Of a stretch of 64,000 nucleotides of DNA, positions 1 through 64,000 are shown one piece after another. Position 1 is the first letter of the stretch; each line of letters begins with the position of its first letter. A program made the position numbers and the translations under genes. The notes below the pieces were generated by a model that was given only the letters and a program-made list of their open reading frames with translations, did no database searches and was not told the origin of the DNA. This DNA comes from Pirellulales bacterium (GTDB taxonomy: Bacteria > Planctomycetota > Planctomycetia > Pirellulales > UBA1268), in contig JBILKZ010000001.1 in the NCBI GenBank assembly GCA_044376405.1, forward strand, positions 24,214 through 88,213, in the 5' to 3' direction.

Positions 1-1
1 C

Positions 2-202
2 GGCTTTTTTCTGTGCCTTGGAATCGGATGCCTTGTCGCCCAGTCCGTGCAAGTCTTCACCGTTGTTGGAGCGGCTTGGTGTGCGGCCGCTTTTGCCCGC
101 ATGATGTCTTATGCCGTTGATAGCAGCCGGACCGCGCATAATCTGGCCGGAGTGGGAGTCGAAGCAGGCATAGGCCTAGCAATGTTGGCAACGCTGCTCT
201 AA
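2..202 (+). CDS. partial CDS (C-terminal 66 aa), hydrophobic hypothetical protein, putative cassette ORF
   Basis: Frame open from the window edge (GFFLCLGIGCLVAQSVQVFTVVGAAW...GIGLAMLATLL*). The TAA stop at 200-202 lies inside attC-like site 1, as with the following cassette ORFs. Confidence 0.3.
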   Translation, partial: GFFLCLGIGCLVAQSVQVFTVVGAAWCAAAFARMMSYAVDSSRTAHNLAGVGVEAGIGLAMLATLL

Positions 203-284
203 CCACGCAATGCAGCGGACTCGCGATATAATCCGGCGGCGTGGTCCGCGTAAGGTCGCGAGCCGCTGATTGCTACCGTTCGGC
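197..284 (+). repeat. attC-like recombination site 1
   Basis: AAC 201-203 ... GTT 278-280. Arms are GCAAT-G-CAGCGG-A-CTCGCGA (207-226) and TCGCGAG-CCGCTG-ATTGC (256-273). The unpaired G and A are on the left arm. Confidence 0.55.
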
Positions 285-310
285 CCACCTGCTCTTTTGA
301 GTGTGCAATC

Positions 311-871
311 ATGATTTCCGAGGTTTCCGCGCGGGATCTTGGGAAGCTCCTGCCGTTGTGGAAGCAATATGCCGAGGCCCATGCCGTATATGACGACGCG
401 TTTCTTTTGCAGCAGGCGAGCGACGAGGCGATTCTTCAGTACCTAAGCGATGCTTGGATGGCTCCCGGTCATCATGTTTTTATCTGCAGCGAAGTGAATC
501 AGGTTGTCGGCTTTGTTCACTTTGCAACGGCCGATTTCCCGTTCCCACATAGGTCACTTCGACACGGCTTTATCGACGCGCTTTATGTTCATCCGTCGCG
601 ACGACTGCGGGGCATCGGTTCGATGCTCTTCAAGCATGTGAACGACTGGCTCGCAGAAAGATCGATCCACCGGATTCAGTTGTGTGTTGCGGCCGGTAAT
701 GCAGAGGCTTATCTGTTCTGGAAAAAGTTCGGCTTCGATGAACTCGTTATCACTATGAAGCAATCCGGCAAGGCACAAACAGAACAGAACAAAAGCGGAG
801 CCGAATGTGCCGTGGGACGTGAGGTGGCGAAGCCGAGTGCCGAACCAAGCGATGCAGCGGACTCGCGATAA
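311..871 (+). CDS. GNAT family N-acetyltransferase (cassette ORF)
   Basis: 186 aa. The GNAT motif A region is HGFIDALYVHPSRRLRGIGSMLF and the C-terminal part is NAEAYLFWKKFGFDE. The TAA stop at 869-871 lies inside attC-like site 2. Confidence 0.85.
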   Translation: MISEVSARDLGKLLPLWKQYAEAHAVYDDAFLLQQASDEAILQYLSDAWMAPGHHVFICSEVNQVVGFVHFATADFPFPHRSLRHGFIDALYVHPSRRLRGIGSMLFKHVNDWLAERSIHRIQLCVAAGNAEAYLFWKKFGFDELVITMKQSGKAQTEQNKSGAECAVGREVAKPSAEPSDAADSR

Positions 872-926
872 AATCGGTCCTGATGGAAAGTCCAAGGTCG
901 CGAGCCGCTGATCGCCACCGTTCTAG
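839..926 (+). repeat. attC-like recombination site 2
   Basis: AAC 843-845 ... GTT 920-922. Arms are GCGAT-G-CAGCGG-A-CTCGCGA (849-868) and TCGCGAG-CCGCTG-ATCGC (898-915). The architecture matches site 1, with GCAAT/ATTGC replaced by GCGAT/ATCGC. Confidence 0.55.
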
Positions 927-954
927 CGAACCATTGACCGTCCTCGGGTGATTG

Positions 955-1440
955 ATGAATCCAACCGTATACCTCGAAACAACGATCATCGGCTACCTCG
1001 CGATGCAGCCCAGCGGCGTCCTACGGATTGCTGCCAACCAGCAGACCACGCACGAGTGGTGGACGGGGCATCGCCATCGTTTTTCCGTATACGTCTCGCG
1101 ATTCGTGGTCGGCGAATGCGCGGCGGGTGATTCGGTCGCCGCGGCTGATCGCCTGCGTGTATTGGCCGAAGTGCCGCTATTGGAGGTCACGACGGATGCG
1201 GAATCACTTGCCGCGGCGTTGCTTGAAGAGGTGCCGCTGCCCCCAAAGGCAGCCACCGACGCCCTGCATATCGCGGTCGCGGCCGTCAACGGTGTCGAAT
1301 ATCTCCTGACCTGGAACTGCAGGCATATCGCCAACCCTGCCCTCAGGCCGCGAATCGAATCGGTTTGTCGTAGAATGGGGTTTGAGCCCCCTGTCATTTG
1401 CACCCCGCAGGAACTTCTGGAGATCGACGATGGAAACTGA
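955..1440 (+). CDS. PIN-like (VapC-type) toxin-like protein
   Basis: ATG at 955 (the track ORF begins at TTG 952). N-terminal VYLETTIIGYL and C-terminal DALHIAVAAVNGVEYLLTWNCRHIAN resemble a PIN nuclease fold. The gene overlaps its small downstream partner. Confidence 0.55.
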   Translation: MNPTVYLETTIIGYLAMQPSGVLRIAANQQTTHEWWTGHRHRFSVYVSRFVVGECAAGDSVAAADRLRVLAEVPLLEVTTDAESLAAALLEEVPLPPKAATDALHIAVAAVNGVEYLLTWNCRHIANPALRPRIESVCRRMGFEPPVICTPQELLEIDDGN

Positions 1441-1609
1441 TCCGGTCGTTGCCGAAGTGCGAGCGGTTCGCGAGCAGCTGGCTGCCCGTCTCGGGTTCCG
1501 GCTCCACGACATCGTCAAAGAAGCACAGCGGCAAGATGCTGCTGGCGACAGAAAAGTTGTCCGTCTCCCACCACGACGCCCAATCGCCGCGGCCGTAAAC
1601 TCGAAGTAG
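1430..1609 (+). CDS. small partner protein of the PIN-like gene (putative antitoxin)
   Basis: 59 aa (METDPVVAEVRAVREQLAARLGFRLHDIVKEAQRQ...). The ATG at 1430 overlaps the upstream stop (ATGGAAACTGA). The stop at 1607-1609 lies just before attC-like site 3. Confidence 0.45.
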   Translation: METDPVVAEVRAVREQLAARLGFRLHDIVKEAQRQDAAGDRKVVRLPPRRPIAAAVNSK

Positions 1610-1610
1610 C

Positions 1611-1690
1611 CAGAACCAGGCGCTGGATCAGACGGCGGATCAAGTCCAAAGGTAGGGCAGAATCGATGGTCTGCCGCTGATAGCCCCCGG
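1611..1690 (+). repeat. degenerate attC-like site 3
   Basis: GAAC at 1613-1616. Hairpin ATCAG-A-CGGCGGA (1627-1639) / TCTGCCG-CTGAT (1670-1681) has one bulged A. The loop shares AAGTCCAA(A)GGT with site 2. GGG occupies the position where the GTT core is expected. Confidence 0.35.
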
Positions 1691-2079
1691 GACTGTGCAC
1701 CCACAACCATCAACCAACCCTTCTGCATCACAACCAAACGGAAGATGTTGGATCTGTAGACCTGCGGTATAGGCCACGGCATCTGTGGCACGAAACATCC
1801 GAGGTGCACGACGGCATCGGACTGAGCGAGACTACCTCTTTCGCTATGGCCTCACCTCATCTCTGAGGGCTGCGGCCTGATCGACCTCCTGACTCGCTGG
1901 GGGATACTGGTTGGCAGCCAGAGCCTGTGGTGGATGTATTGGTCCCCGTCATCACACATGGCCAAACGTCGAAAGTGATCCAACCCTTCTACATCTCTAG
2001 TACACCTGGCACGGGAAAAAGCAAGATTTTTTTCATTCTGGTGTATCTCCTATTGCAGACCACATAGGAGATCCCAGCA

Positions 2080-2376
2080 ATGAAACCCACATATCAGCAC
2101 AAGAGCATTGGCCAATATCTTCAGCTCACCTACAGCCAGGTGAGAAACTGGCCATTCCATTCTGCGGAGCACCTGGCAGGTGAGTTGTGCAGCAGAGATG
2201 TGGCCCTGGTTGCTGGCCAATTCCTGGTGATCGGTATGGATCAGGATGGCATCCACTGCGGTGCCATCGACGGCCTGGCTGGGCTGGCCGATTTTCCGGC
2301 TGATTCCATGGTCATTTCATACGCAGAACTAGAAAGGGCTTTCTATGAGCAGCACCAAGAGTGGATTGAACGCTAA
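2080..2376 (+). CDS. hypothetical protein (first gene of low-GC three-gene module)
   Basis: 98-aa ORF in a roughly 50% GC block. It overlaps the next ORF by 32 nt and is preceded by a 9-bp inverted repeat at 2045-2072. Confidence 0.5.
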   Translation: MKPTYQHKSIGQYLQLTYSQVRNWPFHSAEHLAGELCSRDVALVAGQFLVIGMDQDGIHCGAIDGLAGLADFPADSMVISYAELERAFYEQHQEWIER

Positions 2377-2638
2377 TTTCTTCAACAAGAGCCAACTGAT
2401 CCGCGAAGTGTCTGGGGCGATGCCCGGAATGACAAATAAGCAAGTCAAGCAAATCATTCAGGAGCGTTTTGGAATCGAGGTCAAAAGCAACCTACTCATA
2501 GCTGTGCGGGGAAAAGAACGAACGCATAAGCTACTCGCTCCTGTAAGAGAAAAGCTGATTAGGCTTGGGCAGGAGTGGTTCGATCTGTGTTGCAAGGACA
2601 GAGGCTACTGCTCCGAATTGCTTCATCGATTCAAATGA
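2345..2638 (+). CDS. hypothetical small basic protein
   Basis: 97 aa, Lys/Arg-rich (NKSQLIREVSGAMPGMTNKQVKQIIQERFGIEV...). Its stop overlaps the next start (ATGA at 2635-2638). Confidence 0.5.
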   Translation: MSSTKSGLNANFFNKSQLIREVSGAMPGMTNKQVKQIIQERFGIEVKSNLLIAVRGKERTHKLLAPVREKLIRLGQEWFDLCCKDRGYCSELLHRFK

Positions 2639-3360
2639 AGAGCATCGGCGTGAATCAGTGGGCGGGTGCTGATACTTGGCTAGTAGAGGCGGCACATGAC
2701 CTCCAGCGAGTAGCTGATCAAGCACGACGACGTGCACAGGATCGTTGGAAACGCTTGGTACCCAGTGACAAGTTTTTCGAGCTGGCTCGGCAGAGATTTC
2801 GCATTCCGCAGCTATTTGGCGTGGCACCGGTCAGGTGGTACTACCAGATTGGTGATTGGACGCTGGCAGAGATCAGGCCAACCGCACTGCACGACGCCAA
2901 AGACTCAGCCACTTTTCTGGTGCACCTCCAGAGTCTGTATGTGGTCGATTCCATGCGTGGCCACGGGGAGGGCAAACGCGCACTGGCAGCAATCAAGCAA
3001 TTGGCCGAGGAGTGCAGCTGTGCGGTGACGCTGTTCGCCAAGTCATTCGCGTTCAGCAAAAACGACGACCTGCCCAACGCGGTGGAGACTTTTGACGAAC
3101 TTGTCCACGCATCGCTGGAGGAAATGTGGCCAGTTGTCTACCAGCCAGAGTGGGATATTGAGTGTCTGCGGTTCTTCTACGAAAGCTGCGGACTCACCAA
3201 CATCTGCTTGTACGGGCCATGGGTCTACCAAAGGCCCAAGGAAGAGGATCTACCATTCGACAGACACTTCATCTACCTGCCACAAAGCATGGATGCTGGG
3301 CACCGCAGCCAACTGGCTAATCGGTTGAATCCCGGCATGTGCAAATACTGCAACAGATAG
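2635..3360 (+). CDS. hypothetical protein with GNAT-like motif A
   Basis: ATG at 2635 is coupled to the upstream stop; 241 aa. The segment FLVHLQSLYVVDSMRGHGEGKRALAAIKQLAEE resembles the acetyl-CoA-binding beta4-alpha3 motif (R-x-x-G-x-G) of GNAT enzymes. The C-terminus is CKYCNR. Confidence 0.55.
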   Translation: MKSIGVNQWAGADTWLVEAAHDLQRVADQARRRAQDRWKRLVPSDKFFELARQRFRIPQLFGVAPVRWYYQIGDWTLAEIRPTALHDAKDSATFLVHLQSLYVVDSMRGHGEGKRALAAIKQLAEECSCAVTLFAKSFAFSKNDDLPNAVETFDELVHASLEEMWPVVYQPEWDIECLRFFYESCGLTNICLYGPWVYQRPKEEDLPFDRHFIYLPQSMDAGHRSQLANRLNPGMCKYCNR

Positions 3361-3565
3361 CTCGGGCTTATTGCGAGGCGGCCAGCCCGAATGATGTGTG
3401 GAGTGGCCGCAGGGCGAGGCCCACAGCCCATTTTTAAAATCCGAACGGATTCAGATCCACATTCATAAACTGAATTGAATTTGGAGTTGAGCCATCTGGT
3501 GGGTTCTGGCCTCCTTCTTCTGGACCACCGCCCGCCCGGTGGTGGGGTGCAGCGGGCCGCTGGCA

Positions 3566-3620
3566 AATGAAAAAACCATCCCTGAACGGCAGGACTCCGG
3601 AGCGTTCAGGGACTCTTTTC
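3566..3620. terminator. bidirectional intrinsic terminator-like hairpin
   Basis: 9-bp stem CCCTGAACG (3580-3588) / CGTTCAGGG (3603-3611), flanked by an A-run (3570-3575) and CTCTTTTC (3613-3620). Confidence 0.45.
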
Positions 3621-3690
3621 GAGACTCCTCATCCCGCGTCAGGACTCATTGTTGGTCGTCAGAGGGACTCATCTGAAGAGTCCAGACAAG

Positions 3691-3723
3691 CAAAAAGCCC
3701 CGGAAACACTTGGTTGCCGAGGC
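3691..3723 (-). terminator. intrinsic terminator downstream of tRNA-Val
   Basis: On the minus strand, the GCCTCGG...CCGGGGC hairpin (3697-3723) is followed by TTTTT (3692-3696). It lies 18 nt after the tRNA 3' end. Confidence 0.5.
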
Positions 3724-3740
3724 TTCGTGCGGAAGGGGAG

Positions 3741-3814
3741 TGGGCGATATAGGACTCGAACCTATGACCCCTAGCTTGTCGAGCTAGTGCTCTAACCAAC
3801 TGAGCTAATCGCCC
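3741..3814 (-). tRNA. tRNA-Val (anticodon GAC)
   Basis: Hand-folded cloverleaf: GGGCGAT-TA-GCTC-AGTTGGTTA-GAGC-A-CTAGC-TCGACAA-GCTAG-GGGTC-ATAGG-TTCGAGT-CCTAT-ATCGCCC-A. The 5' half resembles bacterial tRNA-Val. No CCA is encoded. Loop position 33 is C rather than U. Confidence 0.85.
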
Positions 3815-3896
3815 GCGAAATCACCACCACAGTGTTGCGCCCGATCGGCTGCCAGTCAAGCGAACGCATTGCCGCCCCTGACCGGGCGGCAGCCAG

Positions 3897-5333
3897 TCAT
3901 GCCAGCCAGTCGGTGATCACGCGGCCGTGCACGTCGGTGAGCCGGAAATCACGGCCGCTATGGCGGTAGGTGAGCTTCGTGTGGTCGAGGCCGAGCAGGT
4001 GAAGCATCGTCGCCTGCAGGTCGTGCACGTGCACTGGCTTCTCAACCGCTTTGAATCCAAGCTCGTCGGTGGCCCCATACACCGTGCCCGCCTTCACGCC
4101 GCCGCCGGCCATCCAGACAGTAAAACCGTGGTGGTTGTGGTCGCGGCCCGAGGGCTCCTTGACGCCCTGTTCGTTTGCCAGCTCAACAGTCGGCGTTCTG
4201 CCGAACTCGCCGCCCCACAGTACCAAGGTTGTGTCGAGCAGCCCGAGGCCGACGAGATCGTCGAGCAGGGCACCGATCGCCCGGTCGCATTCGCGTGCGA
4301 GCCTGCGATGGTTCTTCTCGATGTGTTCGTGGCTGTCCCACGGCTGGCCCTGGCCGTGCCAGAGCTGGACATACCGCACGCCCCGTTCGACGAGCCGCCG
4401 GGCGATGAGCATCTGCCGACCTTGCACGTCGTCGCCATAGCGGTCGCGGACATGCTTTGGCTCGCACGACACGTCAAAGGCCTCAGTCGCTTCCGACTGC
4501 ATCCTCCAGGCGAGTTCCATCGAGGCCAGCCGCGCCTCCAGCTGAGGATCATGTTGCCGCGCTTCGAGGTGGCGCCTGTCGAGGGCCGCTGTGAGGTCGA
4601 GCTGCCGCCGCTGCGTATCGCGGTCGAGCACGGGATGCCGCACATACTCGATGAGGTCCTCGACGAGGGTCTTCTTTGTGTCGATGTAGGTGCCCTGGAA
4701 AGCCCCCGGCAGGAAGGCACTCCGCCAGTTCTCCGTCTCCTTGATCGGATAGCCGCCGGGGCACATCGCCACGAAGCCGGGGAGATTTTGGTTCTCCGTG
4801 CCGAGGCCATAGGTCACCCACGCGCCGGCCGAAGGCCGGACCAGCCGCGCGTCGCCGCAGTTCATCAGCATCAGCGACGGCTCGTGATTTGGAACGTCGG
4901 CATGCATCGACCGCACGACGAGCAGCCGGTCGGCGTGGCGGGCCACGTGGGGAAAGAGGTCGCTCACCTCGAGGCCGCTCTCGCCGTGGCGGCTGAAAGC
5001 GAAGGGCGAAGGCAGGGCGGCCCCTGTCCGCCGCTCGGTGGCCAGCTTGTTGGGAATCTCCCGGCCGGCGTACTGCTCGAGCGCCACCTTGCGGTCGAAC
5101 GTGTCGAGATGGCTCGGGCCGCCGTTGGCGAAGATGTGGATCACGGCCCGGGCGCGGGCCGGGAAATGAGGAGGCCGCGGCGCCATCGACGTGGCCACCA
5201 CGGAGCCGGCCGACGCCGACTCCTGTTGCATGAGGGTCGCCGCCCCCAGCCAGCCGAGGCCCATGCCGGTGCGGGCGAGGGCCTCGCGACGGGTGAGTGG
5301 CAGTGGGTGGTGATTCGCGTGGGTCATATGCAT
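3897..5333 (-). CDS. DUF1501 domain-containing protein (sulfatase-like, Tat signal)
   Basis: 478 aa. Twin-arginine signal LTRREALARTGMGLGWLGAA. C-terminal WGGEFGRTP...GRDHN motif. Lies downstream of a PSCyt/DUF1553 gene, the canonical planctomycete pair. Confidence 0.85.
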   Translation of the reverse strand: MHMTHANHHPLPLTRREALARTGMGLGWLGAATLMQQESASAGSVVATSMAPRPPHFPARARAVIHIFANGGPSHLDTFDRKVALEQYAGREIPNKLATERRTGAALPSPFAFSRHGESGLEVSDLFPHVARHADRLLVVRSMHADVPNHEPSLMLMNCGDARLVRPSAGAWVTYGLGTENQNLPGFVAMCPGGYPIKETENWRSAFLPGAFQGTYIDTKKTLVEDLIEYVRHPVLDRDTQRRQLDLTAALDRRHLEARQHDPQLEARLASMELAWRMQSEATEAFDVSCEPKHVRDRYGDDVQGRQMLIARRLVERGVRYVQLWHGQGQPWDSHEHIEKNHRRLARECDRAIGALLDDLVGLGLLDTTLVLWGGEFGRTPTVELANEQGVKEPSGRDHNHHGFTVWMAGGGVKAGTVYGATDELGFKAVEKPVHVHDLQATMLHLLGLDHTKLTYRHSGRDFRLTDVHGRVITDWLA

Positions 5334-5497
5334 TGTCTTCCATCAAGCGTACCGCGCCGCCGGGACGGCAGAAGTTTCGTCGCGGTGGATTTGTCTCCTT
5401 CCACGACCTACGACAGCACATTCCTCAGAAGGTCGACAAATCCAAAAGCTCCTCAAGCTTCCGCCGATCCCGGCTCACGTCTTTGTTTCTTGATCGA

Positions 5498-8401
5498 TTA
5501 ATCGACAAATTGAAACTCGGCGGTGGCGAGCAGGGCGTGGGCCAGCCGCTGCCATGCGTTTGTCGGCTGCGGTGTGCCGGCCGACTCGGCTGCCAGCCAG
5601 TCCTGCGCCTGCTGCCGTTCCTCTGGGGACGGATCGCGTCCGAGCACGGCCCTCCAGATCGCTGGGATTCGGGCGTCGGGGCACCACGTGTCGCCCAGAT
5701 CGCGGTCGACGCGGGCTGCGACCTGCCGTGATGCCGCCACCACCAAGGGCGCGTTGAGCACGGCCAGCGACTGCTGTGGCACGGTCGTCTTCGAGCGGAC
5801 ATGCACGGCGGTGTCGGGATTGGCGATGTCGAACACGCGGATGATGCCGGGCACATCCTGCCGGTCCAAGCGGCCGTAGAGCGACCGGGTGTTCATCGCT
5901 GTTTCCAGCAAGGGGTCGACGCCCGGGCCGCCGGCCCTGCGGTCGAGTGTGCCGGCGGCGACGAGCATGCTGTCCCGCCAGGCCTCCCAGTCGAGCCGGC
6001 GGCGGTTCGCCCGGCCATAAAGCCGGTTGTTGGGATCACCCGCCACGAGATCATCTCGCGCTGCGCTCGACTGCCGCCAGGTGCGGCTGCTGACGATCTC
6101 ACGGTGCAGCCAGCGGAGGCTCCACTTGCCCTCGTCGATGAACCGCCGCGCGAGATCGTCGAGCAACTGAGGATGGGAGGGCGGCTCGCCGCGGAGTCCG
6201 AGGTCGCCGGGCGTATTGATGAGCCCATGGCCGAAGTGGTGGGTCCATGCCCAGTTGACGATCATCCGCGCGGAGAGCGGATTTGCGGGCGAGACGATGG
6301 CCCGCGCCAGATCGAGCCGGCCGCTCGAGTCACGGGCCACGGCGGTGCCGCCGAGCAGCTTCGGCAGCCGCCGCTCGACCTTCTCGCCCGGCCTGCCGGG
6401 ATTGCCGCGGAGGAACACATGGCTGTCGACGGGGCGGTCGGCGTCGTGGAGCACCATCGCTCGCGGCGGGCCTCCCGCTGATTCGGCCAGATGCTTGGTG
6501 ATCTCCTTCTTTCGCTTACGGAGTTCCGTCTGTTCGCCGCGGGTGGCCACTCGCATCGCCTCGGCCCGCGGCACGACTAGCGGCGAGCCCTCCACGCCCA
6601 CGAGCGTGCGGAGGGCGGCGAGCTCAGCTGGTTCCTTGGGCTCCACGGCCGGCCCGCCGGCGGACTCGGGTGCCACTCGCGCCACGAGCCGTGCATACAT
6701 CTCGGCAAGTTGGCGGAGCGTCGTCGGCTTCGTCGACACGAGTTCCTGGAACACGATCTTGTTGACCACTTTTGGGTCGCGTGGCTCTGGGACATTCCCC
6801 CCGAGGTTCTGCAACCAGATGGCTACGGCCGCATCCACTGCCGGACCAATCTCGGCGTCGGGCTTGCCACGGGCCGCCGCCCAGGCCCCCAGAATCGGGT
6901 GCTTCGGCTCGGACTTGTCGAGCAGTCGCTTCAAGCGATCGATCAACAACTGCTCCAGTTCGTAGCCGTCGGCGAGCTTTGGAGGACGGTTGTCTGCTGC
7001 ACGCGGGCTCGGGCGGGCGACCTCGGAGAAGTAATCGGCGGCATGGGCCACCGCATCGCGGGTCGCCCTCGCATGCACCGCCGTCTCGTGGGCCGTGACA
7101 GCAGCCTTGAGTTCCTCGAGCTTCGTGGCAAATGCCTCGGCCTCCGGCCCCGGAGGCGGGTCGCCAATGACGGGGAGTTCCTCCGGAATTTTGCAGCTGG
7201 CGAAGATGCCGTGCAGAGCGTAGTAGTCGGCCGTGCTCACCGGCTCGTATTTATGATCGTGGCAACGGCTGCAGGCGACGGTGAGCCCCATCAGTCCGCG
7301 GGTCACGAGGTCGATTCGGTCGTCGATGATGTCTTGTGTGTTGCCGAGAAACGTGCGGCCCACCGTCAGGAAGCCGAGCGCTGCCAGATCGCTCCGCGGC
7401 ACCGGCGGCTCGATCCGGTCAGCTGCGAGTTGCAGCGTGACAAACTGGTCGTAGGGCAGATCGCGCTCGAGGGCGTCGACTACCCAGTCGCGATAGGTCC
7501 AGGCAAAGGGATACCGATGGTCCTGGTTGTCGAAGGCGTAGCCCATCGTGTCGGCGTAGCGGGCGAGGTCGAGCCATTTCCGAGCCCAGTGTTCGGCATG
7601 CTCCCGCGAGGAGAGGAGCCGATCAACCGTCGCGCGAAAGGCTGCGTCGGCTGCTGCCGCGCCGCCTGCTGCCGCTGCGCAGAACGCATCGACCTCGTCG
7701 GCCGAGGGGGGCAGGCCCGTGAGGTCGTAGAAGAGCCGGCGGATGAGGTCGCGTGGCGTCGCCTCTGGTGACGGTGCCAGGCCGGCGTTGCTGAGCTCAC
7801 TTCCGATGAAGCGGTCGATCGGGGAGACCGCCCAGGCGTCGCGGAGTGATGGCTCGAACGACGACGGTAATTCGGGTGCGGCAAGCCGCGCGGGCGGCGT
7901 GAACGCCCAGTGGCTCTTGAGCGAGGTGGCAAGTCTTTCGTCCATGGTGGCGGCGGGAGCAGGCTGCGTGGTGTCGCTGTCGCTGCCCGGACCGCTCCAG
8001 AGTGCGCCGGCTGTGACCCAGTTCTCGAGCGTGGCGATCTCGTCGGCGGAGAGTTTTTCATCGGGTGGCATCGCGAGCTCATCGACATGCCGCACGGCGG
8101 CCACGAGCTTGCTCTTGGCGGCGTCACCCGGCACCACGACCGGCCCGGTGTCACTGCCGGCCAGGAGCGCCCGCCTGCTATCGAGCCGGAGGCCAGCCTC
8201 CGCCACCTTGTCGCCGTGGCAGCCCTGGCACTTGGCCACCAAGAGCGGCCGCACCCGCGACTCAAAGAGGATCTCGAGTTCACGCGACGTGGCCTCGGCA
8301 GACACAGCAGTGGCCGGAGCGAGGGCCAGCACCCAGGCTGACCAGATCAGGCCACCGGCCAGGAAAAAACCACAGTGACTCAGGCGAGCGAGCGGGTTCA
8401 T
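5498..8401 (-). CDS. PSD1 / planctomycete cytochrome c (PSCyt) + DUF1549/DUF1553 domain protein
   Basis: Start chosen at the internal ATG that gives signal peptide MNPLARLSHCGFFLAGGLIWSAWVLALAPA (the track ORF extends to 8470). Heme-type motif CQGCHG. Long DUF1549/DUF1553-like body including CSRCHDHKYEP. Confidence 0.85.
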   Translation of the reverse strand: MNPLARLSHCGFFLAGGLIWSAWVLALAPATAVSAEATSRELEILFESRVRPLLVAKCQGCHGDKVAEAGLRLDSRRALLAGSDTGPVVVPGDAAKSKLVAAVRHVDELAMPPDEKLSADEIATLENWVTAGALWSGPGSDSDTTQPAPAATMDERLATSLKSHWAFTPPARLAAPELPSSFEPSLRDAWAVSPIDRFIGSELSNAGLAPSPEATPRDLIRRLFYDLTGLPPSADEVDAFCAAAAGGAAAADAAFRATVDRLLSSREHAEHWARKWLDLARYADTMGYAFDNQDHRYPFAWTYRDWVVDALERDLPYDQFVTLQLAADRIEPPVPRSDLAALGFLTVGRTFLGNTQDIIDDRIDLVTRGLMGLTVACSRCHDHKYEPVSTADYYALHGIFASCKIPEELPVIGDPPPGPEAEAFATKLEELKAAVTAHETAVHARATRDAVAHAADYFSEVARPSPRAADNRPPKLADGYELEQLLIDRLKRLLDKSEPKHPILGAWAAARGKPDAEIGPAVDAAVAIWLQNLGGNVPEPRDPKVVNKIVFQELVSTKPTTLRQLAEMYARLVARVAPESAGGPAVEPKEPAELAALRTLVGVEGSPLVVPRAEAMRVATRGEQTELRKRKKEITKHLAESAGGPPRAMVLHDADRPVDSHVFLRGNPGRPGEKVERRLPKLLGGTAVARDSSGRLDLARAIVSPANPLSARMIVNWAWTHHFGHGLINTPGDLGLRGEPPSHPQLLDDLARRFIDEGKWSLRWLHREIVSSRTWRQSSAARDDLVAGDPNNRLYGRANRRRLDWEAWRDSMLVAAGTLDRRAGGPGVDPLLETAMNTRSLYGRLDRQDVPGIIRVFDIANPDTAVHVRSKTTVPQQSLAVLNAPLVVAASRQVAARVDRDLGDTWCPDARIPAIWRAVLGRDPSPEERQQAQDWLAAESAGTPQPTNAWQRLAHALLATAEFQFVD

Positions 8402-8727
8402 GGCGGTTGGCCAGAGGCGGAGAGAGCAACGAGTCGATGGCGATGCCCGTTTGACGGGGCTCTTGATCACCCGCTTATTCTAATCGGCTACCGGGAGCGG
8501 GTTCCGTGCACGGTTTGAAATGACCTCCTTTTCCGAACTCTTCCATCCCGGCGAGCCTGTCGGATGGCCTTTTCCACAGCCGACGGCCGCAAAACTGCAT
8601 CGCTCGCACGGGAACCCAGAATGCCAGAAGCCTCGCGGTTCACTACGATCGTCGACCGACCGGCCTCGAGCGAGAAACCCTCCCGGCTGGATCAGGAGAC
8701 CGAACCAGGAGACCGAACCGAAAATCC

Positions 8728-9309
8728 ATGGTGCCTAAAACAATCCCTCAAGTGCTGATCGTGGTGGGCGACGCCACCGAGACCGTCGACACGCTCTATC
8801 CGTATTACCGGCTTCAGGAGGCGGGGTTCGAGCCGGTCGTGATCGCGCCCGAGCGGCGGACCTACCAGATGGTGCTCCACGAGGTGCGGCCCGGCTGGAC
8901 GATCACGAAGGAGTGGGAGGGCTATCAGATCAACGCCGATCTCGCCTTCGCCGACGTGCGGCCCGACGACTACCTGGGCATCTTCTTCAGCGGCGGTCGG
9001 GCGCCCGAGTACATCCGCTACGACGAGGATCTCGTGAGGATCACGCATCATTTCTTCAGCGAGAACAAACCGGCGGCCAGCGTCTGCCACGGGGTCGAGA
9101 TCCCGGCCTACGCCGACTGCGTGCGGGGGCGGAAGATGGCCACCGTGGCGAAATGCCGGTTCGACCTCGAGGTGGCCGGCGGCATCTTCGTCGACAGTGC
9201 GTGCGTGATCGACGGCAACCTCGTGAGCGGCCGCACGTATCGCGACAACGGCCACTTCGTCGGCCCGTGGATCCGGCTGCTCGAGGAAGCGCTCACGGCC
9301 CGGTCGTAA
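8728..9309 (+). CDS. DJ-1/PfpI family protein
   Basis: 193 aa. VLIVVGDATETVDTLYPYYRLQEAGF, nucleophile elbow SVCHG, and IDGNLVSGRTYRDNG are typical of PfpI-type class I glutamine amidotransferase-like proteins. Confidence 0.85.
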   Translation: MVPKTIPQVLIVVGDATETVDTLYPYYRLQEAGFEPVVIAPERRTYQMVLHEVRPGWTITKEWEGYQINADLAFADVRPDDYLGIFFSGGRAPEYIRYDEDLVRITHHFFSENKPAASVCHGVEIPAYADCVRGRKMATVAKCRFDLEVAGGIFVDSACVIDGNLVSGRTYRDNGHFVGPWIRLLEEALTARS

Positions 9310-9311
9310 GA

Positions 9312-10700
9312 ATGTCTCGTTTGCGGGATGCTGTACCGATGCACGAGCGACAGCTCACCTGTGCCGCCCACGGCCACATGCTCACGAACTCAGGCATCTG
9401 GTCGCCCGACTCGCGGTGGATCGTCTACGACACGCGGTCGAGTCCCGACGGCTCCGTCTTCGACGGCATGCGGATCGAACGGGTGGAGGTGGACTCGGGG
9501 CGGATCGAACTTCTGTATGAGTCGCGAAACGGGGCCTGCTGCGGTGTCGTGACGGCGAGCCCCGTGGACGACTGGGTGATTTTCATCCTCGGCCCCGAGC
9601 AGCCCACGGCCGATTGGCAGTATGGCCCGGCCCATCGGCAGGGCGTGGTCGTGCGGATGTCGCAGCCCGGTCTGATCGAGCCGCTCGATGCCCGCGACAT
9701 CGTGCCGCCGTTCACGGCCGGTGCTCTCCGCGGCGGCAGCCATGTGCATGTCGTGAGCCCCGACGGCAGGCTCGTGAGTTTTACCTACGAGGATGCGGTG
9801 TTGGATGGTCCGCCGGCTGCCGAAGTGACCGCCGGGGTGCCGCGCGAAAAAAACCTTCGCGGCATCGGCGTGAGCGTCTGCGGGAAGCCGGTGCAGGTGC
9901 CGCGGACGCACAAGCGCAATCACGACGGCACGGCGTTCAGCGTGCTCGCAACACGGCTGACAGACGAGCCAACCCCCGGCAGCGACGAGATCTGCAAAGC
10001 GTTCGAGGAGGCGTGGGTCGGCACGCACGGCTACCTGCGGCCCGATGGCACGCGGCAGCGGTATGCGCTGGCGTTTCAGGGGCATGTCGTCGTGCATGAC
10101 GCATCGATCGGCGGGCGGCGCACCATCAGTGAGGCCTTCGTCTGTGACCTGCCGGACGACCTCGATGAGCTGACGGTCGCAGGCGAACAGCCCCTCGCGG
10201 GCATGCCCACCAGCCGGCCGTCGCCACCCCGAGGCGTGGCCCACCGGCGGCTCACGTTCACCGCTGACCGCAGCCATCCGGGGATCGAGGGGCCGCGGCA
10301 CTGGCTGCGGTCGAGCCCGGATGGATCGCGAATCGCGTTTCTCATGTGCGATGAAGTCGGAGTTGTGCAGATCTTCACTGTGAGCCCCAATGGGGGCCCG
10401 CCTGTGCAGGTGACACGCGACGATTGGAGCGTGGCGAGCAGCTTCGGCTGGAGCCCCGACGGGAGGCGGATCGCGTATGTCGCCGACTTGAGCGTGTTCG
10501 TCGTCGACGTGGCCAGCAAGGCGAGTACGCGGCTCACCGACCGCACGATCGCCGCCCCGCCCCGGCCGGAAGCATGTGTGTTTTCGCCCGACGGCCGGCG
10601 GATCGCCTTCATGCGGAGCGTGGCCGGCCTGAGCACGCCGCGCGGGGATCCAGCGGCCGAGGTGCACAATCAGATCTTCGTCGTCGACGTGCCGGTGTGA
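9312..10700 (+). CDS. DUF3748 (YidR-like) beta-propeller protein with PD40/TolB-type repeats
   Basis: N-terminus HERQLTCAAHGHMLTNSGIWSPDSRWIVYDTRS resembles E. coli YidR. C-terminal WSPDGRRIAYV and FSPDGRRIAFMRS are PD40-like repeats. Start could be ATG 9312 or ATG 9339; the 5' part of the track ORF (8913-) overlaps the DJ-1 gene and is not coding. Confidence 0.75.
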   Translation: MSRLRDAVPMHERQLTCAAHGHMLTNSGIWSPDSRWIVYDTRSSPDGSVFDGMRIERVEVDSGRIELLYESRNGACCGVVTASPVDDWVIFILGPEQPTADWQYGPAHRQGVVVRMSQPGLIEPLDARDIVPPFTAGALRGGSHVHVVSPDGRLVSFTYEDAVLDGPPAAEVTAGVPREKNLRGIGVSVCGKPVQVPRTHKRNHDGTAFSVLATRLTDEPTPGSDEICKAFEEAWVGTHGYLRPDGTRQRYALAFQGHVVVHDASIGGRRTISEAFVCDLPDDLDELTVAGEQPLAGMPTSRPSPPRGVAHRRLTFTADRSHPGIEGPRHWLRSSPDGSRIAFLMCDEVGVVQIFTVSPNGGPPVQVTRDDWSVASSFGWSPDGRRIAYVADLSVFVVDVASKASTRLTDRTIAAPPRPEACVFSPDGRRIAFMRSVAGLSTPRGDPAAEVHNQIFVVDVPV

Positions 10701-10829
10701 AGACCCGGTGATTGTCCGACGAGCCCCGGCCGGGAACGGCCTTGCCTCGCGGCCATCGCGCCGTCGATACTCTGTGTTTCCCCGGCTGAAACCGGCTGCC
10801 CCGATTCCATTCCATCCCGGTCCATCATC

Positions 10830-12845
10830 ATGCCCACCGTCCGTTTTGCCGATGGCGTCGTCAGTGAGTTTCCCCAGGCCACGCGGGTGGGCGATGTTGT
10901 CCCCGAGGCGATCAAGAGGGGCCCGCGGAAGCAGCGGCCGATTGCCGCCCTCTTGAACGGCCAGGCCGTCGGGCTCGACGCGCTGCTGCCCGCCACGGGC
11001 GAGACCACGGTTGAATGGCTCGCGGCCGGCGATGCGCGGGCCCTGCCCGTGATGCGACACTCGGCCGCCCACATCATGGCCCGCGCGGTGACGCGGCTCT
11101 TCCCCGACGTCGAGTTGGCTTTCGGACCCACCGTTGGCGAAGGCTTTTATTACGACATGCGGGCCGGCCGGCCGATCACCGACGACGATCTGCCACTGAT
11201 CGAGGCCGAGATGAAGAAGATCATCGAGGCCGACGAGGCGTTCGAGCGGGTGGAGGTGCCGCGGGAGAAGGCCGTGGAGATCGTGCGTGATCTCAAGCAG
11301 CCGCTGAAGGTCGAGCACATCGAGACGGGCCTGGCCGCCCACCCAACCTTGTCGTTCTACCGACAGGGAGAATTCGTCGATCTCTGCCGTGGCCCCCACG
11401 TGACAAGCCCAGGCTGTATCGGCGCTTTCAAGCTCACGAACATCGCCGGTGCCTACTGGAAGGGCGACGCCAACAACGCCCAGCTCCAACGGCTCTACGG
11501 CACCGCCTGGTTCACGCAGGCGGATCTCGACGCGCATCTGGCCAACCTCGAAGAAGCCCGCCGCCGTGACCATCGGGTGCTCGGCAAGCAGCTCGACCTC
11601 TTCACGACGAGCCCCTTGGTCGGCTCCGGGCTCGTGCTCTGGATGCCGAAGGGCGCTGTGCTCCGCGGCGTGCTCGAGAGCTTCGTCCGCGACGAACTGG
11701 CCGCGCGGGGCTACCAGCCGGTCTACACGCCCCACATCGGGAAGGTCGATCTCTACAAGATCTCCGGCCACTATCCCTACTATGCCGACAGCCAGTTCAA
11801 GCCGATCGTGATGAGCGACGACGAGCAGTATCTGCTGAAACCCATGAACTGCCCCCACCACACGATGATCTACAAGGCCCGCCCCCGGAGCTACAAGGAG
11901 CTGCCGCTCCGTCTGGCCGAGTTTGGCACGGTGTACCGCTACGAGCAGTCGGGCGAGTTGGGCGGCATGACGCGGGTCCGCGGCTTCACTCAAGACGACG
12001 CCCACATCTTCTGCACCCACGAGCAGGTGGAGCGGGAGGTGGAGGGCTGCATCGACTTCACGCTGAAAGTGCTGGAGAGCCTCGCCTTCGACAACTTCCG
12101 CGTGCGGCTCGGCTTCCGTGACCCCAAGAGCGACAAATACGTCGGCCCGCCGGCGCGGTGGGACGAGGCCGAGGCTGCCATCGAGCGGGTGGCCCGTCGC
12201 ATGAACCTGCCGGGCTGTGAGCCCGAGCCGGGCGAGGCGGCCTTCTACGGGCCGAAGATCGACTTCGTGGTGCACGACTCGCTCGGCCGCGAGTGGCAGC
12301 TGGGCACCGTGCAGCTCGACTACAACCTGCCGAGCGCCGAGCGGTTCGATCTCGAATACATCGGTGCCGACAACGCGAAGCACCAGCCGGTGATGATCCA
12401 CCGCGCGCCGCTGGGCAGCATGGAGCGGTTCGTGGGCGTGCTCATCGAGCACTTCGCGGGGGCGTTTCCCTTGTGGCTGGCGCCCGAGCAGGTTCGCGTG
12501 CTCCCCGTGAGTGAAAAGAGCGAGGCCTATGCGAAGCAGGTGCAGGCCCGGTTCGAGGCGGCGGGGCTTCGCGTTGGGATCGACCTGGCCGCGGAAAAAC
12601 TCGGCGCGAAGGTGCGGACAGCGCAGCTCGACATGATTCCGGTGATGATCGTCTGCGGTCCGCGGGACGAGGCGGCTGGCACGGTAAGCCTCCGCGACCG
12701 AATCGACGGCGATGTCGGTGCGATGAGCCTGGAGGCCGCGGTCGAGCGGCTCCGCGATGAAAACGCCCGCCGCGCCGTCCGCCACAAGCCAAAGCCGCTT
12801 ACGGTGGCCAGTTCGGGTGGCGGTGGCGCCGGCGAGGATTATTGA
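10830..12845 (+). CDS. thrS: threonine--tRNA ligase
   Basis: 671 aa. TGS-like N-terminus, editing-domain HSAAHIM motif, class II catalytic core ([18 protein letters not shown]) and an anticodon-binding C-terminus. Confidence 0.97.
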
Positions 12846-12854
12846 TCGCACCTC

Positions 12855-13232
12855 ATGCCACGCTTCGCGGTCCTCGAACACGTTGGCGCCCCGGACGATC
12901 CCGCCGGGCGGCACTTTGACCTTTTGCTGGAGGCGGGCCCAGCCTGCCGCACCTGGCGGCTGATGGTGGTGCCGACGGCCGATGGCGCCACCGTGGCGGC
13001 CCTCGAACTGCCGCCGCATCGGCTGGAGTGGCTCGATCGATTGGCGGGAGAGGTGTCGGGCGGCCGTGGCTTTGCTCGGCGTGTCGATGCCGGCGGCTAC
13101 GACCTGCTCTCCTGCGACGCCGACGACATGTCCACGGCCACGGTGATCGTGCTCACACTCGCCGGCGCGACGCTCGCCGGTCGCCTGCGGCTGGAGGCGG
13201 TGGGCGACGGCTGGGCGGTGCGGCTGGGATGA
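12855..13232 (+). CDS. LigD_N-like (DNA ligase D 3'-phosphoesterase-like) small protein
   Basis: 125 aa. MPRFAVLEHVG...GRHFDLLLEAG..CRTWRL...LPPHRLEWLD...GGRGFARRVDAGGY follows the HxDxxLE / W / H..Y / G.G pattern of the LigD N-terminal domain family. Confidence 0.5.
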   Translation: MPRFAVLEHVGAPDDPAGRHFDLLLEAGPACRTWRLMVVPTADGATVAALELPPHRLEWLDRLAGEVSGGRGFARRVDAGGYDLLSCDADDMSTATVIVLTLAGATLAGRLRLEAVGDGWAVRLG

Positions 13233-13320
13233 CACAGCCCGGGGCCATGCGATCTTCGGGGTGGGAGTATGATGGGGGGGTGATTTGGCACGACACCATT
13301 GCCCCTAGGAATGATCCCCG

Positions 13321-14733
13321 ATGAAGCCCCGTGAAGTGCTCGCGATGTGCCGCGAGAAGGAAGTGAAGGCGGTCGATCTGCGGTTTGCCGATTTCCTCGG
13401 CGCCTGGCAGCACTTCACGATTCCCGTCGGCAAGCTCGAGGAAGACACCTTCGACGACGGCCTCGGCTTCGACGGCTCGAGCATCCGCGGCTGGCAGGCG
13501 ATCAACGAGAGCGACATGCTGCTCGTGCCGGTGCCCGATTCGGCCTTTGTCGATCCATTCGCGCAGATCCCCACGCTCGTGATGGTCTGCAACGTGCAGG
13601 ATCCGATCACGCGGGAGGACTATTCCCGCGACCCGCGCAACGTGGCCCGCAAGGCGGTGAACTATTTGAAGAGCACCGGCATCGCCGACACCTGCTTCAT
13701 CGGACCCGAAGCCGAGTTCTTCGTGTTTGATGATGTGCGGTTCGATCAGAACGCCCATGAAGGCTACTTCCACCTCGACTCGGTCGAGGCGGAGTGGACA
13801 CGGGGCCGGGCCGAAGGGCCGAACCTCGGCTACAAGCTGCGGCACAAGGAGGGCTATTTCCCCTGTCCGCCAGCCGATCAGCTGATGGATCTCCGCAACG
13901 AGATGATGCAGACGATGATCCAGTGCGGGATCGACGTCGAGGCGCAGCACCACGAGGTGGCGACGGCCGGGCAGTGCGAGATCGACATGCGGTTCCAGGA
14001 ACTGGTGCGGATGGCCGACCAGATGTGCCTCTATAAATACATCGTGCGAAATGTCGCCAGGCGGGCTGGCAAGACCGTGACCTTCATGCCGAAGCCGATC
14101 TTCGGCGACAACGGCTCCGGCATGCACACGCACATTTCGCTCTGGAAGGCTGGCCATCCGCTCTTCGCCGGCTCGGGCTACGCGGGCCTCTCGGAGATGG
14201 CGCTCTACGCCATGGGGGGCATCCTCCGCCACGCCCCGGCGCTGCTCGCGCTGACGAACCCCACCACCAACAGCTACAAGCGGCTCGTGCCGGGCTACGA
14301 GGCTCCGGTGAACCTCGCCTACTCACAGCGAAACCGTTCCGCGAGCTGCAGGATCCCGATGTATTCGACCAGCCCGAAGACGAAGCGGATCGAGTTCCGC
14401 TGTCCCGACCCGACCTGCAATCCGTATCTCTCATTCTCAGCGATCCTGCTGGCGGCGATCGACGGTATCCAGAACAAGATCAACCCTGGCGAGCCGCTCG
14501 ATCGCGACATTTACGACATGCCGCCGGAAGAGCTGGCCAACGTGCCGAAGGCACCCGGCTCACTCGATGAGGCGCTCGATGCTTTGGAACGCGACAGCGA
14601 CTTCCTCTTGCGGGGCGACGTCTTCACGGAGGACGTGATCGCGACCTGGCTGAAGTTCAAGCGCGAGCAGGAGATCGCCCCGATGCGGCTCCGGCCGCAC
14701 CCGTACGAGTTCTGCCTGTATTACGACGCCTGA
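13321..14733 (+). CDS. glnA: glutamine synthetase, type I
   Basis: 470 aa. [37 protein letters not shown] and [17 protein letters not shown] are GSI hallmarks. Confidence 0.97.
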
Positions 14734-14760
14734 ATTGCGGCCGCCGGTGTTCACGTCCGT

Positions 14761-14827
14761 AATCCCCCGGCTTGCGCCGGGGGCTTGTATGCGTGCATAC
14801 AAGCCCGGAGCGCGAGCGATGGGATTC
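14761..14827 (-). repeat. double-hairpin REP-like element, family 1 (inverted copy)
   Basis: AATCCCCCGGCTTGCGCCGGGGGCTTGTATGCGTGCATACAAGCCCGGAGCGCGAGCGATGGGATTC. It is the reverse complement of the copies at 28990, 35407 and 24325, and lies between the convergent glnA and SDR stops. Confidence 0.85.
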
Positions 14828-14835
14828 TCCGCCGT

Positions 14836-15612
14836 CTACCACACCGTCTTGCCGCCGTTGACGGCGATCGTCTGGCCGGTCACGAACGAGGCCTCGTCGC
14901 TGGCCAGATACGCGGCCGCCCAGCCGACCTCGTCTGGCCTTCCCCAGCGGCCCATCGGGATCGTGGCGAGGTAGGCATCTTTTTCGGCCTGCGGGTCATC
15001 CTTGTGCCGCTCCACCGGAATCCAGCCCGGCGCGATCATGTTGACCGTGATGCCGTGCGACGCGAGCTCGTGGGCCATGCTCCGCGACCACCCGGTCTGC
15101 CCACCCTTGGCCGCGACGTAGGCGGAGAAGGGGGACACGCCCAGGTGAAAAACCTCGCTCGTGATATTGATGAGACGGCCGTGGCGACGTTCCTTCATGC
15201 CGGGCAGCGCGCGACGGGCCAGGAGATAGGGGCTCTTCACGAAGAAGTCGAGCATCTGCTGGTAGAAGGCCCAGTCGTATTCCTCGATGGGCTTGTGCGG
15301 CTGGGCGGGTGTGGCGTTGACGACGACGATATCGACCGGCCCCAGCGACTTTTCAATGGCTGAAAACATCGCGTCGACTTTAGATTCACTCGTGACATCG
15401 GCCTGGAAAAGTTCGGCGGTGACGCCGGCGGCGCGGAGTTCGGCGAGCGTCTCGTCGGCACGTGCCCGCGAGTTGGCGTAGTTGACTGCCACCTTCGCGC
15501 CGGCCATGCCGAGGCACCTGGCCGTCGCCTTGCCGAGGCCGGTGGAAGAGCCCGTCACCAGGGCCACGCGGCCGGCGAGTGAGAAGCAGGCGTGAGGAGA
15601 TGCATGTGCCAT
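14836..15612 (-). CDS. SDR family oxidoreductase (FabG-like)
   Basis: Start at internal ATG 15612 (MAHASPHACFSLAGRVALVTGSSTGLGKA). Rossmann TGxxxGxG motif and catalytic YVAAKGG (YxxxK). Confidence 0.9.
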   Translation of the reverse strand: MAHASPHACFSLAGRVALVTGSSTGLGKATARCLGMAGAKVAVNYANSRARADETLAELRAAGVTAELFQADVTSESKVDAMFSAIEKSLGPVDIVVVNATPAQPHKPIEEYDWAFYQQMLDFFVKSPYLLARRALPGMKERRHGRLINITSEVFHLGVSPFSAYVAAKGGQTGWSRSMAHELASHGITVNMIAPGWIPVERHKDDPQAEKDAYLATIPMGRWGRPDEVGWAAAYLASDEASFVTGQTIAVNGGKTVW

Positions 15613-15620
15613 CGTGGTTT

Positions 15621-16787
15621 CTACCGTATCGAAGGTGCCCAGGCGTTGGTGAGGTGGTGCATGATACCGGCGATAGCGGCCTGACGCTTGCTCGATCGTG
15701 TCGCCAGGATTGTGCAATCCGCCAGCGACGCGGTGAGCGTCCGCTGCTTCACCCGCTCGAGCACCCGGGCAAACCGTTCCTCCGAGCCGACGAGGAGCGT
15801 GCCGTGCACGAAGAGCGTGGTGGGATTGAAGATGTTGATGACGGCGGCGATCGCGATGGCGAGGTATTCCGTGACCGTACGGATCTCGTGCTGAAAGTCG
15901 CCAGGCCGCTCGCCGAGCAGCGAAATGGCTTCGTCGAGAGACACTGGCCTGCCCAGCTTCTCCGCAAGCAGCCGGAGCAGCGCCGTGTCGGTGGCGAGGG
16001 TTTCCAGGCAGCCGCGGTTGCCACAGCCGCAGCGGGTGCCGTCGGGGGCGACGGTGATGTGGCCCACCTCTCCCGCCATGCCGCTGTGGCCCGCGAGCAC
16101 CTGGCCGCCACTCATCACGCCCAGACCCAGTCCGGTGGTGACATCGAGCATCGCGAAGTCGTGCAGGCCACGGGCATTGCCATACATCCGCTCACTCAGG
16201 CAGAGCGCATTGGTCTCCTGAACGAGCACGCATTCCACACCCAGTCGCACCGCGAGATCGCGGGCAGGATTTCGCTTGTCGAGTAGGTGGAGGTTGGGGC
16301 AGAAGACGATCTCGGAGAGCCGTTCGTTGACGAGCCCCGGCACGCTCACGCCGATGCCGTGCACCCGGCCCGTGATGCCGTCGAGCAGAGCCCGGCACTG
16401 CTGTTCGAGTGCGTCGAGCAGTTCCGCGTAGCTTGCGGGCGTGATGAACCGCCGCGTCTGATCCTCGGAGACATTTCCGTCGAGACCAGCCGCGACCACC
16501 GAGCAGACCTGGGCATCGATCACCACGCCCAGCACGGCGGCCGATTCCGCCGCCATTCGCACGAGCCTGCCGGGCCGGCCGAGCGCCGGCTCCGAGGGAT
16601 CCAGCTCCTCGACGAATCCGCGCTTGAGAAGTGAATCAACCGCCTTGGAGACGGTGGGGGCCGTGAGGCCCGACACACGGGTCAGCATCGCCCGGGACGA
16701 TGGTCCCTGCTGCTGGATCACCTCGAGCAGCCGTCGCTCGTTGATCCGACGGAGGAGCGTCGATTCGATGCGGTTGGCCTGGTGCAT
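15621..16787 (-). CDS. ROK family transcriptional regulator
   Basis: N-terminal winged HTH (SRAMLTRVSGLTAPTVSKAVDSLLKRGFV) and ROK zinc motif GTRCGCGNRGCLE. ATG 16787 is preferred over the GTG at 16814. Confidence 0.85.
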   Translation of the reverse strand: MHQANRIESTLLRRINERRLLEVIQQQGPSSRAMLTRVSGLTAPTVSKAVDSLLKRGFVEELDPSEPALGRPGRLVRMAAESAAVLGVVIDAQVCSVVAAGLDGNVSEDQTRRFITPASYAELLDALEQQCRALLDGITGRVHGIGVSVPGLVNERLSEIVFCPNLHLLDKRNPARDLAVRLGVECVLVQETNALCLSERMYGNARGLHDFAMLDVTTGLGLGVMSGGQVLAGHSGMAGEVGHITVAPDGTRCGCGNRGCLETLATDTALLRLLAEKLGRPVSLDEAISLLGERPGDFQHEIRTVTEYLAIAIAAVINIFNPTTLFVHGTLLVGSEERFARVLERVKQRTLTASLADCTILATRSSKRQAAIAGIMHHLTNAWAPSIR

Positions 16788-16875
16788 GAAACGAAAACAC
16801 AACTTGTTTGACACTTTGTAAGCGACGCTTAGAATTAATCGTAACGCACGCGTTCAACATTTCCACAGGCATCGC

Positions 16876-19812
16876 ATGTTCCGCGAAAACTTCTGCCTCA
16901 GCCGCGGCCTGCGGATGCTGACCTGGGCGGTGGTGAGCGGTGGCATCCTGCTTTCAGCAGAGGTCTTCGCCGAGCCGGTTGATTTCTCGCGAGACATTCA
17001 GCCGCTCTTCGCCAAGCGGTGCTTTTCCTGCCACGGTCCCGACACGCACGAAGCCGGCCTGCGACTCGATCAGCAGAACAATGCAACTGCTGCACTCGAC
17101 AGTGGCGGTCGGGCGATCGTGCCTGGGAAGTCCGCAGAGAGCGAGATCCTCGCGCGGATCACCTCGAACGACCCCGACACGCAGATGCCTCCCGAGGGCC
17201 CGCGGCTGACGGCGACGCAGGTCGACGCGATCACACGCTGGATCGACGAGGGAGCTGAGTGGAAGGAGCACTGGGCGTTCCGGCCGCTCGTGCGACCCGC
17301 AGTTCCGGCCGCGGCTGACGCCGGCGGGCAAGCCGCGAATCCGATCGATGCCTTCATCCGGTCTGGCCTTGCCCATCGCGGGCTCAAGGCACCCGCGCCA
17401 GCCGACAAGACGGCCCTCATCCGCCGGGCGACCTACGACCTGATAGGCCTGCCGCCGAACGAGCAGGAGGTCCGCGACTTCCTCGCCGATGACTCGGCTG
17501 CCGCCTGGGAGAAGGTGGTTGATCGGCTGCTCGCCAGTCCGCACTACGGCGAGCAGTGGGCCCGTCACTGGCTCGATCTCGTTCGTTATGCCGACACGAA
17601 CTCCTTCGAGCGTGACGGCAACAAGCCGCACGCCTGGCGGTATCGCGATTACGTGATCCGGTCGCTCAATGACGACAAGCCCTACGACCAGTTCGTGCTC
17701 GAGCAACTGGCCGGCGACGAGCTGCCCGAGCCCACGAACGACGCGTTCATCGCGACGGGCTACTACCGGCTCGGCGTCTGGGACGATGAGCCGGCCGACC
17801 GCGAACAGTTTCGCTACGACTGGCTCGACGACATTGTCGCGACCACTGGCCAGGTGTTTCTCGGCCTGACGGTCAACTGTGCCCGCTGCCACGACCACAA
17901 GATCGACCCGATTCCGCAGCGCGACTACTACAGCCTGCTCTCGTTTTTCGACAACGTCACGCCGATGGGCAGTGGCGGCGACCAGATCGAGCGGCCACTG
18001 TTCCAGGATGACGCCAATCGGCACGACTACGAGCGGAAGGTCGCTGATCTGAAACGCCGCCGCGATGAAGCACAGGTGGCCGTCACGGAGATCGAGGACC
18101 GATTCCGCACCGAGTGGGAGCGGCAGTCAGCGGGTCAGGTAGCGGGGGGCGACCTCGACGACCTCGCGTTTCGATTCTATCGAGACTCCTGGTCGAAGCT
18201 GCCCGTGTTCGATGATTTGAAGGCCGAAGACACGGGCCCCGTGCCCGGCCAGGTCTTCGACATCGCGGTCGCGCCGTCGCTGCGGCCCGACAACTTCGGC
18301 TACGTGTTCACCGGCTTTCTCAAGGTGCCGATGGATGGTGACTACACGTTCTCGCTTGACTCCGACGACGGCTCGCGGCTGGCCATCGACGGTCGCGTGG
18401 TCGTGGAACACGACGGCATCCACGGCGAGGGAAAGCCGAAGACGGCCACCGTGCCCTTGAAGGCGGGCCGCTCGCCGATCCGACTCGACTACTTTCAGGG
18501 TCGGCTGGGAAAGGGACTGACGGTTGGCTGGTCAGGCCCGGGGTTCACCGTGCGGTCGCTCTCGGCGGCGTCAGTGGCGGTGGGCAGCGCAGGGCTGGCG
18601 AAGAAGTCCGACCTGAAGAAGGCCATCGCCGCTGATGGCGAACGCATTCTGGGCAGCGACGGGAAGAAGGACTACGACGCGAAGGCGCGGGCGATTGAGG
18701 CCCTCAAGAAGGAGGACGTGCCCATCGACAAGGCGCTCGTCGTGACCGAACGCGGGCCCACGCCAGCCGATACGTTCGTCTTCTACCGCGGCAATCCACA
18801 CGCGGAAAAGAAGCCAGAAAACAAGGTCGGCCCGGCGTTTCCGTCGATCCTCAAGGCGAAGGATCCGGTGATCCCCACGCCGGCCGCGGATGCGAAGACG
18901 TCCGGCCGCCGCACGGCGCTGGCCCGCTGGCTCGTCTCGCCCGACAATCCGCTGACGGCCCGCGTGATGGCCAACCGAATCTGGCAGTATCACTTCGGCC
19001 GGGGCATCGTCCGCAGTGCCTCGAACTTCGGCATGATGGGCGATCCTCCCACCCATCCCGAACTGCTCGACTGGCTGGCCACGGAACTGGTCGCCGGCAA
19101 CTGGCGGCTCAAGCCCCTGCACAAGCTGATCCTCATGTCGGAGGCCTACCGTGGAGCGTCAACCGGCAACGCGGACGCGTTGGCGCACGCGGAGGCGTTG
19201 AAAGTCGACCCGCTCAACGATTCCTTCTGGCGATTCGACATGCGGCGGCTCTCGGCCGAGGAACTCCGCGACTCGATCCACGCGGCCAGCGGAGCCTTCA
19301 ATCCAAAAATGTTCGGGCCTGGCGTCTACCCCATGATCCCCAAGGAAGTGATGGCCGGACAATCGCGGCCTGGTGCAGGCTGGGGCGATTCGAGCCCGGA
19401 GGAGCAGGCCCGCAGGAGCGTCTACGCGTTCGTGAAGCGGTCGCTGATCACGCCGATCCTCGCCGACTTCGACCTCGCCGACACCGATACGAGCTGCCCC
19501 GTTCGGTTTACGACGACGCAGCCCACGCAGGCGCTCGGGATGATGAACGGTGAGTTCCTGCATCGGCAGGCGCGGGTGTTTGCCGAACGGGTCCGACGTG
19601 AGGCGGGTGGGCCCGATGCGGCTGATGTGCCGGCGCAGGTCCGCCGGGCACTGGAGATCGCGCTCGTGCGGGTGGTCACCGATGCCGAGGTTGCCAGGGG
19701 TATCGCCCTCATCGACAGGCTCGACGATGCCGATGGCGTCAGCCCCAGCCGAGCCATGGAACTTTTTTGCCTGATGGTGCTGAACCTCAACGAATTCGCT
19801 TATCTCGACTGA
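16876..19812 (+). CDS. PSCyt + DUF1549/DUF1553 protein with an internal PA14-like domain
   Basis: 978 aa. Signal peptide, CFSCHG heme motif and CARCHDHKIDP. The central segment GYVFTGFLKVPMDGDYTFSLDSDDGSRLAIDGRVVV...IRLDYFQG resembles a PA14 domain. Confidence 0.85.
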   Translation: MFRENFCLSRGLRMLTWAVVSGGILLSAEVFAEPVDFSRDIQPLFAKRCFSCHGPDTHEAGLRLDQQNNATAALDSGGRAIVPGKSAESEILARITSNDPDTQMPPEGPRLTATQVDAITRWIDEGAEWKEHWAFRPLVRPAVPAAADAGGQAANPIDAFIRSGLAHRGLKAPAPADKTALIRRATYDLIGLPPNEQEVRDFLADDSAAAWEKVVDRLLASPHYGEQWARHWLDLVRYADTNSFERDGNKPHAWRYRDYVIRSLNDDKPYDQFVLEQLAGDELPEPTNDAFIATGYYRLGVWDDEPADREQFRYDWLDDIVATTGQVFLGLTVNCARCHDHKIDPIPQRDYYSLLSFFDNVTPMGSGGDQIERPLFQDDANRHDYERKVADLKRRRDEAQVAVTEIEDRFRTEWERQSAGQVAGGDLDDLAFRFYRDSWSKLPVFDDLKAEDTGPVPGQVFDIAVAPSLRPDNFGYVFTGFLKVPMDGDYTFSLDSDDGSRLAIDGRVVVEHDGIHGEGKPKTATVPLKAGRSPIRLDYFQGRLGKGLTVGWSGPGFTVRSLSAASVAVGSAGLAKKSDLKKAIAADGERILGSDGKKDYDAKARAIEALKKEDVPIDKALVVTERGPTPADTFVFYRGNPHAEKKPENKVGPAFPSILKAKDPVIPTPAADAKTSGRRTALARWLVSPDNPLTARVMANRIWQYHFGRGIVRSASNFGMMGDPPTHPELLDWLATELVAGNWRLKPLHKLILMSEAYRGASTGNADALAHAEALKVDPLNDSFWRFDMRRLSAEELRDSIHAASGAFNPKMFGPGVYPMIPKEVMAGQSRPGAGWGDSSPEEQARRSVYAFVKRSLITPILADFDLADTDTSCPVRFTTTQPTQALGMMNGEFLHRQARVFAERVRREAGGPDAADVPAQVRRALEIALVRVVTDAEVARGIALIDRLDDADGVSPSRAMELFCLMVLNLNEFAYLD

Positions 19813-19854
19813 CCCGCCGATGTGGCGAGAAAAAACCCGACAAGGATCCCAGCC

Positions 19855-21375
19855 ATGCCATCCAGCCACGATCATCGACACGGCCAGTTCTGTCACAGGA
19901 CCCGTCGTGAATTCTTCTGGGAGGCGGGCGCGTCGTTCACGGGCCTGGCCCTGTCTGGCCTGCTCGATCAGGGGTTCTTCACGCGGCATGCCCATGCGGC
20001 AGGGCAGCTGGGCGGGGCCGCCGACACTCCGTTCACGAATCCGCTTGCGGCCAAGCCTCCGCACTTCGCGCCCAAGGCGAAGAGCGTGATCTTCCTCTTC
20101 ATGTATGGCGGGCCGAGCCAGGTCGACACATTCGACTACAAGCCGAAGCTCTACGGCCTCGACGGCAAGACGATCGATGTGAAGACAAAGGGACGCGGCG
20201 GCGAGAAGAGCCAGGGCCGGGTCGTCGGCCCCAAGTGGAAGTTCAAGCAGTATGGACAGTGCGGCAAGTGGGTGAGCGATCTCTTTCCACACATCGCGAC
20301 TCATGTGGACGACATCGCGTTCATCCACTCGATGACGGCCGACTCGCCGATCCATGGCTCGGCGATGCTGCAGATGAACTCGGGGAAAATTCAGTCGGGT
20401 GCTCCCTGTCTGGGCTCGTGGGTGAACTATGGCCTCGGCAGTGTCAACGAGAACATGCCGGGCTTCGTGGTGATGCTCGATCCCACCGGCGGCCCGATCT
20501 CGGGCGCGAAGAACTGGTCGAGCGGCTACATGCCGGCGACCTACCAGGGCACGCTCTTGCGATCCAAGGGTTCGCCGATCCTCGATCTCGCGCCACCCGA
20601 CGATATGCCGCTGGAAGCGCAGCGCACGATGCTCGATGCCCTTCGTGAGACCAACACGGCCCACCTGCTCTCCCGCGGCGACAACACGGAACTCGCCGCG
20701 CGGATCGCCTCCTATGAACTGGCCTGGAAGATGCAGGAGCACGCGCCTGAGGCGGTTGATCTGGCCAGTGAGACAGAGGAGACGAAGAAACTCTACGGAC
20801 TGGAGAACCCGCGGACGGCGGACTTCGGCCGGCGGTGCCTGCTCGCGCGGCGGCTCGTCGAACGGGGCGTGCGTTTTATCCAGCTCTATTCCGGTGGCGC
20901 CCACAACGACGATAACTGGGATGCCCACACCGATATGGAAAAGAACCACAATTTCCACGCCGGGAATACCGACCAGCCGGTGGCGGCGCTGCTCACCGAT
21001 CTGAAGCGGTCGGGCCTGCTGGATTCGACGCTCGTGATCTGGGGCGGCGAGTTTGGCCGTCAGCCGACGGCAGAGTATGCCGAGGGCACGGGCCGCGACC
21101 ACAACTCATTCGGGTTCACGATGTGGATGGCCGGCGGCGGCATCAAGGGAGGCGTGAGCGTGGGCGAGACGGACGAACTGGGCTCGGCGGCGATCAGCCC
21201 TGGCCCCGGCCATGGCAACGGCGACAAGCCGGGCTTCCACGTGAAGAGTCTGCACGCCACGGTGCTGCACCAGCTTGGCCTCGACCCCAACCGGCTCTCC
21301 TATTTTTTCGGCGGCCTCGACCAGAAGCTCGTCGGTGTCGAACACGTCGAACCGATCCGAGAGGTGCTCGCATGA
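19855..21375 (+). CDS. DUF1501 domain-containing protein
   Basis: ATG 19855 gives the Tat-like signal HRTRREFFWEAGASFTGLALSGLL (the track ORF starts at GTG 19822). WGGEFGRQP...GRDHN motif. The stop overlaps the next start (ATGA). Confidence 0.85.
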   Translation: MPSSHDHRHGQFCHRTRREFFWEAGASFTGLALSGLLDQGFFTRHAHAAGQLGGAADTPFTNPLAAKPPHFAPKAKSVIFLFMYGGPSQVDTFDYKPKLYGLDGKTIDVKTKGRGGEKSQGRVVGPKWKFKQYGQCGKWVSDLFPHIATHVDDIAFIHSMTADSPIHGSAMLQMNSGKIQSGAPCLGSWVNYGLGSVNENMPGFVVMLDPTGGPISGAKNWSSGYMPATYQGTLLRSKGSPILDLAPPDDMPLEAQRTMLDALRETNTAHLLSRGDNTELAARIASYELAWKMQEHAPEAVDLASETEETKKLYGLENPRTADFGRRCLLARRLVERGVRFIQLYSGGAHNDDNWDAHTDMEKNHNFHAGNTDQPVAALLTDLKRSGLLDSTLVIWGGEFGRQPTAEYAEGTGRDHNSFGFTMWMAGGGIKGGVSVGETDELGSAAISPGPGHGNGDKPGFHVKSLHATVLHQLGLDPNRLSYFFGGLDQKLVGVEHVEPIREVLA

Positions 21376-22382
21376 AAAAGGTGCCAGCCACCAAATTTAG
21401 GCAAGCTGCGTTGTCCCCCTGCCGATCTTTCCCAGATTTGGTGGCTGGCACCGTTTTCTTTTTGGCGCTGCTGCCCACGGTGACGGTCGCGGAAGCACCG
21501 CAGACCGCGGTGCAGACGGGCCCGCCCCGCCGGGTGATCGCGGCCGATTCATCGACGAAGACGATGGCCTCCATCGACTCCGACGGTCGGGTGGAGTGGA
21601 AGCTCCCGTGCGGGCAGATCCATGATCTGCACCTGTTGCCCGACGGTCACATCCTCTATTCAGATGGCTGGACGCGGATCGTGGAGCTCGATGAGCACCG
21701 CAAGCCGATCTGGGACTACAACGCGAAGCGGAATGGCAACGCCGGCCGGACGGTCGAGGTGCATGCTTTCCAGCGGTTGCCTGACGGCACGACGATGATC
21801 GTCGAGTCGGGGCCGGCCCGGATCATCGAGGTCGCTCGCGACGGCACCCTGCGGCACGATATCAAGCTGACGGTGAACGAACGGTCGGCACACTCCGACA
21901 CACGGAACGCGCGGAAGACCGAGGCCGGCACCTACCTCGTGGCCCACGAGAAGGATGGCGTTGTCCGGGAGTATGACGCCACAGGAAAGGTCGTCTGGGA
22001 GTTCGACGTGCCGCTTTTTGACAAGCCGAAGAAGGGGGGGCACGGCCCCGAAGCCTTCGGCGACCAGGTTTATTCGGCCGTCAGGCTCGCCAACGGCAAC
22101 ACGCTCATCGGCACCGGCAACGGCCACAGCGTGCTCGAGGTGACGCCTGCCAAGGAGATCGTGTGGAAGATCGAGCAGCACGACCTGCCGGGGATCGTGC
22201 TGGCCTGGGTGACACAGGTGAGCCGCCTCAAAAACGGCAACACGCTCATCGTCAACTGCCACGCCGGCCCAGAGCAGCCGCAGATCATCGAGGTCACTCC
22301 GGAGAAGCAGGTCGTCTGGACGTTTAAAGATTTTCAGACGTTTGGCAACTCGCTGCCGGTGGCGGTGGTGCTGGATCCATGA
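21372..22382 (+). CDS. secreted beta-propeller repeat protein (PQQ-like/ASST-like repeats)
   Basis: ATG 21372 overlaps the upstream stop. Repeated DG.(I/V).W / NGNTLI blades. The first 28 codons are supplied by palindromic element family 3. Confidence 0.7.
   Translation: MKKVPATKFRQAALSPCRSFPDLVAGTVFFLALLPTVTVAEAPQTAVQTGPPRRVIAADSSTKTMASIDSDGRVEWKLPCGQIHDLHLLPDGHILYSDGWTRIVELDEHRKPIWDYNAKRNGNAGRTVEVHAFQRLPDGTTMIVESGPARIIEVARDGTLRHDIKLTVNERSAHSDTRNARKTEAGTYLVAHEKDGVVREYDATGKVVWEFDVPLFDKPKKGGHGPEAFGDQVYSAVRLANGNTLIGTGNGHSVLEVTPAKEIVWKIEQHDLPGIVLAWVTQVSRLKNGNTLIVNCHAGPEQPQIIEVTPEKQVVWTFKDFQTFGNSLPVAVVLDP
21374..21458 (+). repeat. palindromic element family 3, copy A (inside CDS)
   Basis: Arms GAAAAAGGTGCCAGCCACCAAAT (21374-21396) and ATTTGGTGGCTGGCACCGTTTTC (21436-21458); 39-nt spacer. 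Confidence 0.85.
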
Positions 22383-23128
22383 GGCACACCGCGGGGCGGT
22401 GTAACGCCGCGGGATGCTGGCTGGTGGCGATGGCGGCCGTGGTGGCTGGCTGTGGCCCGAGCGGCTCAGGTGTCGCCCCTGAATCTGCAGTGACCGTGGT
22501 CTCCCGTGGTGACGTCGGCGACCAGATCACCGCGGTCCGCGTCGGCGACGCCAATCGAATCGTCTCCGCGGCGCCGCTGACGGATGCCGAGTGGGAATCC
22601 CTCCGTGGCCTCACCGGCCTCCGCGAACTCGTGCTGGAGCATGGGAGCGCTGATGATGGCCGGGCGGAGATCCTCGCGACGCTCACGGGACTCGAACGGC
22701 TGGTCCTCCGCGAGTCGCCGCTGACTGATGCGGGATTCCGGCGGCTCGCGGAATGCCACACGCTCCGTGATCTGAACGTGCCGCAGGCTGCCTGCACCGC
22801 AGCGGGTGTGCGGGCACTCGCGTCGCTCGCGGTTCTGCGGAGCCTTCGCCTGGGCGGCCCGCAGCTCGCCGGAGTGGAAGTCTGTGAGGCGGTTGCCTCC
22901 CTGCCGCAGCTGCGATCGCTGCATCTCATCGACGTGCCGATCGGCGACGACGGTCTGGCGGCACTCCAGCGTCTGCCAGGCCTCTGGAATCTCTACCTCG
23001 ATGGAGCCGGGGTATCGGATGAGGCCTGGGAACGGTATTTTCAATCCTGCCCTCGGGTGCATGTGCACGTCGACCAGGCGCATCACGACCGGGATCCTCG
23101 CGGTCACCTTCACGAGCAGGCACCATGA
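22379..23128 (+). CDS. leucine-rich repeat lipoprotein
   Basis: Lipobox VVAGC. Repeated L..L..L.L...-type LRR units (LTGLRELVLEH, LTGLERLVLRES, LRDLNV, LRSLRLGG, LRSLHLID, LWNLYLDG). ATGA overlaps at both ends. Confidence 0.75.
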   Translation: MRHTAGRCNAAGCWLVAMAAVVAGCGPSGSGVAPESAVTVVSRGDVGDQITAVRVGDANRIVSAAPLTDAEWESLRGLTGLRELVLEHGSADDGRAEILATLTGLERLVLRESPLTDAGFRRLAECHTLRDLNVPQAACTAAGVRALASLAVLRSLRLGGPQLAGVEVCEAVASLPQLRSLHLIDVPIGDDGLAALQRLPGLWNLYLDGAGVSDEAWERYFQSCPRVHVHVDQAHHDRDPRGHLHEQAP

Positions 23129-24222
23129 AACAAACGACACCAGCCAGGAGCGAGAGAGGTCGGGGGAACGCGATCGGGCGTCGATTCGCGTGGTTCCTGG
23201 TGCTCGTCACGGTCTGCCTGCTCGCCGGGCGGGCAATGGCCGCGCGGGCCCGTACGGCCGTTGCCCACGACGTGGCCAGCGCGGCGAACGCCTGGCTCGA
23301 TTCGCTCGACTCCGCCCAGCGAACCCTGGCCTCGAAGCCGTTCGACGATGCCAAGCGGACCGACTGGCACTTCGTGCCCAAGCCCGCGCGGAAGGGTGTG
23401 CAACTCCGCGACATGACCGAGCCGCAGCAGGCGGCGGCCCTTGCGCTCCTGCGGTCGGTGCTGTCGCAGATCGGCTACGACAAATCGGTCGCCATCATGG
23501 AACTCGACGAGATCCTGCGGGTTCTCGAGGGATCGCGGGCGAAGAACATCCGTGATCCCAAGCGGTATTTCTTCACGATCTTCGGCACGCCGTCGGATGA
23601 AAGCCCGTGGGCGATCTCCTTCGAGGGGCATCACCTCTCGCTGAACTTCACCGTCCGGGACGGACGGATCGTGGACTCGACGCCGCAGTTCATGGGTGCG
23701 AATCCGGCCGTGGTGAAGACGCCGCTGCCGAATCTGCCCGCCGTGGGACACCGTGTGCTCGAGGCGGAGGAGTCGGTCGCTTTCGAGCTGATGAACTCGC
23801 TCGATGACGGTCAGCGAGTGAAGGCCATTATCTCACCTGAGCCGCCGAAGGAGATCCGCGGCGCGGGCGAGCCGCAGCCATCAGGTGAGCCGGCCGTTGG
23901 CATTGCGTGGGGCGACCTGTCGGCATCGCAGCAGGCGGTGCTCGAGCGACTCGTGGACGTCTATTGCGAGTCGATGCCGGAGGAGGTCGTGGCGGAGCGT
24001 CTGCAGGTGCTTGAAGCAGCCGAGGGCGGCTGGGCCGCAGTAAAATTCGCCTGGGCAGGCAGTGTCAAGCCGGGTGTCGGACACTATTACCGCGTCGAGG
24101 GTCCGACGTTCGTCATCGAACTGTGCAACGTGCAGCCCGATGCCGAAGGGAATCCGGCCAACCATATTCACTGCATGTGGCGGGACCGCACCGGCGATTT
24201 TGATTTGCCCGCGCGGGATTGA
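23125..24222 (+). CDS. DUF3500 domain-containing protein
   Basis: Signal peptide. DWHFVPKPARKGVQL, WAISFEGHHLSLNFTV, HYYRVEGPTFVIELCN and NHIHCMWRD match the DUF3500 pattern. Confidence 0.8.
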   Translation: MKQTTPARSERGRGNAIGRRFAWFLVLVTVCLLAGRAMAARARTAVAHDVASAANAWLDSLDSAQRTLASKPFDDAKRTDWHFVPKPARKGVQLRDMTEPQQAAALALLRSVLSQIGYDKSVAIMELDEILRVLEGSRAKNIRDPKRYFFTIFGTPSDESPWAISFEGHHLSLNFTVRDGRIVDSTPQFMGANPAVVKTPLPNLPAVGHRVLEAEESVAFELMNSLDDGQRVKAIISPEPPKEIRGAGEPQPSGEPAVGIAWGDLSASQQAVLERLVDVYCESMPEEVVAERLQVLEAAEGGWAAVKFAWAGSVKPGVGHYYRVEGPTFVIELCNVQPDAEGNPANHIHCMWRDRTGDFDLPARD

Positions 24223-24236
24223 GGCTCGCCAGCTGG

Positions 24237-24390
24237 ATCCCGTCGCTCGCGCTCAGGGCTTGGATGGTGATGACGGGGGAATCCCGTTGCTCGCGCTCAG
24301 GGCTTGGATGGTGATGACGGGGGAATCCCGTCGCTTGCGCTCAGGGCTTGGATGGCGGTATACAAGCCCCCGGCGCGAGCCGGGGGATTC
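24237..24390 (+). repeat. family 1 element with two extra 44-bp truncated tandem units
   Basis: ATCCCGTYGCTYGCGCTCAGGGCTTGGATGGTGATGACGGGGGA occurs at 24237-24280 and 24281-24324. A near-full unit follows at 24325-24390, ending TACAAGCCCCCGGCGCGAGCCGGGGGATTC. Confidence 0.85.
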
Positions 24391-24392
24391 TT

Positions 24393-26054
24393 TCACAACG
24401 CCATCCGCAACCCGATGTCGTCGTTGCCCTCGACCTTGTCAACGCCTGGGGCGACCGGGCCGCCGTCATCCTCGCCGTCGGGGCCGATGGAGTAGACGAG
24501 CAGCGCGTCGTCGGTCTGCTTCATGACCAGCGGCTGGTCGGCCGTGAAGGGATCGCGGGATGCAGGTGGCACCAGCTGGGCCGCCAGTTCTTCAAATGTC
24601 TCTGGCACCGCGCCCGACTCGAGCCGCTCTTTCGTCGCGGCGACGAGCGCCGAGGCGGCGCGGTGGTTGGCAACGCTGCGGGTCTGCTGGCGGAAGACGG
24701 CCCCCAGCGCCGGCACGATCATCGACGACATCATGCCCGGTGAGCGGTCTCGAGTCTGCGACTCGATGGCGTCGATGCGGTTTGTCAGTGCAGGGTAAGG
24801 CTCCGATCGGCTCGCTGCTGCCTGGTACTGCGTCATGATCGACCGGTAGCCCGCGAGGTCGGACGAGAGGAAGAAGACACGGTACGGAAGGGAGAGCGGA
24901 AGGGCACGGAGGGCGGATGGTTGTGGTTGCCCATTTCCAGCAAGGTCAATGAGATCGGGCCCGCTGCGTTGGTCGTCCGCCAGTTCCGCGAAGATGGAAA
25001 GCCCGAAGGCCTCCTCGCCGTAGAAATGGCTCGCCATGGCCGGCGGGGTTGTGACGAGATCGCGGATCTCGGGTGCGTCGAGAACCGCGAGATCGCTCTT
25101 CCGGAGCGTCGGCAGCACCTGCGCGAGCGTCTCGAGAGCCATAGTGTCGATCGCGATGCCGACCAGGTTTGAGATCAGGATCGGCTCACTCGCTGCGTGA
25201 CGTCCAATCCGCTGGATGCGGGCCACGTCGCGGAGGGCATCCTCTGCGTTGCCGTCGGCCGCCTCACGACGGGCGTCCAGCACGAGCAGGCGGGCCGCCG
25301 TGCGCAGCGATTGCATTTCGGGCAGCAGCATGTCGATGGACGGACGAGTCCAGTCACGCTGGAATCGGCAGGTGTCGCGATCGGCTGCGCGGCGAATCAA
25401 ATCGAGCGTGGCGGCATGTCTGGCGAGTGTTTCTGGCACGGTCGGATTGGCCACGTCCATCGTTGTCGCCGTGGTGAGCGGCGAGTTCACCTCCTTGATC
25501 GTGGGATCGGCGTCGAGGATCGCGAAGGCCTGCTGGTAGAGAGGAGCGGCGTTCTGCTGCTCTGGGACGACCGGCGGCATGTTGGTCTGCATCAGCTGCC
25601 CCGCCTCGAGCCGCAGGTAGGGTGCCTGTGCCGCCACGGCGTTGTCGATAATCAGAAGCGTGCCAAACGACACCGCCTTGGCTATCACGAAGGCCGCCGC
25701 CAGACCGACGACGGGCCAGCGGGCGGCCGGCGGCACGGGCTGGTCCGCGAAGGAAAATGGTGCGTACCACCGCCAGCCCAGCCCGGTCCAGGCGATCCAG
25801 ATGACGCCGATGCTCGCCGAGAGAAACGTGGTGAGCGCCGGGCCGAACCAGTTGGTCGGCAGGTGCTTCCCGAAGGCGAGAAAAGCCGTGAACCAGACGA
25901 ACGGTGCGAGTGCAACGACCGGCGGGATCACGGCCACGGCCTCGAGGAGCCGCCGCAGCCAGGGACGGTGCGTTTGCGCCGCGGCGGCCGTGCAGGCGGC
26001 TGACCAGAGCAGGCATGATGCGACGACGAACACGAAGAAAAGAAAGTGGCCCAT
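24393..26054 (-). CDS. polytopic membrane protein, unknown function
   Basis: 553 aa with about 5 N-terminal hydrophobic helices and then a large soluble domain. The start overlaps the stop of the upstream anti-sigma-like gene. Confidence 0.6.
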   Translation of the reverse strand: MGHFLFFVFVVASCLLWSAACTAAAAQTHRPWLRRLLEAVAVIPPVVALAPFVWFTAFLAFGKHLPTNWFGPALTTFLSASIGVIWIAWTGLGWRWYAPFSFADQPVPPAARWPVVGLAAAFVIAKAVSFGTLLIIDNAVAAQAPYLRLEAGQLMQTNMPPVVPEQQNAAPLYQQAFAILDADPTIKEVNSPLTTATTMDVANPTVPETLARHAATLDLIRRAADRDTCRFQRDWTRPSIDMLLPEMQSLRTAARLLVLDARREAADGNAEDALRDVARIQRIGRHAASEPILISNLVGIAIDTMALETLAQVLPTLRKSDLAVLDAPEIRDLVTTPPAMASHFYGEEAFGLSIFAELADDQRSGPDLIDLAGNGQPQPSALRALPLSLPYRVFFLSSDLAGYRSIMTQYQAAASRSEPYPALTNRIDAIESQTRDRSPGMMSSMIVPALGAVFRQQTRSVANHRAASALVAATKERLESGAVPETFEELAAQLVPPASRDPFTADQPLVMKQTDDALLVYSIGPDGEDDGGPVAPGVDKVEGNDDIGLRMAL

Positions 26055-26515
26055 CAGAGATCCCCCTGCAGGAAAGAGCGAGTATCGAGCACATGGAGTG
26101 TATTGCGGTGACGCGGGATGAGAGTGTCGTACGGCAGGCCGCCGGCCACCTGCACGGCGGGCGGGGGCATGACATCGAGCGTGATACCGGCCGCCTCGGC
26201 CCGCTGGGCGAACGAGAGCAGCGGTCGCTCAGTGGCGGCGCTGACAGAGCGCGAAGCGGCGTCACTCGACAGGATCGCGGCGATCAGCAACGACAGGGAC
26301 GTGCCCATCAAAAAGGTGACAGCCACCAAATCTGCGTATTCTGGGGAATGTCGTTGCGCAGCTTTCCCAGATTTGGTGGCTGGCACCATTTTCGGGAGCA
26401 CGTCGTCGACGGCCGTGAGCACCCGGGATCGTAGGGCGGGAGGCGGTGCCTGCCGCGTGCGATCATGCAGCAGCTTCTCGACGGCTGACGTGTCACGGTC
26501 GAATGGAGAGGTCAT
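26054..26515 (-). CDS. putative anti-sigma factor (single-pass membrane protein)
   Basis: 153 aa, located immediately downstream of and overlapping the ECF sigma gene. One TM helix (VAVTFLMGTSLSLLIAAIL). It contains palindromic element family 3 in frame. Confidence 0.5.
   Translation of the reverse strand: MTSPFDRDTSAVEKLLHDRTRQAPPPALRSRVLTAVDDVLPKMVPATKSGKAAQRHSPEYADLVAVTFLMGTSLSLLIAAILSSDAASRSVSAATERPLLSFAQRAEAAGITLDVMPPPAVQVAGGLPYDTLIPRHRNTLHVLDTRSFLQGDL
26309..26393 (-). repeat. palindromic element family 3, copy B (inside CDS)
   Basis: Arms CAAAAAGGTGACAGCCACCAAAT (26309-26331) and ATTTGGTGGCTGGCACCATTTTC (26371-26393). The spacer is related to copy A when read on the minus strand (GG[A/C]AAGCTGCG). 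Confidence 0.85.
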
Positions 26516-27093
26516 CGGACGGACTCCGGATGGGTGAGCGTGGCACGAATGTTTTCAATCGCATAGCGGTAGCGGCTGGCGGCGGTATTGATGCTCGTGC
26601 CGATGACGGCCGCGATCTCCACGAAGGTAAGGCCACCGTCGATTTTGAGTGCGAGCACCTCCCGCTGGGCTGGCGGCAATCCTGCCACTGCTGCGGTCAA
26701 CGCATCGTCGGGCGGTTCTGCCGGCTGCATGGTGAACCCGCCTGCCTCGACACGCCGCCTCGCGACGGTATCAATCGCCCGCCGGTCCACGTCCCGCCGC
26801 CGCCGTCGCCGGCTGACCGCATGACGCAGCATCGTGAAGATGTAGGCGTCGAGGTCGGTGATCCGGGCGAGCCGGTCGCGACAGCGGGCCAGCTCCACGA
26901 ACAGGTCGTGCACGATGTCTTCGGCGTCTGGCAGGGAATCGGTCATGGTGCGAGCGGTGTTGAAGAGGCGGACGGCGAGCCGGTCGTAGAGGGCCGCGAA
27001 GGCCTCCGGATCCCCGGCAGCCAGCTGTTCTCCAATCGTTGTGGGCGTTTTGGCCACCCTTCTCTCTCCGCCAGTCGGTGCAGTTATGTCCAA
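26512..27093 (-). CDS. RNA polymerase ECF-type sigma-70 factor
   Basis: Region 2 (DAEDIVHDLFVELAR...DAYIFTMLRHAV) and region 4 HTH (LPPAQREVLALKIDGGLTFVEIAAVIGTSINTAASRYRYAIENI). Confidence 0.85.
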   Translation of the reverse strand: MDITAPTGGERRVAKTPTTIGEQLAAGDPEAFAALYDRLAVRLFNTARTMTDSLPDAEDIVHDLFVELARCRDRLARITDLDAYIFTMLRHAVSRRRRRRDVDRRAIDTVARRRVEAGGFTMQPAEPPDDALTAAVAGLPPAQREVLALKIDGGLTFVEIAAVIGTSINTAASRYRYAIENIRATLTHPESVR

Positions 27094-27225
27094 GGGGCCG
27101 TGAGGCGGGCTTTTTTGTCTGCCTTCATTGCTGGGGCGGGAAGATATCGCTTCCGCGACCGGAAGCGTCTATTCTTGTAGTGCAGCGAATCTCCATTGTG
27201 CCCTCGAAAACAGTCGCAGGAAACT

Positions 27226-28983
27226 ATGTCAGACGAGACGCCCACGACAGCCGCCCCCGCCGCCAAGCCCACTGCCGTGGAGCTGGTCAAGACAGCCAGC
27301 AACTTTCTGGCCGGCGACATTGCCAAGGAACTCGTCGACGGAGCCCCGGGATTCGGCAAGCCGAGTATCCAGCTGCTCAAGAACCACGGCACCTACCAGC
27401 AAGACGACCGCGAGCAGCGGAAGGCCAAGGAGGGAGCCAAGAGCGTCCGCGAGATCTCGTTCATGATCCGGACGTGCGTGCCGGGCGGCAAGCTCACGGC
27501 CGACCAGCTGCTCGCGGCGATCGATCTCGGCGACGAGGTGGGCAACGGCACGATCCGGCTCACCACGCGGCAGTCGATCCAGCATCACGGCGTGGTGAAG
27601 GGGGACTTGAAGCCATTCATGCAGCGGGTCCACGACATCCAGATGACCACGCTCGCCGCCTGCGGCGACGTGGAGCGAAACATCATGTGCTGCCCGGCCC
27701 CGATCCACAATCATCCCGTCCGCGCCGAGATGCAGGCGACGCTCGACAAACTCGCCAAGCACCTCGCCCCGCGGACACGGGCCTACTACGAGATCTGGCT
27801 CACCGATCCCGACACGGGCGAGAAGACGCTCGCGGGCGGCACGTCGGGGGACAAGGACGTGGAGCCCATTTATGGCCCGACCTACCTGCCGCGGAAGTTC
27901 AAGACGGCGTTCGCCCTGCCCGAAGACAACTGCACCGACGTCTATGCCAATGACATGGGCTTTCTCGTCGTCCATGAGAACGGAAAAATCCTGGGCTACA
28001 ACGTGCTCGCCGGCGGCGGCATGGGCGTGACGCCGAGCGCTGCAAAAACCTTTCCGGCGCTCGCCAAGCGACTCGGCTTCGTTCCCCCGGAGGACGTACT
28101 GGCCATCGCGGAGGCGATCGTGAAGGTGCAGCGCGATTACGGCAACCGCACCGACCGCAAGACGGCCCGACTCAAGTACACGATCCACAACATGGGGCTC
28201 GACGCCTTCCGGAAGAAGGTCGAAGAATACTTCGGCAAGCCGCTCGCCCCTTGCCACCCTGCCGACGTGCACGGCTTCGACGACCACATCGGCTGGTTTG
28301 AGCAGGGCGACGGGAAGTATTTCTATGGACTCAATGTCGAGAATGGCCGTATCCACGACACCGGTGACTTCCGGCTCAAGACGGCGCTGCGTCGGATCCT
28401 CAAGGACATCAAGCCTGGCATGCGGATCACGGCCCACCAGAGCCTGCTCTTCACCGATCTGGCGATCACCGACCGGGAGCGGATCGCGAAGATCCTCCAC
28501 GACCATGGCGTGAAGATCTCCGAAGAGATCTCCACGCTCCGTCGCTGGAGCATGGCCTGCGTGGCGCTGCCCACCTGCGGCCTCGCCGTGGCCGAGAGCG
28601 AGCGGGTGCTGCCCGGGCTCATCGACTCGCTCGAGCCGGAGGTGGCGAAACTCGGCCTCTCGCACGACGCCTTCACGGTTCGCATGACCGGCTGCCCCAA
28701 CGCCTGCGCCCGGCCCTACAACTCCGACATCGGCATCGTGGGGCGGACACTCGGGAAGTACACGCTGTTTATCGGCGGCCGGTTGCTCGGCGACCGGCTC
28801 AACACGCAGTACAAGGACGTCGTGCCCTTCGAACATCTCTCACGGGAGATCACGGCGGTACTCGCCTGCTACAAGGCGGAGCGACACTCAGGTGAGACGC
28901 TCGGCGACTTCTGCCACCGCAAGGGCGTGGACGGCGTCCGCACCTGGGCCGACGAATGGCTCGCCGGCGCCCGCGGGGCGTGA
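27226..28983 (+). CDS. cysI: assimilatory sulfite reductase hemoprotein (CysI/Sir family)
   Basis: ATG 27226 (the track ORF starts at TTG 27196). LLKNHGTYQQDDRE, IRLTTRQSIQHHGV, and the siroheme/4Fe-4S Cys cluster ACVALPTCGLA...MTGCPNACARP. Confidence 0.88.
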   Translation: MSDETPTTAAPAAKPTAVELVKTASNFLAGDIAKELVDGAPGFGKPSIQLLKNHGTYQQDDREQRKAKEGAKSVREISFMIRTCVPGGKLTADQLLAAIDLGDEVGNGTIRLTTRQSIQHHGVVKGDLKPFMQRVHDIQMTTLAACGDVERNIMCCPAPIHNHPVRAEMQATLDKLAKHLAPRTRAYYEIWLTDPDTGEKTLAGGTSGDKDVEPIYGPTYLPRKFKTAFALPEDNCTDVYANDMGFLVVHENGKILGYNVLAGGGMGVTPSAAKTFPALAKRLGFVPPEDVLAIAEAIVKVQRDYGNRTDRKTARLKYTIHNMGLDAFRKKVEEYFGKPLAPCHPADVHGFDDHIGWFEQGDGKYFYGLNVENGRIHDTGDFRLKTALRRILKDIKPGMRITAHQSLLFTDLAITDRERIAKILHDHGVKISEEISTLRRWSMACVALPTCGLAVAESERVLPGLIDSLEPEVAKLGLSHDAFTVRMTGCPNACARPYNSDIGIVGRTLGKYTLFIGGRLLGDRLNTQYKDVVPFEHLSREITAVLACYKAERHSGETLGDFCHRKGVDGVRTWADEWLAGARGA

Positions 28984-28989
28984 TTCCGA

Positions 28990-29061
28990 GATCCCGTCGC
29001 TTGCGCTCAGGGCTTGTATGCGGAGAGTCGCATACAAGCCCCCGGCGTGAGCCGGGGGATC
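28990..29061 (+). repeat. double-hairpin REP-like element, family 1 (archetype)
   Basis: GATCCCGTCGCTTGCGCTCAGGGCTTGTATGC-GGAGAGTC-GCATACAAGCC-CCCCGGC-GTGA-GCCGGGGGATC. It forms an 11-bp hairpin and an 8-bp hairpin with a GTGA loop, and starts 7 nt after the cysI stop. Confidence 0.85.
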
Positions 29062-29136
29062 GAGCGTCACAGGATCGGCGTAATACCCGAACCGTCGCGT
29101 TCGCTTTTGCGCGGCATGCAACAACCCGGCAGCCAC

Positions 29137-30987
29137 CTACGCCGGCAGGTCGTCCCACATCGGACACCACAGCGGCACCCGCGGGAAGAGCTGCATCGCC
29201 AGCTTTTCGGCCACCTGCGTCGAAGCTTGGAGCCGGCCGGCGGCCGCTGCCTCGATGGGGTCAGACTGACCCAGCAGCAGCCGCGACAGTTCCTCGTCGG
29301 AGAGCTTCAAATAGCTGCGGCCTGAGCGGCCGGCATGGACGGTCGCATTGCCGTTGGCGACGATGATCGAACCGCGGAAGCCCGGAGCATCAAGGCCGAG
29401 TTCGACCGTTTCGCGGATGCCCGCGGCCACCACACGGGCGGCCACGGCCGACGCGGTCGCGGTGAGCAACTCGAGCGGCTTGAATACCTTCGCGACGATC
29501 ATCCGGTCGTTGGCCGACACGAGACTCTCGCCACCGGCAACGGCCTGATGGAGCGGATCGGCGGCGCTCGACTCGTAGACGATCTCCTGCCGGTCGTTCT
29601 CGATGGCCTCGGCGCAGACGCGGGACAGGATCTCACGCTCGAGCCCGGGAAACTCCGGGTCGGCGAACAGCTCCATCACGCGATTGCCCGACTGTACGCA
29701 ATAGCCCACGATGCGGGCCGTCGTCTCATGGAGGTCATAGCGATCCTGTCCCATCAGCGCGACGATGATCGAGTCAAACGCTCCACGGCTCACCAGCCAC
29801 CGCGAATACGCCTCGCTGCGGTCGAGCGGCCCGACGAATCGGGCGGCGTTCTGCGTGTAGATTCGCAGAATCGCCGGCAATTCGACATGCCGCCACTGCC
29901 GCATCGTCACCGGCTCGCCGTCACGCTTCGGACCTTCCAGCAGCCGTGACAGGATGGCCGTGGGGCGGCCCGGCGTCGCGCAATCTCGGCCGAGCACACT
30001 CCAGCCGAGTTCGTGGAACGACGGCGCGATCCGAGTGCGTGAGAATGCGACTGCTGCGCCCATCTGGCGCATGCGTTCCTCGGCGGCACGAACGAGCCGC
30101 TGGCCGTGTCCGGCACCACGGCACTCGGGCAGCACGGCGACACGGTCGAGCACCGCTGCCGGCACGGTGCCGCCACCGACCCGCATGCTCCGTGGAACGA
30201 TCTCGACGTGGCCGACGATGCGGCCGGCAAGTCGGGCCACGAGCCGATTGGCCGAATCATGGTCGGGGTGATCAACGGCAGCGTGAAACTCGGCCTTGGA
30301 CGGCGGAGAAGGCAGGCCCGAAAGAAGTTGAAGGATCTCTGCCTGGTCTCCCGCGCGGGCGGGCGCCACATGGCATTCCTCGAGCATCCACGCCGGCGGC
30401 TTCAGCTGGACGACCGGCTGGTGCGGCAGGTGCAGGATGGCCGGCCGCTTGGTCAGCGGCCGACGGCTTACCACCGTGCCCGCCGGCCGAACCTCGACCG
30501 CATGGACGGTCATCGCATCGAGGGAAACATCGCCCTTGGCGTCGTGGTCCCGCTCGTGGCTGTCGTTGCGCCGGGCAGGAGCCTTGGCAACACCGGGCCG
30601 GCGGGGCGACTTGGCGGGGGCAGATGATGAGGACCTGTCCAGCGTGACGTTCGCGGCTTTTGCCACGGTTTTATCCGTGCCGGTGGCCAGTCGGAGCGAG
30701 GCCGACTGCTGCACGTCGGCCGACTTAAATCGCGTCGGCTGGGTGGTGGCCACCGTGCCGGTGCGAATCTTCAGCCGGGGCTTTGGCTTGGGGCGACGCG
30801 AGGCGACGGCCGTCGACCTCACGGCTGAGCGGGAGGACTGCCTGGGCGTCGAACGGGAAGGACGTGTGCCGACAGCAAATCGAGCACGTCTTGCGGTCAC
30901 CCCTCTTGCGCGACCACCTCTTGCTCCATTGAGTGTGCAAGCTTTTCGTACGAGCCGAATACGACAGGACGCTCTGCTACAAGACAT
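29137..30987 (-). CDS. Eis-like GNAT acetyltransferase (GNAT + SCP2-like C-terminus) with a long basic N-terminal extension
   Basis: GNAT core (IVGHVEIVPRSM...VAVLPECRGAGHGQRLVRAAEERM) and C-terminal SYLKLSDEELSRLLLGQSDPIEAAAAGRL. The true start is uncertain: ATG 30987, ATG 30513, ATG 30387 or an internal GTG. Codons from about 30820 downward look GC3-rich and coding. Confidence 0.7.
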   Translation of the reverse strand: MSCSRASCRIRLVRKACTLNGARGGRARGVTARRARFAVGTRPSRSTPRQSSRSAVRSTAVASRRPKPKPRLKIRTGTVATTQPTRFKSADVQQSASLRLATGTDKTVAKAANVTLDRSSSSAPAKSPRRPGVAKAPARRNDSHERDHDAKGDVSLDAMTVHAVEVRPAGTVVSRRPLTKRPAILHLPHQPVVQLKPPAWMLEECHVAPARAGDQAEILQLLSGLPSPPSKAEFHAAVDHPDHDSANRLVARLAGRIVGHVEIVPRSMRVGGGTVPAAVLDRVAVLPECRGAGHGQRLVRAAEERMRQMGAAVAFSRTRIAPSFHELGWSVLGRDCATPGRPTAILSRLLEGPKRDGEPVTMRQWRHVELPAILRIYTQNAARFVGPLDRSEAYSRWLVSRGAFDSIIVALMGQDRYDLHETTARIVGYCVQSGNRVMELFADPEFPGLEREILSRVCAEAIENDRQEIVYESSAADPLHQAVAGGESLVSANDRMIVAKVFKPLELLTATASAVAARVVAAGIRETVELGLDAPGFRGSIIVANGNATVHAGRSGRSYLKLSDEELSRLLLGQSDPIEAAAAGRLQASTQVAEKLAMQLFPRVPLWCPMWDDLPA

Positions 30988-31050
30988 CGTGCCTCCTCTC
31001 CCTGGGGCGTCATGAAAACCAATCCGTTGCCCTTCAGGATATGCGGCGAT

Positions 31051-32742
31051 TCATCCCATTTCCAGTAGCAGGAAGGATTTGAGCGCGTTTTCCGAAAAAA
31101 AACACCAGGGATATTCCCGCGATCGCAGCACCTTGCGGGCTCGTACGGCGGTCGCCAGTGGCCCGGCGCGGTCGAGCATCCGGTTGCGCAACGACTGCGT
31201 GTGGAATGCCATGCGGTCGTTGGCCGAGCGAATCTCGCGGCAGCGACGCTTCGCGAGCGTTGGTGTGGGATGCGTATCGATCCAGCGTTGCTTGTGTTGG
31301 ATCAACTCGCGCACCTGTTCGGGCTGCGCGTCGTGTGGAGCGAGGTGGCGTTCCGGATGAAATTCCAGATCGCGGATCTGGCGGTGCAGGGCCGCAAGCT
31401 CCGCGGCCGGATCGTCGGTCGCGAATCCTGGAAACAATTGGTCGACCGGAAGTCGCAGCGTGCCGGTGACCACGGCGTGACGGGGCGGATCGCAGCCTGT
31501 GAGCCGACGGACAATGTCGTCGGTGAGCAGATCGTAGGCCGCACCACCCACGCCGTGCACGAAAACGTCGGCCACGATCATGCGGGCCACGAGCGTCGTG
31601 AGGATGGCCCGCGGCCGGAGCCGCAGGGAATGTTCCTCCATGCGGGAGAGGGCATCCACCCAGCGCGAGGGTGTGGTATCGGGTGAGATCGGCAGCTCCA
31701 CCCGCAGTGTCTCCATGTCGGAGAGCACGAGCGTGCCGGGCGTGCCGGTGTTGGCAAAGACCCTCCGCCGCCGCGGGTCGTCCCGCGACCAGATCCACCA
31801 GGGCACTTCCAGCCAAGGATCGGACGATGTGTCGTCGAACCGCACGGCGAGATCGGGCATGGGGCGGGCGCGACCGCGGACACGATGCCGGCGACGGTGG
31901 TCGGCGAGCGCCGCGTTGTAGGCCTCGTGCAACGGCGCGGCATGGGCGAGCAGCCATCCCATGAACACCATCACCGTCGGCAGGCGGACCAGTTCGCTGA
32001 CGGGGAGTTCGAGTGTTTCTAGACCCAGACGCGCCTCAAACATGTGCCGCGCCTGCGCGATGGCGAGGCCGAGCCGATGCGACTCACTGGCCCGCTCCAC
32101 CACCAGCGGCCACCATCGTCGTAGGATCGCGTCGGGCTCCAGCGGCTTGAGGAGACGATCGGCGCGGCTGCCGAACGACGCGAAGCAGTCGGCATCGATG
32201 ATGCCGCGTTCCTCCCACGCCATCTCCGGCGCGGGACCGTCGAAGGCGACCTGTTCGAGATGCGCCTCGCGCGGCGAGCCCACGGGCACGCCGACGCTCG
32301 TCGATGCACAGCGGTCGGTGTCGACAACCAGGTTGATCGCGGTGCCGCCCAGTCGCCGTGCGTAGGCGTCGATCGCAAAGTTCTTCAGCCACACGCCGGG
32401 GTGAAACAGTTCCGGTTGATGGCCGCCCATCACGATCGGCCGCGCGATCCAGTCGGCAACGTCGGTGGGCCGGTCGACGTCGCGATAGCTGGCGGTGTAT
32501 TCGGTAGCGACGGTGAGCACCTCGCGCCGCGTTGCGGCCACCAGTTCCCACAGTTTCAGGTCGCCGATCCGGGTGTCGAAGGCCGCGCGGAGCAGGCGGT
32601 TGTTGTCGACGAGGGCCTCGATCGAAGGCCCCGGCGCGTCGGGAGCCGCTTCGAGCGGTGGATCGAGGAGACGACCGCCCGATTCCTGCGGCGGTGCATG
32701 AACGCGGCGACGGGACGGCGGCGGGCCGGAGGATGGATGCAT
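31051..32742 (-). CDS. conserved hypothetical protein (weak BshC-like N-terminal motif)
   Basis: 563 aa. IVMGGHQPELFHPGVWLKNF...INLVVDTD is reminiscent of the GGQQxGLxxGPxY...EDHD region of BshC-family proteins. The call is unverified. Confidence 0.55.
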   Translation of the reverse strand: MHPSSGPPPSRRRVHAPPQESGGRLLDPPLEAAPDAPGPSIEALVDNNRLLRAAFDTRIGDLKLWELVAATRREVLTVATEYTASYRDVDRPTDVADWIARPIVMGGHQPELFHPGVWLKNFAIDAYARRLGGTAINLVVDTDRCASTSVGVPVGSPREAHLEQVAFDGPAPEMAWEERGIIDADCFASFGSRADRLLKPLEPDAILRRWWPLVVERASESHRLGLAIAQARHMFEARLGLETLELPVSELVRLPTVMVFMGWLLAHAAPLHEAYNAALADHRRRHRVRGRARPMPDLAVRFDDTSSDPWLEVPWWIWSRDDPRRRRVFANTGTPGTLVLSDMETLRVELPISPDTTPSRWVDALSRMEEHSLRLRPRAILTTLVARMIVADVFVHGVGGAAYDLLTDDIVRRLTGCDPPRHAVVTGTLRLPVDQLFPGFATDDPAAELAALHRQIRDLEFHPERHLAPHDAQPEQVRELIQHKQRWIDTHPTPTLAKRRCREIRSANDRMAFHTQSLRNRMLDRAGPLATAVRARKVLRSREYPWCFFSENALKSFLLLEMG

Positions 32743-32745
32743 GGA

Positions 32746-33498
32746 CTACATGGCAGTGCCGGGGACTGCTGCCGCGACGGCGGCTTCCGCACGATCGAGC
32801 ACGCTGCGGTAGTAGGCCAGACGGGTTGCCGCGTCGTCCAGTGCGCCGCCAAAACTCCGCGCCAAATCGAGGTAGACCAGCGGCACGGGGAGTTCGACGA
32901 TCCTCAAGGATGCCGCCGCCGCCTGCACCCACACCTCCAGCGGCATCGCATAGCCGGTCTCAGTGATGTGGAGCTGCTCGAGGCCACGGCGGGAGTAGGC
33001 CTTGAAGCCGCAGAAGGCGTCGGTGAGGTCGAGGCCCAGCCGCGTGTTGATGTCGGCCGTGATCTCCGCATTGATGCGGCGTCGGGCGGCGGGCGGCTCA
33101 CTGGCACCCGGGAACCGCTGCAAGTAGCGGCTGCCGCTGACGATGTCGGCGGCGGGCCGGCCCGCGGATGCCGTCGTGGCGGCGGCGATGAATGCCGGGA
33201 TCAGCTGTGGCTGGTGCTGGCCGTCGCAGTCGATCGTGACGAGCCCGTCCCACTCTCCGGCGAGCGTCTCGCGGAATGCGGTGGCAAGCGCCGCTCCATA
33301 TCCCTGGTTTCGCGGATGACGCACGATGCGGATGTCGCCACGCTCTTCGACACGCGCTGCCAGCAGCGGCGACGTGCCGTCGGTCGATCCATCATCCACG
33401 ACGAGGACGTCGGTCGTGAACCGCAGCACTTCGTCGAGCACCGCCGACACGTGGGCCACTTCGTTGTAGACGGGCAGGGCAGTCAGGAATCGGGGCAT
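32746..33498 (-). CDS. glycosyltransferase family 2 (DPM1-like)
   Basis: ATG 33498 (MPRFLTALPVYNEVAHV). VVDDGSTDGT, NQGYGAAL and DCDGQHQP are GT2 hallmarks. Confidence 0.85.
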   Translation of the reverse strand: MPRFLTALPVYNEVAHVSAVLDEVLRFTTDVLVVDDGSTDGTSPLLAARVEERGDIRIVRHPRNQGYGAALATAFRETLAGEWDGLVTIDCDGQHQPQLIPAFIAAATTASAGRPAADIVSGSRYLQRFPGASEPPAARRRINAEITADINTRLGLDLTDAFCGFKAYSRRGLEQLHITETGYAMPLEVWVQAAAASLRIVELPVPLVYLDLARSFGGALDDAATRLAYYRSVLDRAEAAVAAAVPGTAM

Positions 33499-33622
33499 GG
33501 AACCGCCTTTTCCGGCAGGGGGATGCGCGCAGGGCAATCCCCCAAGTGTAGCGCCGGAAAACTGCGGAGCAATTTTTATTTCCGTCGCCGGTTTCAGGAA
33601 CTTGCTTCAGGAATAAGCGGCT

Positions 33623-34414
33623 TTATGCCAGCCACTGGAGCGGGTCGGCCTCGTCGCGGCTGGCCCAGCAGGAGAGGCCGGGCACCGCCTCGGACAATCT
33701 CCCGGCGAGCACCTCCATCGAAAATCGCTCGCTGGCGTGGTGCCCCACCGCGATCACTGCCAGGCCCATGGCCCGCGCCTCGAGGGACTGATGCAGCTTG
33801 ATCTCTCCGGTCAGGAAGGTTGTGCAGCCCGACTGGGTCACGGCGGCCAGCGAGTCGCCGCCGCTGCCGCAGACGATGCCGACGCGGCCGGCTGGGTGGT
33901 CTGGAATGCCCACCACCTGGACGCCCCTCACCCCCAGCCGCCCGGCAATGTGACTGGACAGTTTGGCGACCGACCAGCCGGCAGGGGCCGTGCCAGCCCG
34001 GCCGAAGCCGGCCAGAGGATGGATCGTGTCGGGCTCGATGGGCGCCACGTGATCCAGCCCCAGCAGGGTGGCGAGCTGATCGTTGATGCCGCCGGCGGCC
34101 GAGTCCCAGGCGGTGTGCGAACTCCAGACGGCGATGCCGGCGTGGATCAGATCGAGAAGCACGCGGCCAGTGGAGGTGTCGGCGGTGATCCGCGGAACCG
34201 GCCGAAAGGGCAGGGGATGGTGCGTGACCACCATGTCGGCCTGTTCGCGGACCGCCTCGGCGGCCACCTCGGGCGTGAGCGACAGGCAGGTCATCACGCG
34301 AGCGATCTGTGGCCGGCGGGAGCCGACCAGCAGGCCGACCGAGTCCCATGAGGCGGCCAGTCGCAACGGGGCGATGTGTTCCAGGGCTTCTATCACCTGT
34401 GCAATCGCGGGCAT
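33623..34414 (-). CDS. Nif3-like dinuclear metal center protein (YbgI family)
   Basis: ATG 34414 (MPAIAQVIEALEHIAPLRLAASWDSVGLLVG). Contains THHPLPFRP and GHHASE motifs. Confidence 0.85.
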   Translation of the reverse strand: MPAIAQVIEALEHIAPLRLAASWDSVGLLVGSRRPQIARVMTCLSLTPEVAAEAVREQADMVVTHHPLPFRPVPRITADTSTGRVLLDLIHAGIAVWSSHTAWDSAAGGINDQLATLLGLDHVAPIEPDTIHPLAGFGRAGTAPAGWSVAKLSSHIAGRLGVRGVQVVGIPDHPAGRVGIVCGSGGDSLAAVTQSGCTTFLTGEIKLHQSLEARAMGLAVIAVGHHASERFSMEVLAGRLSEAVPGLSCWASRDEADPLQWLA

Positions 34415-34563
34415 GCCGGGAGACTCCTCGATGAATTGCGGTGCTTGATCGCCGTTGCATTGTCCATCCAAGCCCGCAGCGCCAGCAAGGGAGGTTGCTT
34501 GCAGATTACAATCCCCGATTCCTTGCTCTGCAGAACGTGCAATTCACAGGATCACATTCTCCG

Positions 34564-35364
34564 ATGGACACATCCCGTCTCGCCGTTGCCACCGCGGCCC
34601 TTTCCCCCGACCTGCGGACTGCCCTCAAGCGGGCTCGGGAACTCGGGGTCCGCGGCGTGGAGATCGATGCGCGGGGCGGCCTCGATCCGGAGCAGGTGTC
34701 GCAGACGGGCCTCCGGCAGATCCGCAAGTGGCTCGATGACGAGGGGCTCGTGGTGTCGGCGGTGGCGTTTCGCACACGCGGTGGCTATGCCGATGCCGAC
34801 CGGCTGGAGGCAAGGATCGCCGCGACGAAGCGGGCGATCGAACTCGCGCACGACCTTGGTGCCCAGGTCGTGCTCAACCACATCGGCGACGTGCCGCCTG
34901 CGGCAGCGGACCCGGAGGCTGAGCCCGACCCGCAGTGGCGGCTGCTCGTCGACGTGCTCACGGATCTGGGCGGCTGGGGCCATCGCGTGGGCGCCACGCT
35001 CTGCGCGGAAGCGGGACGCGCCGGGCCCGACGACCTCGTGCGGGTGATCGCCAGCCTGCCGGAGGGATCGCTCACCTGCGACGTCGTCACCGGCGGGCTG
35101 TTGGTGCATCGGCACGATCCGGCCGAGGCGATCAAAAAGCTGGCGGGGCACATCGGCTACGTGCATGCCACCGACGCGGTGGCTGGCAGCTTCGCGGGCC
35201 GCGGTCGCGCGGCTGTGCTCGGCACAGGTCACGTCGACCTTGCGGCGGTCTTCGGCACGCTCGAGGAGCGGGGGTATCGCGGGTGGATCGGTGTCGAGTC
35301 GGCCGATGCCCGGGGCGGTGCCGCCGAACTCGCGGAGGCGGTGCAGCTGCTCAAGAGCTTGTGA
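34564..35364 (+). CDS. sugar phosphate isomerase/epimerase (xylose isomerase-like TIM barrel)
   Basis: ATG 34564; 266 aa. GVRGVEIDAR, VVLNHIGDVP, ...YVHATD...GTGHVD...GYRGWIGVE pattern. Confidence 0.7.
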   Translation: MDTSRLAVATAALSPDLRTALKRARELGVRGVEIDARGGLDPEQVSQTGLRQIRKWLDDEGLVVSAVAFRTRGGYADADRLEARIAATKRAIELAHDLGAQVVLNHIGDVPPAAADPEAEPDPQWRLLVDVLTDLGGWGHRVGATLCAEAGRAGPDDLVRVIASLPEGSLTCDVVTGGLLVHRHDPAEAIKKLAGHIGYVHATDAVAGSFAGRGRAAVLGTGHVDLAAVFGTLEERGYRGWIGVESADARGGAAELAEAVQLLKSL

Positions 35365-35406
35365 GTGGCAATGCGACAGGCGGGCGAGAGGGTTTGAATG
35401 CCAGGT

Positions 35407-35478
35407 GATCCCGTCGCTTGCGCTCAGGGCTTTTATGGGGAGAGTCACATACAAGCCCCCGGCGTGAGCCGGGGGATC
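35407..35478 (+). repeat. double-hairpin REP-like element, family 1
   Basis: GATCCCGTCGCTTGCGCTCAGGGCTTTTATGGGGAGAGTCACATACAAGCCCCCGGCGTGAGCCGGGGGATC, located 43 nt after the upstream stop. Confidence 0.85.
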
Positions 35479-35563
35479 TGGGCCACCACGATAGGCCCGC
35501 ATCCCTTGCCCCCACGTGATAGATTTTGTTTGCCTTCCTCGTTTCAGAGGCTATGCTCTCTTT

Positions 35564-36322
35564 ATGCAACCTCGCGGAACGCTTCGACCGCTTCGTCGGA
35601 TCACCACCTGGCTGGCGATTCTTGGCTACACGCTCGTAGCCTCGGGCCTGCCGTTGCCGCTTGGCTCCATTTCTCTTGGGTTCGTCTCGCCGGCCGCCTC
35701 TGACTCGCCCGCTGCGAAGCGGCTGGCCGGCAAGGATCGCTCGCGGCCCTTTCCCTGCATGGACAAACCCTGCGGCTGCGCCACGGCCGAGCAGTGCTTC
35801 ACCAACTGCTGCTGCAATACGCCGGCGGAGACGCTTGCCTGGGCCACGGCCCATCGCGTTGAGCCGGCGGTGCTCACGGCGCTCGAGCAGCGGGTAGCTA
35901 GCAGCAGTCAGCTGGCGGCGAAGGCCACAAAGTCATCTTGCTGCTTGGGCAAGGCCCCTGCGGCCGAGGAGTCGTGCTGCACGATCGAGCAGCCCGCCGC
36001 GGTGGTTGCTGAAGACGGCGATCTCTGCAGCATGGATGCGTCACGTGCGGCCACGCTGTCAGCGACCGAAGAAGCAACGCCCGACAAAGTTGCTCCCGAC
36101 GACGAACCGTCACGCCAGCCGCGGTCGCGCGCGGTCACGCTGCGTGCCATGCTGGCCTGCGGTGGCATCGTGGCGGAGTGGTTCGCGGCCGGCGCGGCCT
36201 TGCCGCCGCCGCGGCTCGAGGTGTCTCTTCTGATGCACGTGCTCGACGTGTGCACGCCCGGCGACGAAGCGTGCGAATCGTTGGCTGTCTCTCCGGCAGC
36301 GCCGCCGCCCCGAGTGGCCTGA
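35564..36322 (+). CDS. Cys-rich membrane-anchored hypothetical protein
   Basis: ATG 35564, one N-terminal TM helix (ITTWLAILGYTLVASGL). Cys cluster PCMDKPCGCATAEQCFTNCCCN plus SSCC and SCC motifs. Confidence 0.6.
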   Translation: MQPRGTLRPLRRITTWLAILGYTLVASGLPLPLGSISLGFVSPAASDSPAAKRLAGKDRSRPFPCMDKPCGCATAEQCFTNCCCNTPAETLAWATAHRVEPAVLTALEQRVASSSQLAAKATKSSCCLGKAPAAEESCCTIEQPAAVVAEDGDLCSMDASRAATLSATEEATPDKVAPDDEPSRQPRSRAVTLRAMLACGGIVAEWFAAGAALPPPRLEVSLLMHVLDVCTPGDEACESLAVSPAAPPPRVA

Positions 36323-36512
36323 TCTCTGTCGCAGCCCTGCGCGGCGTGATCCCGATTCTGGATCCAGTCCACGTCAATGCTGCGTGTCAGTGTCGTGATC
36401 CGTTTCAGCGTCGCATGCTGCGCGCCGGCGGGAAGAGCTTAATTGGCAGATACCGTGTCAGCTCCATGAGCGGTGCGGCTGCCTGAAGTACACACAGACA
36501 AGGATCTGCACC

Positions 36513-37649
36513 ATGACCATGCATCGTTGCGCGGGCCGCGGGCCCGTCCCAAAGAATCGATATGCCTTCACGCTTGTTGAACTGCTGGTGGTGATCGCCA
36601 TCATCGGCACGCTCGTCGGCCTCCTGCTCCCGGCCGTGCAGTCGGCTCGGGAGGCGGCCCGCCGGACGAGCTGCACCAATAACCTCCGGCAGTTCGGGCT
36701 GGCGATGTTCAATTTCGAGAGTGCCCGTGCGCACTTTCCGCCGACTGATGCCCGCGGCAGCGCCGCCGCGGGGCCGACGGCGGTCGGCGGCTGGTCCCTG
36801 CACTCGCGGCTGCTGCCGTATGCCGAAGAAGCGGCGATTGCGGATCGTTTCGACTTCAAACAGGCGGCTTTCACTGGGAACTTTTCGTCGCAGACACCCA
36901 ATGCCGCGTTCGCCGCCCTCTTTGCGACACCGGTACCGATGCTCTTGTGCGCCAGTGATCCAGCACCGACTGTCAACAAGTCAAACGGCTATGACTACGG
37001 CGGCAATAACTACATGGTGAGTATCGGCAGCGCACAGGCGAATGGGGCAGGCACGTATTACTGGGACTTTAGTAAACCCACCGATGGGATCGTCTTTGAA
37101 AACTCGAAGGTGCGAATCGCGAAGATCACAGACGGAACGTCGAAGACGGCCATTGCCAGTGAAGCTGTCCGCAGCATTGCCAACGGGACTGCCGACTCCG
37201 TCACGTTCGCTGCCGGTTCTCCGCCGCCGTTCCCCTACCAATATACGGCGAATGCCTCCTCGACCCACGGGTGGAACTCGACGACCTTGAAGACGAGCGG
37301 CATGACAAATCCGACCACACAGGAGGCCGATGACTTGGTCAACCGATGGACGGAACTGACGTCATGGCGGCACGCGGGCTCCCCCTCGATGCGTGGTCGA
37401 GGGCAGGCCTGGGCGGCGACGACGGCTGGCAACAGCCTTACGAACGGCTTCCTGCCGCCCAACAGCACGATCCCCGACTACGTCGTCCACTGGTCGGGCT
37501 TCTTCGGCCCGAAGAGTTTTCATCCTGGTGGTGCGAACGTGCTCTTTGGAGACGGCCGGGTGGTGCTCCTGTCGGACAAGACCGACAAGGACCTCCACCG
37601 CGCCCTCCACAGCATCAACGGCGGCGAGCATGTCTCCGGTGGTTTCTGA
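36513..37649 (+). CDS. DUF1559 domain protein with prepilin-type N-terminal methylation motif
   Basis: [44 protein letters not shown], and the C-terminal [14 protein letters not shown] typical of DUF1559. Confidence 0.9.
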
Positions 37650-37708
37650 GCACTTTTTCGGACCGGACAACCCTCCACACCTTCACCACATCCCGAGGAG
37701 ATTCTCTC

Positions 37709-38563
37709 ATGCTCCGATCGAATCGTTTCTATGTTCAACGTTGCGTTCCGAATCACGGGGGGCAACCCCGTTGGATCGCTCTGCTCGCCGTGCTCCTCGT
37801 CGTCGCGGCCACTCCATCCGCCCATGCCCACGACACCTGGCTGCAAGCCTCGCCGCGGCTCGTTCAGCCCGATGACGTCGTGCACGTCGGTCTCTTTCTT
37901 GGCAACCATGGCAACGAGCACCGCGACTTCAAGATCGCCGGCAAGGTCGGCTCGCTCGAGGGCGTGCAGGTGGGCGTGATCGGCCCCGACGGCCGGAAGA
38001 CCGACCTCGTACCCGACATGGTCGATCTCGGCTACGCGCCGAAGGAAGGCTTCTGGACGGCACGATTCGTGCCGGCCACGGCGGGCCTCCACTGCGTGGC
38101 CCACTACCGCGAAGGCGTTCGCCATGGGGCGATGGGATTCAAGGGAGGCAAGACCTACTTCCTCGCCTCCGAGTCGCTCGACAGTCCGGGCAAGCCGACG
38201 GCCACGCTGCCTGAGCCGCTCGGCCATCCGCTCGAACTGGTGCTGGAGAGCCACCCGGTGCTCGCCTGCGGGCCTGGCAAGCCGATCGTCGTGCGTCTGC
38301 TGCTCAAGGGGAAGCCCCTTGCCGATCAGGTCGTGTCGTTCATCCCGCGTGGGGCGACGCTCGCCGATGGCTTCGACCCGAATCACGAACGAAAAACCGA
38401 CGCGGATGGCCGGTGCAGCTACACGCCGCAGGAGGGCAACCTGGTGCTGGTTGTCGCGCACCACGTCGATCCCGAGCAGAAGGGGGAGGGGTATGAGAAG
38501 GCGAGCTACGCCGCCACCCTTGTTCTCGACGTGCCGCAGCGGTGCCCGTGCTGCGCGGAGTGA
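37709..38563 (+). CDS. DUF4198 domain protein (Ni/Co-uptake-associated periplasmic fold) ending in CPCC
   Basis: ATG 37709, signal peptide ...PSAHAHDTWL (mature N-terminus HDTW as in DUF4198), and a transthyretin-like C-terminal part (KPLADQVVSF...TDADGRCSY). The C-terminus is QRCPCCAE. Confidence 0.7.
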   Translation: MLRSNRFYVQRCVPNHGGQPRWIALLAVLLVVAATPSAHAHDTWLQASPRLVQPDDVVHVGLFLGNHGNEHRDFKIAGKVGSLEGVQVGVIGPDGRKTDLVPDMVDLGYAPKEGFWTARFVPATAGLHCVAHYREGVRHGAMGFKGGKTYFLASESLDSPGKPTATLPEPLGHPLELVLESHPVLACGPGKPIVVRLLLKGKPLADQVVSFIPRGATLADGFDPNHERKTDADGRCSYTPQEGNLVLVVAHHVDPEQKGEGYEKASYAATLVLDVPQRCPCCAE

Positions 38564-38636
38564 AAAGGGGACGCAGCTCTTTTCCTCGCCCCCGCAGGGA
38601 ACGGAGTGCGCAGGGAAAAGAGCTGCGTCCCCTTTT
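38563..38636. terminator. palindromic element family 2 (likely bidirectional terminator)
   Basis: AAAAGGGGACGCAGCTCTTTTCC (38563-38585) and GGAAAAGAGCTGCGTCCCCTTTT (38614-38636) form perfect 23-bp arms between convergent genes. The same arms occur at 50703-50790. Confidence 0.75.
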
Positions 38637-38642
38637 TCGGTG

Positions 38643-39347
38643 TCAGCGAACGAGCCGTGCCGCTAGCGCGATTGCGGCGGTCTCGACGCGGAGGATGTGG
38701 GGCCCGAGTGAGATGCGGATGACGCCCGCGCGGTCGGCACTGCAGAGTTCGTCGTCGGTGAATCCCCCCTCGGGGCCGACCAGGGCGAGCATCGCCGTGG
38801 CGGTCGGGGGCATGGTGGCGACGTCGAGCGGCGCCCCACCGGGATGAGCGATCACGACGCATGCGCCGGCTGGCACCTCGGCCAGCAGCCGGTCGAGCGG
38901 GCGGCCCGCTGCGATCTCCATGAGCGTGTTTCGTCGACACTGCTTGCAGGCCTCGATCACCACCCGTTCGAGCCTTGCCTGCGCGGATGCGGTCGCCTCC
39001 GCTACGCCGCGGGTCGTCTCCAACGGCACGAGTCTCGCCGCCCCCAGTTCCGTAAGCTTCTCGACCATCCACTTCTGCCGCTCTCCCTTGGGCAGCGCGA
39101 CGGCGAGCGTGAGCGGGATTGCGGAAGGAGGAAGCGGATCGATGGTCGGTTCACTTGTGTCGAGTTCCACGCGATCCCGTCCGAGCGACGCCACCCGTGC
39201 CGGCCACTCGCGGCCCCTGCCATCGAAGAGCGACACCGTGTCACCGACCTTCGCGCGAAGCACCCGCGTGAGATGGCGGGCCTCGTCGCCCTCGAGAATG
39301 GCGCGGTCTCCGGCCGGCTGCGTCGTGATGAAAAATCGTTCGCTCAT
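38643..39347 (-). CDS. rsmE: 16S rRNA (uracil1498-N3)-methyltransferase
   Basis: 234 aa. MSERFFI...GDEARHLTRVLRAKVGDTV and the C-terminal SPOUT motif LVGPEGGFTDDE. Confidence 0.88.
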   Translation of the reverse strand: MSERFFITTQPAGDRAILEGDEARHLTRVLRAKVGDTVSLFDGRGREWPARVASLGRDRVELDTSEPTIDPLPPSAIPLTLAVALPKGERQKWMVEKLTELGAARLVPLETTRGVAEATASAQARLERVVIEACKQCRRNTLMEIAAGRPLDRLLAEVPAGACVVIAHPGGAPLDVATMPPTATAMLALVGPEGGFTDDELCSADRAGVIRISLGPHILRVETAAIALAARLVR

Positions 39348-39432
39348 CGAGTGTTCGGCGGACGGGCTGACGCTTTTGCGGGGAAAACTTCGTCCTGACG
39401 TGGGGCACCGCTGCCGCTACACTCCCGCCATC

Positions 39433-40341
39433 ATGTCACGCGACCACTGGAAATTCACCGGGGCCCCTTTCGACGGCGGACTGGAACCGGCAACCTTCCA
39501 CGCCGGCGGTCCTCAGGAGGAGGCTCTTGCGCGGATGGAATGGCTGCTCGAGGAGCGGCAGCGGTTCGGGCTGGTCACCGCGGCGGAAGGCTGCGGGAAG
39601 AGCCATCTGGCCGCCATGGCGGTTCGCCGTCTGGGCGGCCTCGGCGCCGAGACGGCGCTGCTGTCACTTCGCGGCCTCGCAGCCGGCGACTGGATTGAAC
39701 TTCTTCTCGAGCGACTGCCGCTCGATCCGCGGAGTCGTGCCGAGCCGCTGCGGCCCTGGCAGAAGCTGGAAAACAGACTTCGCGAAAATACGCTCATGGA
39801 ACGCCCGACCGTGCTCGTCTTCGACGACATCGACGAGGCACCGGCCGATGCGATCGACGGGATCACGAGGCTCGTCGGGGCTGCCGAACCGCGATTCGCC
39901 CGCACGGTCGTGGTGGCCACGGCGGCTCCCGAGGGACTGTCGCGGGTGCCGGCCTCCATCCGCCAGCGGGCGAGCCTGAGGATCGAACTCGCGGCCTGGA
40001 GCGAGGACGACGTCGCTGGCTTTCTCGCGCAGGCGATTGCCCGCGTGGGTGGCGATCCCGAGATTTTTCCCGCCGAGGCCGCGGCCACGCTCGCGCGGTT
40101 CGCCGGAGGAGTGCCCCGCACTGTCAGCCACCTAGCGCAGCTCGCGTTGGCCGCTGCGGCGGGCGACGGGCTCGACCGGGTCGATGCCGCCACGGTCGAA
40201 CGGGCGTGGCGTGAACTCTCGATGGCTGCCGCTGGAGAAAGCCGTGAAGCCGTCTTGCAGGATGACGACATGTCGCCGTCCGGCATCGACCGTGAGTCGT
40301 CGCAGCCGCGTGTGCGGGTGGTCCGCCGGCTGTGGGGCTAG
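39433..40341 (+). CDS. AAA family ATPase (ExeA-like)
   Basis: ATG 39433. Walker A-like AEGCGKSHL and Walker B VLVFDDIDEA. The upstream part of the track ORF is antisense to rsmE. Confidence 0.7.
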   Translation: MSRDHWKFTGAPFDGGLEPATFHAGGPQEEALARMEWLLEERQRFGLVTAAEGCGKSHLAAMAVRRLGGLGAETALLSLRGLAAGDWIELLLERLPLDPRSRAEPLRPWQKLENRLRENTLMERPTVLVFDDIDEAPADAIDGITRLVGAAEPRFARTVVVATAAPEGLSRVPASIRQRASLRIELAAWSEDDVAGFLAQAIARVGGDPEIFPAEAAATLARFAGGVPRTVSHLAQLALAAAAGDGLDRVDAATVERAWRELSMAAAGESREAVLQDDDMSPSGIDRESSQPRVRVVRRLWG

Positions 40342-40354
40342 GCGTTTTGCTGCG

Positions 40355-40705
40355 TTATTTGCGGATCGCCTTGATCGCCTGCTGGGCGGCCTCGCGGACC
40401 TTCGCGTCACCGTCCTTCAACAGGGGCTCAAGCGCCGGCAGCGCCTGCTTCGCGCTGGCACCCATGTTGCCGAGTTCCTTCGCCGCAGCGATCTGTTTGT
40501 TGGCGGGGCCCGTCTTGAGATCGGCGATGTAGCCGTCGACGAGCAGGTTGCCCATCGTCTTTGGGCCCTTCGGGCGTGCGCCGCTTCGGGCCTTCTTTTT
40601 CTTGGCACTGGAGCAGCCGGCAGCAGCGCCAGCCAGCACGGCTGCAGCGACACTCATTGCCGTGAGGAACCCGCGGCGGGAACATGGCCTTGCGGACTGG
40701 ATCAT
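40355..40705 (-). CDS. HEAT-repeat lipoprotein
   Basis: Tat/lipobox-like N-terminus (RRGFLTAMSVAAAVLAGAAAGCSS). HEAT-like IAAAKELGNMGASAKQALPALEPLLKDGDAKVREAAQQAIKAI. Confidence 0.7.
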   Translation of the reverse strand: MIQSARPCSRRGFLTAMSVAAAVLAGAAAGCSSAKKKKARSGARPKGPKTMGNLLVDGYIADLKTGPANKQIAAAKELGNMGASAKQALPALEPLLKDGDAKVREAAQQAIKAIRK

Positions 40706-40915
40706 CGGGGAAGCCCTGGCGAAGCCTGCGGGATGAGCAGGAGTCTGCGGATCGTAGCAGGAATGCTTTGCCCCCGGTATCGGTGGCGTGCATGCAGATT
40801 CGCCGGCGCATTTTTTCTCCCCGGCTGATCGCGTACACTGACGTCTCGCGCGGCCGGCGATCGCCCGCCTTGCCGGGCGGAATCAGGAAGCCGGGTCGCA
40901 TCAGGGAATTGAAGC

Positions 40916-41608
40916 GTGGGCAGAAACGCCGAGCCACAGCCAACGAGAATCGTCTCGATCTCGCCCGACGACGGCTCCGCCATCGATCTCCGCAACCCGG
41001 CGCTCGCCGCGGTGCTCTCGTGGGCAGTGCCCGGGCTCGGGCAGCTCTACCAGGGGCGGACAACGAAGGGCAGCCTGTTCATGGCGTCCATCCTCACAAC
41101 GTTCGTCCTGGGCCTGTGGCTCGGTGGTGGCAAGGTGGTCTACGCGTCATGGAAGCCCGGCGACACCCGCTGGGCATTTGTCTGTCAGGCTGGCGCCGGA
41201 TTGGTGGCCCTGCCGGCGGTCGTACAGTCGGCCAAACTGCTCGGCCCGGCCCGCCAGCCGCTGCTCTTGAATGGATTCATGGCCCCGCCGCTCGCTCCCG
41301 GCCAGTATGTCTCGCGGTCCTACGCCGACCGGCTCGCGCGACACGATCCCGACATTCGGCCCGACGACTTCTTCGACAAGCCACCGCTGAAGCAATTTCG
41401 CCGTGATCAACTCGCCCAGTGGCATCGGCATCTGGGCAAATTCTTCGAGATTGGTACTCTCTACACCATGCTCGCCGGCATGCTCAATCTGCTCGTGATC
41501 TACGACGCCTGGGCCGGGCCGCTCGGTCTATCAGAGGACGAAAAGAAACGCCGCGCTGCCGAGCCGGCCGCGGCCCCACTCCCGACGGCGTCTGAATCCG
41601 CTTCCTGA
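40916..41608 (+). CDS. hypothetical membrane protein
   Basis: 230 aa with several hydrophobic helices (NPALAAVLSWAVPGLGQLYQG..., SLFMASILTTFVLGLWLGG, FVCQAGAGLVALPAVV, IGTLYTMLAGMLNLLVIY). Confidence 0.6.
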   Translation: MGRNAEPQPTRIVSISPDDGSAIDLRNPALAAVLSWAVPGLGQLYQGRTTKGSLFMASILTTFVLGLWLGGGKVVYASWKPGDTRWAFVCQAGAGLVALPAVVQSAKLLGPARQPLLLNGFMAPPLAPGQYVSRSYADRLARHDPDIRPDDFFDKPPLKQFRRDQLAQWHRHLGKFFEIGTLYTMLAGMLNLLVIYDAWAGPLGLSEDEKKRRAAEPAAAPLPTASESAS

Positions 41609-41659
41609 CACACCCGAACCGCACTCACCCGCACGCACCCGCACGAAAGACACGCTCGC

Positions 41660-41920
41660 ATGGACGCGACGATAGCACTGGCACTCATGGCAGTTTCCCC
41701 GTGGCTGGTGCAGGCGCCGTTGCTCGCGTCGCTGGCAGGCCGGGTGCCCGGGATTTTCTTCGGGCTGCCGCTGGTGGCCCTGGCCAGCCTGATTTTCGCG
41801 GCCACACATCACGAGGATCCGGCGCAGATTCGGCTGGCGACCGTGCACTGGACGGTGTGGCTGGGCGGCATGCTCGGCATGGTGTTGGCGGCGGTGCTGC
41901 TGCTCGGCTGGCTGCAGTAG
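41660..41920 (+). CDS. small hypothetical membrane protein
   Basis: 86 aa with three hydrophobic segments and GC3-rich codons. Confidence 0.5.
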   Translation: MDATIALALMAVSPWLVQAPLLASLAGRVPGIFFGLPLVALASLIFAATHHEDPAQIRLATVHWTVWLGGMLGMVLAAVLLLGWLQ

Positions 41921-42118
41921 GACGCGTCTGCCGAACGTTACGCGCCGCCGGGACGGCAAAGGTTCCGTCGCTCGGAGATTCCGACTTGCCACTCGCGGCG
42001 GCATGGCACGCACAACAAGTCGGACATCCTCCTCGTCTCCTCCACCTTCGCCGATCCCGGCTCGGTCCGTGGCTGCTTCGCAGGATTCCATGCGAGGCAG
42101 CAGCTGGCGGGGTTTTGG

Positions 42119-43240
42119 CTATTGAGTCTGGGCGGCGAGGCGGCGGAGCTGGCCGCAGGCGGCGTCGATGCGGGCGCCCTTACGACGGCGGACCTGCACG
42201 TTGACACCTGCCGTTCGGAGCACGTCGAGAAACCGTTCCTGGGAGCCCTGCGTTGGCTCCCGCCACGGAAGCCCGGCCACGGCGTTGTAGGGGATCACGT
42301 TGACCAGCGCCGCCCGCCGACCGAGCAGGCGGACCAGTCGCTTGGCGTCCTCGGGCGAGTCGTTCACGCTGCCGAGGAGTACGTATTCAAACGTCAGTCG
42401 CCTGCCCGACGCCTCCCAGTAGCGGTCGGCGGCTGCCATCACATCGGCGAGGCCGATCGACTTGTTCACTGGGACGAGCCTGGTCCGCAGTTCATCCTCG
42501 GCGGCATGCAGCGAGACCGCCAGGTGGTAGCCCGGGTTTTCCTCGGTCAGGCGATCGATGGCGTTGGGCAGCCCCACCGTCGAGACGGTGATCCTCCGTT
42601 GCGAGATGCCAAAGCCCTCGGGATCCTGCGCGGTGGCCAGCGCCGGTAGGAGCCGGTCGAGGTTGGCCAGCGGCTCTCCCATGCCCATCACCACGATGTG
42701 ACTGAGCCGTTCATTGGGCGGCAAGAGCAGCTGGAGCCTGAGCAGTTGCTCCAGAATCTCACCGGTGGTGAGGTTGCGGATCACGCCGTCGAGGCCGCTC
42801 GCGCAGAACACGCAGCCCATCGCGCAACCCACCTGCGAACTGATGCAGACGGTGCGGCGGTCGCCATCCCGGAGGAGGACGCACTCGATCCGCTGGCGGT
42901 CGTGGAGTTCCAGGAGGAGCTTCTCAGTGCCGTCGTCGGCCTTGGAGTGCTTCGCGATCGTCGTCGTCCAGATCCTGAAACCCTCCTCCAGTTGCGTCCG
43001 CAGGTCCTTCGAGAGGTCGGTCATGTCGGCAAACGATGCTGCCCGCCGGCCGAACAGCCAGCGACGGATCGCCTTGGCCCGCCAGGCCGGCTGCTCCCGC
43101 GCCCTGAGCCATTCGCCCAGCAGGCTGCCCGCACCGCCGTCGCCCTCCAGAATGTGAGGCAGGCCTGTGACCGGGCTCGGCGCGGGGTTTTCTACGCGGC
43201 TGGCGTCGCCGGAATCGGCGGGGTAGATTTCTGTGGTCAT
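42119..43240 (-). CDS. rlmN: 23S rRNA (adenine2503-C2)-methyltransferase, radical SAM
   Basis: CISSQVGCAMGCVFCASG (CxxxCxxC), MGMGEPLAN and the C-terminal IDAACGQLR. Start candidates are 43240, 43249 and 43252. Confidence 0.9.
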   Translation of the reverse strand: MTTEIYPADSGDASRVENPAPSPVTGLPHILEGDGGAGSLLGEWLRAREQPAWRAKAIRRWLFGRRAASFADMTDLSKDLRTQLEEGFRIWTTTIAKHSKADDGTEKLLLELHDRQRIECVLLRDGDRRTVCISSQVGCAMGCVFCASGLDGVIRNLTTGEILEQLLRLQLLLPPNERLSHIVVMGMGEPLANLDRLLPALATAQDPEGFGISQRRITVSTVGLPNAIDRLTEENPGYHLAVSLHAAEDELRTRLVPVNKSIGLADVMAAADRYWEASGRRLTFEYVLLGSVNDSPEDAKRLVRLLGRRAALVNVIPYNAVAGLPWREPTQGSQERFLDVLRTAGVNVQVRRRKGARIDAACGQLRRLAAQTQ

Positions 43241-43355
43241 TCGGCCCATCATACGCACACCAGCCGCTGATTTGGGCGCTGATTTGGGCGAAGAGAGGCC
43301 GTCGACCGGGCCGGCCGACGCAGGAACACACGCAGGACCCCCCTGCTGCAACATC

Positions 43356-43571
43356 ATGAGCGAAAAAAACCTGGAAGAGCGGACGCGGTGGGTCTACGAC
43401 GAACGGGCTTTTCCGATCTGGAACGCCTCGTTCGACAAGACGGATCGCACCGAGATGATCCGAGAAGACCTCTGGGCGGGCCGCAGCATCGCGATTCTGC
43501 TGGCCGTGCTGGTGGCGATCGGGCTTGTTCTGGCGCTCGGGACCGTCGCGTTCGTCGCCAACTGGCGCTGA
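43356..43571 (+). CDS. small membrane protein, hypothetical
   Basis: ATG 43356, 71 aa (MSEKNLEERTRWVYDE...), with a C-terminal TM helix SIAILLAVLVAIGLVLALGTVAFV. Confidence 0.5.
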   Translation: MSEKNLEERTRWVYDERAFPIWNASFDKTDRTEMIREDLWAGRSIAILLAVLVAIGLVLALGTVAFVANWR

Positions 43572-43624
43572 CCGGCCAGACTGTTGCTGACCAGCCAGAC
43601 TGTTGCTGACCAGCCAGACTGTCG
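43568..43624 (+). repeat. 3 x 19-bp tandem repeat
   Basis: CTGACCGGCCAGACTGTTG / CTGACCAGCCAGACTGTTG / CTGACCAGCCAGACTGTCG. The repeat starts within the stop codon of the preceding small ORF. Confidence 0.9.
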
Positions 43625-43762
43625 AATTCGTAATCCGGGCGAACGGTCCGTGTCGGTGGTTGGGGCTCTCATTCGTTGACCGCCCCCCCATCCGGGCGTT
43701 AGGCTCATCGACTGAAATTTGGCGGGGTGGGACCTTCAGGTCCGGAATGTGGTGGGTGTTCC

Positions 43763-44761
43763 ATGTCGACTCGACCAGTGTTCACGTCTCAGTCGAGCCT
43801 GCGGTCCGAACCGGTGTCCGTGCGCGCCCCTGCGAAGCTGAATCTCTCGCTGGCGGTCCTGGCCCGACGTGCCGACGGCTTCCATGAGATCGAGTCGCTG
43901 ATGGTGCCCGTCACGCTCCACGATACCCTGCGGGTGCAGGTTTCGGACGTTCCCGGCATCAGGCTCCGCGTGAGGTTTGGCGGCAGGCTAGTGACGGCCG
44001 CCGGATCGGCGCTGGCCAACGACGTGCCGACCGATGCCAGCAATCTCGTGGTGAGGGCCGCGCAGAGCTTGGCCGTTGAAGCGGGTCTGGCGGAGTCGCC
44101 CGACTCGCCCTGTACTCCCGGACTCGACATTGATCTCGTGAAACGCATCCCTTCCGGTTCTGGTCTCGGCGGTGGATCGAGCGACGCGGCGGCGGTGCTG
44201 ATGGCGGCAAGGCAGGCCTGGGGGCTCGGCATTCCCGTTGACCAACTCGCTGAGATCGGCGCACGGATCGGCAGCGATGTGCCGGTGTTTTTTGCCGGAG
44301 GCGCCGCGATCGCGAGGGGACGCGGCGAGCAGATCGAGATGGTGGCCGGACTGCCTCCGCTCCATGCCGTGATCGCCCGGCCGTTGGCCGGTCTGTCGAC
44401 CGCGGCGGTCTACGCACAGTGCACGCCGGATGCCTCGAGGCGTGGGACATCGCAGCGGCTGGCCGCCGCGCTGGCCTCCGGGCGTTTCCGCGGTGCGCTT
44501 CCGCTCATGCACAACAGTCTGGAAGAGCCGGCACGGAACATGTGCGCTGAGGTGGCACGCCTGCTCGATCACTTTGCGAGGGCCGGCGCGGCGCACCCGA
44601 TGCTCACCGGCAGCGGGAGCGCCTGCTTTGCACTGATGCGTTCGGCCACGGAGGCGCGGCGCGTGGCTGCGCGGCTCGAGATGGCGGGATGGCCAGGAGT
44701 GTTTGCCGTGAGGCTCGCGCCCACGGCCCGTGAGCCGCTGGCCGCCGCGGTGTGCGCATGA
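43763..44761 (+). CDS. ispE: 4-(cytidine 5'-diphospho)-2-C-methyl-D-erythritol kinase
   Basis: ATG 43763. APAKLNLSLAV and the GHMP kinase motif IPSGSGLGGGSSDAAA. Confidence 0.88.
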   Translation: MSTRPVFTSQSSLRSEPVSVRAPAKLNLSLAVLARRADGFHEIESLMVPVTLHDTLRVQVSDVPGIRLRVRFGGRLVTAAGSALANDVPTDASNLVVRAAQSLAVEAGLAESPDSPCTPGLDIDLVKRIPSGSGLGGGSSDAAAVLMAARQAWGLGIPVDQLAEIGARIGSDVPVFFAGGAAIARGRGEQIEMVAGLPPLHAVIARPLAGLSTAAVYAQCTPDASRRGTSQRLAAALASGRFRGALPLMHNSLEEPARNMCAEVARLLDHFARAGAAHPMLTGSGSACFALMRSATEARRVAARLEMAGWPGVFAVRLAPTAREPLAAAVCA

Positions 44762-44850
44762 TGTGCGAAGGAGCGATGTGATCGGTTGAGGATGTCCACT
44801 GTCGGCGGCCTGGGGAGGTGCGGCCGGCAGAAGGGAAGGGGGCGTGAGAG

Positions 44851-45291
44851 ATGGAAATCACCGAAGTTCGGATCAAGCTCGTTGAAAACGCCGCGGAGCG
44901 ACTGCTGGCGTTCTGTTCGATCACGATCAGCGCCGCCTTCGTGGTCCGGGATCTGAAGATCATCGGCGGCCCCAACGGGCCGTTTGTGGCCATGCCCAGC
45001 CGGAAACTGTGTGCGCACTGCCATGCGTGCGGATGCAAGAACACCTTCAAGGCCAGCTACTGCAACCAGTGCGGCACGAAGCTTGTGGAGGGCCAGCCGC
45101 CGCGGGATGGCGATGGCCGGATCCGGCTCTACGCCGACATCGCCCACCCGATCAAAGCGGCCTGTCGGGACATGATCCAAAAGCGAGTCGTGAGCGAATA
45201 CGAGGCGGAGCTCGTCCGCGCTCGGGAACCAGGGTATGTCTCGCGTTACGAGGGGATCGGCGACGAGGAACATCGTCCACCGCGGCGTTAA
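44851..45291 (+). CDS. spoVG: SpoVG family protein with an inserted zinc-ribbon
   Basis: MEITEVRIKLVEN...LLAFCSITISAAFVVRDLKIIGGPNGPFVAMPSRK ... YADIAHPI matches SpoVG. The insert between these parts is CAHCHACGCKNTFKASYCNQCG. Confidence 0.85.
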   Translation: MEITEVRIKLVENAAERLLAFCSITISAAFVVRDLKIIGGPNGPFVAMPSRKLCAHCHACGCKNTFKASYCNQCGTKLVEGQPPRDGDGRIRLYADIAHPIKAACRDMIQKRVVSEYEAELVRAREPGYVSRYEGIGDEEHRPPRR

Positions 45292-45303
45292 GTCTCGCCG
45301 AGC

Positions 45304-46161
45304 CTACTGCCGCACGAGCGTGTGGAAATCAGTGGTCAACCGGGCCGTGATCGGACCAGGCGTGCCTGAGCCCACCTTGCGGCCGTCGATCTCGACGACC
45401 GGGATCACCTCCGCCGCCGTGCCCGTCAGGAAGCACTCATCGGCGGTGTAGAGATCGTAGCGGGTGAGCGTCGCTTCGCCGCAGTCGATGCCGGCCGCAT
45501 GGGCGAGGTCCATCACCGCGCCGCGGGTGATGCCCTCGAGGATGCCGGCATCCGGAGGCGGCGTGAGCAGCCGGCCACCGCGCACAACGAACAGATTGTC
45601 GCCCGTGCACTCCGCTACCTCGCCCTTGTGGTTGAGCATCAGCGCCTCGACGCAGCCTGCCTGCAGGCCCTCGAGCTTGGCCATGATGTTGTTCAGATAG
45701 TTGAGCGACTTGATCCGCGGAGAGAGCGCCGCCGAATGCACCCGCTGCGTGGCCGCTGTCACGATCCGCAGTCCCTTCTCGTAGAACTCCCGTGGGTAGA
45801 GGCTGATCGTGTCGGCGATCACGATCACCTGCGGGTTCTTCGTGCGGTTGGGATCGAGTCCAAGGCTGCCGGCGCCGCGGGTGACGACCAGTCGCACATA
45901 GCCATCGATGAGCTTATTGGCGGCCAGCGTGTCGTTCACCGCCTGTGCCACGACATCCTTCGCCAACGGAATCTCCAGGGCGATCGCTCGGGCGCTAGCC
46001 CAGAGCCGGTCGAGGTGGGCGTCGAGACGGAAGACGCGGCCGGAATAACTCCGCAAGCCCTCGAACACGCCGTCGCCGTAAAGCAGCCCGTGGTCGAAGA
46101 CGCTGACCTTGGCCTCTTCCTCCGGCACGAGACGGTCGTTCATGAAGATGATCCGCGGCAT
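45304..46161 (-). CDS. ilvE: branched-chain amino acid aminotransferase (class IV)
   Basis: 285 aa. VSVFDHGLLYGDGVFEGLRSY...FRLDAHLDRL and ...TRGAGSLGL... are typical of fold-type IV aminotransferases. Confidence 0.9.
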   Translation of the reverse strand: MPRIIFMNDRLVPEEEAKVSVFDHGLLYGDGVFEGLRSYSGRVFRLDAHLDRLWASARAIALEIPLAKDVVAQAVNDTLAANKLIDGYVRLVVTRGAGSLGLDPNRTKNPQVIVIADTISLYPREFYEKGLRIVTAATQRVHSAALSPRIKSLNYLNNIMAKLEGLQAGCVEALMLNHKGEVAECTGDNLFVVRGGRLLTPPPDAGILEGITRGAVMDLAHAAGIDCGEATLTRYDLYTADECFLTGTAAEVIPVVEIDGRKVGSGTPGPITARLTTDFHTLVRQ

Positions 46162-46251
46162 GATCGGTCTCGTGGGCTAGGAGAAGTCGGGCGAGAGAAC
46201 ACTGCTCATGATAGAAGGCAGACGTAAACACGTGAGACTGGACAACCAGCC

Positions 46252-46977
46252 TCACGCATCAGCGACCCGACCGGCCGCCAGTCTTACGATTCTGGCTGCG
46301 CGGCGGGCGATCGCCGCATCGTGCGTGACGAGCACTATAGAAAGGCCGTCCCGCCGGTTCAACTCGCAGAGGGCGTCGAGGATGCCGGCCCCGCTGGCCT
46401 CGTCGAGATTCCCGGTCGGCTCGTCGGCGAGGAGCACGCTGGGCTGCGTCACCAGGGCCCGGGCGATGGCCACCCGCTGCATTTCGCCGCCCGACAGCTG
46501 CCGCGGCTTGTGGTGTAGGCGGCCCCCCAGGCCGAAGCGGTCGAGCAGGCTTCGGGCCCGCTCGTTGGCCGAGGCTCGCACCCGCATCCATTCCATCACG
46601 CCATGTCGCACCATCAGCGGCGCGAGCACGTTTTCCAGGGCATTCAGTTCGGGCAACAGGTGGTACGACTGAAACACCATCCCGATGGCGGTGTTTCGCA
46701 GGCGGTCGCGGCGGGCGGCGGGCAGGTTGTCGATCCGCGTGCCTTGCAGATGCACCTCCCCGGAATCGGGGGCGTCGAGCAGGCCCATGAGGTGCAAGAG
46801 CGTGCTCTTGCCCGACCCGCTCTGGCCGATCACGGCCGCGAAGCCGCCCGGCTCGAGGGCGAAGTCGACACCACGGAGCACTTCCAGCATGCCGCCGCCA
46901 GAACGGTAGCTCTTGCGGACGTCGCAGACGCGGAGCATCGCCTCTTCGCCGGCCAGGCCTGTGGCACTGTCAGTCAT
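46252..46977 (-). CDS. lolD: ABC transporter ATP-binding protein, LolD-like
   Basis: Walker A GQSGSGKST, signature LSGGEMQRVAIARAL and Walker B LLADEPTGNLD. Overlaps the permease gene by 8 nt. Confidence 0.85.
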   Translation of the reverse strand: MTDSATGLAGEEAMLRVCDVRKSYRSGGGMLEVLRGVDFALEPGGFAAVIGQSGSGKSTLLHLMGLLDAPDSGEVHLQGTRIDNLPAARRDRLRNTAIGMVFQSYHLLPELNALENVLAPLMVRHGVMEWMRVRASANERARSLLDRFGLGGRLHHKPRQLSGGEMQRVAIARALVTQPSVLLADEPTGNLDEASGAGILDALCELNRRDGLSIVLVTHDAAIARRAARIVRLAAGRVADA

Positions 46978-48592
46978 GACGCAGCGCCTCCACGGGATGG
47001 AGGCGGGCCGCCCGTAAGGCCGGCAGCACGCTCGCCGCCACGGCGATCCCCACGGCGCCGACGATGATCCAGGCCACCGTGAAGGGATTCACGATCGTCG
47101 GAATCTTGAAGAAGTAGTAGATCGACGGATCGAACACCCGCTGGCCCGTGCACCATTCCACCCCCGCGCGGATCGCGTTGATGTTCCAGGTGATGGCCAG
47201 GCCCAGCGCCAGGCCGACGCCCGCCCCGACCAGCCCGAGGAAGAGCCCGTAGCCCAGGAAGATGCCGGCGATGCCGGCGGAGCCGGCGCCGAGCGACTTG
47301 AGGATCCCGATGTCGCGGGTCTTCTCCACCACGATCATGAAGAAGATGGCGAGGATGCCAAAGCCGGCGACGGCGATGATCAAGAACAGGAGAATGTTGA
47401 GCACGGCCATCTCCATGTCGACGGCCGAGAGGAGCGGCCCCTGCTTGTCTCGCCAGGATGAGACCGCATACATCTCGGCCGGGAAGGCCTTCCGCAGCCG
47501 GTCGCGAACGACGTTCAGATCGGCGCCAGGCTTGAGTTTGATCTGGATCGAGTTGACGCTCGGGATGCCCGTCTGCGGATCGATCATGCCCCGCATCCGC
47601 TGCAGCGCCGCAATCGGCACGAAGACGAAGTTTGAGTCGTATTCGCTCATCTTGCTCTCGTAGAAGTCGACGATCGTGAAGGTGTCGCTGACGGCCTTGG
47701 GCGGCGTGCCGGCGGTGGGGAAGGTGATCTTCACGTCGTCACCGGGCAGCACGAGAAACCGGTCGACGCCGTCGGAGTCGCGGAAGCTCGCCAGCCCGAT
47801 GCCCGGCACGATGCCGGTGAACTGTTCCTTGGCCGGATCCATCGTGTCGCCCTCCTCGGGCCGCGCGGCACGGAAGGGGTCACTCCGGGCGGCTCCTGCT
47901 GCGGGTGCGGCGTTGCCGTCTGTGGCGGGCTTGCTGCCGTCGGCCGTGGTCGCTGCCAGTACGGCGTCGACCTGCTGATCGATCGGCCGGGCCGGCTGTC
48001 CGGCCGCATCGCGTGCTCCCATCTTCTCCCGCCAGAGTTTCTCGCGGGCCACCCGCATCCGCCGGTGCGTCCAGCCGGCGGCCTCCATCGCAGGGCGGGT
48101 CGGCCCGTTCTCGCCGGCCTTGCCCTCCGCCTGGCTGTCGAATGTGTCGTAGCCGCCGTCGCGGAGATTGAAGGAGAGCTGGCGGCGGTTCTCGGGATGC
48201 TGGAGGTAGGAGCCGAAGTCGCTCACGCCGCTGTGTGTCGTCTCGTCGATGCCGATAAACATCACCTGCCGCGTGAGCCACTGGCCGCGGACCTGGAAGC
48301 TGAGCATGGCGGGAACGGCCACCGTGGGCGTCATCCCCTCGATATCGCCGCCGGCCGCGCGGGTGATCTCCTCCATGTGCCACTTCGGATCCTGGAAGCC
48401 CGAGAGCGAGTGGCTCTCGAACACGAGGTCGGAGAGGATGCCGTGGATCCGTGTCTGCATCTCGTGGGAGAAGCCGGCCATCACCGCGTTGACGACGATC
48501 ATCGTCGCCACGCCGAGCATCACGCTGGCGACGCACACCAGCGCGATCCAGCGGGTGCGGAGATACCGCCAGCAGAGGAGGAGTTTGTACAT
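46970..48592 (-). CDS. ABC transporter permease, LolC/E (FtsX/MacB-type)
   Basis: 540 aa. N-terminal TM helix, large periplasmic domain with a low-complexity insert, and a C-terminal FtsX-type three-helix bundle. Confidence 0.85.
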   Translation of the reverse strand: MYKLLLCWRYLRTRWIALVCVASVMLGVATMIVVNAVMAGFSHEMQTRIHGILSDLVFESHSLSGFQDPKWHMEEITRAAGGDIEGMTPTVAVPAMLSFQVRGQWLTRQVMFIGIDETTHSGVSDFGSYLQHPENRRQLSFNLRDGGYDTFDSQAEGKAGENGPTRPAMEAAGWTHRRMRVAREKLWREKMGARDAAGQPARPIDQQVDAVLAATTADGSKPATDGNAAPAAGAARSDPFRAARPEEGDTMDPAKEQFTGIVPGIGLASFRDSDGVDRFLVLPGDDVKITFPTAGTPPKAVSDTFTIVDFYESKMSEYDSNFVFVPIAALQRMRGMIDPQTGIPSVNSIQIKLKPGADLNVVRDRLRKAFPAEMYAVSSWRDKQGPLLSAVDMEMAVLNILLFLIIAVAGFGILAIFFMIVVEKTRDIGILKSLGAGSAGIAGIFLGYGLFLGLVGAGVGLALGLAITWNINAIRAGVEWCTGQRVFDPSIYYFFKIPTIVNPFTVAWIIVGAVGIAVAASVLPALRAARLHPVEALRHD

Positions 48593-48628
48593 AGTGGCTC
48601 TGGCTCGCAGGCGGGGACGGTGACGCGA

Positions 48629-50146
48629 TCAGCCTTCCGCGTGCGGGCGGTGGATGGGAAACAGGATCACGTCGCGGATCGACGGCGCGGCCGTGAGAAA
48701 CATCACCAGCCGGTCGATGCCGATGCCGAGGCCGCCGGCCGGCGGCATGCCGTGCCGCAGGGCGCGGATGAAGTCGGTGTCCATCCGGGCCATCGATTCC
48801 TCCTGGGCGAGCCCGGCCAGCTGCGTGCGGAAGAGCTCTTCCTGCAGGTCGGGGTCGTTGAGCTCGGTATAGGCGTTGGCCAGTTCGATGCCGGCCACGT
48901 AGAGCTCGAACCGCTCAGCGACGTGCGGGTCGTCGGCCTTGCGCTTCGTGAGCGGGCAGATGGCAGCGGGATAATCGATGACGAACACCGGTCCGGAGAG
49001 CGTCTTCTCCACCGTGGCCTCGAAGAGATCGCTCTTGATGACGTCGGCGTGCCGGCCGGCCGTCTCGATGCCGCGGGCTGCAGCTTCCGCGGCCACGCTC
49101 GCGGGATCGGCCGGATTGCAGCCGGTCACCTCGGCGATGAGGTCGTCGTATTTCGCACGGCGGAAGGGGGGGGTGAGGTCGACCGTGTGTCCCATCCATT
49201 CGAATCGCGTCGGCGTGCCGGCGGCCTTCGCCGCTTCCACGAAGATCGCCTCGGTGAGGTCCATCATCGTGAAGTAGTCGCCGTAGGCCTCGTAGGCCTC
49301 CATCATCGTGAACTCGGGGTTGTGCCGCGGGCTCACGCCCTCGTTGCGATAGACGCGGCCCAGTTCAAACACCCTTTCCATGCCGCCCACGAGCAGTCGC
49401 TTGAGATGCAGCTCCAGCGCGATGCGGAGCACCAGCGGCATGTCGAGCGCGTTGTGGTGGGTCTTGAACGGCCGGGCCGCCGCGCCGCCGGCGCTCTCCT
49501 GAAGCGTGGGGCCTTCGACTTCGAGGTAGCCTCGCGATGACAGCACGCGGCGGACCGCCTCCACGATCCGGCACCGGGCCACGAAGCGGTCGCGTACCCC
49601 CTCGCCGTGGATGAGGTCGAGATACCGCATCCGCTGCCGCAGGTCGGCGTCGACCAAGCCGTGATACTTGTCGGGCGGCGTCTCCAATGACTTCGTGAGA
49701 AACTCGATGCCCGAGGCGAAGACGGTCATCTCGCCGGTCTTCGAATGGCCGAGACGCCCGTCGAAGCCGACGAGGTCACCGAGGTCGAGGCAGTCGATGA
49801 TCTTCCAGGCATCGGGGCCGACCTGCTTCTTGCCGAGCATGATCTGAATCCGGCCGGTGCGATCGTGGAGATCGATGAAGACGAGGCTGCCGGCGCTTCG
49901 CAGGAGCATGATCCGGCCGGCCACGCGGACGGCGGGGCCGGCTGTGAACTCGGGCGAGGGATCGAGCGTGGCCCCCGTGCCGCGGACCTCCGCGATCGGC
50001 GTGGCGCTGTCGTATCGCTTGCCCCAGGGGTCGATCCCGAGGCCGCGGAGCTTTTCGAGCTTGTCGCGGCGGGCCTTTTCCAGGCCTGATGTGGTGGTGG
50101 CTGCAGGGGCGGCCGAGGCGGGGATAGGTTCCTGTGGCTGTGACAC
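48629..50146 (-). CDS. lysS: lysine--tRNA ligase (class II)
   Basis: OB-fold (VRVAGRIMLLRSAGSLVFIDLHDRTGRIQI) and class II motifs (YRNEGVSPRHNPEFTMMEAY, GGLGIGIDRLVMFL). The in-frame GTG at 50146 is proposed as the start, giving 505 aa. The track ORF extends to 50353 through a repeat-rich non-coding-looking stretch. Confidence 0.92.
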   Translation of the reverse strand: MSQPQEPIPASAAPAATTTSGLEKARRDKLEKLRGLGIDPWGKRYDSATPIAEVRGTGATLDPSPEFTAGPAVRVAGRIMLLRSAGSLVFIDLHDRTGRIQIMLGKKQVGPDAWKIIDCLDLGDLVGFDGRLGHSKTGEMTVFASGIEFLTKSLETPPDKYHGLVDADLRQRMRYLDLIHGEGVRDRFVARCRIVEAVRRVLSSRGYLEVEGPTLQESAGGAAARPFKTHHNALDMPLVLRIALELHLKRLLVGGMERVFELGRVYRNEGVSPRHNPEFTMMEAYEAYGDYFTMMDLTEAIFVEAAKAAGTPTRFEWMGHTVDLTPPFRRAKYDDLIAEVTGCNPADPASVAAEAAARGIETAGRHADVIKSDLFEATVEKTLSGPVFVIDYPAAICPLTKRKADDPHVAERFELYVAGIELANAYTELNDPDLQEELFRTQLAGLAQEESMARMDTDFIRALRHGMPPAGGLGIGIDRLVMFLTAAPSIRDVILFPIHRPHAEG

Positions 50147-50180
50147 GTGCGTCTCGGGGGCCGGGGGAGAATGGGGGTGG

Positions 50181-50256
50181 CGGAATCCGACATCCAAAAC
50201 CGGATTCCAAAACCTGATTCCAAAACCTGGAAACCCAGATTTGGAAACCCGGATTG
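50181..50256. repeat. short tandem/inverted repeats in the lysS / VOC divergent intergenic region
   Basis: CCAAAACCGGATT / CCAAAACCTGATT / CCAAAACCTGGAA (50194-50232) followed by GGAAACCC x2. GGAATCCG at 50183 is the inverse of CGGATTCC at 50201. Confidence 0.8.
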
Positions 50257-50338
50257 TCGGCTTTTCCGGCGATTTCGAGAAGGTGGGATTTCTACGGGTG
50301 TCGCCCGCGGAAAAGCGGGGTGTATAACGCCCGGTCTT

Positions 50339-50710
50339 ATGACCCTTCATCAACGCCCCAGCCTGTTCAGCGTCGAACTGCGGACCGCCCGCTGGGAGGA
50401 ACTGCTCGAGTGGTATCGCAACGTGCTGGGCCTGCGGGTGCTCGTCCGCGTGGTGGACGACGGCTACGCGCTCTTCGAGGCGGGCGACACGCGGCTGGCG
50501 ATCCTGAATCGACCGTCACCAGGTGAGCCGAGCCAACGCTGGAGTCTGGGCTTCGAAGTTGTCGATCTCGACGCGGTGCACGCGCGGCTGGCGGCGACCG
50601 ACTCCGACGTGACGGCACCGAAACTTCACGCCGAGGGCTTTCGGGAACTGATCACCGCCGATCCCGACGGCAACCGCATCCGGCTCTTCTCATGGCCGGT
50701 GGGTCATTGA
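50339..50710 (+). CDS. VOC (glyoxalase/bleomycin-resistance) family protein
   Basis: ATG 50339, 123 aa. WYRNVLGLRV...ALFEAGDTRLAI...GFEVVDLDAVHARL...ITADPDGNRIRLF. Confidence 0.75.
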   Translation: MTLHQRPSLFSVELRTARWEELLEWYRNVLGLRVLVRVVDDGYALFEAGDTRLAILNRPSPGEPSQRWSLGFEVVDLDAVHARLAATDSDVTAPKLHAEGFRELITADPDGNRIRLFSWPVGH

Positions 50711-50790
50711 AAAGGGGACGCAGCTCTTTTCCAGGTCATTGAAAAGGGGACGCAGCTCTTTTCCAGACGGAAAAGAGCTGCGTCCCCTTT
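50703..50790. terminator. palindromic element family 2 with duplicated left arm
   Basis: GTCATTGAAAAGGGGACGCAGCTCTTTTCCAG occurs twice in perfect tandem (50703-50734, 50735-50766). The right arm GGAAAAGAGCTGCGTCCCCTTT follows at 50769-50790. The element covers the stops of both convergent genes. Confidence 0.8.
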
Positions 50791-51361
50791 ATTCGCCGGG
50801 CTCCATCTGCGTGCTGGTGGTGGCCGCGAAGTAGAGCGTGACGGCCGCCATGCCGAGGCCGAAGAGCAGGATCAGCGCGAGGGCAATCCCCATCGCGCAG
50901 CCTGCCCGGCCGTCGTCGGAGGCGAGCGCGGCGAGCTTGCCCTCGCTTAATGTCGCCGTCGGCGCGGAACCCGCGTGGATCTCCTCAGCACTGCGCGCCT
51001 GGTCTTGATTGACCGAGCTGTCGAGGGCGAGCAGGAAGCCCCGCGCGTGGCGGAAGAAAAGGATCGGGCAGAGCACGGCGGCTGTGAGGCAGACGGCGAG
51101 CGTCGTTTCATTCGAGAGGCCGAGGCCCATCACCAAGACCGCATACAGGGCCCCGGTGAGGATCACCGTGGCGCCATAATTCAGATAGATTGACCCGAGA
51201 TAGAAGCCCGGCTCCCGCGCGTAGGAGAAGCCACAGTGCGGGCAGGCATCGTGCATGCGAAACCAGCCGCGGAAGAGCGGCCCGATCCCGCACCGCGGGC
51301 AGCGGAGCTGCACGGCGTGTGAGAAAACGCGGAAGCGTGCGAAAGGCTCGGCGGGCCTCAC
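50789..51361 (-). CDS. DUF983 domain-containing membrane protein
   Basis: LRCPRCGIGPLFRGWFRMHDACPHCGFSYAREPGFYLGSIYLNY. The GTG at 51361 overlaps the upstream stop (GTGA). An alternative GTG at 51397 is the track start. Confidence 0.75.
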   Translation of the reverse strand: MRPAEPFARFRVFSHAVQLRCPRCGIGPLFRGWFRMHDACPHCGFSYAREPGFYLGSIYLNYGATVILTGALYAVLVMGLGLSNETTLAVCLTAAVLCPILFFRHARGFLLALDSSVNQDQARSAEEIHAGSAPTATLSEGKLAALASDDGRAGCAMGIALALILLFGLGMAAVTLYFAATTSTQMEPGE

Positions 51362-52158
51362 AGCGGCTTCAGCCGGATGTTGCGGTACTCCGCCCACATC
51401 GGCTTGCCGCCGTGGAGTTGCAGAGCCAACACGCCCTTGGCGAGCGCCCGCTTCGCATCGTTGTCGGTGAAGTCGAGGATCAGCCGGCCGTTCAAGTAGT
51501 GGCGGATGTGGTTGCCCTCGGCGCGGATCACCACGTCGTTCCAGTCGTCAACCTTCATGATGTCCTTGAAGGCCTCCTGGTCGATGAGCGGTGTCGCCCC
51601 CACCTTCTTTCCCCCCTCGGTCTCCCAGGTGGCCTGTTCGCCCACGTTGCAGATACGGGCCCGTGAGCCGCCTTCGTCATAGATGAAGCCCGACACGTTC
51701 GGAAACGTTTCCTCGTTACGGATCTCGTGCTGATAGCCACGGACCACCCATTTGTTTTTTGCCGAGTCGTCGGTGATGTGCTTCGAGCGGTATTGAATGC
51801 CGGAGTTGTTGGTGGCGTTGCAGCGGAAGGAGAGCCGCAGGTCAAAGTCGCCCACCTCGCCTCCCTTCCAGATCAGAAACGTGTTGCCGGCCGCCACGTT
51901 CTCGGGCGTCGTCTCGCCATGGATCACGCCATCGCGCACGCTCCAGAGCCGGGGATCGCCATCCCAGCCGTCGAGATCCTTGCCGTCGAAGAGTTGCTGC
52001 ATGCCGGCGGGCTCCGCCGGTGCAGCGGTGGCCAGCGTCGCTGTGGCCTGCTCCGCCTGAACGTGAATCATGGCAGCGGGGAACGCTGCGCAGGCGAGGG
52101 CTGCGACCACGGCTCCCCTCAAACCTAGAGACGATCGGCGGCATTGGTCGGCGGTCAT
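51358..52158 (-). CDS. DUF1080 domain-containing protein (3-keto-disaccharide hydrolase-like)
   Basis: ATG 52158 gives a signal peptide. LFDGKDLDGWDGDPRLWSVRDGVIHG, NSGIQYRS, ...LALQLHGGKPMWAEYRNIRLKPL. Confidence 0.85.
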   Translation of the reverse strand: MTADQCRRSSLGLRGAVVAALACAAFPAAMIHVQAEQATATLATAAPAEPAGMQQLFDGKDLDGWDGDPRLWSVRDGVIHGETTPENVAAGNTFLIWKGGEVGDFDLRLSFRCNATNNSGIQYRSKHITDDSAKNKWVVRGYQHEIRNEETFPNVSGFIYDEGGSRARICNVGEQATWETEGGKKVGATPLIDQEAFKDIMKVDDWNDVVIRAEGNHIRHYLNGRLILDFTDNDAKRALAKGVLALQLHGGKPMWAEYRNIRLKPL

Positions 52159-52262
52159 GGAAGCCTCGAAAAAAAGGTGGTTTTCTGAACAGTCGTTCGA
52201 GAATACTGCTGGCAGAGGGTGGGGTGCAAGCAACGTGATCCCGACCGACGTGCCCTGCCGGC

Positions 52263-53447
52263 TCACCGTCTCCAGAGAACCTGCAACGAGAGGCCGAGGC
52301 CGGGATCGTAGCGGACCACGTCGGTGCGGCCCGACGAGAAATTCGTGCCCTGAAAGAGCGTGCGGTCAAACAGATACGAGACCATCGCCTCCACCGCGAA
52401 ACCGCGTCCGAGTACCCGCTCGAGCCCCACGGCGGCACGCTGGTCGAACACGTAGAACCGTTCGTCGTCCTGCAGCCGGTCGGCCAGGAAATAGATCTCG
52501 GTGTCGGTCCGGTAGAAGGCCAGGAACGACAGTCCCTCGGCGAGCCGACGGCGAGCGACGGCGTTGACGTTGACCAATGGAAAATAGTTGACGGAGAAGG
52601 TCCAGTCGTCGGTGGGCCGCCACTCGATCGACGGTGGCAGGCCGATCTTGGCCTCGAAGCGCTCATCGGGTCGCCAGACGTAGGCGATGCCCGGCAGCGG
52701 ATAGGGAAGTTGCGATGTCGGCGAGTAAAAGAGGCTGAAGTTCCATTCGTCGCGGTCGTTTCGGGCCGGCCGTGTGTAAAAGCCGACTGCCATCAGCGTG
52801 AGATCGCGGCCTGCGGCATAGGGACGATCGCTCGCCGATCCGAAGAGAAACGTGCCGCCGATATTGCCCCCGTCGTCGAGCGGACGGCTGTGCATGAAGC
52901 CGGTCTCGACCAACCAGAGCTGGTCGGGCACGGGCTGCCCGGAGTCTGGGAGCATCGCGTCGGTGGCGATTTCGAGCCGACCGAATTTGCCGATGCCGAT
53001 CCAGAGCGGCTTGCCTTCGGCAGGGACCGCCAGAGGCGCGGCGACGCGGGCAAACTGCGCGTTCATCGAAAGCTCCGCCGGCTGACCGGCCACGTCCACC
53101 GCAGGTGCCCAGAAGCCGCCCATGGAGAAGGGGGCTGATCCACCGAACGGTCCGCCCGACTTCCGAGGCCGACTGCCGGGACGGGAAGCGGCGGGGTCGA
53201 CGTCGGAGAGCGGTTCGCTCGCGAAGTCGTCCTGCTCGAGGTTGAAGTCGATTGGTGGGAGAAGCGCGATCCTGGGATCGGCATAGGGACTGGCTGTAGG
53301 TGCGAGAGGCGCGGCTACGAGTGGCGCGGAGGCCGTGGAATCGACCGCTGGTAGAGATGGCCCCTCGGCGGCCACTGCCGGAGCGATTGCCAACAGGCCG
53401 GCGATAAGAAACCACTTCGCCACGAAACGCCACTCGGTAAAAAACAC
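52263..53447 (-). CDS. secreted hypothetical protein, possible outer-membrane beta-barrel
   Basis: 394 aa with a signal peptide (WFLIAGLLAIAPAVAAEG). The C-terminal two-thirds shows an alternating hydrophobic pattern and ends ...GLGLSLQVLWRR. Confidence 0.55.
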   Translation of the reverse strand: MFFTEWRFVAKWFLIAGLLAIAPAVAAEGPSLPAVDSTASAPLVAAPLAPTASPYADPRIALLPPIDFNLEQDDFASEPLSDVDPAASRPGSRPRKSGGPFGGSAPFSMGGFWAPAVDVAGQPAELSMNAQFARVAAPLAVPAEGKPLWIGIGKFGRLEIATDAMLPDSGQPVPDQLWLVETGFMHSRPLDDGGNIGGTFLFGSASDRPYAAGRDLTLMAVGFYTRPARNDRDEWNFSLFYSPTSQLPYPLPGIAYVWRPDERFEAKIGLPPSIEWRPTDDWTFSVNYFPLVNVNAVARRRLAEGLSFLAFYRTDTEIYFLADRLQDDERFYVFDQRAAVGLERVLGRGFAVEAMVSYLFDRTLFQGTNFSSGRTDVVRYDPGLGLSLQVLWRR

Positions 53448-53570
53448 GCCGCAGGTCGTCGGGAGTGGATACCGGTTTCCGGCGACGGACGAAACCCCAA
53501 CTGGGAAAGCTGGGGGGCGAGGGTGAAGTGAAGCGAGGGAAGCGAATGCCAGCGAGAACGTGCAGTCGGC

Positions 53571-53993
53571 CTATCGCTTCGGCTTCCCGGCATCCTCGGG
53601 CACGACGATGTCGAGCGTGGCCTTGCCCTTGGGGATTTCCGTCTTGAAGGTGTAGCGAGGGAAGAGTGGCACGGGAAATTCCTTATCCGGAGGTTGCTCA
53701 AATCCTTCCACGTCCACGATCACCGGCCCGCTCACGGCGCCAAACTCGGGCCGCGATGTGAAGACGCCCTTGATGATGCTCGACCGACACTGCGGCCCCT
53801 TGTTGCCCTGCGAGGCGTCGGGCTCGATATACACGTTGCCCATCGGCACGGGGCTGCCCTTGAAGGTCACCCGGCCGGTCACCGGCGTCAGGCCGTTGGA
53901 CTTCTGGCAGCCGCCGACGATTGCCAGGGCGAGAGCGAGGCCTGCCACGATGCCGATCGACCCGCACAGGTGGGATGACCGCGACGCCATCAT
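53571..53993 (-). CDS. small lipoprotein (Ig/transthyretin-like), partner of DUF1559
   Basis: MMASRSSHLCGSIGIVAGLALALAIVGGC lipobox, then TPVTGRVTFKGSPVPMGNVY. The ATG overlaps the DUF1559 stop (ATGA at 53990-53993). The rest of the track ORF (to 54497) is out of context. Confidence 0.7.
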   Translation of the reverse strand: MMASRSSHLCGSIGIVAGLALALAIVGGCQKSNGLTPVTGRVTFKGSPVPMGNVYIEPDASQGNKGPQCRSSIIKGVFTSRPEFGAVSGPVIVDVEGFEQPPDKEFPVPLFPRYTFKTEIPKGKATLDIVVPEDAGKPKR

Positions 53994-55081
53994 GGGTTGT
54001 AGCCGCCCGCGTTGCCGTCGGCTCGCGAGCCGAGCCGACGGTAAAGATTGATGTCGATCATCTGTGACACAAACTGCACGCTGCCATCGGCGAAGGCGAC
54101 GTTGCAGCCGCCGGGATGGTAGCTGCCGAAGGTCTTCCCCATCTCGCCACTGCATATGGTCGAGCCGCAGCCAGATGCCGGAGCGGCGAAGGTGTCGACG
54201 AAGTCGGACGAGTTGATGCCGTTGATGGCAGCGGCCGTCGTGGAGTGTGAACCGACGAAAGTCCCTTGGCGAGACGTTCCGGCCCATGATGGCCGGCTGA
54301 CGCGGCCCACCCAGAACGATCCAGCCGAGGAGATCGCCCACGCCTGCTCCGACTCCAGTGTGTATTGATACCGGGTCTCGGCGAGCATGAACTGCTTCGA
54401 GGTCCCATCCGTGATGTCTTTTGGGCTGATCGATCCGTTGACGACGATCGCACCGTTGCTGAAGAAGTTTTGATTGCCGTAATAGCCCGTGCACCACTGG
54501 TAGCCATCGCTCGGCTTCTTCCCGGCGGGCGGGGCGGTGGCCAGACCTCCTCCCGAGACACCGAAGTAGTCGGTGTTTGGGGTCGTGGGCAGGCTATTCT
54601 TGTGGGAGGGGCACTGGTAGGCGTTGTTGGGTGTGTAGGCCTGGGTCTTGTTCGCCGCCGGGTAGCCCCCGAAATCGCCGCCAAACGATCCCGCCGTCTG
54701 ATTGAACTTGTCGTAGCGGGATTGGTCCTCGCAAAACGGCAGGATCCGCACGGTCCAGGGCGCGGTCATGGCAGAGGGGCCGATGGTGCCGGAGTTGGCG
54801 AGATAGACGTCAGTGGGTTTCACGAACCCTGAGTCGGTGAAGGCTGGCGGCAGCATGCGGTAGCCGCTCTCGTAGTTGAGGCAGCCCTTGGCGAGCTGGC
54901 TGAGCTTGTTCAGGCAGGTCGCCCGACGGCCACTCTCCCGCGCCGCCTGCACCGCCGGCAGCAGCAGGCCAACGAGCGTGCCGATGATCGCGATCACGAC
55001 GAGGAGTTCGACCAGCGTGAACGCCGTCCGGCGGAGGCTTGGAGCCAGAAAACGTACGGGAACCGCGGTGACACCGGGCAT
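53990..55081 (-). CDS. DUF1559 domain protein with prepilin-type N-terminal methylation motif
   Basis: ATG 55081. [43 protein letters not shown] and the C-terminal HPGGCNVAFADGSV. Confidence 0.9.
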   Translation of the reverse strand: MPGVTAVPVRFLAPSLRRTAFTLVELLVVIAIIGTLVGLLLPAVQAARESGRRATCLNKLSQLAKGCLNYESGYRMLPPAFTDSGFVKPTDVYLANSGTIGPSAMTAPWTVRILPFCEDQSRYDKFNQTAGSFGGDFGGYPAANKTQAYTPNNAYQCPSHKNSLPTTPNTDYFGVSGGGLATAPPAGKKPSDGYQWCTGYYGNQNFFSNGAIVVNGSISPKDITDGTSKQFMLAETRYQYTLESEQAWAISSAGSFWVGRVSRPSWAGTSRQGTFVGSHSTTAAAINGINSSDFVDTFAAPASGCGSTICSGEMGKTFGSYHPGGCNVAFADGSVQFVSQMIDINLYRRLGSRADGNAGGYNP

Positions 55082-55326
55082 GACGACCCCCCCAATCCAG
55101 CTGAAAGCTTGCGAAAAGCGTGCGGACGACCGTCTGCAACGACGATCTCTCAAAGAGTTATGTCGGCGGGACGCGGAATTTACCGATCCGGTTTCAAAAA
55201 GTTTCCCTGGCAGGTCTGCCTGGGGAAAACGTGGCTTCTCAGATCCCTTGCTTGCACTGTGGACTTGGAGGGGGGGTGGGTGCCATGCAAGCCCGACGCG
55301 CGAGCGCGGGAATCCGGGTTAGACTC

Positions 55327-55896
55327 ATGGGCATGGCTGCTTTCATCCCGGATCCCACGCCTGACAGTCAGCCCGACCGGCAGGCCGTATTCGTCGCCCT
55401 GCTCACCGGCAGCCATGGTCGGCTGCTGGGATACCTGATGTCGCTTTTGGGCCGCCGGCATGATGCCGAGGACGTGCTCCAGAAGGCGAGTGTGACGATG
55501 TGGCAGAAGTTCGATACGTTCGAACTCGGCACTGATTTTCTGGCTTGGTCGTCGACCGTCTGCTTCTACGAGGCGAAGAACTTCCAGCGACTTTCGGCCC
55601 GGGCCCCACTCTGCTTCGACGACCGGCTGCTCGCCGTACTGGCCTCCGAGCGGCTGGCTGATCTTGGACACCGGGAAGAACGCCTCGCCGCACTCGAGCT
55701 CTGCCTGCAGAAGGTGCCCGAGAAGGACCGGTTGCTCCTGCAGGCGGCCTACATCGACGGGCAGGGAATCGCCAGCCTGGCCGAGCAACTCGGCCGCGCC
55801 CCGCAGACGCTCTACAACCGGCTGAATATCCTCCGTCGGTCGTTAGCAGAATGCGTGGAGAGACGGCTGGCGGACGGGGCTGTGGGAGCGGGGTAG
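55327..55896 (+). CDS. RNA polymerase ECF-type sigma factor
   Basis: ATG 55327. Region 2 (DAEDVLQKASVTMWQKFDTFELGTDFLAWSSTVCFYEAKNF) and region 4 (LLQAAYIDGQGIASLAEQLGRAPQTLYNRLNILRRSL). Confidence 0.85.
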   Translation: MGMAAFIPDPTPDSQPDRQAVFVALLTGSHGRLLGYLMSLLGRRHDAEDVLQKASVTMWQKFDTFELGTDFLAWSSTVCFYEAKNFQRLSARAPLCFDDRLLAVLASERLADLGHREERLAALELCLQKVPEKDRLLLQAAYIDGQGIASLAEQLGRAPQTLYNRLNILRRSLAECVERRLADGAVGAG

Positions 55897-55990
55897 CCGC
55901 TGTTTCCAGAGATCACGGCGGTAAAAAACAGGGTCTGGCGACATACAACGGTGAAACGTTCACGCCGATTTCCCAACCCCGAGCGACCTC

Positions 55991-57010
55991 ATGCCCCAGC
56001 AGCCCTCTGGATCCGATGGGTCCTTCGACCAGCCCCGCCTCCACGATCTCATCAGCCGCCAGGCCGACGGCCTGATCACGCCTGAGGAGCACCGTGAACT
56101 GGCTGCGGCGTTGGAGGCCGATCCCGCGGCGCGGCGGCTGTGGTTTCTCAGGAACGACATCGAGTTGGGGCTCGCCACCAGTGCGGAGCAGAGCCGTAGC
56201 GAAATTGTCGTGCCGGATCGCGTGGCCACTGCCTTGGCCGAGCGGCCACGGGCGGCAGCCATCGCCGGGGTCACGGTGGCATTGGCTGGCATTGCCGTCG
56301 GTGTCTTCGGTGCTTCGGCGGTCTGGGCCTTGTCGGTGCCCGGGCCGGGCGCGGCTGGCACGACGATCCCCGTGCTCGCCGAGAGCTTCGAAAGCGGTCA
56401 GGCCAAGACGGTGCCGGGCCTGCCCCGCGGGCGCACCGATCCCGATGGCGACATCTGGCGGGGCGACGAGGCGCGGGTCGTGATGGCGATGCAAGAGAGT
56501 GAGCCGGCGTCTGGTAGCCGGATGCTCCGTTTCGAACGCGCGACGCACGCCGGCGAAAATTCGCCGAAGAGTGCCTGGAGTGACGTCTACCGGCTCGTCG
56601 ATGCGCGTTCGTACATTCTCATGGCCGAAGGCAGGCCGGTGACGGCGCGGCTGGCGGCAGACTTTTCGATGGCGGCCGACGCCTGCGGGCCAGATGAAAA
56701 ATATTCGGCGAGTGTGCGGTTCTACGCCTTTGATCGGGACATCTCCCATGCCCCCAATCCGCTCCCACTCGAATGGGTCTACGAAAATTCCGTGGCCTCC
56801 GGGATGAAGAGGGTGCCGCTCGAATGCGGGCAGCGGGGCTGGCAGCGAGTGACGGTCGATGCCTCGCTGCCTCCCGAAGCGAAGTTTGTGCTGCTCCATG
56901 TGTCGGCGGTGCGTGACTACCCCAAGCCGACGAGTGAGCCGGCGGTCTTCGCGGGGCATTTCGTGGACGACGTCAACCTCGAACTCTTCGTGGGGAGCCA
57001 GCGGCAGTGA
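55991..57010 (+). CDS. putative anti-sigma factor / sigma-associated membrane protein
   Basis: N-terminal LISRQADGLITPEEHRELAAALEADPAARRLW (anti-sigma-like helix) and one TM helix (AIAGVTVALAGIAVGVFGA). Follows the ECF sigma gene and overlaps the next gene by 4 nt. Confidence 0.55.
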   Translation: MPQQPSGSDGSFDQPRLHDLISRQADGLITPEEHRELAAALEADPAARRLWFLRNDIELGLATSAEQSRSEIVVPDRVATALAERPRAAAIAGVTVALAGIAVGVFGASAVWALSVPGPGAAGTTIPVLAESFESGQAKTVPGLPRGRTDPDGDIWRGDEARVVMAMQESEPASGSRMLRFERATHAGENSPKSAWSDVYRLVDARSYILMAEGRPVTARLAADFSMAADACGPDEKYSASVRFYAFDRDISHAPNPLPLEWVYENSVASGMKRVPLECGQRGWQRVTVDASLPPEAKFVLLHVSAVRDYPKPTSEPAVFAGHFVDDVNLELFVGSQRQ

Positions 57011-58344
57011 TGCGACTGATTCAACATTCCACGATGAACGCGGGCTCGGTGATGTCACGGCGTGGGTTGCTCCGCGGTGTGGGCGCGGCCGTCGCCCTGC
57101 CGTGGCTTGAGTCACTCGGCCCGCATCTGCGCCGCGGTGTAGCGTCGGAGCCCGTCGCTGCCGGTGGCGATGCAGGAGCACCGCCGCGACGGATGGTCTG
57201 CGTGATGGTGAACACTGGCATCATTCCAGAAAACTTTTTTCCCAAGGACCCAGGCCGCGACTACCAGCCGAGCCCCTATCTCGAGCCGTTTGGAGACCTG
57301 CGCAACGATTTCACGGTCTTGAGCGGCGTGTCGCATCCGGACGTGACTGGCGGCCACTGTGGCGAACAGGTGTTTCTCACGGGGGCTCGCGACCCGCGGA
57401 GCGTGACCTTCCGGAACTCGATCTCGGTCGATCAATTCGCCGCCGAGCAGCTCGGCAACACCACACGGTTTCAGTCGCTGGTCTTGGCAGTGGGCGAGCG
57501 GCACGACGGTCTCCTCTCCGTGACGAGAGACGGCGTCTTCATCCCCACCGAGCAGCAGCCCTCGGAGGTCTATCGAAGACTCTTCCTGGCCGATACGGCC
57601 GAGCAGTCGACCCGCCGGCTAGCGGAGATCGAACGCGGCGCGAGCATCCTCGACTTCGTGCTCGACAAGGCGCGGCCGCTGGCTCAGTCGTTGCCCGCCA
57701 CCGACCGGCAGCGGCTCGACCAGTATTTCACGAGCGTGCGTGAACTCGAGCAACGGTTCGACCATGCCAAGGCATGGCAGGCCCGCCCCAAGCCGGCCGT
57801 GGGCGAAGCTCAGCCCAAGGACATCCCCGACCGCGCCCAGATGGTCGAGCGGATGGAACTGATGTATGCGATGACGAGGCTCGCGCTCGAGACCGACAGC
57901 ACCCGGTTCGTCACGCTCTATCTCAATCCTCTCGAGATCACGCCCAAGCTCCCCGGCGTGAGCAACCGCACGCATTCCCTCACGCACCACGGCAACGAAC
58001 CGGAGAAGCTGGCCGAACTGCGGCGGATCGACGAGGCGGGCCTGGGGGCGCTGGCCGGATTCCTCCAGGGGCTTGCCGATGTGAACGAAGGGAACGGCCG
58101 GCTCCTTGACAACTCGATGGTGCTCTTCGGATCGAACATGAGCAACGGCAACGCCCACCTGAATACCAACCTGCCGATCCTGCTGGCCGGCGGCGGCTTC
58201 AGGCACGGCCAGCATCTGGCATTCGACCAGAAAAATAACCTGCCACTCGCGAACGTGTTTGTGTCGATGCTGCAGCGGCTTGGCCTCGAGACCGACGCGT
58301 TTTCGTCGAGCACGGGCACGGTCACGGGTCTGGAGATGGTGTAG
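57007..58344 (+). CDS. DUF1552 domain-containing protein
   Basis: Tat-like signal SRRGLLRGVGAAVALPWLESL, plus ...NRTHSLTHHGNE... and ...LPILLAGGGFRHGQHL typical of DUF1552. Paired with the following DUF1592-type gene. Confidence 0.85.
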   Translation: MMRLIQHSTMNAGSVMSRRGLLRGVGAAVALPWLESLGPHLRRGVASEPVAAGGDAGAPPRRMVCVMVNTGIIPENFFPKDPGRDYQPSPYLEPFGDLRNDFTVLSGVSHPDVTGGHCGEQVFLTGARDPRSVTFRNSISVDQFAAEQLGNTTRFQSLVLAVGERHDGLLSVTRDGVFIPTEQQPSEVYRRLFLADTAEQSTRRLAEIERGASILDFVLDKARPLAQSLPATDRQRLDQYFTSVRELEQRFDHAKAWQARPKPAVGEAQPKDIPDRAQMVERMELMYAMTRLALETDSTRFVTLYLNPLEITPKLPGVSNRTHSLTHHGNEPEKLAELRRIDEAGLGALAGFLQGLADVNEGNGRLLDNSMVLFGSNMSNGNAHLNTNLPILLAGGGFRHGQHLAFDQKNNLPLANVFVSMLQRLGLETDAFSSSTGTVTGLEMV

Positions 58345-61106
58345 TGGTGCGCCTGCTCGCCGCTGCCGTGCTGGTGGTGCACGCCACATTGGCTGTGACT
58401 GCACCGGCAGCGGGGGCCACGGTGCCGGTGCCATCGCGGGCCTTCATCGACCAGCACTGCGTCTCCTGTCACGATGCCGACACGAAGGAAGGCGGCCTCG
58501 ACCTTACGGCCCTCACTTTCGACGCTGCTCCTGTCGCGGCCGGCGGGAGTGAGGGCGCTCACGAGACGTTCCGCGATCCGTTCCATACCTGGGTTCGCGT
58601 GCACGACCGGATTGCCGCCGGTGAGATGCCGCCAGCGGGTGAAGACCGACCGGCCGAGGCCGACATCGCGGCCATTACGACCGCGCTCGACCGCTGGCTC
58701 ATCGCGACGGAAGCAGAGCGGATCGCCGTCGCGGGCCGCGCTCTCTACCGCCGGCTCACGGCGCAGGAATACGAGTCGGCACTCCGTGATCTCCTGGCGC
58801 TGCCGGATTTATCGATACGGCGGCAGCTGCCGGCGGACGATTTTCGCCATGGTTACGAAAAGCTGGGGGAATCGCTCGACCTGTCGCCCGTGCATGTCGC
58901 GGAATACATGGACGCGGCCGAGGCGGCCCTGCGGCAGGCGGTGGCCACGCGGGCCGCACCACCGCCTGTCTATCGCAAGCGGGTCTATCCCACGCAGATC
59001 ACCGAGACATGGAACTGGCTGGCTCGTGGCGACGCGGTGCTCTTGAAGGACAAGCAGCACGATCCGTATCTGCCGCTGCCCGATCCCGAGCGAAACGCCT
59101 TCAACGGTCCGGAACGCGAGGCCAGGGGCAAGATCGTCGACGCCCTCAAACTGCGGGACTACGAGGGCACGGTGGGCGTGTTCTCTGGACCGGTTGACAG
59201 CGACTGGCGTTTCCCGCTTCATTTCGCGCCGGTGCATGCCGGCCGCTACCGAGTGCGGCTCTCTGCTTGGAGCTTCCTGTGGAACCAGGGCCGCGTCGAG
59301 CCGGCGCCGCGCACGGAAAGCTTCATGCTCTCACTCTGGCTGCCGGAGCCGGGGCCACGGTATCCGCAGAGTCCTGCACGGACACTCGGCATGTTCGACG
59401 CGCCGTCGATCGAGCCGCGGGTGCACGACATCACCCGCTGGATGGAGGCGGACGAAGAACTACTCTTCGAGGTGGGCACGCTGACTGGCTTCGGCAAGGG
59501 GATCGGCCGCTGGGTCTCGCAGGAGAAGGGGAGCACGTCCGCCTATATCGGTCCCGGCATCGCCATCGACTGGCTGGAGGTGGAGGGGCCGCTGCACGAG
59601 TCGTGGCCACCCGAGAGCCATCAGCGGCTGTTCGCCGATCTGCCGATCGTGCCGTTCGATGCGAAGACGGGCGGTCGGCCCCCGCACCGCGATCCCGTGA
59701 AGCAGATCGTCGGCCATGCCTTTCCCTCGAATCGGGAGCTGACAAAAGACGACACGGCTCCGCCGCTGGTCTCGGTGGCTACGAGCGATCCTGAGGCCGA
59801 TGCCACCCGACTGCTCGCCGGCTTCATGCCGCGGGCCTTCCGCCGAGACGTGAAGCCCACGGAAGTGGAGAGCTATGCAGCCTTGGTCACGGCGAGGTTG
59901 GCCGCCGGCGACTGCTTCGAAGACGCGATGATCCATGCCTACAAGGCGGTGCTCTGCTCCCACGATTTTCTGTTTGTAAACGCGCCGCGGCAGGCTGACG
60001 GCAGCGGTGACGACGGCGACTTCAAATCGCACCGCCGGCTCACACCCGAGGGCCTTGCCACGAGGCTTTCTCTCTGGCTCTGGGACTCGCTGCCCGACGA
60101 GAAGCTCCTCGCGGCTGCGCGGAGTGGGGCCCTCGACGAACCGGCCACGCTCGCCGTAGAGATGGACCGCATGATCGGCGATTCAAAGTTCGACCGCTTC
60201 GTGTCGCGGTTTCTCGAGCAGTGGCTCGACCTCCGCAAACTCGACGACACGCAGCCCGATCGCCGCATGTATCCGGAATACCGGCACATCCTCCGCGCAA
60301 GCATGGCGGAGGAGTCGCGGGCTTTCTTCAAGGAACTGTTGAGCCGCGATCTCCCCGTGACGAACATCGTCGCCAGCGAGTTTGCCATGCTGAATCGGAC
60401 ACTGGCCGATCATTATGGCATCCCGGGCGTGGAGGGCTGCGAATTGCGGCGAGTGCCGCTGCCACCACATGCGCTCCGCGGCGGGCTCATCACGCAGGCG
60501 AGCGTACTCAAGGTGACGGCCAACGGCACGACGACATCGCCGGTTCCCCGCGGCGTGTTTTTCATGGAACGGTTTCTCGGGGCCACGATCCCGCCGCCAC
60601 CGGGGAGCGTGAAAGCGATTGATCCCGACACGCGTGGAGCGACGACGATCCGCGAGCAGCTGGCAAAGCACTCGAGCGATACCTCATGCGCCGCTTGCCA
60701 TCGGATGATGGATCCGCCCGGCTTCGCGCTCGAGAGCTTCGACGTGATCGGCGGCCGGCGGGACCGCTATCGCACGTTTGGCGGCGGTGATGCAGCTGGC
60801 GTGGAATTTGTCGCGGGCTGGAAGCCTGGCTATCGGCTAGGAAAGCCGGTCGATCCGAGTGGCCAACTGGCCGACGGCCGATCGTTTGCCGACATCGATG
60901 GGCTCCGCGGGCTGCTGCTCGCCGATCCCGACGCACTCGCCCGGTCGTTTGTGAAACAGGTCCTCATGTATGCGACAGGCACCGACATCCACTATTCCGA
61001 CCGCCTCGCGATCGAGCGGATCGTGGCCGCGTCGCGGGAGCATGGGCACGGGGTCCGCAGCCTTTTGCACGAGATCGCCTCGAGCCGATTATTTCGCGGC
61101 AAGTGA
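58344..61106 (+). CDS. DUF1592/DUF1588/DUF1587/DUF1585/DUF1595 multidomain protein with cytochrome-c-type motifs
   Basis: 920 aa. N-terminal FIDQHCVSCHDADTKEGGLDL, C-terminal CAACHRMMDPPGFALESFD. This is the canonical partner of DUF1552. Confidence 0.85.
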   Translation: MVRLLAAAVLVVHATLAVTAPAAGATVPVPSRAFIDQHCVSCHDADTKEGGLDLTALTFDAAPVAAGGSEGAHETFRDPFHTWVRVHDRIAAGEMPPAGEDRPAEADIAAITTALDRWLIATEAERIAVAGRALYRRLTAQEYESALRDLLALPDLSIRRQLPADDFRHGYEKLGESLDLSPVHVAEYMDAAEAALRQAVATRAAPPPVYRKRVYPTQITETWNWLARGDAVLLKDKQHDPYLPLPDPERNAFNGPEREARGKIVDALKLRDYEGTVGVFSGPVDSDWRFPLHFAPVHAGRYRVRLSAWSFLWNQGRVEPAPRTESFMLSLWLPEPGPRYPQSPARTLGMFDAPSIEPRVHDITRWMEADEELLFEVGTLTGFGKGIGRWVSQEKGSTSAYIGPGIAIDWLEVEGPLHESWPPESHQRLFADLPIVPFDAKTGGRPPHRDPVKQIVGHAFPSNRELTKDDTAPPLVSVATSDPEADATRLLAGFMPRAFRRDVKPTEVESYAALVTARLAAGDCFEDAMIHAYKAVLCSHDFLFVNAPRQADGSGDDGDFKSHRRLTPEGLATRLSLWLWDSLPDEKLLAAARSGALDEPATLAVEMDRMIGDSKFDRFVSRFLEQWLDLRKLDDTQPDRRMYPEYRHILRASMAEESRAFFKELLSRDLPVTNIVASEFAMLNRTLADHYGIPGVEGCELRRVPLPPHALRGGLITQASVLKVTANGTTTSPVPRGVFFMERFLGATIPPPPGSVKAIDPDTRGATTIREQLAKHSSDTSCAACHRMMDPPGFALESFDVIGGRRDRYRTFGGGDAAGVEFVAGWKPGYRLGKPVDPSGQLADGRSFADIDGLRGLLLADPDALARSFVKQVLMYATGTDIHYSDRLAIERIVAASREHGHGVRSLLHEIASSRLFRGK

Positions 61107-61202
61107 CGGTGGCGGGTTTGTGTCTCCGTCATATCATGGCGATAGTATTGTGTGTCGATAACGCCCCTCGGGTTGTCCCTGCCGTATGAGGAGTTGCAAC
61201 GC

Positions 61203-64000
61203 ATGAATCGCATATGTATCTGGGTGTGTCTGGCAGCGTTCTCCGGCGCGTTCTTCAGCGCGGGCTTGGCAACCGCCGGCGAGGCGACGCCCGACGCGCT
61301 CAAGCTCCCCGACGACCTCACGGCCACGCTCTTCGCGGCCGAGCCGTTGCTCTCGAGCCCCTCCGACATCGACGTCGATTCGCGGGGCCGCGTCTGGGTG
61401 TGTGAAGTGCTCAATTACCGTGGCAAGAAAGAGACCCGGAAGGAGGGCGACCGGATCCTCGTCCTCGAAGACACCGATGGCGACGGGAAGGCCGACAAGC
61501 AGACGGTATTTTACCAGGGCCGCGACGTGGATAGCGCGCTTGGCATCTGCGTGATCGGCGAGGGGCCGGGACGAAAGGTGATCGTCTCGTGCGCCCCCGA
61601 CGTGTTTGTGTTTCACGACGACGACGGCGACCTGAAGGCCGACCGCAAGGAGTCACTCTTCACGAAGACGGGCATTCCGCAGCATGACCACTCCGTGCAC
61701 GCCTTCACAGTCGGCCCCGATGGCCGCTGGTATTTCAATTTTGGCAACACGGGCAAGGCGGTGCATGACAAAGACGGCAACCCGGTGAAGGACCGGTTCG
61801 GGAACGTCGTCAACGACTCTGGAAAACCTTTCCGCGAAGGGATGGTGTTTCGCTGCAAGCCCGACGGCACCGATTTCGAGGTGCTCGGGCACAACTTCCG
61901 CAACAACTACGAAGTCGCCGTCGACTCGTTCGGCACGCTCTGGCAGAGCGACAACGACGACGATGGCAACAAGGGCGTGCGGATCAATTGGGTGATGGAA
62001 TACGGCAACTACGGCTACAAGGACGAACTGACCGGCGCCGGCTGGCGAACACCGCGGACGAACCTCGAGGCCGACGTCCCGCTGCAGCACTGGCATCAAA
62101 ACGATCCGGGTGTCGTGCCCAACCTGTTGATGACAGGCGGCGGCTCGCCCTGTGGGATCTGTGTCTACGAGGGAAGCCTCCTGCCGGAACGGTTTCGTGG
62201 GTCGCTTGTGCACTGTGATCCGGGGCCGAACGTGGTGCGGGCTTATCATGTGAAGCCCGCATCGGCCGGCTACGCCGCGACGGCGGAGACGGTCATCGAC
62301 GGCTCGGACGACCGGTGGTTCCGGCCGAGCGACGTCTGCGTGGCGCCCGACGGGTCGCTGATCGTGGCTGACTGGTACGATCCCGGCGTGGGCGGCCACG
62401 GCATGGGCGATACCGAGAAGGGCCGCCTTTATAGGATTGCGCCGAAGGGTTCCCAGTGGAGCGTGCCGACCGCCGACTTAGGCACGGTCGCGGGCTGTGT
62501 GGCGGCGCTGGCAAGCCCAAACCTCTGCACCCGCGCGATGGCGCTTGAGCACCTGGCGAAGCAGCCGCAGGATGCTGCCGCGGCGCTTGCCAAAGCGTTT
62601 GAATCGGCCACCGATTCGAAGCTCAGGGCCCGACTTGCCTGGGCGGCGGGCATGCTCCCGGGCCAGGCTGAGGCCTGGATCGCACGGTTGGCCGCTGACA
62701 ACGACGAACGCTTCCGGATCATCGCCCTGCGGATGGGCCGGCTCACGAAAGGCGATGTGCTGGGCCTCGTGGAGAAGCTCGTGACTGATCCTTCCGTCGC
62801 CGTTTGTCGGGAGTGCGCGATTGCACTGAAGGGCCTTGCGGGCGAGCGGGCCGATCGGGCGTGGGCTTCGCTTGCCGCGCAGCACAAGGCCGGCGACCGC
62901 TGGGAACTCGAAGCCCTGGGCATCGGGGCCGATGGCCTGTGGGACGGCCGGCTCGAGGCCTGGCTGGCGAAGACGTCGGGTCCGAAGGACGCGGTCGGGC
63001 GGGAGATCGTCTGGCGGAGCCGCGGCAGCAAGTCGGCGGCGATGCAGTGCCTGCTGATTGACTATCCCGAGGTCACGACGTCCGAGTCGCTGGCGCTCAT
63101 CCGGTCACTCGACTTTCAGGATCAGTCACGCGTGAACGAGGCCGTTCGCGAAATCCTTACGGTGAAGACGAGACTGTCGGCTGTGCCTGACGAAAAACTG
63201 CGTGTGATCCTGCCCGAACTCGTCATGCGACTCGGCGCCGGTGACGCCGCCGATCCGGTGCTCGCCAAACGAATCACCGAGGTTCTCGGTTACGCGGCGG
63301 GCACGCAGCAGTTCGTCGACATCGTTCAGCGGTTCGCTCTCAAGGACCGTCAGAACGAACTTGTGACGCTGGCTGCCGCCGAAGGCACGAGCGAGCAGTT
63401 GGCAGCGGCCGCAGCCGGTGCGGCGGTCGATGGTGGCGGGGAGGACCGCGTGAAAGCCGTGCTGGGAGCCGCTGATCCTGCCGCAGTCGGCCGTCTGCTC
63501 AACGCGATTGGCATCCGCGGCTCGGCTCCATCGACCGCACTGCTCAAGGGCATCCTCGCAGATGCCAAGGCGACGCCGGAACTGAAGTCTGCGACGGTTC
63601 GCGGGCTGGCCCGGTCGCAGCAGGGAGCAAAAGACCTCGTCGCCATGGCGAAGGCTGGTGAACTCTCGGGAGTCTTGCCGCAGGTGGCAGCCGTGGCGAT
63701 CGCGTCGTGTCCTTGGGGCGATATCCGGCAGTCGGCCGCCGACGTGCTGCCAATGCCGAAGGCCAAGGGGGGGGAGAAGTTGCCGCCGGTGGCGGAGCTC
63801 GTCAAGCGCAAGGGCAATCCGGCCAACGGCAAGGCCGTGTTTGCGGGTGCGGGCACGTGTGCGAAGTGCCACATCGTCAATGGCGAAGGCAAGTCGGTCG
63901 GCCCCGATCTCTCCGGTGTCGGTGCAAAGCTGTCTCGGGAGGCGCTCTATGAGTCTGTGCTTGTGCCGTCGGCGGCAATCAGCCACAGCTACGAGACCTA
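61203..64000 (+). CDS. PVC-type heme-binding CxxCH protein (dehydrogenase-like beta-propeller + HEAT repeats + cytochrome c), 3'-partial
   Basis: Hand translation from ATG 61203 runs without a stop to the window end (over 932 codons), so the ORF is absent from the supplied track. Signal peptide MNRICIWVCLAAFSGAFFSAGLATAGE. DIDVDSRGRVWVCEVLNYRG, WQSDNDDDGN, and the cytochrome c motif GTCAKCHIVNGEG near the end. Confidence 0.85.
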   Translation, partial: MNRICIWVCLAAFSGAFFSAGLATAGEATPDALKLPDDLTATLFAAEPLLSSPSDIDVDSRGRVWVCEVLNYRGKKETRKEGDRILVLEDTDGDGKADKQTVFYQGRDVDSALGICVIGEGPGRKVIVSCAPDVFVFHDDDGDLKADRKESLFTKTGIPQHDHSVHAFTVGPDGRWYFNFGNTGKAVHDKDGNPVKDRFGNVVNDSGKPFREGMVFRCKPDGTDFEVLGHNFRNNYEVAVDSFGTLWQSDNDDDGNKGVRINWVMEYGNYGYKDELTGAGWRTPRTNLEADVPLQHWHQNDPGVVPNLLMTGGGSPCGICVYEGSLLPERFRGSLVHCDPGPNVVRAYHVKPASAGYAATAETVIDGSDDRWFRPSDVCVAPDGSLIVADWYDPGVGGHGMGDTEKGRLYRIAPKGSQWSVPTADLGTVAGCVAALASPNLCTRAMALEHLAKQPQDAAAALAKAFESATDSKLRARLAWAAGMLPGQAEAWIARLAADNDERFRIIALRMGRLTKGDVLGLVEKLVTDPSVAVCRECAIALKGLAGERADRAWASLAAQHKAGDRWELEALGIGADGLWDGRLEAWLAKTSGPKDAVGREIVWRSRGSKSAAMQCLLIDYPEVTTSESLALIRSLDFQDQSRVNEAVREILTVKTRLSAVPDEKLRVILPELVMRLGAGDAADPVLAKRITEVLGYAAGTQQFVDIVQRFALKDRQNELVTLAAAEGTSEQLAAAAAGAAVDGGGEDRVKAVLGAADPAAVGRLLNAIGIRGSAPSTALLKGILADAKATPELKSATVRGLARSQQGAKDLVAMAKAGELSGVLPQVAAVAIASCPWGDIRQSAADVLPMPKAKGGEKLPPVAELVKRKGNPANGKAVFAGAGTCAKCHIVNGEGKSVGPDLSGVGAKLSREALYESVLVPSAAISHSYET

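Follow-up and report, generated by a model that had tools for sequence, protein, structure and literature searches.

Introduction

The locus examined here raises the question of how a repeated palindrome can lie in frame within a conserved bacterial gene, and whether it persists there because it is tolerated, because the peptide that it encodes has been put to use, or because its hairpin is kept as a signal. The palindrome is found in the gene of a putative anti-sigma factor within a 64,000-nucleotide stretch of a Pirellulales genome, hereafter the window (G000:C113:24214-88213). The elements to which it can be compared, REPINs, are usually described as strictly extragenic, with insertion into a gene being lethal to the copy concerned.

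Results

Two copies of one palindrome in the window

The segments 26306-26393 (copy B, in the putative anti-sigma gene) and 21371-21458 (copy A) are two copies of a single 85-88-nt palindrome, with 77% identity over 88 nt (comparison D3), and each forms an inverted repeat (I7, I10 and I16 within the window). The original prediction had described copy B as a second in-frame copy of the palindrome of copy A, which is borne out by this identity and by the reality of the host gene (see below). The arms of the two copies are nearly identical; the predicted count of only three differing positions was about right, with three differences found in the left arm (G/C at the outer base, C/A and T/C) and one in the right arm (G/A). 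The spacer has diverged, and as had been pointed out, the motif GG[A/C]AAGCTGCG is present in both copies when each is read in the direction in which its host gene is translated (GGCAAGCTGCG in copy A, GGAAAGCTGCG in copy B). The coordinates of the features are given in Table 1.

Host sequence outside copy B (26298-26306 and 26396-26404) extends the stem by nine pairs beyond a 3-nt internal loop, and a compensating A-T to C-G change in this outer stem was seen in G013 and G020. As a conserved helix the outer stem is doubtful: 6-9 of its nine pairs form in the close clade, and pairing is just 65% over all 16 sequences.

Table 1 Features of the sigma/anti-sigma operon and of the two palindrome copies (window coordinates unless a contig is given)
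Feature	Coordinates	Strand	Description and basis
REPIN copy A	21374..21458	+	Immediately follows ATGAAA, the start of a gene (21372-22382) for a secreted beta-propeller protein
Third operon gene, 553 aa	24393..26054	-	Start overlaps the anti-sigma stop codon; syntenic in relatives
Host gene, 153-aa single-pass membrane protein, putative anti-sigma factor	26054..26515	-	Operon context, conservation
ECF sigma gene, upstream in the same operon	26512..27093	-	Pfam Sigma70_r2, Sigma70_r4_2, Sigma70_ECF; NCBIfam sigma70-ECF
REPIN copy B, inverted REP doublet	26309..26393	-	In frame as host residues 41-69; repeat comparison, arms, RNA fold
Copy B left arm	26310..26334	.	AAAAAGGTGACAGCCACCAAATCTG (+ strand); distal arm in the coding direction, encodes DLVAVTF
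Copy B left arm core	G000:C113:50525-50544		
Copy B spacer, non-palindromic, 33 nt	26335..26367	.	With GGAAAGCTGCG on the coding strand
Copy B right arm	26368..26393	.	CAGATTTGGTGGCTGGCACCATTTTC (+ strand); proximal arm in the coding direction, encodes KMVPATK
Copy B right arm core	G000:C113:50584-50603		
Outer flank	26298..26306	.	Complementary to 26396-26404 (GACGTGCCC / GGAGCACGTC); I7 and fold

The palindrome belongs to a REPIN population with a linked transposase

The 17-nt arm core GGTGNCAGCCACCAAAT occurs 44 times in the 4.3-Mb genome (assembly of 4.31 Mb in 297 contigs, 65.8% G+C), compared with no occurrence of the reversed control, so the repeat is not due to chance. When up to three mismatches were allowed, 53 arms were found, comprising at least 19 inverted doublets as well as single arms, and the doublets fall into size classes of ~65 nt and ~79 nt between the outer arm ends. 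The consensus REP unit is GAAAAAGGTGCCAGCCACCAAATCTGGGCAA, and the palindrome consists of two such units, inverted around a short spacer; copy B has this structure, with inverted arms at 26310-26334 and 26368-26393 on either side of its 33-nt spacer. The stop codon of a coding-like ORF is found within 2-28 nt of at least 7 of 18 doublets, the usual placement outside genes, and the population in G000 is multi-copy and mostly extragenic, as in other REPIN populations.

A 221-aa ORF on contig C19 is located between inverted arms that lie 806 nt apart (35853-35872 on the forward strand and 36639-36658 on the reverse strand). It matches Pfam Y1_Tnp (PF01797) with 40.1 bits (cut-off 23) and NCBIfam REP_Tyr_transpos (NF047646) with E = 8e-19 and 68 bits, the latter below the curated cut-off of 80 bits, and it contains the motifs PNHWHMVL (HWH) and RYVERNP (Y..RNP), giving a Y1_Tnp fold with the HUH motif and the catalytic Tyr. 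The layout of a transposase between REPs is found again in G187, where the inverted repeat has 28 nt, and in part in G156, so a cognate RAYT flanked by the same inverted REPs is seen on C19 and also in G187. No GTAG or CGTC tag was found at the REP end, which starts with T/G-AAAAAGGTGCC; these tags mark two superfamilies (the classes of Di Nocera 2013) and not REPs as such (PMC3733652). Based on the doublet population, the Y1 transposase between arms on C19 and the copies adjacent to stop codons, the palindrome can be identified from sequence as a REPIN, as PMC3116915 uses the term: a type of non-autonomous element that RAYTs mobilise. The original prediction had missed this identity. Sites that are occupied in some relatives and empty in others (copy A and the C30 copy, described below) are an indirect sign of the predicted mobilisation by the RAYT.

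Some copies of the family are irregular. At G000:C136:41903-42015 and C138:35597-35650, the irregular forms comprise a REPIN whose left arm and half-spacer are tandemly duplicated, and a lone arm with its own A-run and T-run (GAAAAAGGTGGCTGGCACCTTTTTC) adjoining a second arm. Several REPIN copies supply or directly follow TAA or TGA stops (C19, C136 and C32).

At least two further REP/Y1-transposase systems were seen in G000. The 'family 2' palindrome AAAAGGGGACGCAGCTC has 106 arms genome-wide, occurs in the window at 38555-38586 and 50702-50801, and flanks, with inverted arms, two other Y1_Tnp genes (C150:7190-8130 and C96:22921-23737), and so is the REP belonging to a further RAYT system; a repeat of this kind also lies on either side of RAYT homologues in G160 and G020. 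The 'family 1' hairpin CCCCCGGCGCAAGCCGGGGGAT forms arrays on either side of a fourth Y1_Tnp match (C151:2948-3169), which suggests a third REP/transposase system. It is located at G000:C151:2684-3651 and, in the window, at 24237-24390, 28990-29061, 35407-35478 and 14756-14830; three tandem 44-nt units of it (24237-24368) lie directly past the end of the sigma/anti-sigma operon.

The host gene is conserved and its reading frame runs through the element

The host gene lies directly downstream of an ECF sigma gene, with which it is apparently co-transcribed, and synteny extends over 17 genomes. The two genes overlap by ATGA at 26512-26515, consistent with translational coupling, and the host gene also overlaps the start of the 553-aa gene, for which no family match was found in Pfam or NCBIfam. 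Copy B encodes residues 41-69 of the host protein (PKMVPATKSGKAAQRHSPEYADLVAVTFL) and is followed directly by the hydrophobic stretch MGTSLSLLIAAILS, in agreement with the earlier assignment of residues 41-68 of a 153-aa protein to the element. Within the host protein, the hydrophobic stretch LVAVTFLMGTSLSLLIAAILS was read from the sequence as the candidate single TM helix, and the cytoplasmic part comprises just ~40 residues. The protein has no match in Pfam, and no curated anti-sigma domain (zf-HC2, RskA or other) was found, the NCBIfam antisigma model scoring 19 bits (E = 8.8e-4) where the cut-off is 100. Genomic context and topology make the host protein a putative anti-sigma factor.

Six-frame searches showed that the host ORF is intact, with no internal stop, in 17/17 species-level genomes of four GTDB genera. 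A protein search returned 188 metagenomic homologues at E <= 0.001 (the only source name among them being a 'Planctomycetia bacterium' MAG), and the 120 of these that were read are 143-164 aa long. Spurious long ORFs are common at 66% G+C, where 68% of random 85-nt frames are open, and the host protein is without a Pfam domain; both would fit an annotation artefact, in which the element would be intergenic between a short peptide and a separate membrane protein. This explanation is nevertheless highly improbable, given that the frame is continuous in 17/17 genomes despite 47-53% nucleotide identity between clades, that pN/pS of the N-terminal 40 residues is 0.50 (0.52 for all of the gene outside the element), that ATGA overlaps exist with the genes on both sides, and that the linker alleles described below differ by 42 nt, a multiple of three, with inferred flank deletions of 12 nt each. 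The original prediction would have failed had the ORF been non-coding or disrupted in relatives at this point, and it proved to be coding and undisrupted in all 17. The host gene is thus real, and the element appears to be translated, as judged from conservation.

Copy B is old and belongs to a series of linker alleles

Intact copy B was found in 14/17 orthologous operons, from four GTDB genera, always with 77 nt from arm to arm and in the same frame, and it is present in ~110/120 of the metagenomic homologues. The genomes with the intact copy include those of a deep clade (G156, G159, G160, G187, G189 and G191) in which the host protein is 34-42% identical to that of the window. The insertion of copy B is old and common to several genera. 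In G007, a part-deleted remnant of 47 nt is left, and most of the stem is lost. In G187, another REPIN of this family is located upstream of the sigma gene, at a distance of ~750 nt (G187:C318:5559-5637 and 6391-6469), and the operon is bracketed by two REPIN copies that are possible conversion donors.

Comparison with orthologous operons lacking the segment had been proposed as a check, and such operons exist: G016, G154 and 5/120 metagenomic homologues have an unrelated 'HDDR...' linker at the site and no element. The HDDR linker was considered as another structured repeat and rejected, since its folds are insignificant (z = -1.4 and +0.4). An allele that links the two forms was found in P0055 (VLRDDR-TKKVPATK...LVAGTFL-IGVLLATALS; L066), where the element stands in place of the central 45 nt, between preserved HDDR and IGVLLA flanks. 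Compared with this arrangement, the common 153-aa form has ~12 nt fewer on each side, by inferred deletions, and in-frame partial duplications of an arm are seen in P0053, P0061, P0070, P0104, P0032, P0064 and P0106. As HDDR, replaced, trimmed, duplicated-arm and part-deleted alleles all occur, the host linker is very permissive and readily undergoes slippage.

In a tree of the operon built without the linker, both deep clades bear the element. The element-free G016 falls within an element-bearing clade, as sister to G000 and G006 (99/95 support), and the similar allele of G154 is placed elsewhere in the tree. The nested position of G016 and the polyphyly of both linker types mean that the history includes recombination or repeated events; a single clean insertion is ruled out by this tree, and either a single ancient insertion followed by recombination or repeated insertion is possible.

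Two partial matches were considered as further anti-sigma-like hosts and discarded. That in G024 is an intergenic copy in a spurious open frame. In G018 (G018:C827:2752-2922; L064), the REPIN instead ends an ORF, supplying its last residues (…SKMVPATKNG) and its stop codon; from its translation alone, we take this ORF to be TrpD-like (anthranilate phosphoribosyltransferase).

Copies within ORFs precede hydrophobic helices

Copy A is present in G000, G009, G006 and G004, and its site is empty in G012, G010, G005, G008 and G015, where an ordinary signal peptide, MKRLAATFCLVGFLLLSRQAVAE, is found. At 21372-21377 of the window, the stop codon of a DUF1501 gene overlaps the beta-propeller start (ATGA), and the A-run of copy A starts inside this junction. 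A third copy within an ORF (G000:C30:21609-21687; L074) lies between the ATG and the hydrophobic core of the signal peptide of a putative serine protease, presumed to be such from its GDSGGP motif alone. Conservation of the C30 copy extends to ~12 members of the genus; it is missing from G019 and half-deleted in G012.

All three copies within ORFs (3/3) are located just before a hydrophobic helix. The original prediction had stressed that copies A and B share both the frame and a juxtamembrane placement; the placement holds for all three copies, whereas the frame rule does not, as the C30 copy is read in another frame (MGKGASHQIW...FGGWHLF), and a common frame was rejected as a meaningful signal. 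Unusual freedom from stop codons was likewise rejected as the reason for tolerance, since 75% of frames through the elements are stop-free, compared with 68% of random 85-nt windows in this 66% G+C genome.

Translation of the arm consensus in its different frames gave EKGASHQIW, KKVPATKSG and KRCQPPNLG for one arm, and LPRFGGWHLF, CPDLVAGTFF and AQIWWLAPF for the other. In every frame, the A-rich end is hydrophilic and contains Lys/Arg, and the T-rich end is rich in Phe/Leu/Trp; because the element is a palindrome, this polarity is the same in either orientation. Such a polarity corresponds to an n-region preceding an h-region, or to a positive-inside, N-in anchor, and would explain the sites before helices.

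The arms of copy B evolve as DNA

Among eight close genomes, synonymous divergence was 0.093 in arm 1 and 0.035 in arm 2, compared with 0.235 in the rest of the gene, with non-synonymous divergence being similar in the arms and the rest; the resulting pN/pS values (1.05 for arm 1, 1.86 for arm 2 and 0.52 elsewhere) are indicative only, since each arm has just 6-7 synonymous sites and the genomes, being related, are not independent. Between the two deep clades, nucleotide identity was 76-95% in the arms, ~60% in the spacer and 47-53% in the rest of the gene. An alignment of 16 sequences showed 93.3% pairing in the inner stem, in which six pairs have changed on both sides (A-U to U-A, C-G to G-C, A-U to C-G and A-U to G-C). 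The covariation score of 0.147, compared with 0.098 in shuffles, was reached by 0/500 of them and is well above that of all slid controls.

The encoded protein changes in step with the DNA (VPATK to VPGTK and LVAGTF to LVPGTV, as well as K to E and L to S), and radical replacements (A to G, A to P, K to E, L to S) in one arm have their counterpart in the other. The states of the two arms are coupled in the homologues, with 79 being A/A, 28 being G/P and only 4 mixed. Half-converted arms are represented by G013, P0014, P0056 and P0095. Between the nearly identical genes of G013 and G020, three clustered substitutions make arm 2 the exact complement of arm 1. The intragenic arms also correspond to the REP variant that is dominant in their own genome, which is the TGG-type GGTGCCTGGCACC in G156 and G012, and the AGC-type GGTGCCAGCCACC in G160, G187 and G000. 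Shifts in REP class between related strains at orthologous RAYTs are known (PMC3686654). The low synonymous divergence, mirrored changes, coupled arms and genome-matched REP variant indicate a process at the level of DNA, and point to arms that evolve as DNA and not as protein, by short-tract conversion from other REP copies together with templated correction of one arm on the other. G020 stands apart in that its intragenic palindrome is perfect, yet the search pattern matched only one other arm of the family in its genome, and the repeat on either side of its RAYT homologues is a different one.

These patterns bear on the possibility that the peptide KKVPATK...DLVAGTF has been exapted as a juxtamembrane charge cluster and helix extension, serving membrane insertion or regulated proteolysis. 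The segment is in frame in four genera and ~110/120 homologues, it adds net positive cytoplasmic charge and lengthens the hydrophobic helix, and the same class of peptide precedes the hydrophobic core of two signal peptides, all of which would be expected of a useful peptide. However, pN/pS in the arms is at or above 1 and it is the synonymous sites that are conserved; the changes A to G, A to P (a proline at the start of the helix), K to E and L to S follow the DNA palindrome; element-free, truncated and duplicated-arm alleles exist; and the protease copy is in a different frame and hence encodes a different peptide. Exaptation of the peptide is accordingly considered improbable. Of the two alternatives that had been offered for copy B, a tolerated in-frame insertion or an exapted peptide, the first is favoured and the second disfavoured by pN/pS of at least 1, the mirrored radical changes and the element-free alleles.

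A selected hairpin would explain part of the evidence

The coding-strand RNA of copy B folds with a predicted energy of -60.1 kcal/mol (z = -7.2) and has UUUUUG after the stem, and this hairpin lies 120 nt into the anti-sigma gene, the second gene of the operon. REP hairpins stabilise upstream mRNA in E. coli operons. Selection might keep the hairpin of copy B as a nucleic-acid signal, which could be a translation-sensitive attenuator, an mRNA processing or stabilising site, or a retained binding site for the RAYT; we regard this as unlikely, at perhaps one chance in several. In the attenuator or the processing/stabilising form, the sigma gene would be expressed in excess of the anti-sigma gene. 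Such selection would be consistent with the strength of the predicted structure (-60 to -67 kcal/mol, z about -7.2), with the T-run after the stem and the flagging of the distal arm by a terminator scan, with the conserved synonymous sites and compensatory double changes in the arms, and with the predominance of the hairpin-bearing allele among the homologues. It would also account for the perfect palindrome of G020, where the REP family is nearly absent from the genome.

Other observations argue against a selected hairpin. The HDDR alleles have no significant structure at the site (z = -1.4 and +0.4) and are maintained in two or more genera, which means that the operon can function without the hairpin, and in G007 most of the stem is gone. 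The double changes consist of clustered transversion swaps that allow no G-U intermediates, for which conversion is a better fit than stepwise RNA compensation. Finally, that the arms copy the REP variant of their genome is predicted by homogenisation and not by a local function of the hairpin. A more elaborate version, in which the intragenic REPIN is a selected, translation-sensitive hairpin that sets the sigma/anti-sigma ratio and has its arms rewritten in place by REP/RAYT surveillance, is somewhat less likely again.

Discussion

The evidence is best explained if copy B is a tolerated passenger in a permissive juxtamembrane linker that is homogenised by conversion, which we consider probable. 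The REPIN would have entered an older 'HDDR' linker, replacing ~45 nt, and would have been tolerated because the linker is permissive in both length and sequence, and also because a palindrome running from an A-run to a T-run gives a Lys-rich stretch followed by a Phe/Leu/Trp-rich stretch in any frame and orientation. Its arms would since have been held near the REP consensus of the genome by ectopic gene conversion and by templated correction of one arm on the other, with the encoded residues following the DNA and selection on the peptide not being involved. Against this reading, the palindrome of G020 is perfect though the REP pool is nearly gone, and conversion from the pool cannot act there now; the lack of a donor pool in G020 leaves room for selection on the hairpin. 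The frequency of the element, ~110/120, could also reflect a benefit and not mere tolerance.

The family resembles the REPINs and RAYTs described by Bertels & Rainey 2011 (PMC3116915) and Nunvar et al. 2013 (PMC3686654) in several respects: each genome has tens of copies of an inverted REP doublet with a spacer, stop codons are adjacent to most of these copies, a Y1/HUH gene is located between inverted REPs, and the variant differs between related genomes. It differs from the systems in these two studies in its host, which is of the Planctomycetia type, in having no GTAG/CGTC tag at the REPs analysed here, and in that copy B is intragenic, translated and common to several genera. The C19 transposase also falls below the NCBIfam RAYT cut-off (68 compared with 80 bits).

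REPs and REP dimers located wholly within ORFs, where they contribute 20-30 residues, many of them N-terminal, were surveyed by Di Nocera et al. 2013 (PMC3733652) and read as neutral inserts in linkers or loops; intragenic, in-frame REPs as tolerated inserts are thus already known. Unlike in that survey (PMC3733652), copy B has been traced through many orthologues, with element-free and intermediate alleles, and evidence of constraint at the level of DNA has been obtained from codon positions and covariation. The host classes also differ, the survey having stressed replication and repair genes. New here are the connection with a RAYT, the allele series of copy B and its depth, and the evidence from codon positions and covariation that its arms evolve with the repeat family of the genome.

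A second parallel is provided by the Rickettsia palindromic elements (RPEs), which Ogata et al. are said to have described in 2000, and which are reportedly in-frame palindromic repeats in the genes of functional proteins, translated and located at permissive sites. RPEs are longer than copy B, at ~100-150 nt. To our knowledge, no dedicated transposase has been identified for them, and no concentration at juxtamembrane or signal-peptide positions has been reported. They are like copy B in behaviour, as in-frame palindromic inserts, and are probably unrelated to it in sequence; the comparison is one of behaviour alone, and no homology to the RPE-1 to RPE-10 families is claimed.

If the arms of a selected hairpin were indeed surveyed by the REP/RAYT system, copy B would be the first REPIN recruited as an intragenic regulator and would give the first direct evidence of REP conversion in place. 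Whichever process keeps the arms alike, one small gene provides a well-sampled natural series of element-free, freshly replaced, trimmed, half-converted, duplicated-arm and part-deleted alleles, which shows how a mobile palindrome gets absorbed into coding sequence and suggests why juxtamembrane and signal-peptide positions accept it. The arms of the translated copy evolve in concert with the repeat family of the genome and drag the protein sequence along with them, making this locus a system for asking whether conversion, transposase action or selection keeps REPs uniform. For annotation, the lesson is that conserved peptide motifs such as KKVPATK...LVAGTFF in proteins of Planctomycetia derive from the repeat and do not represent protein domains.
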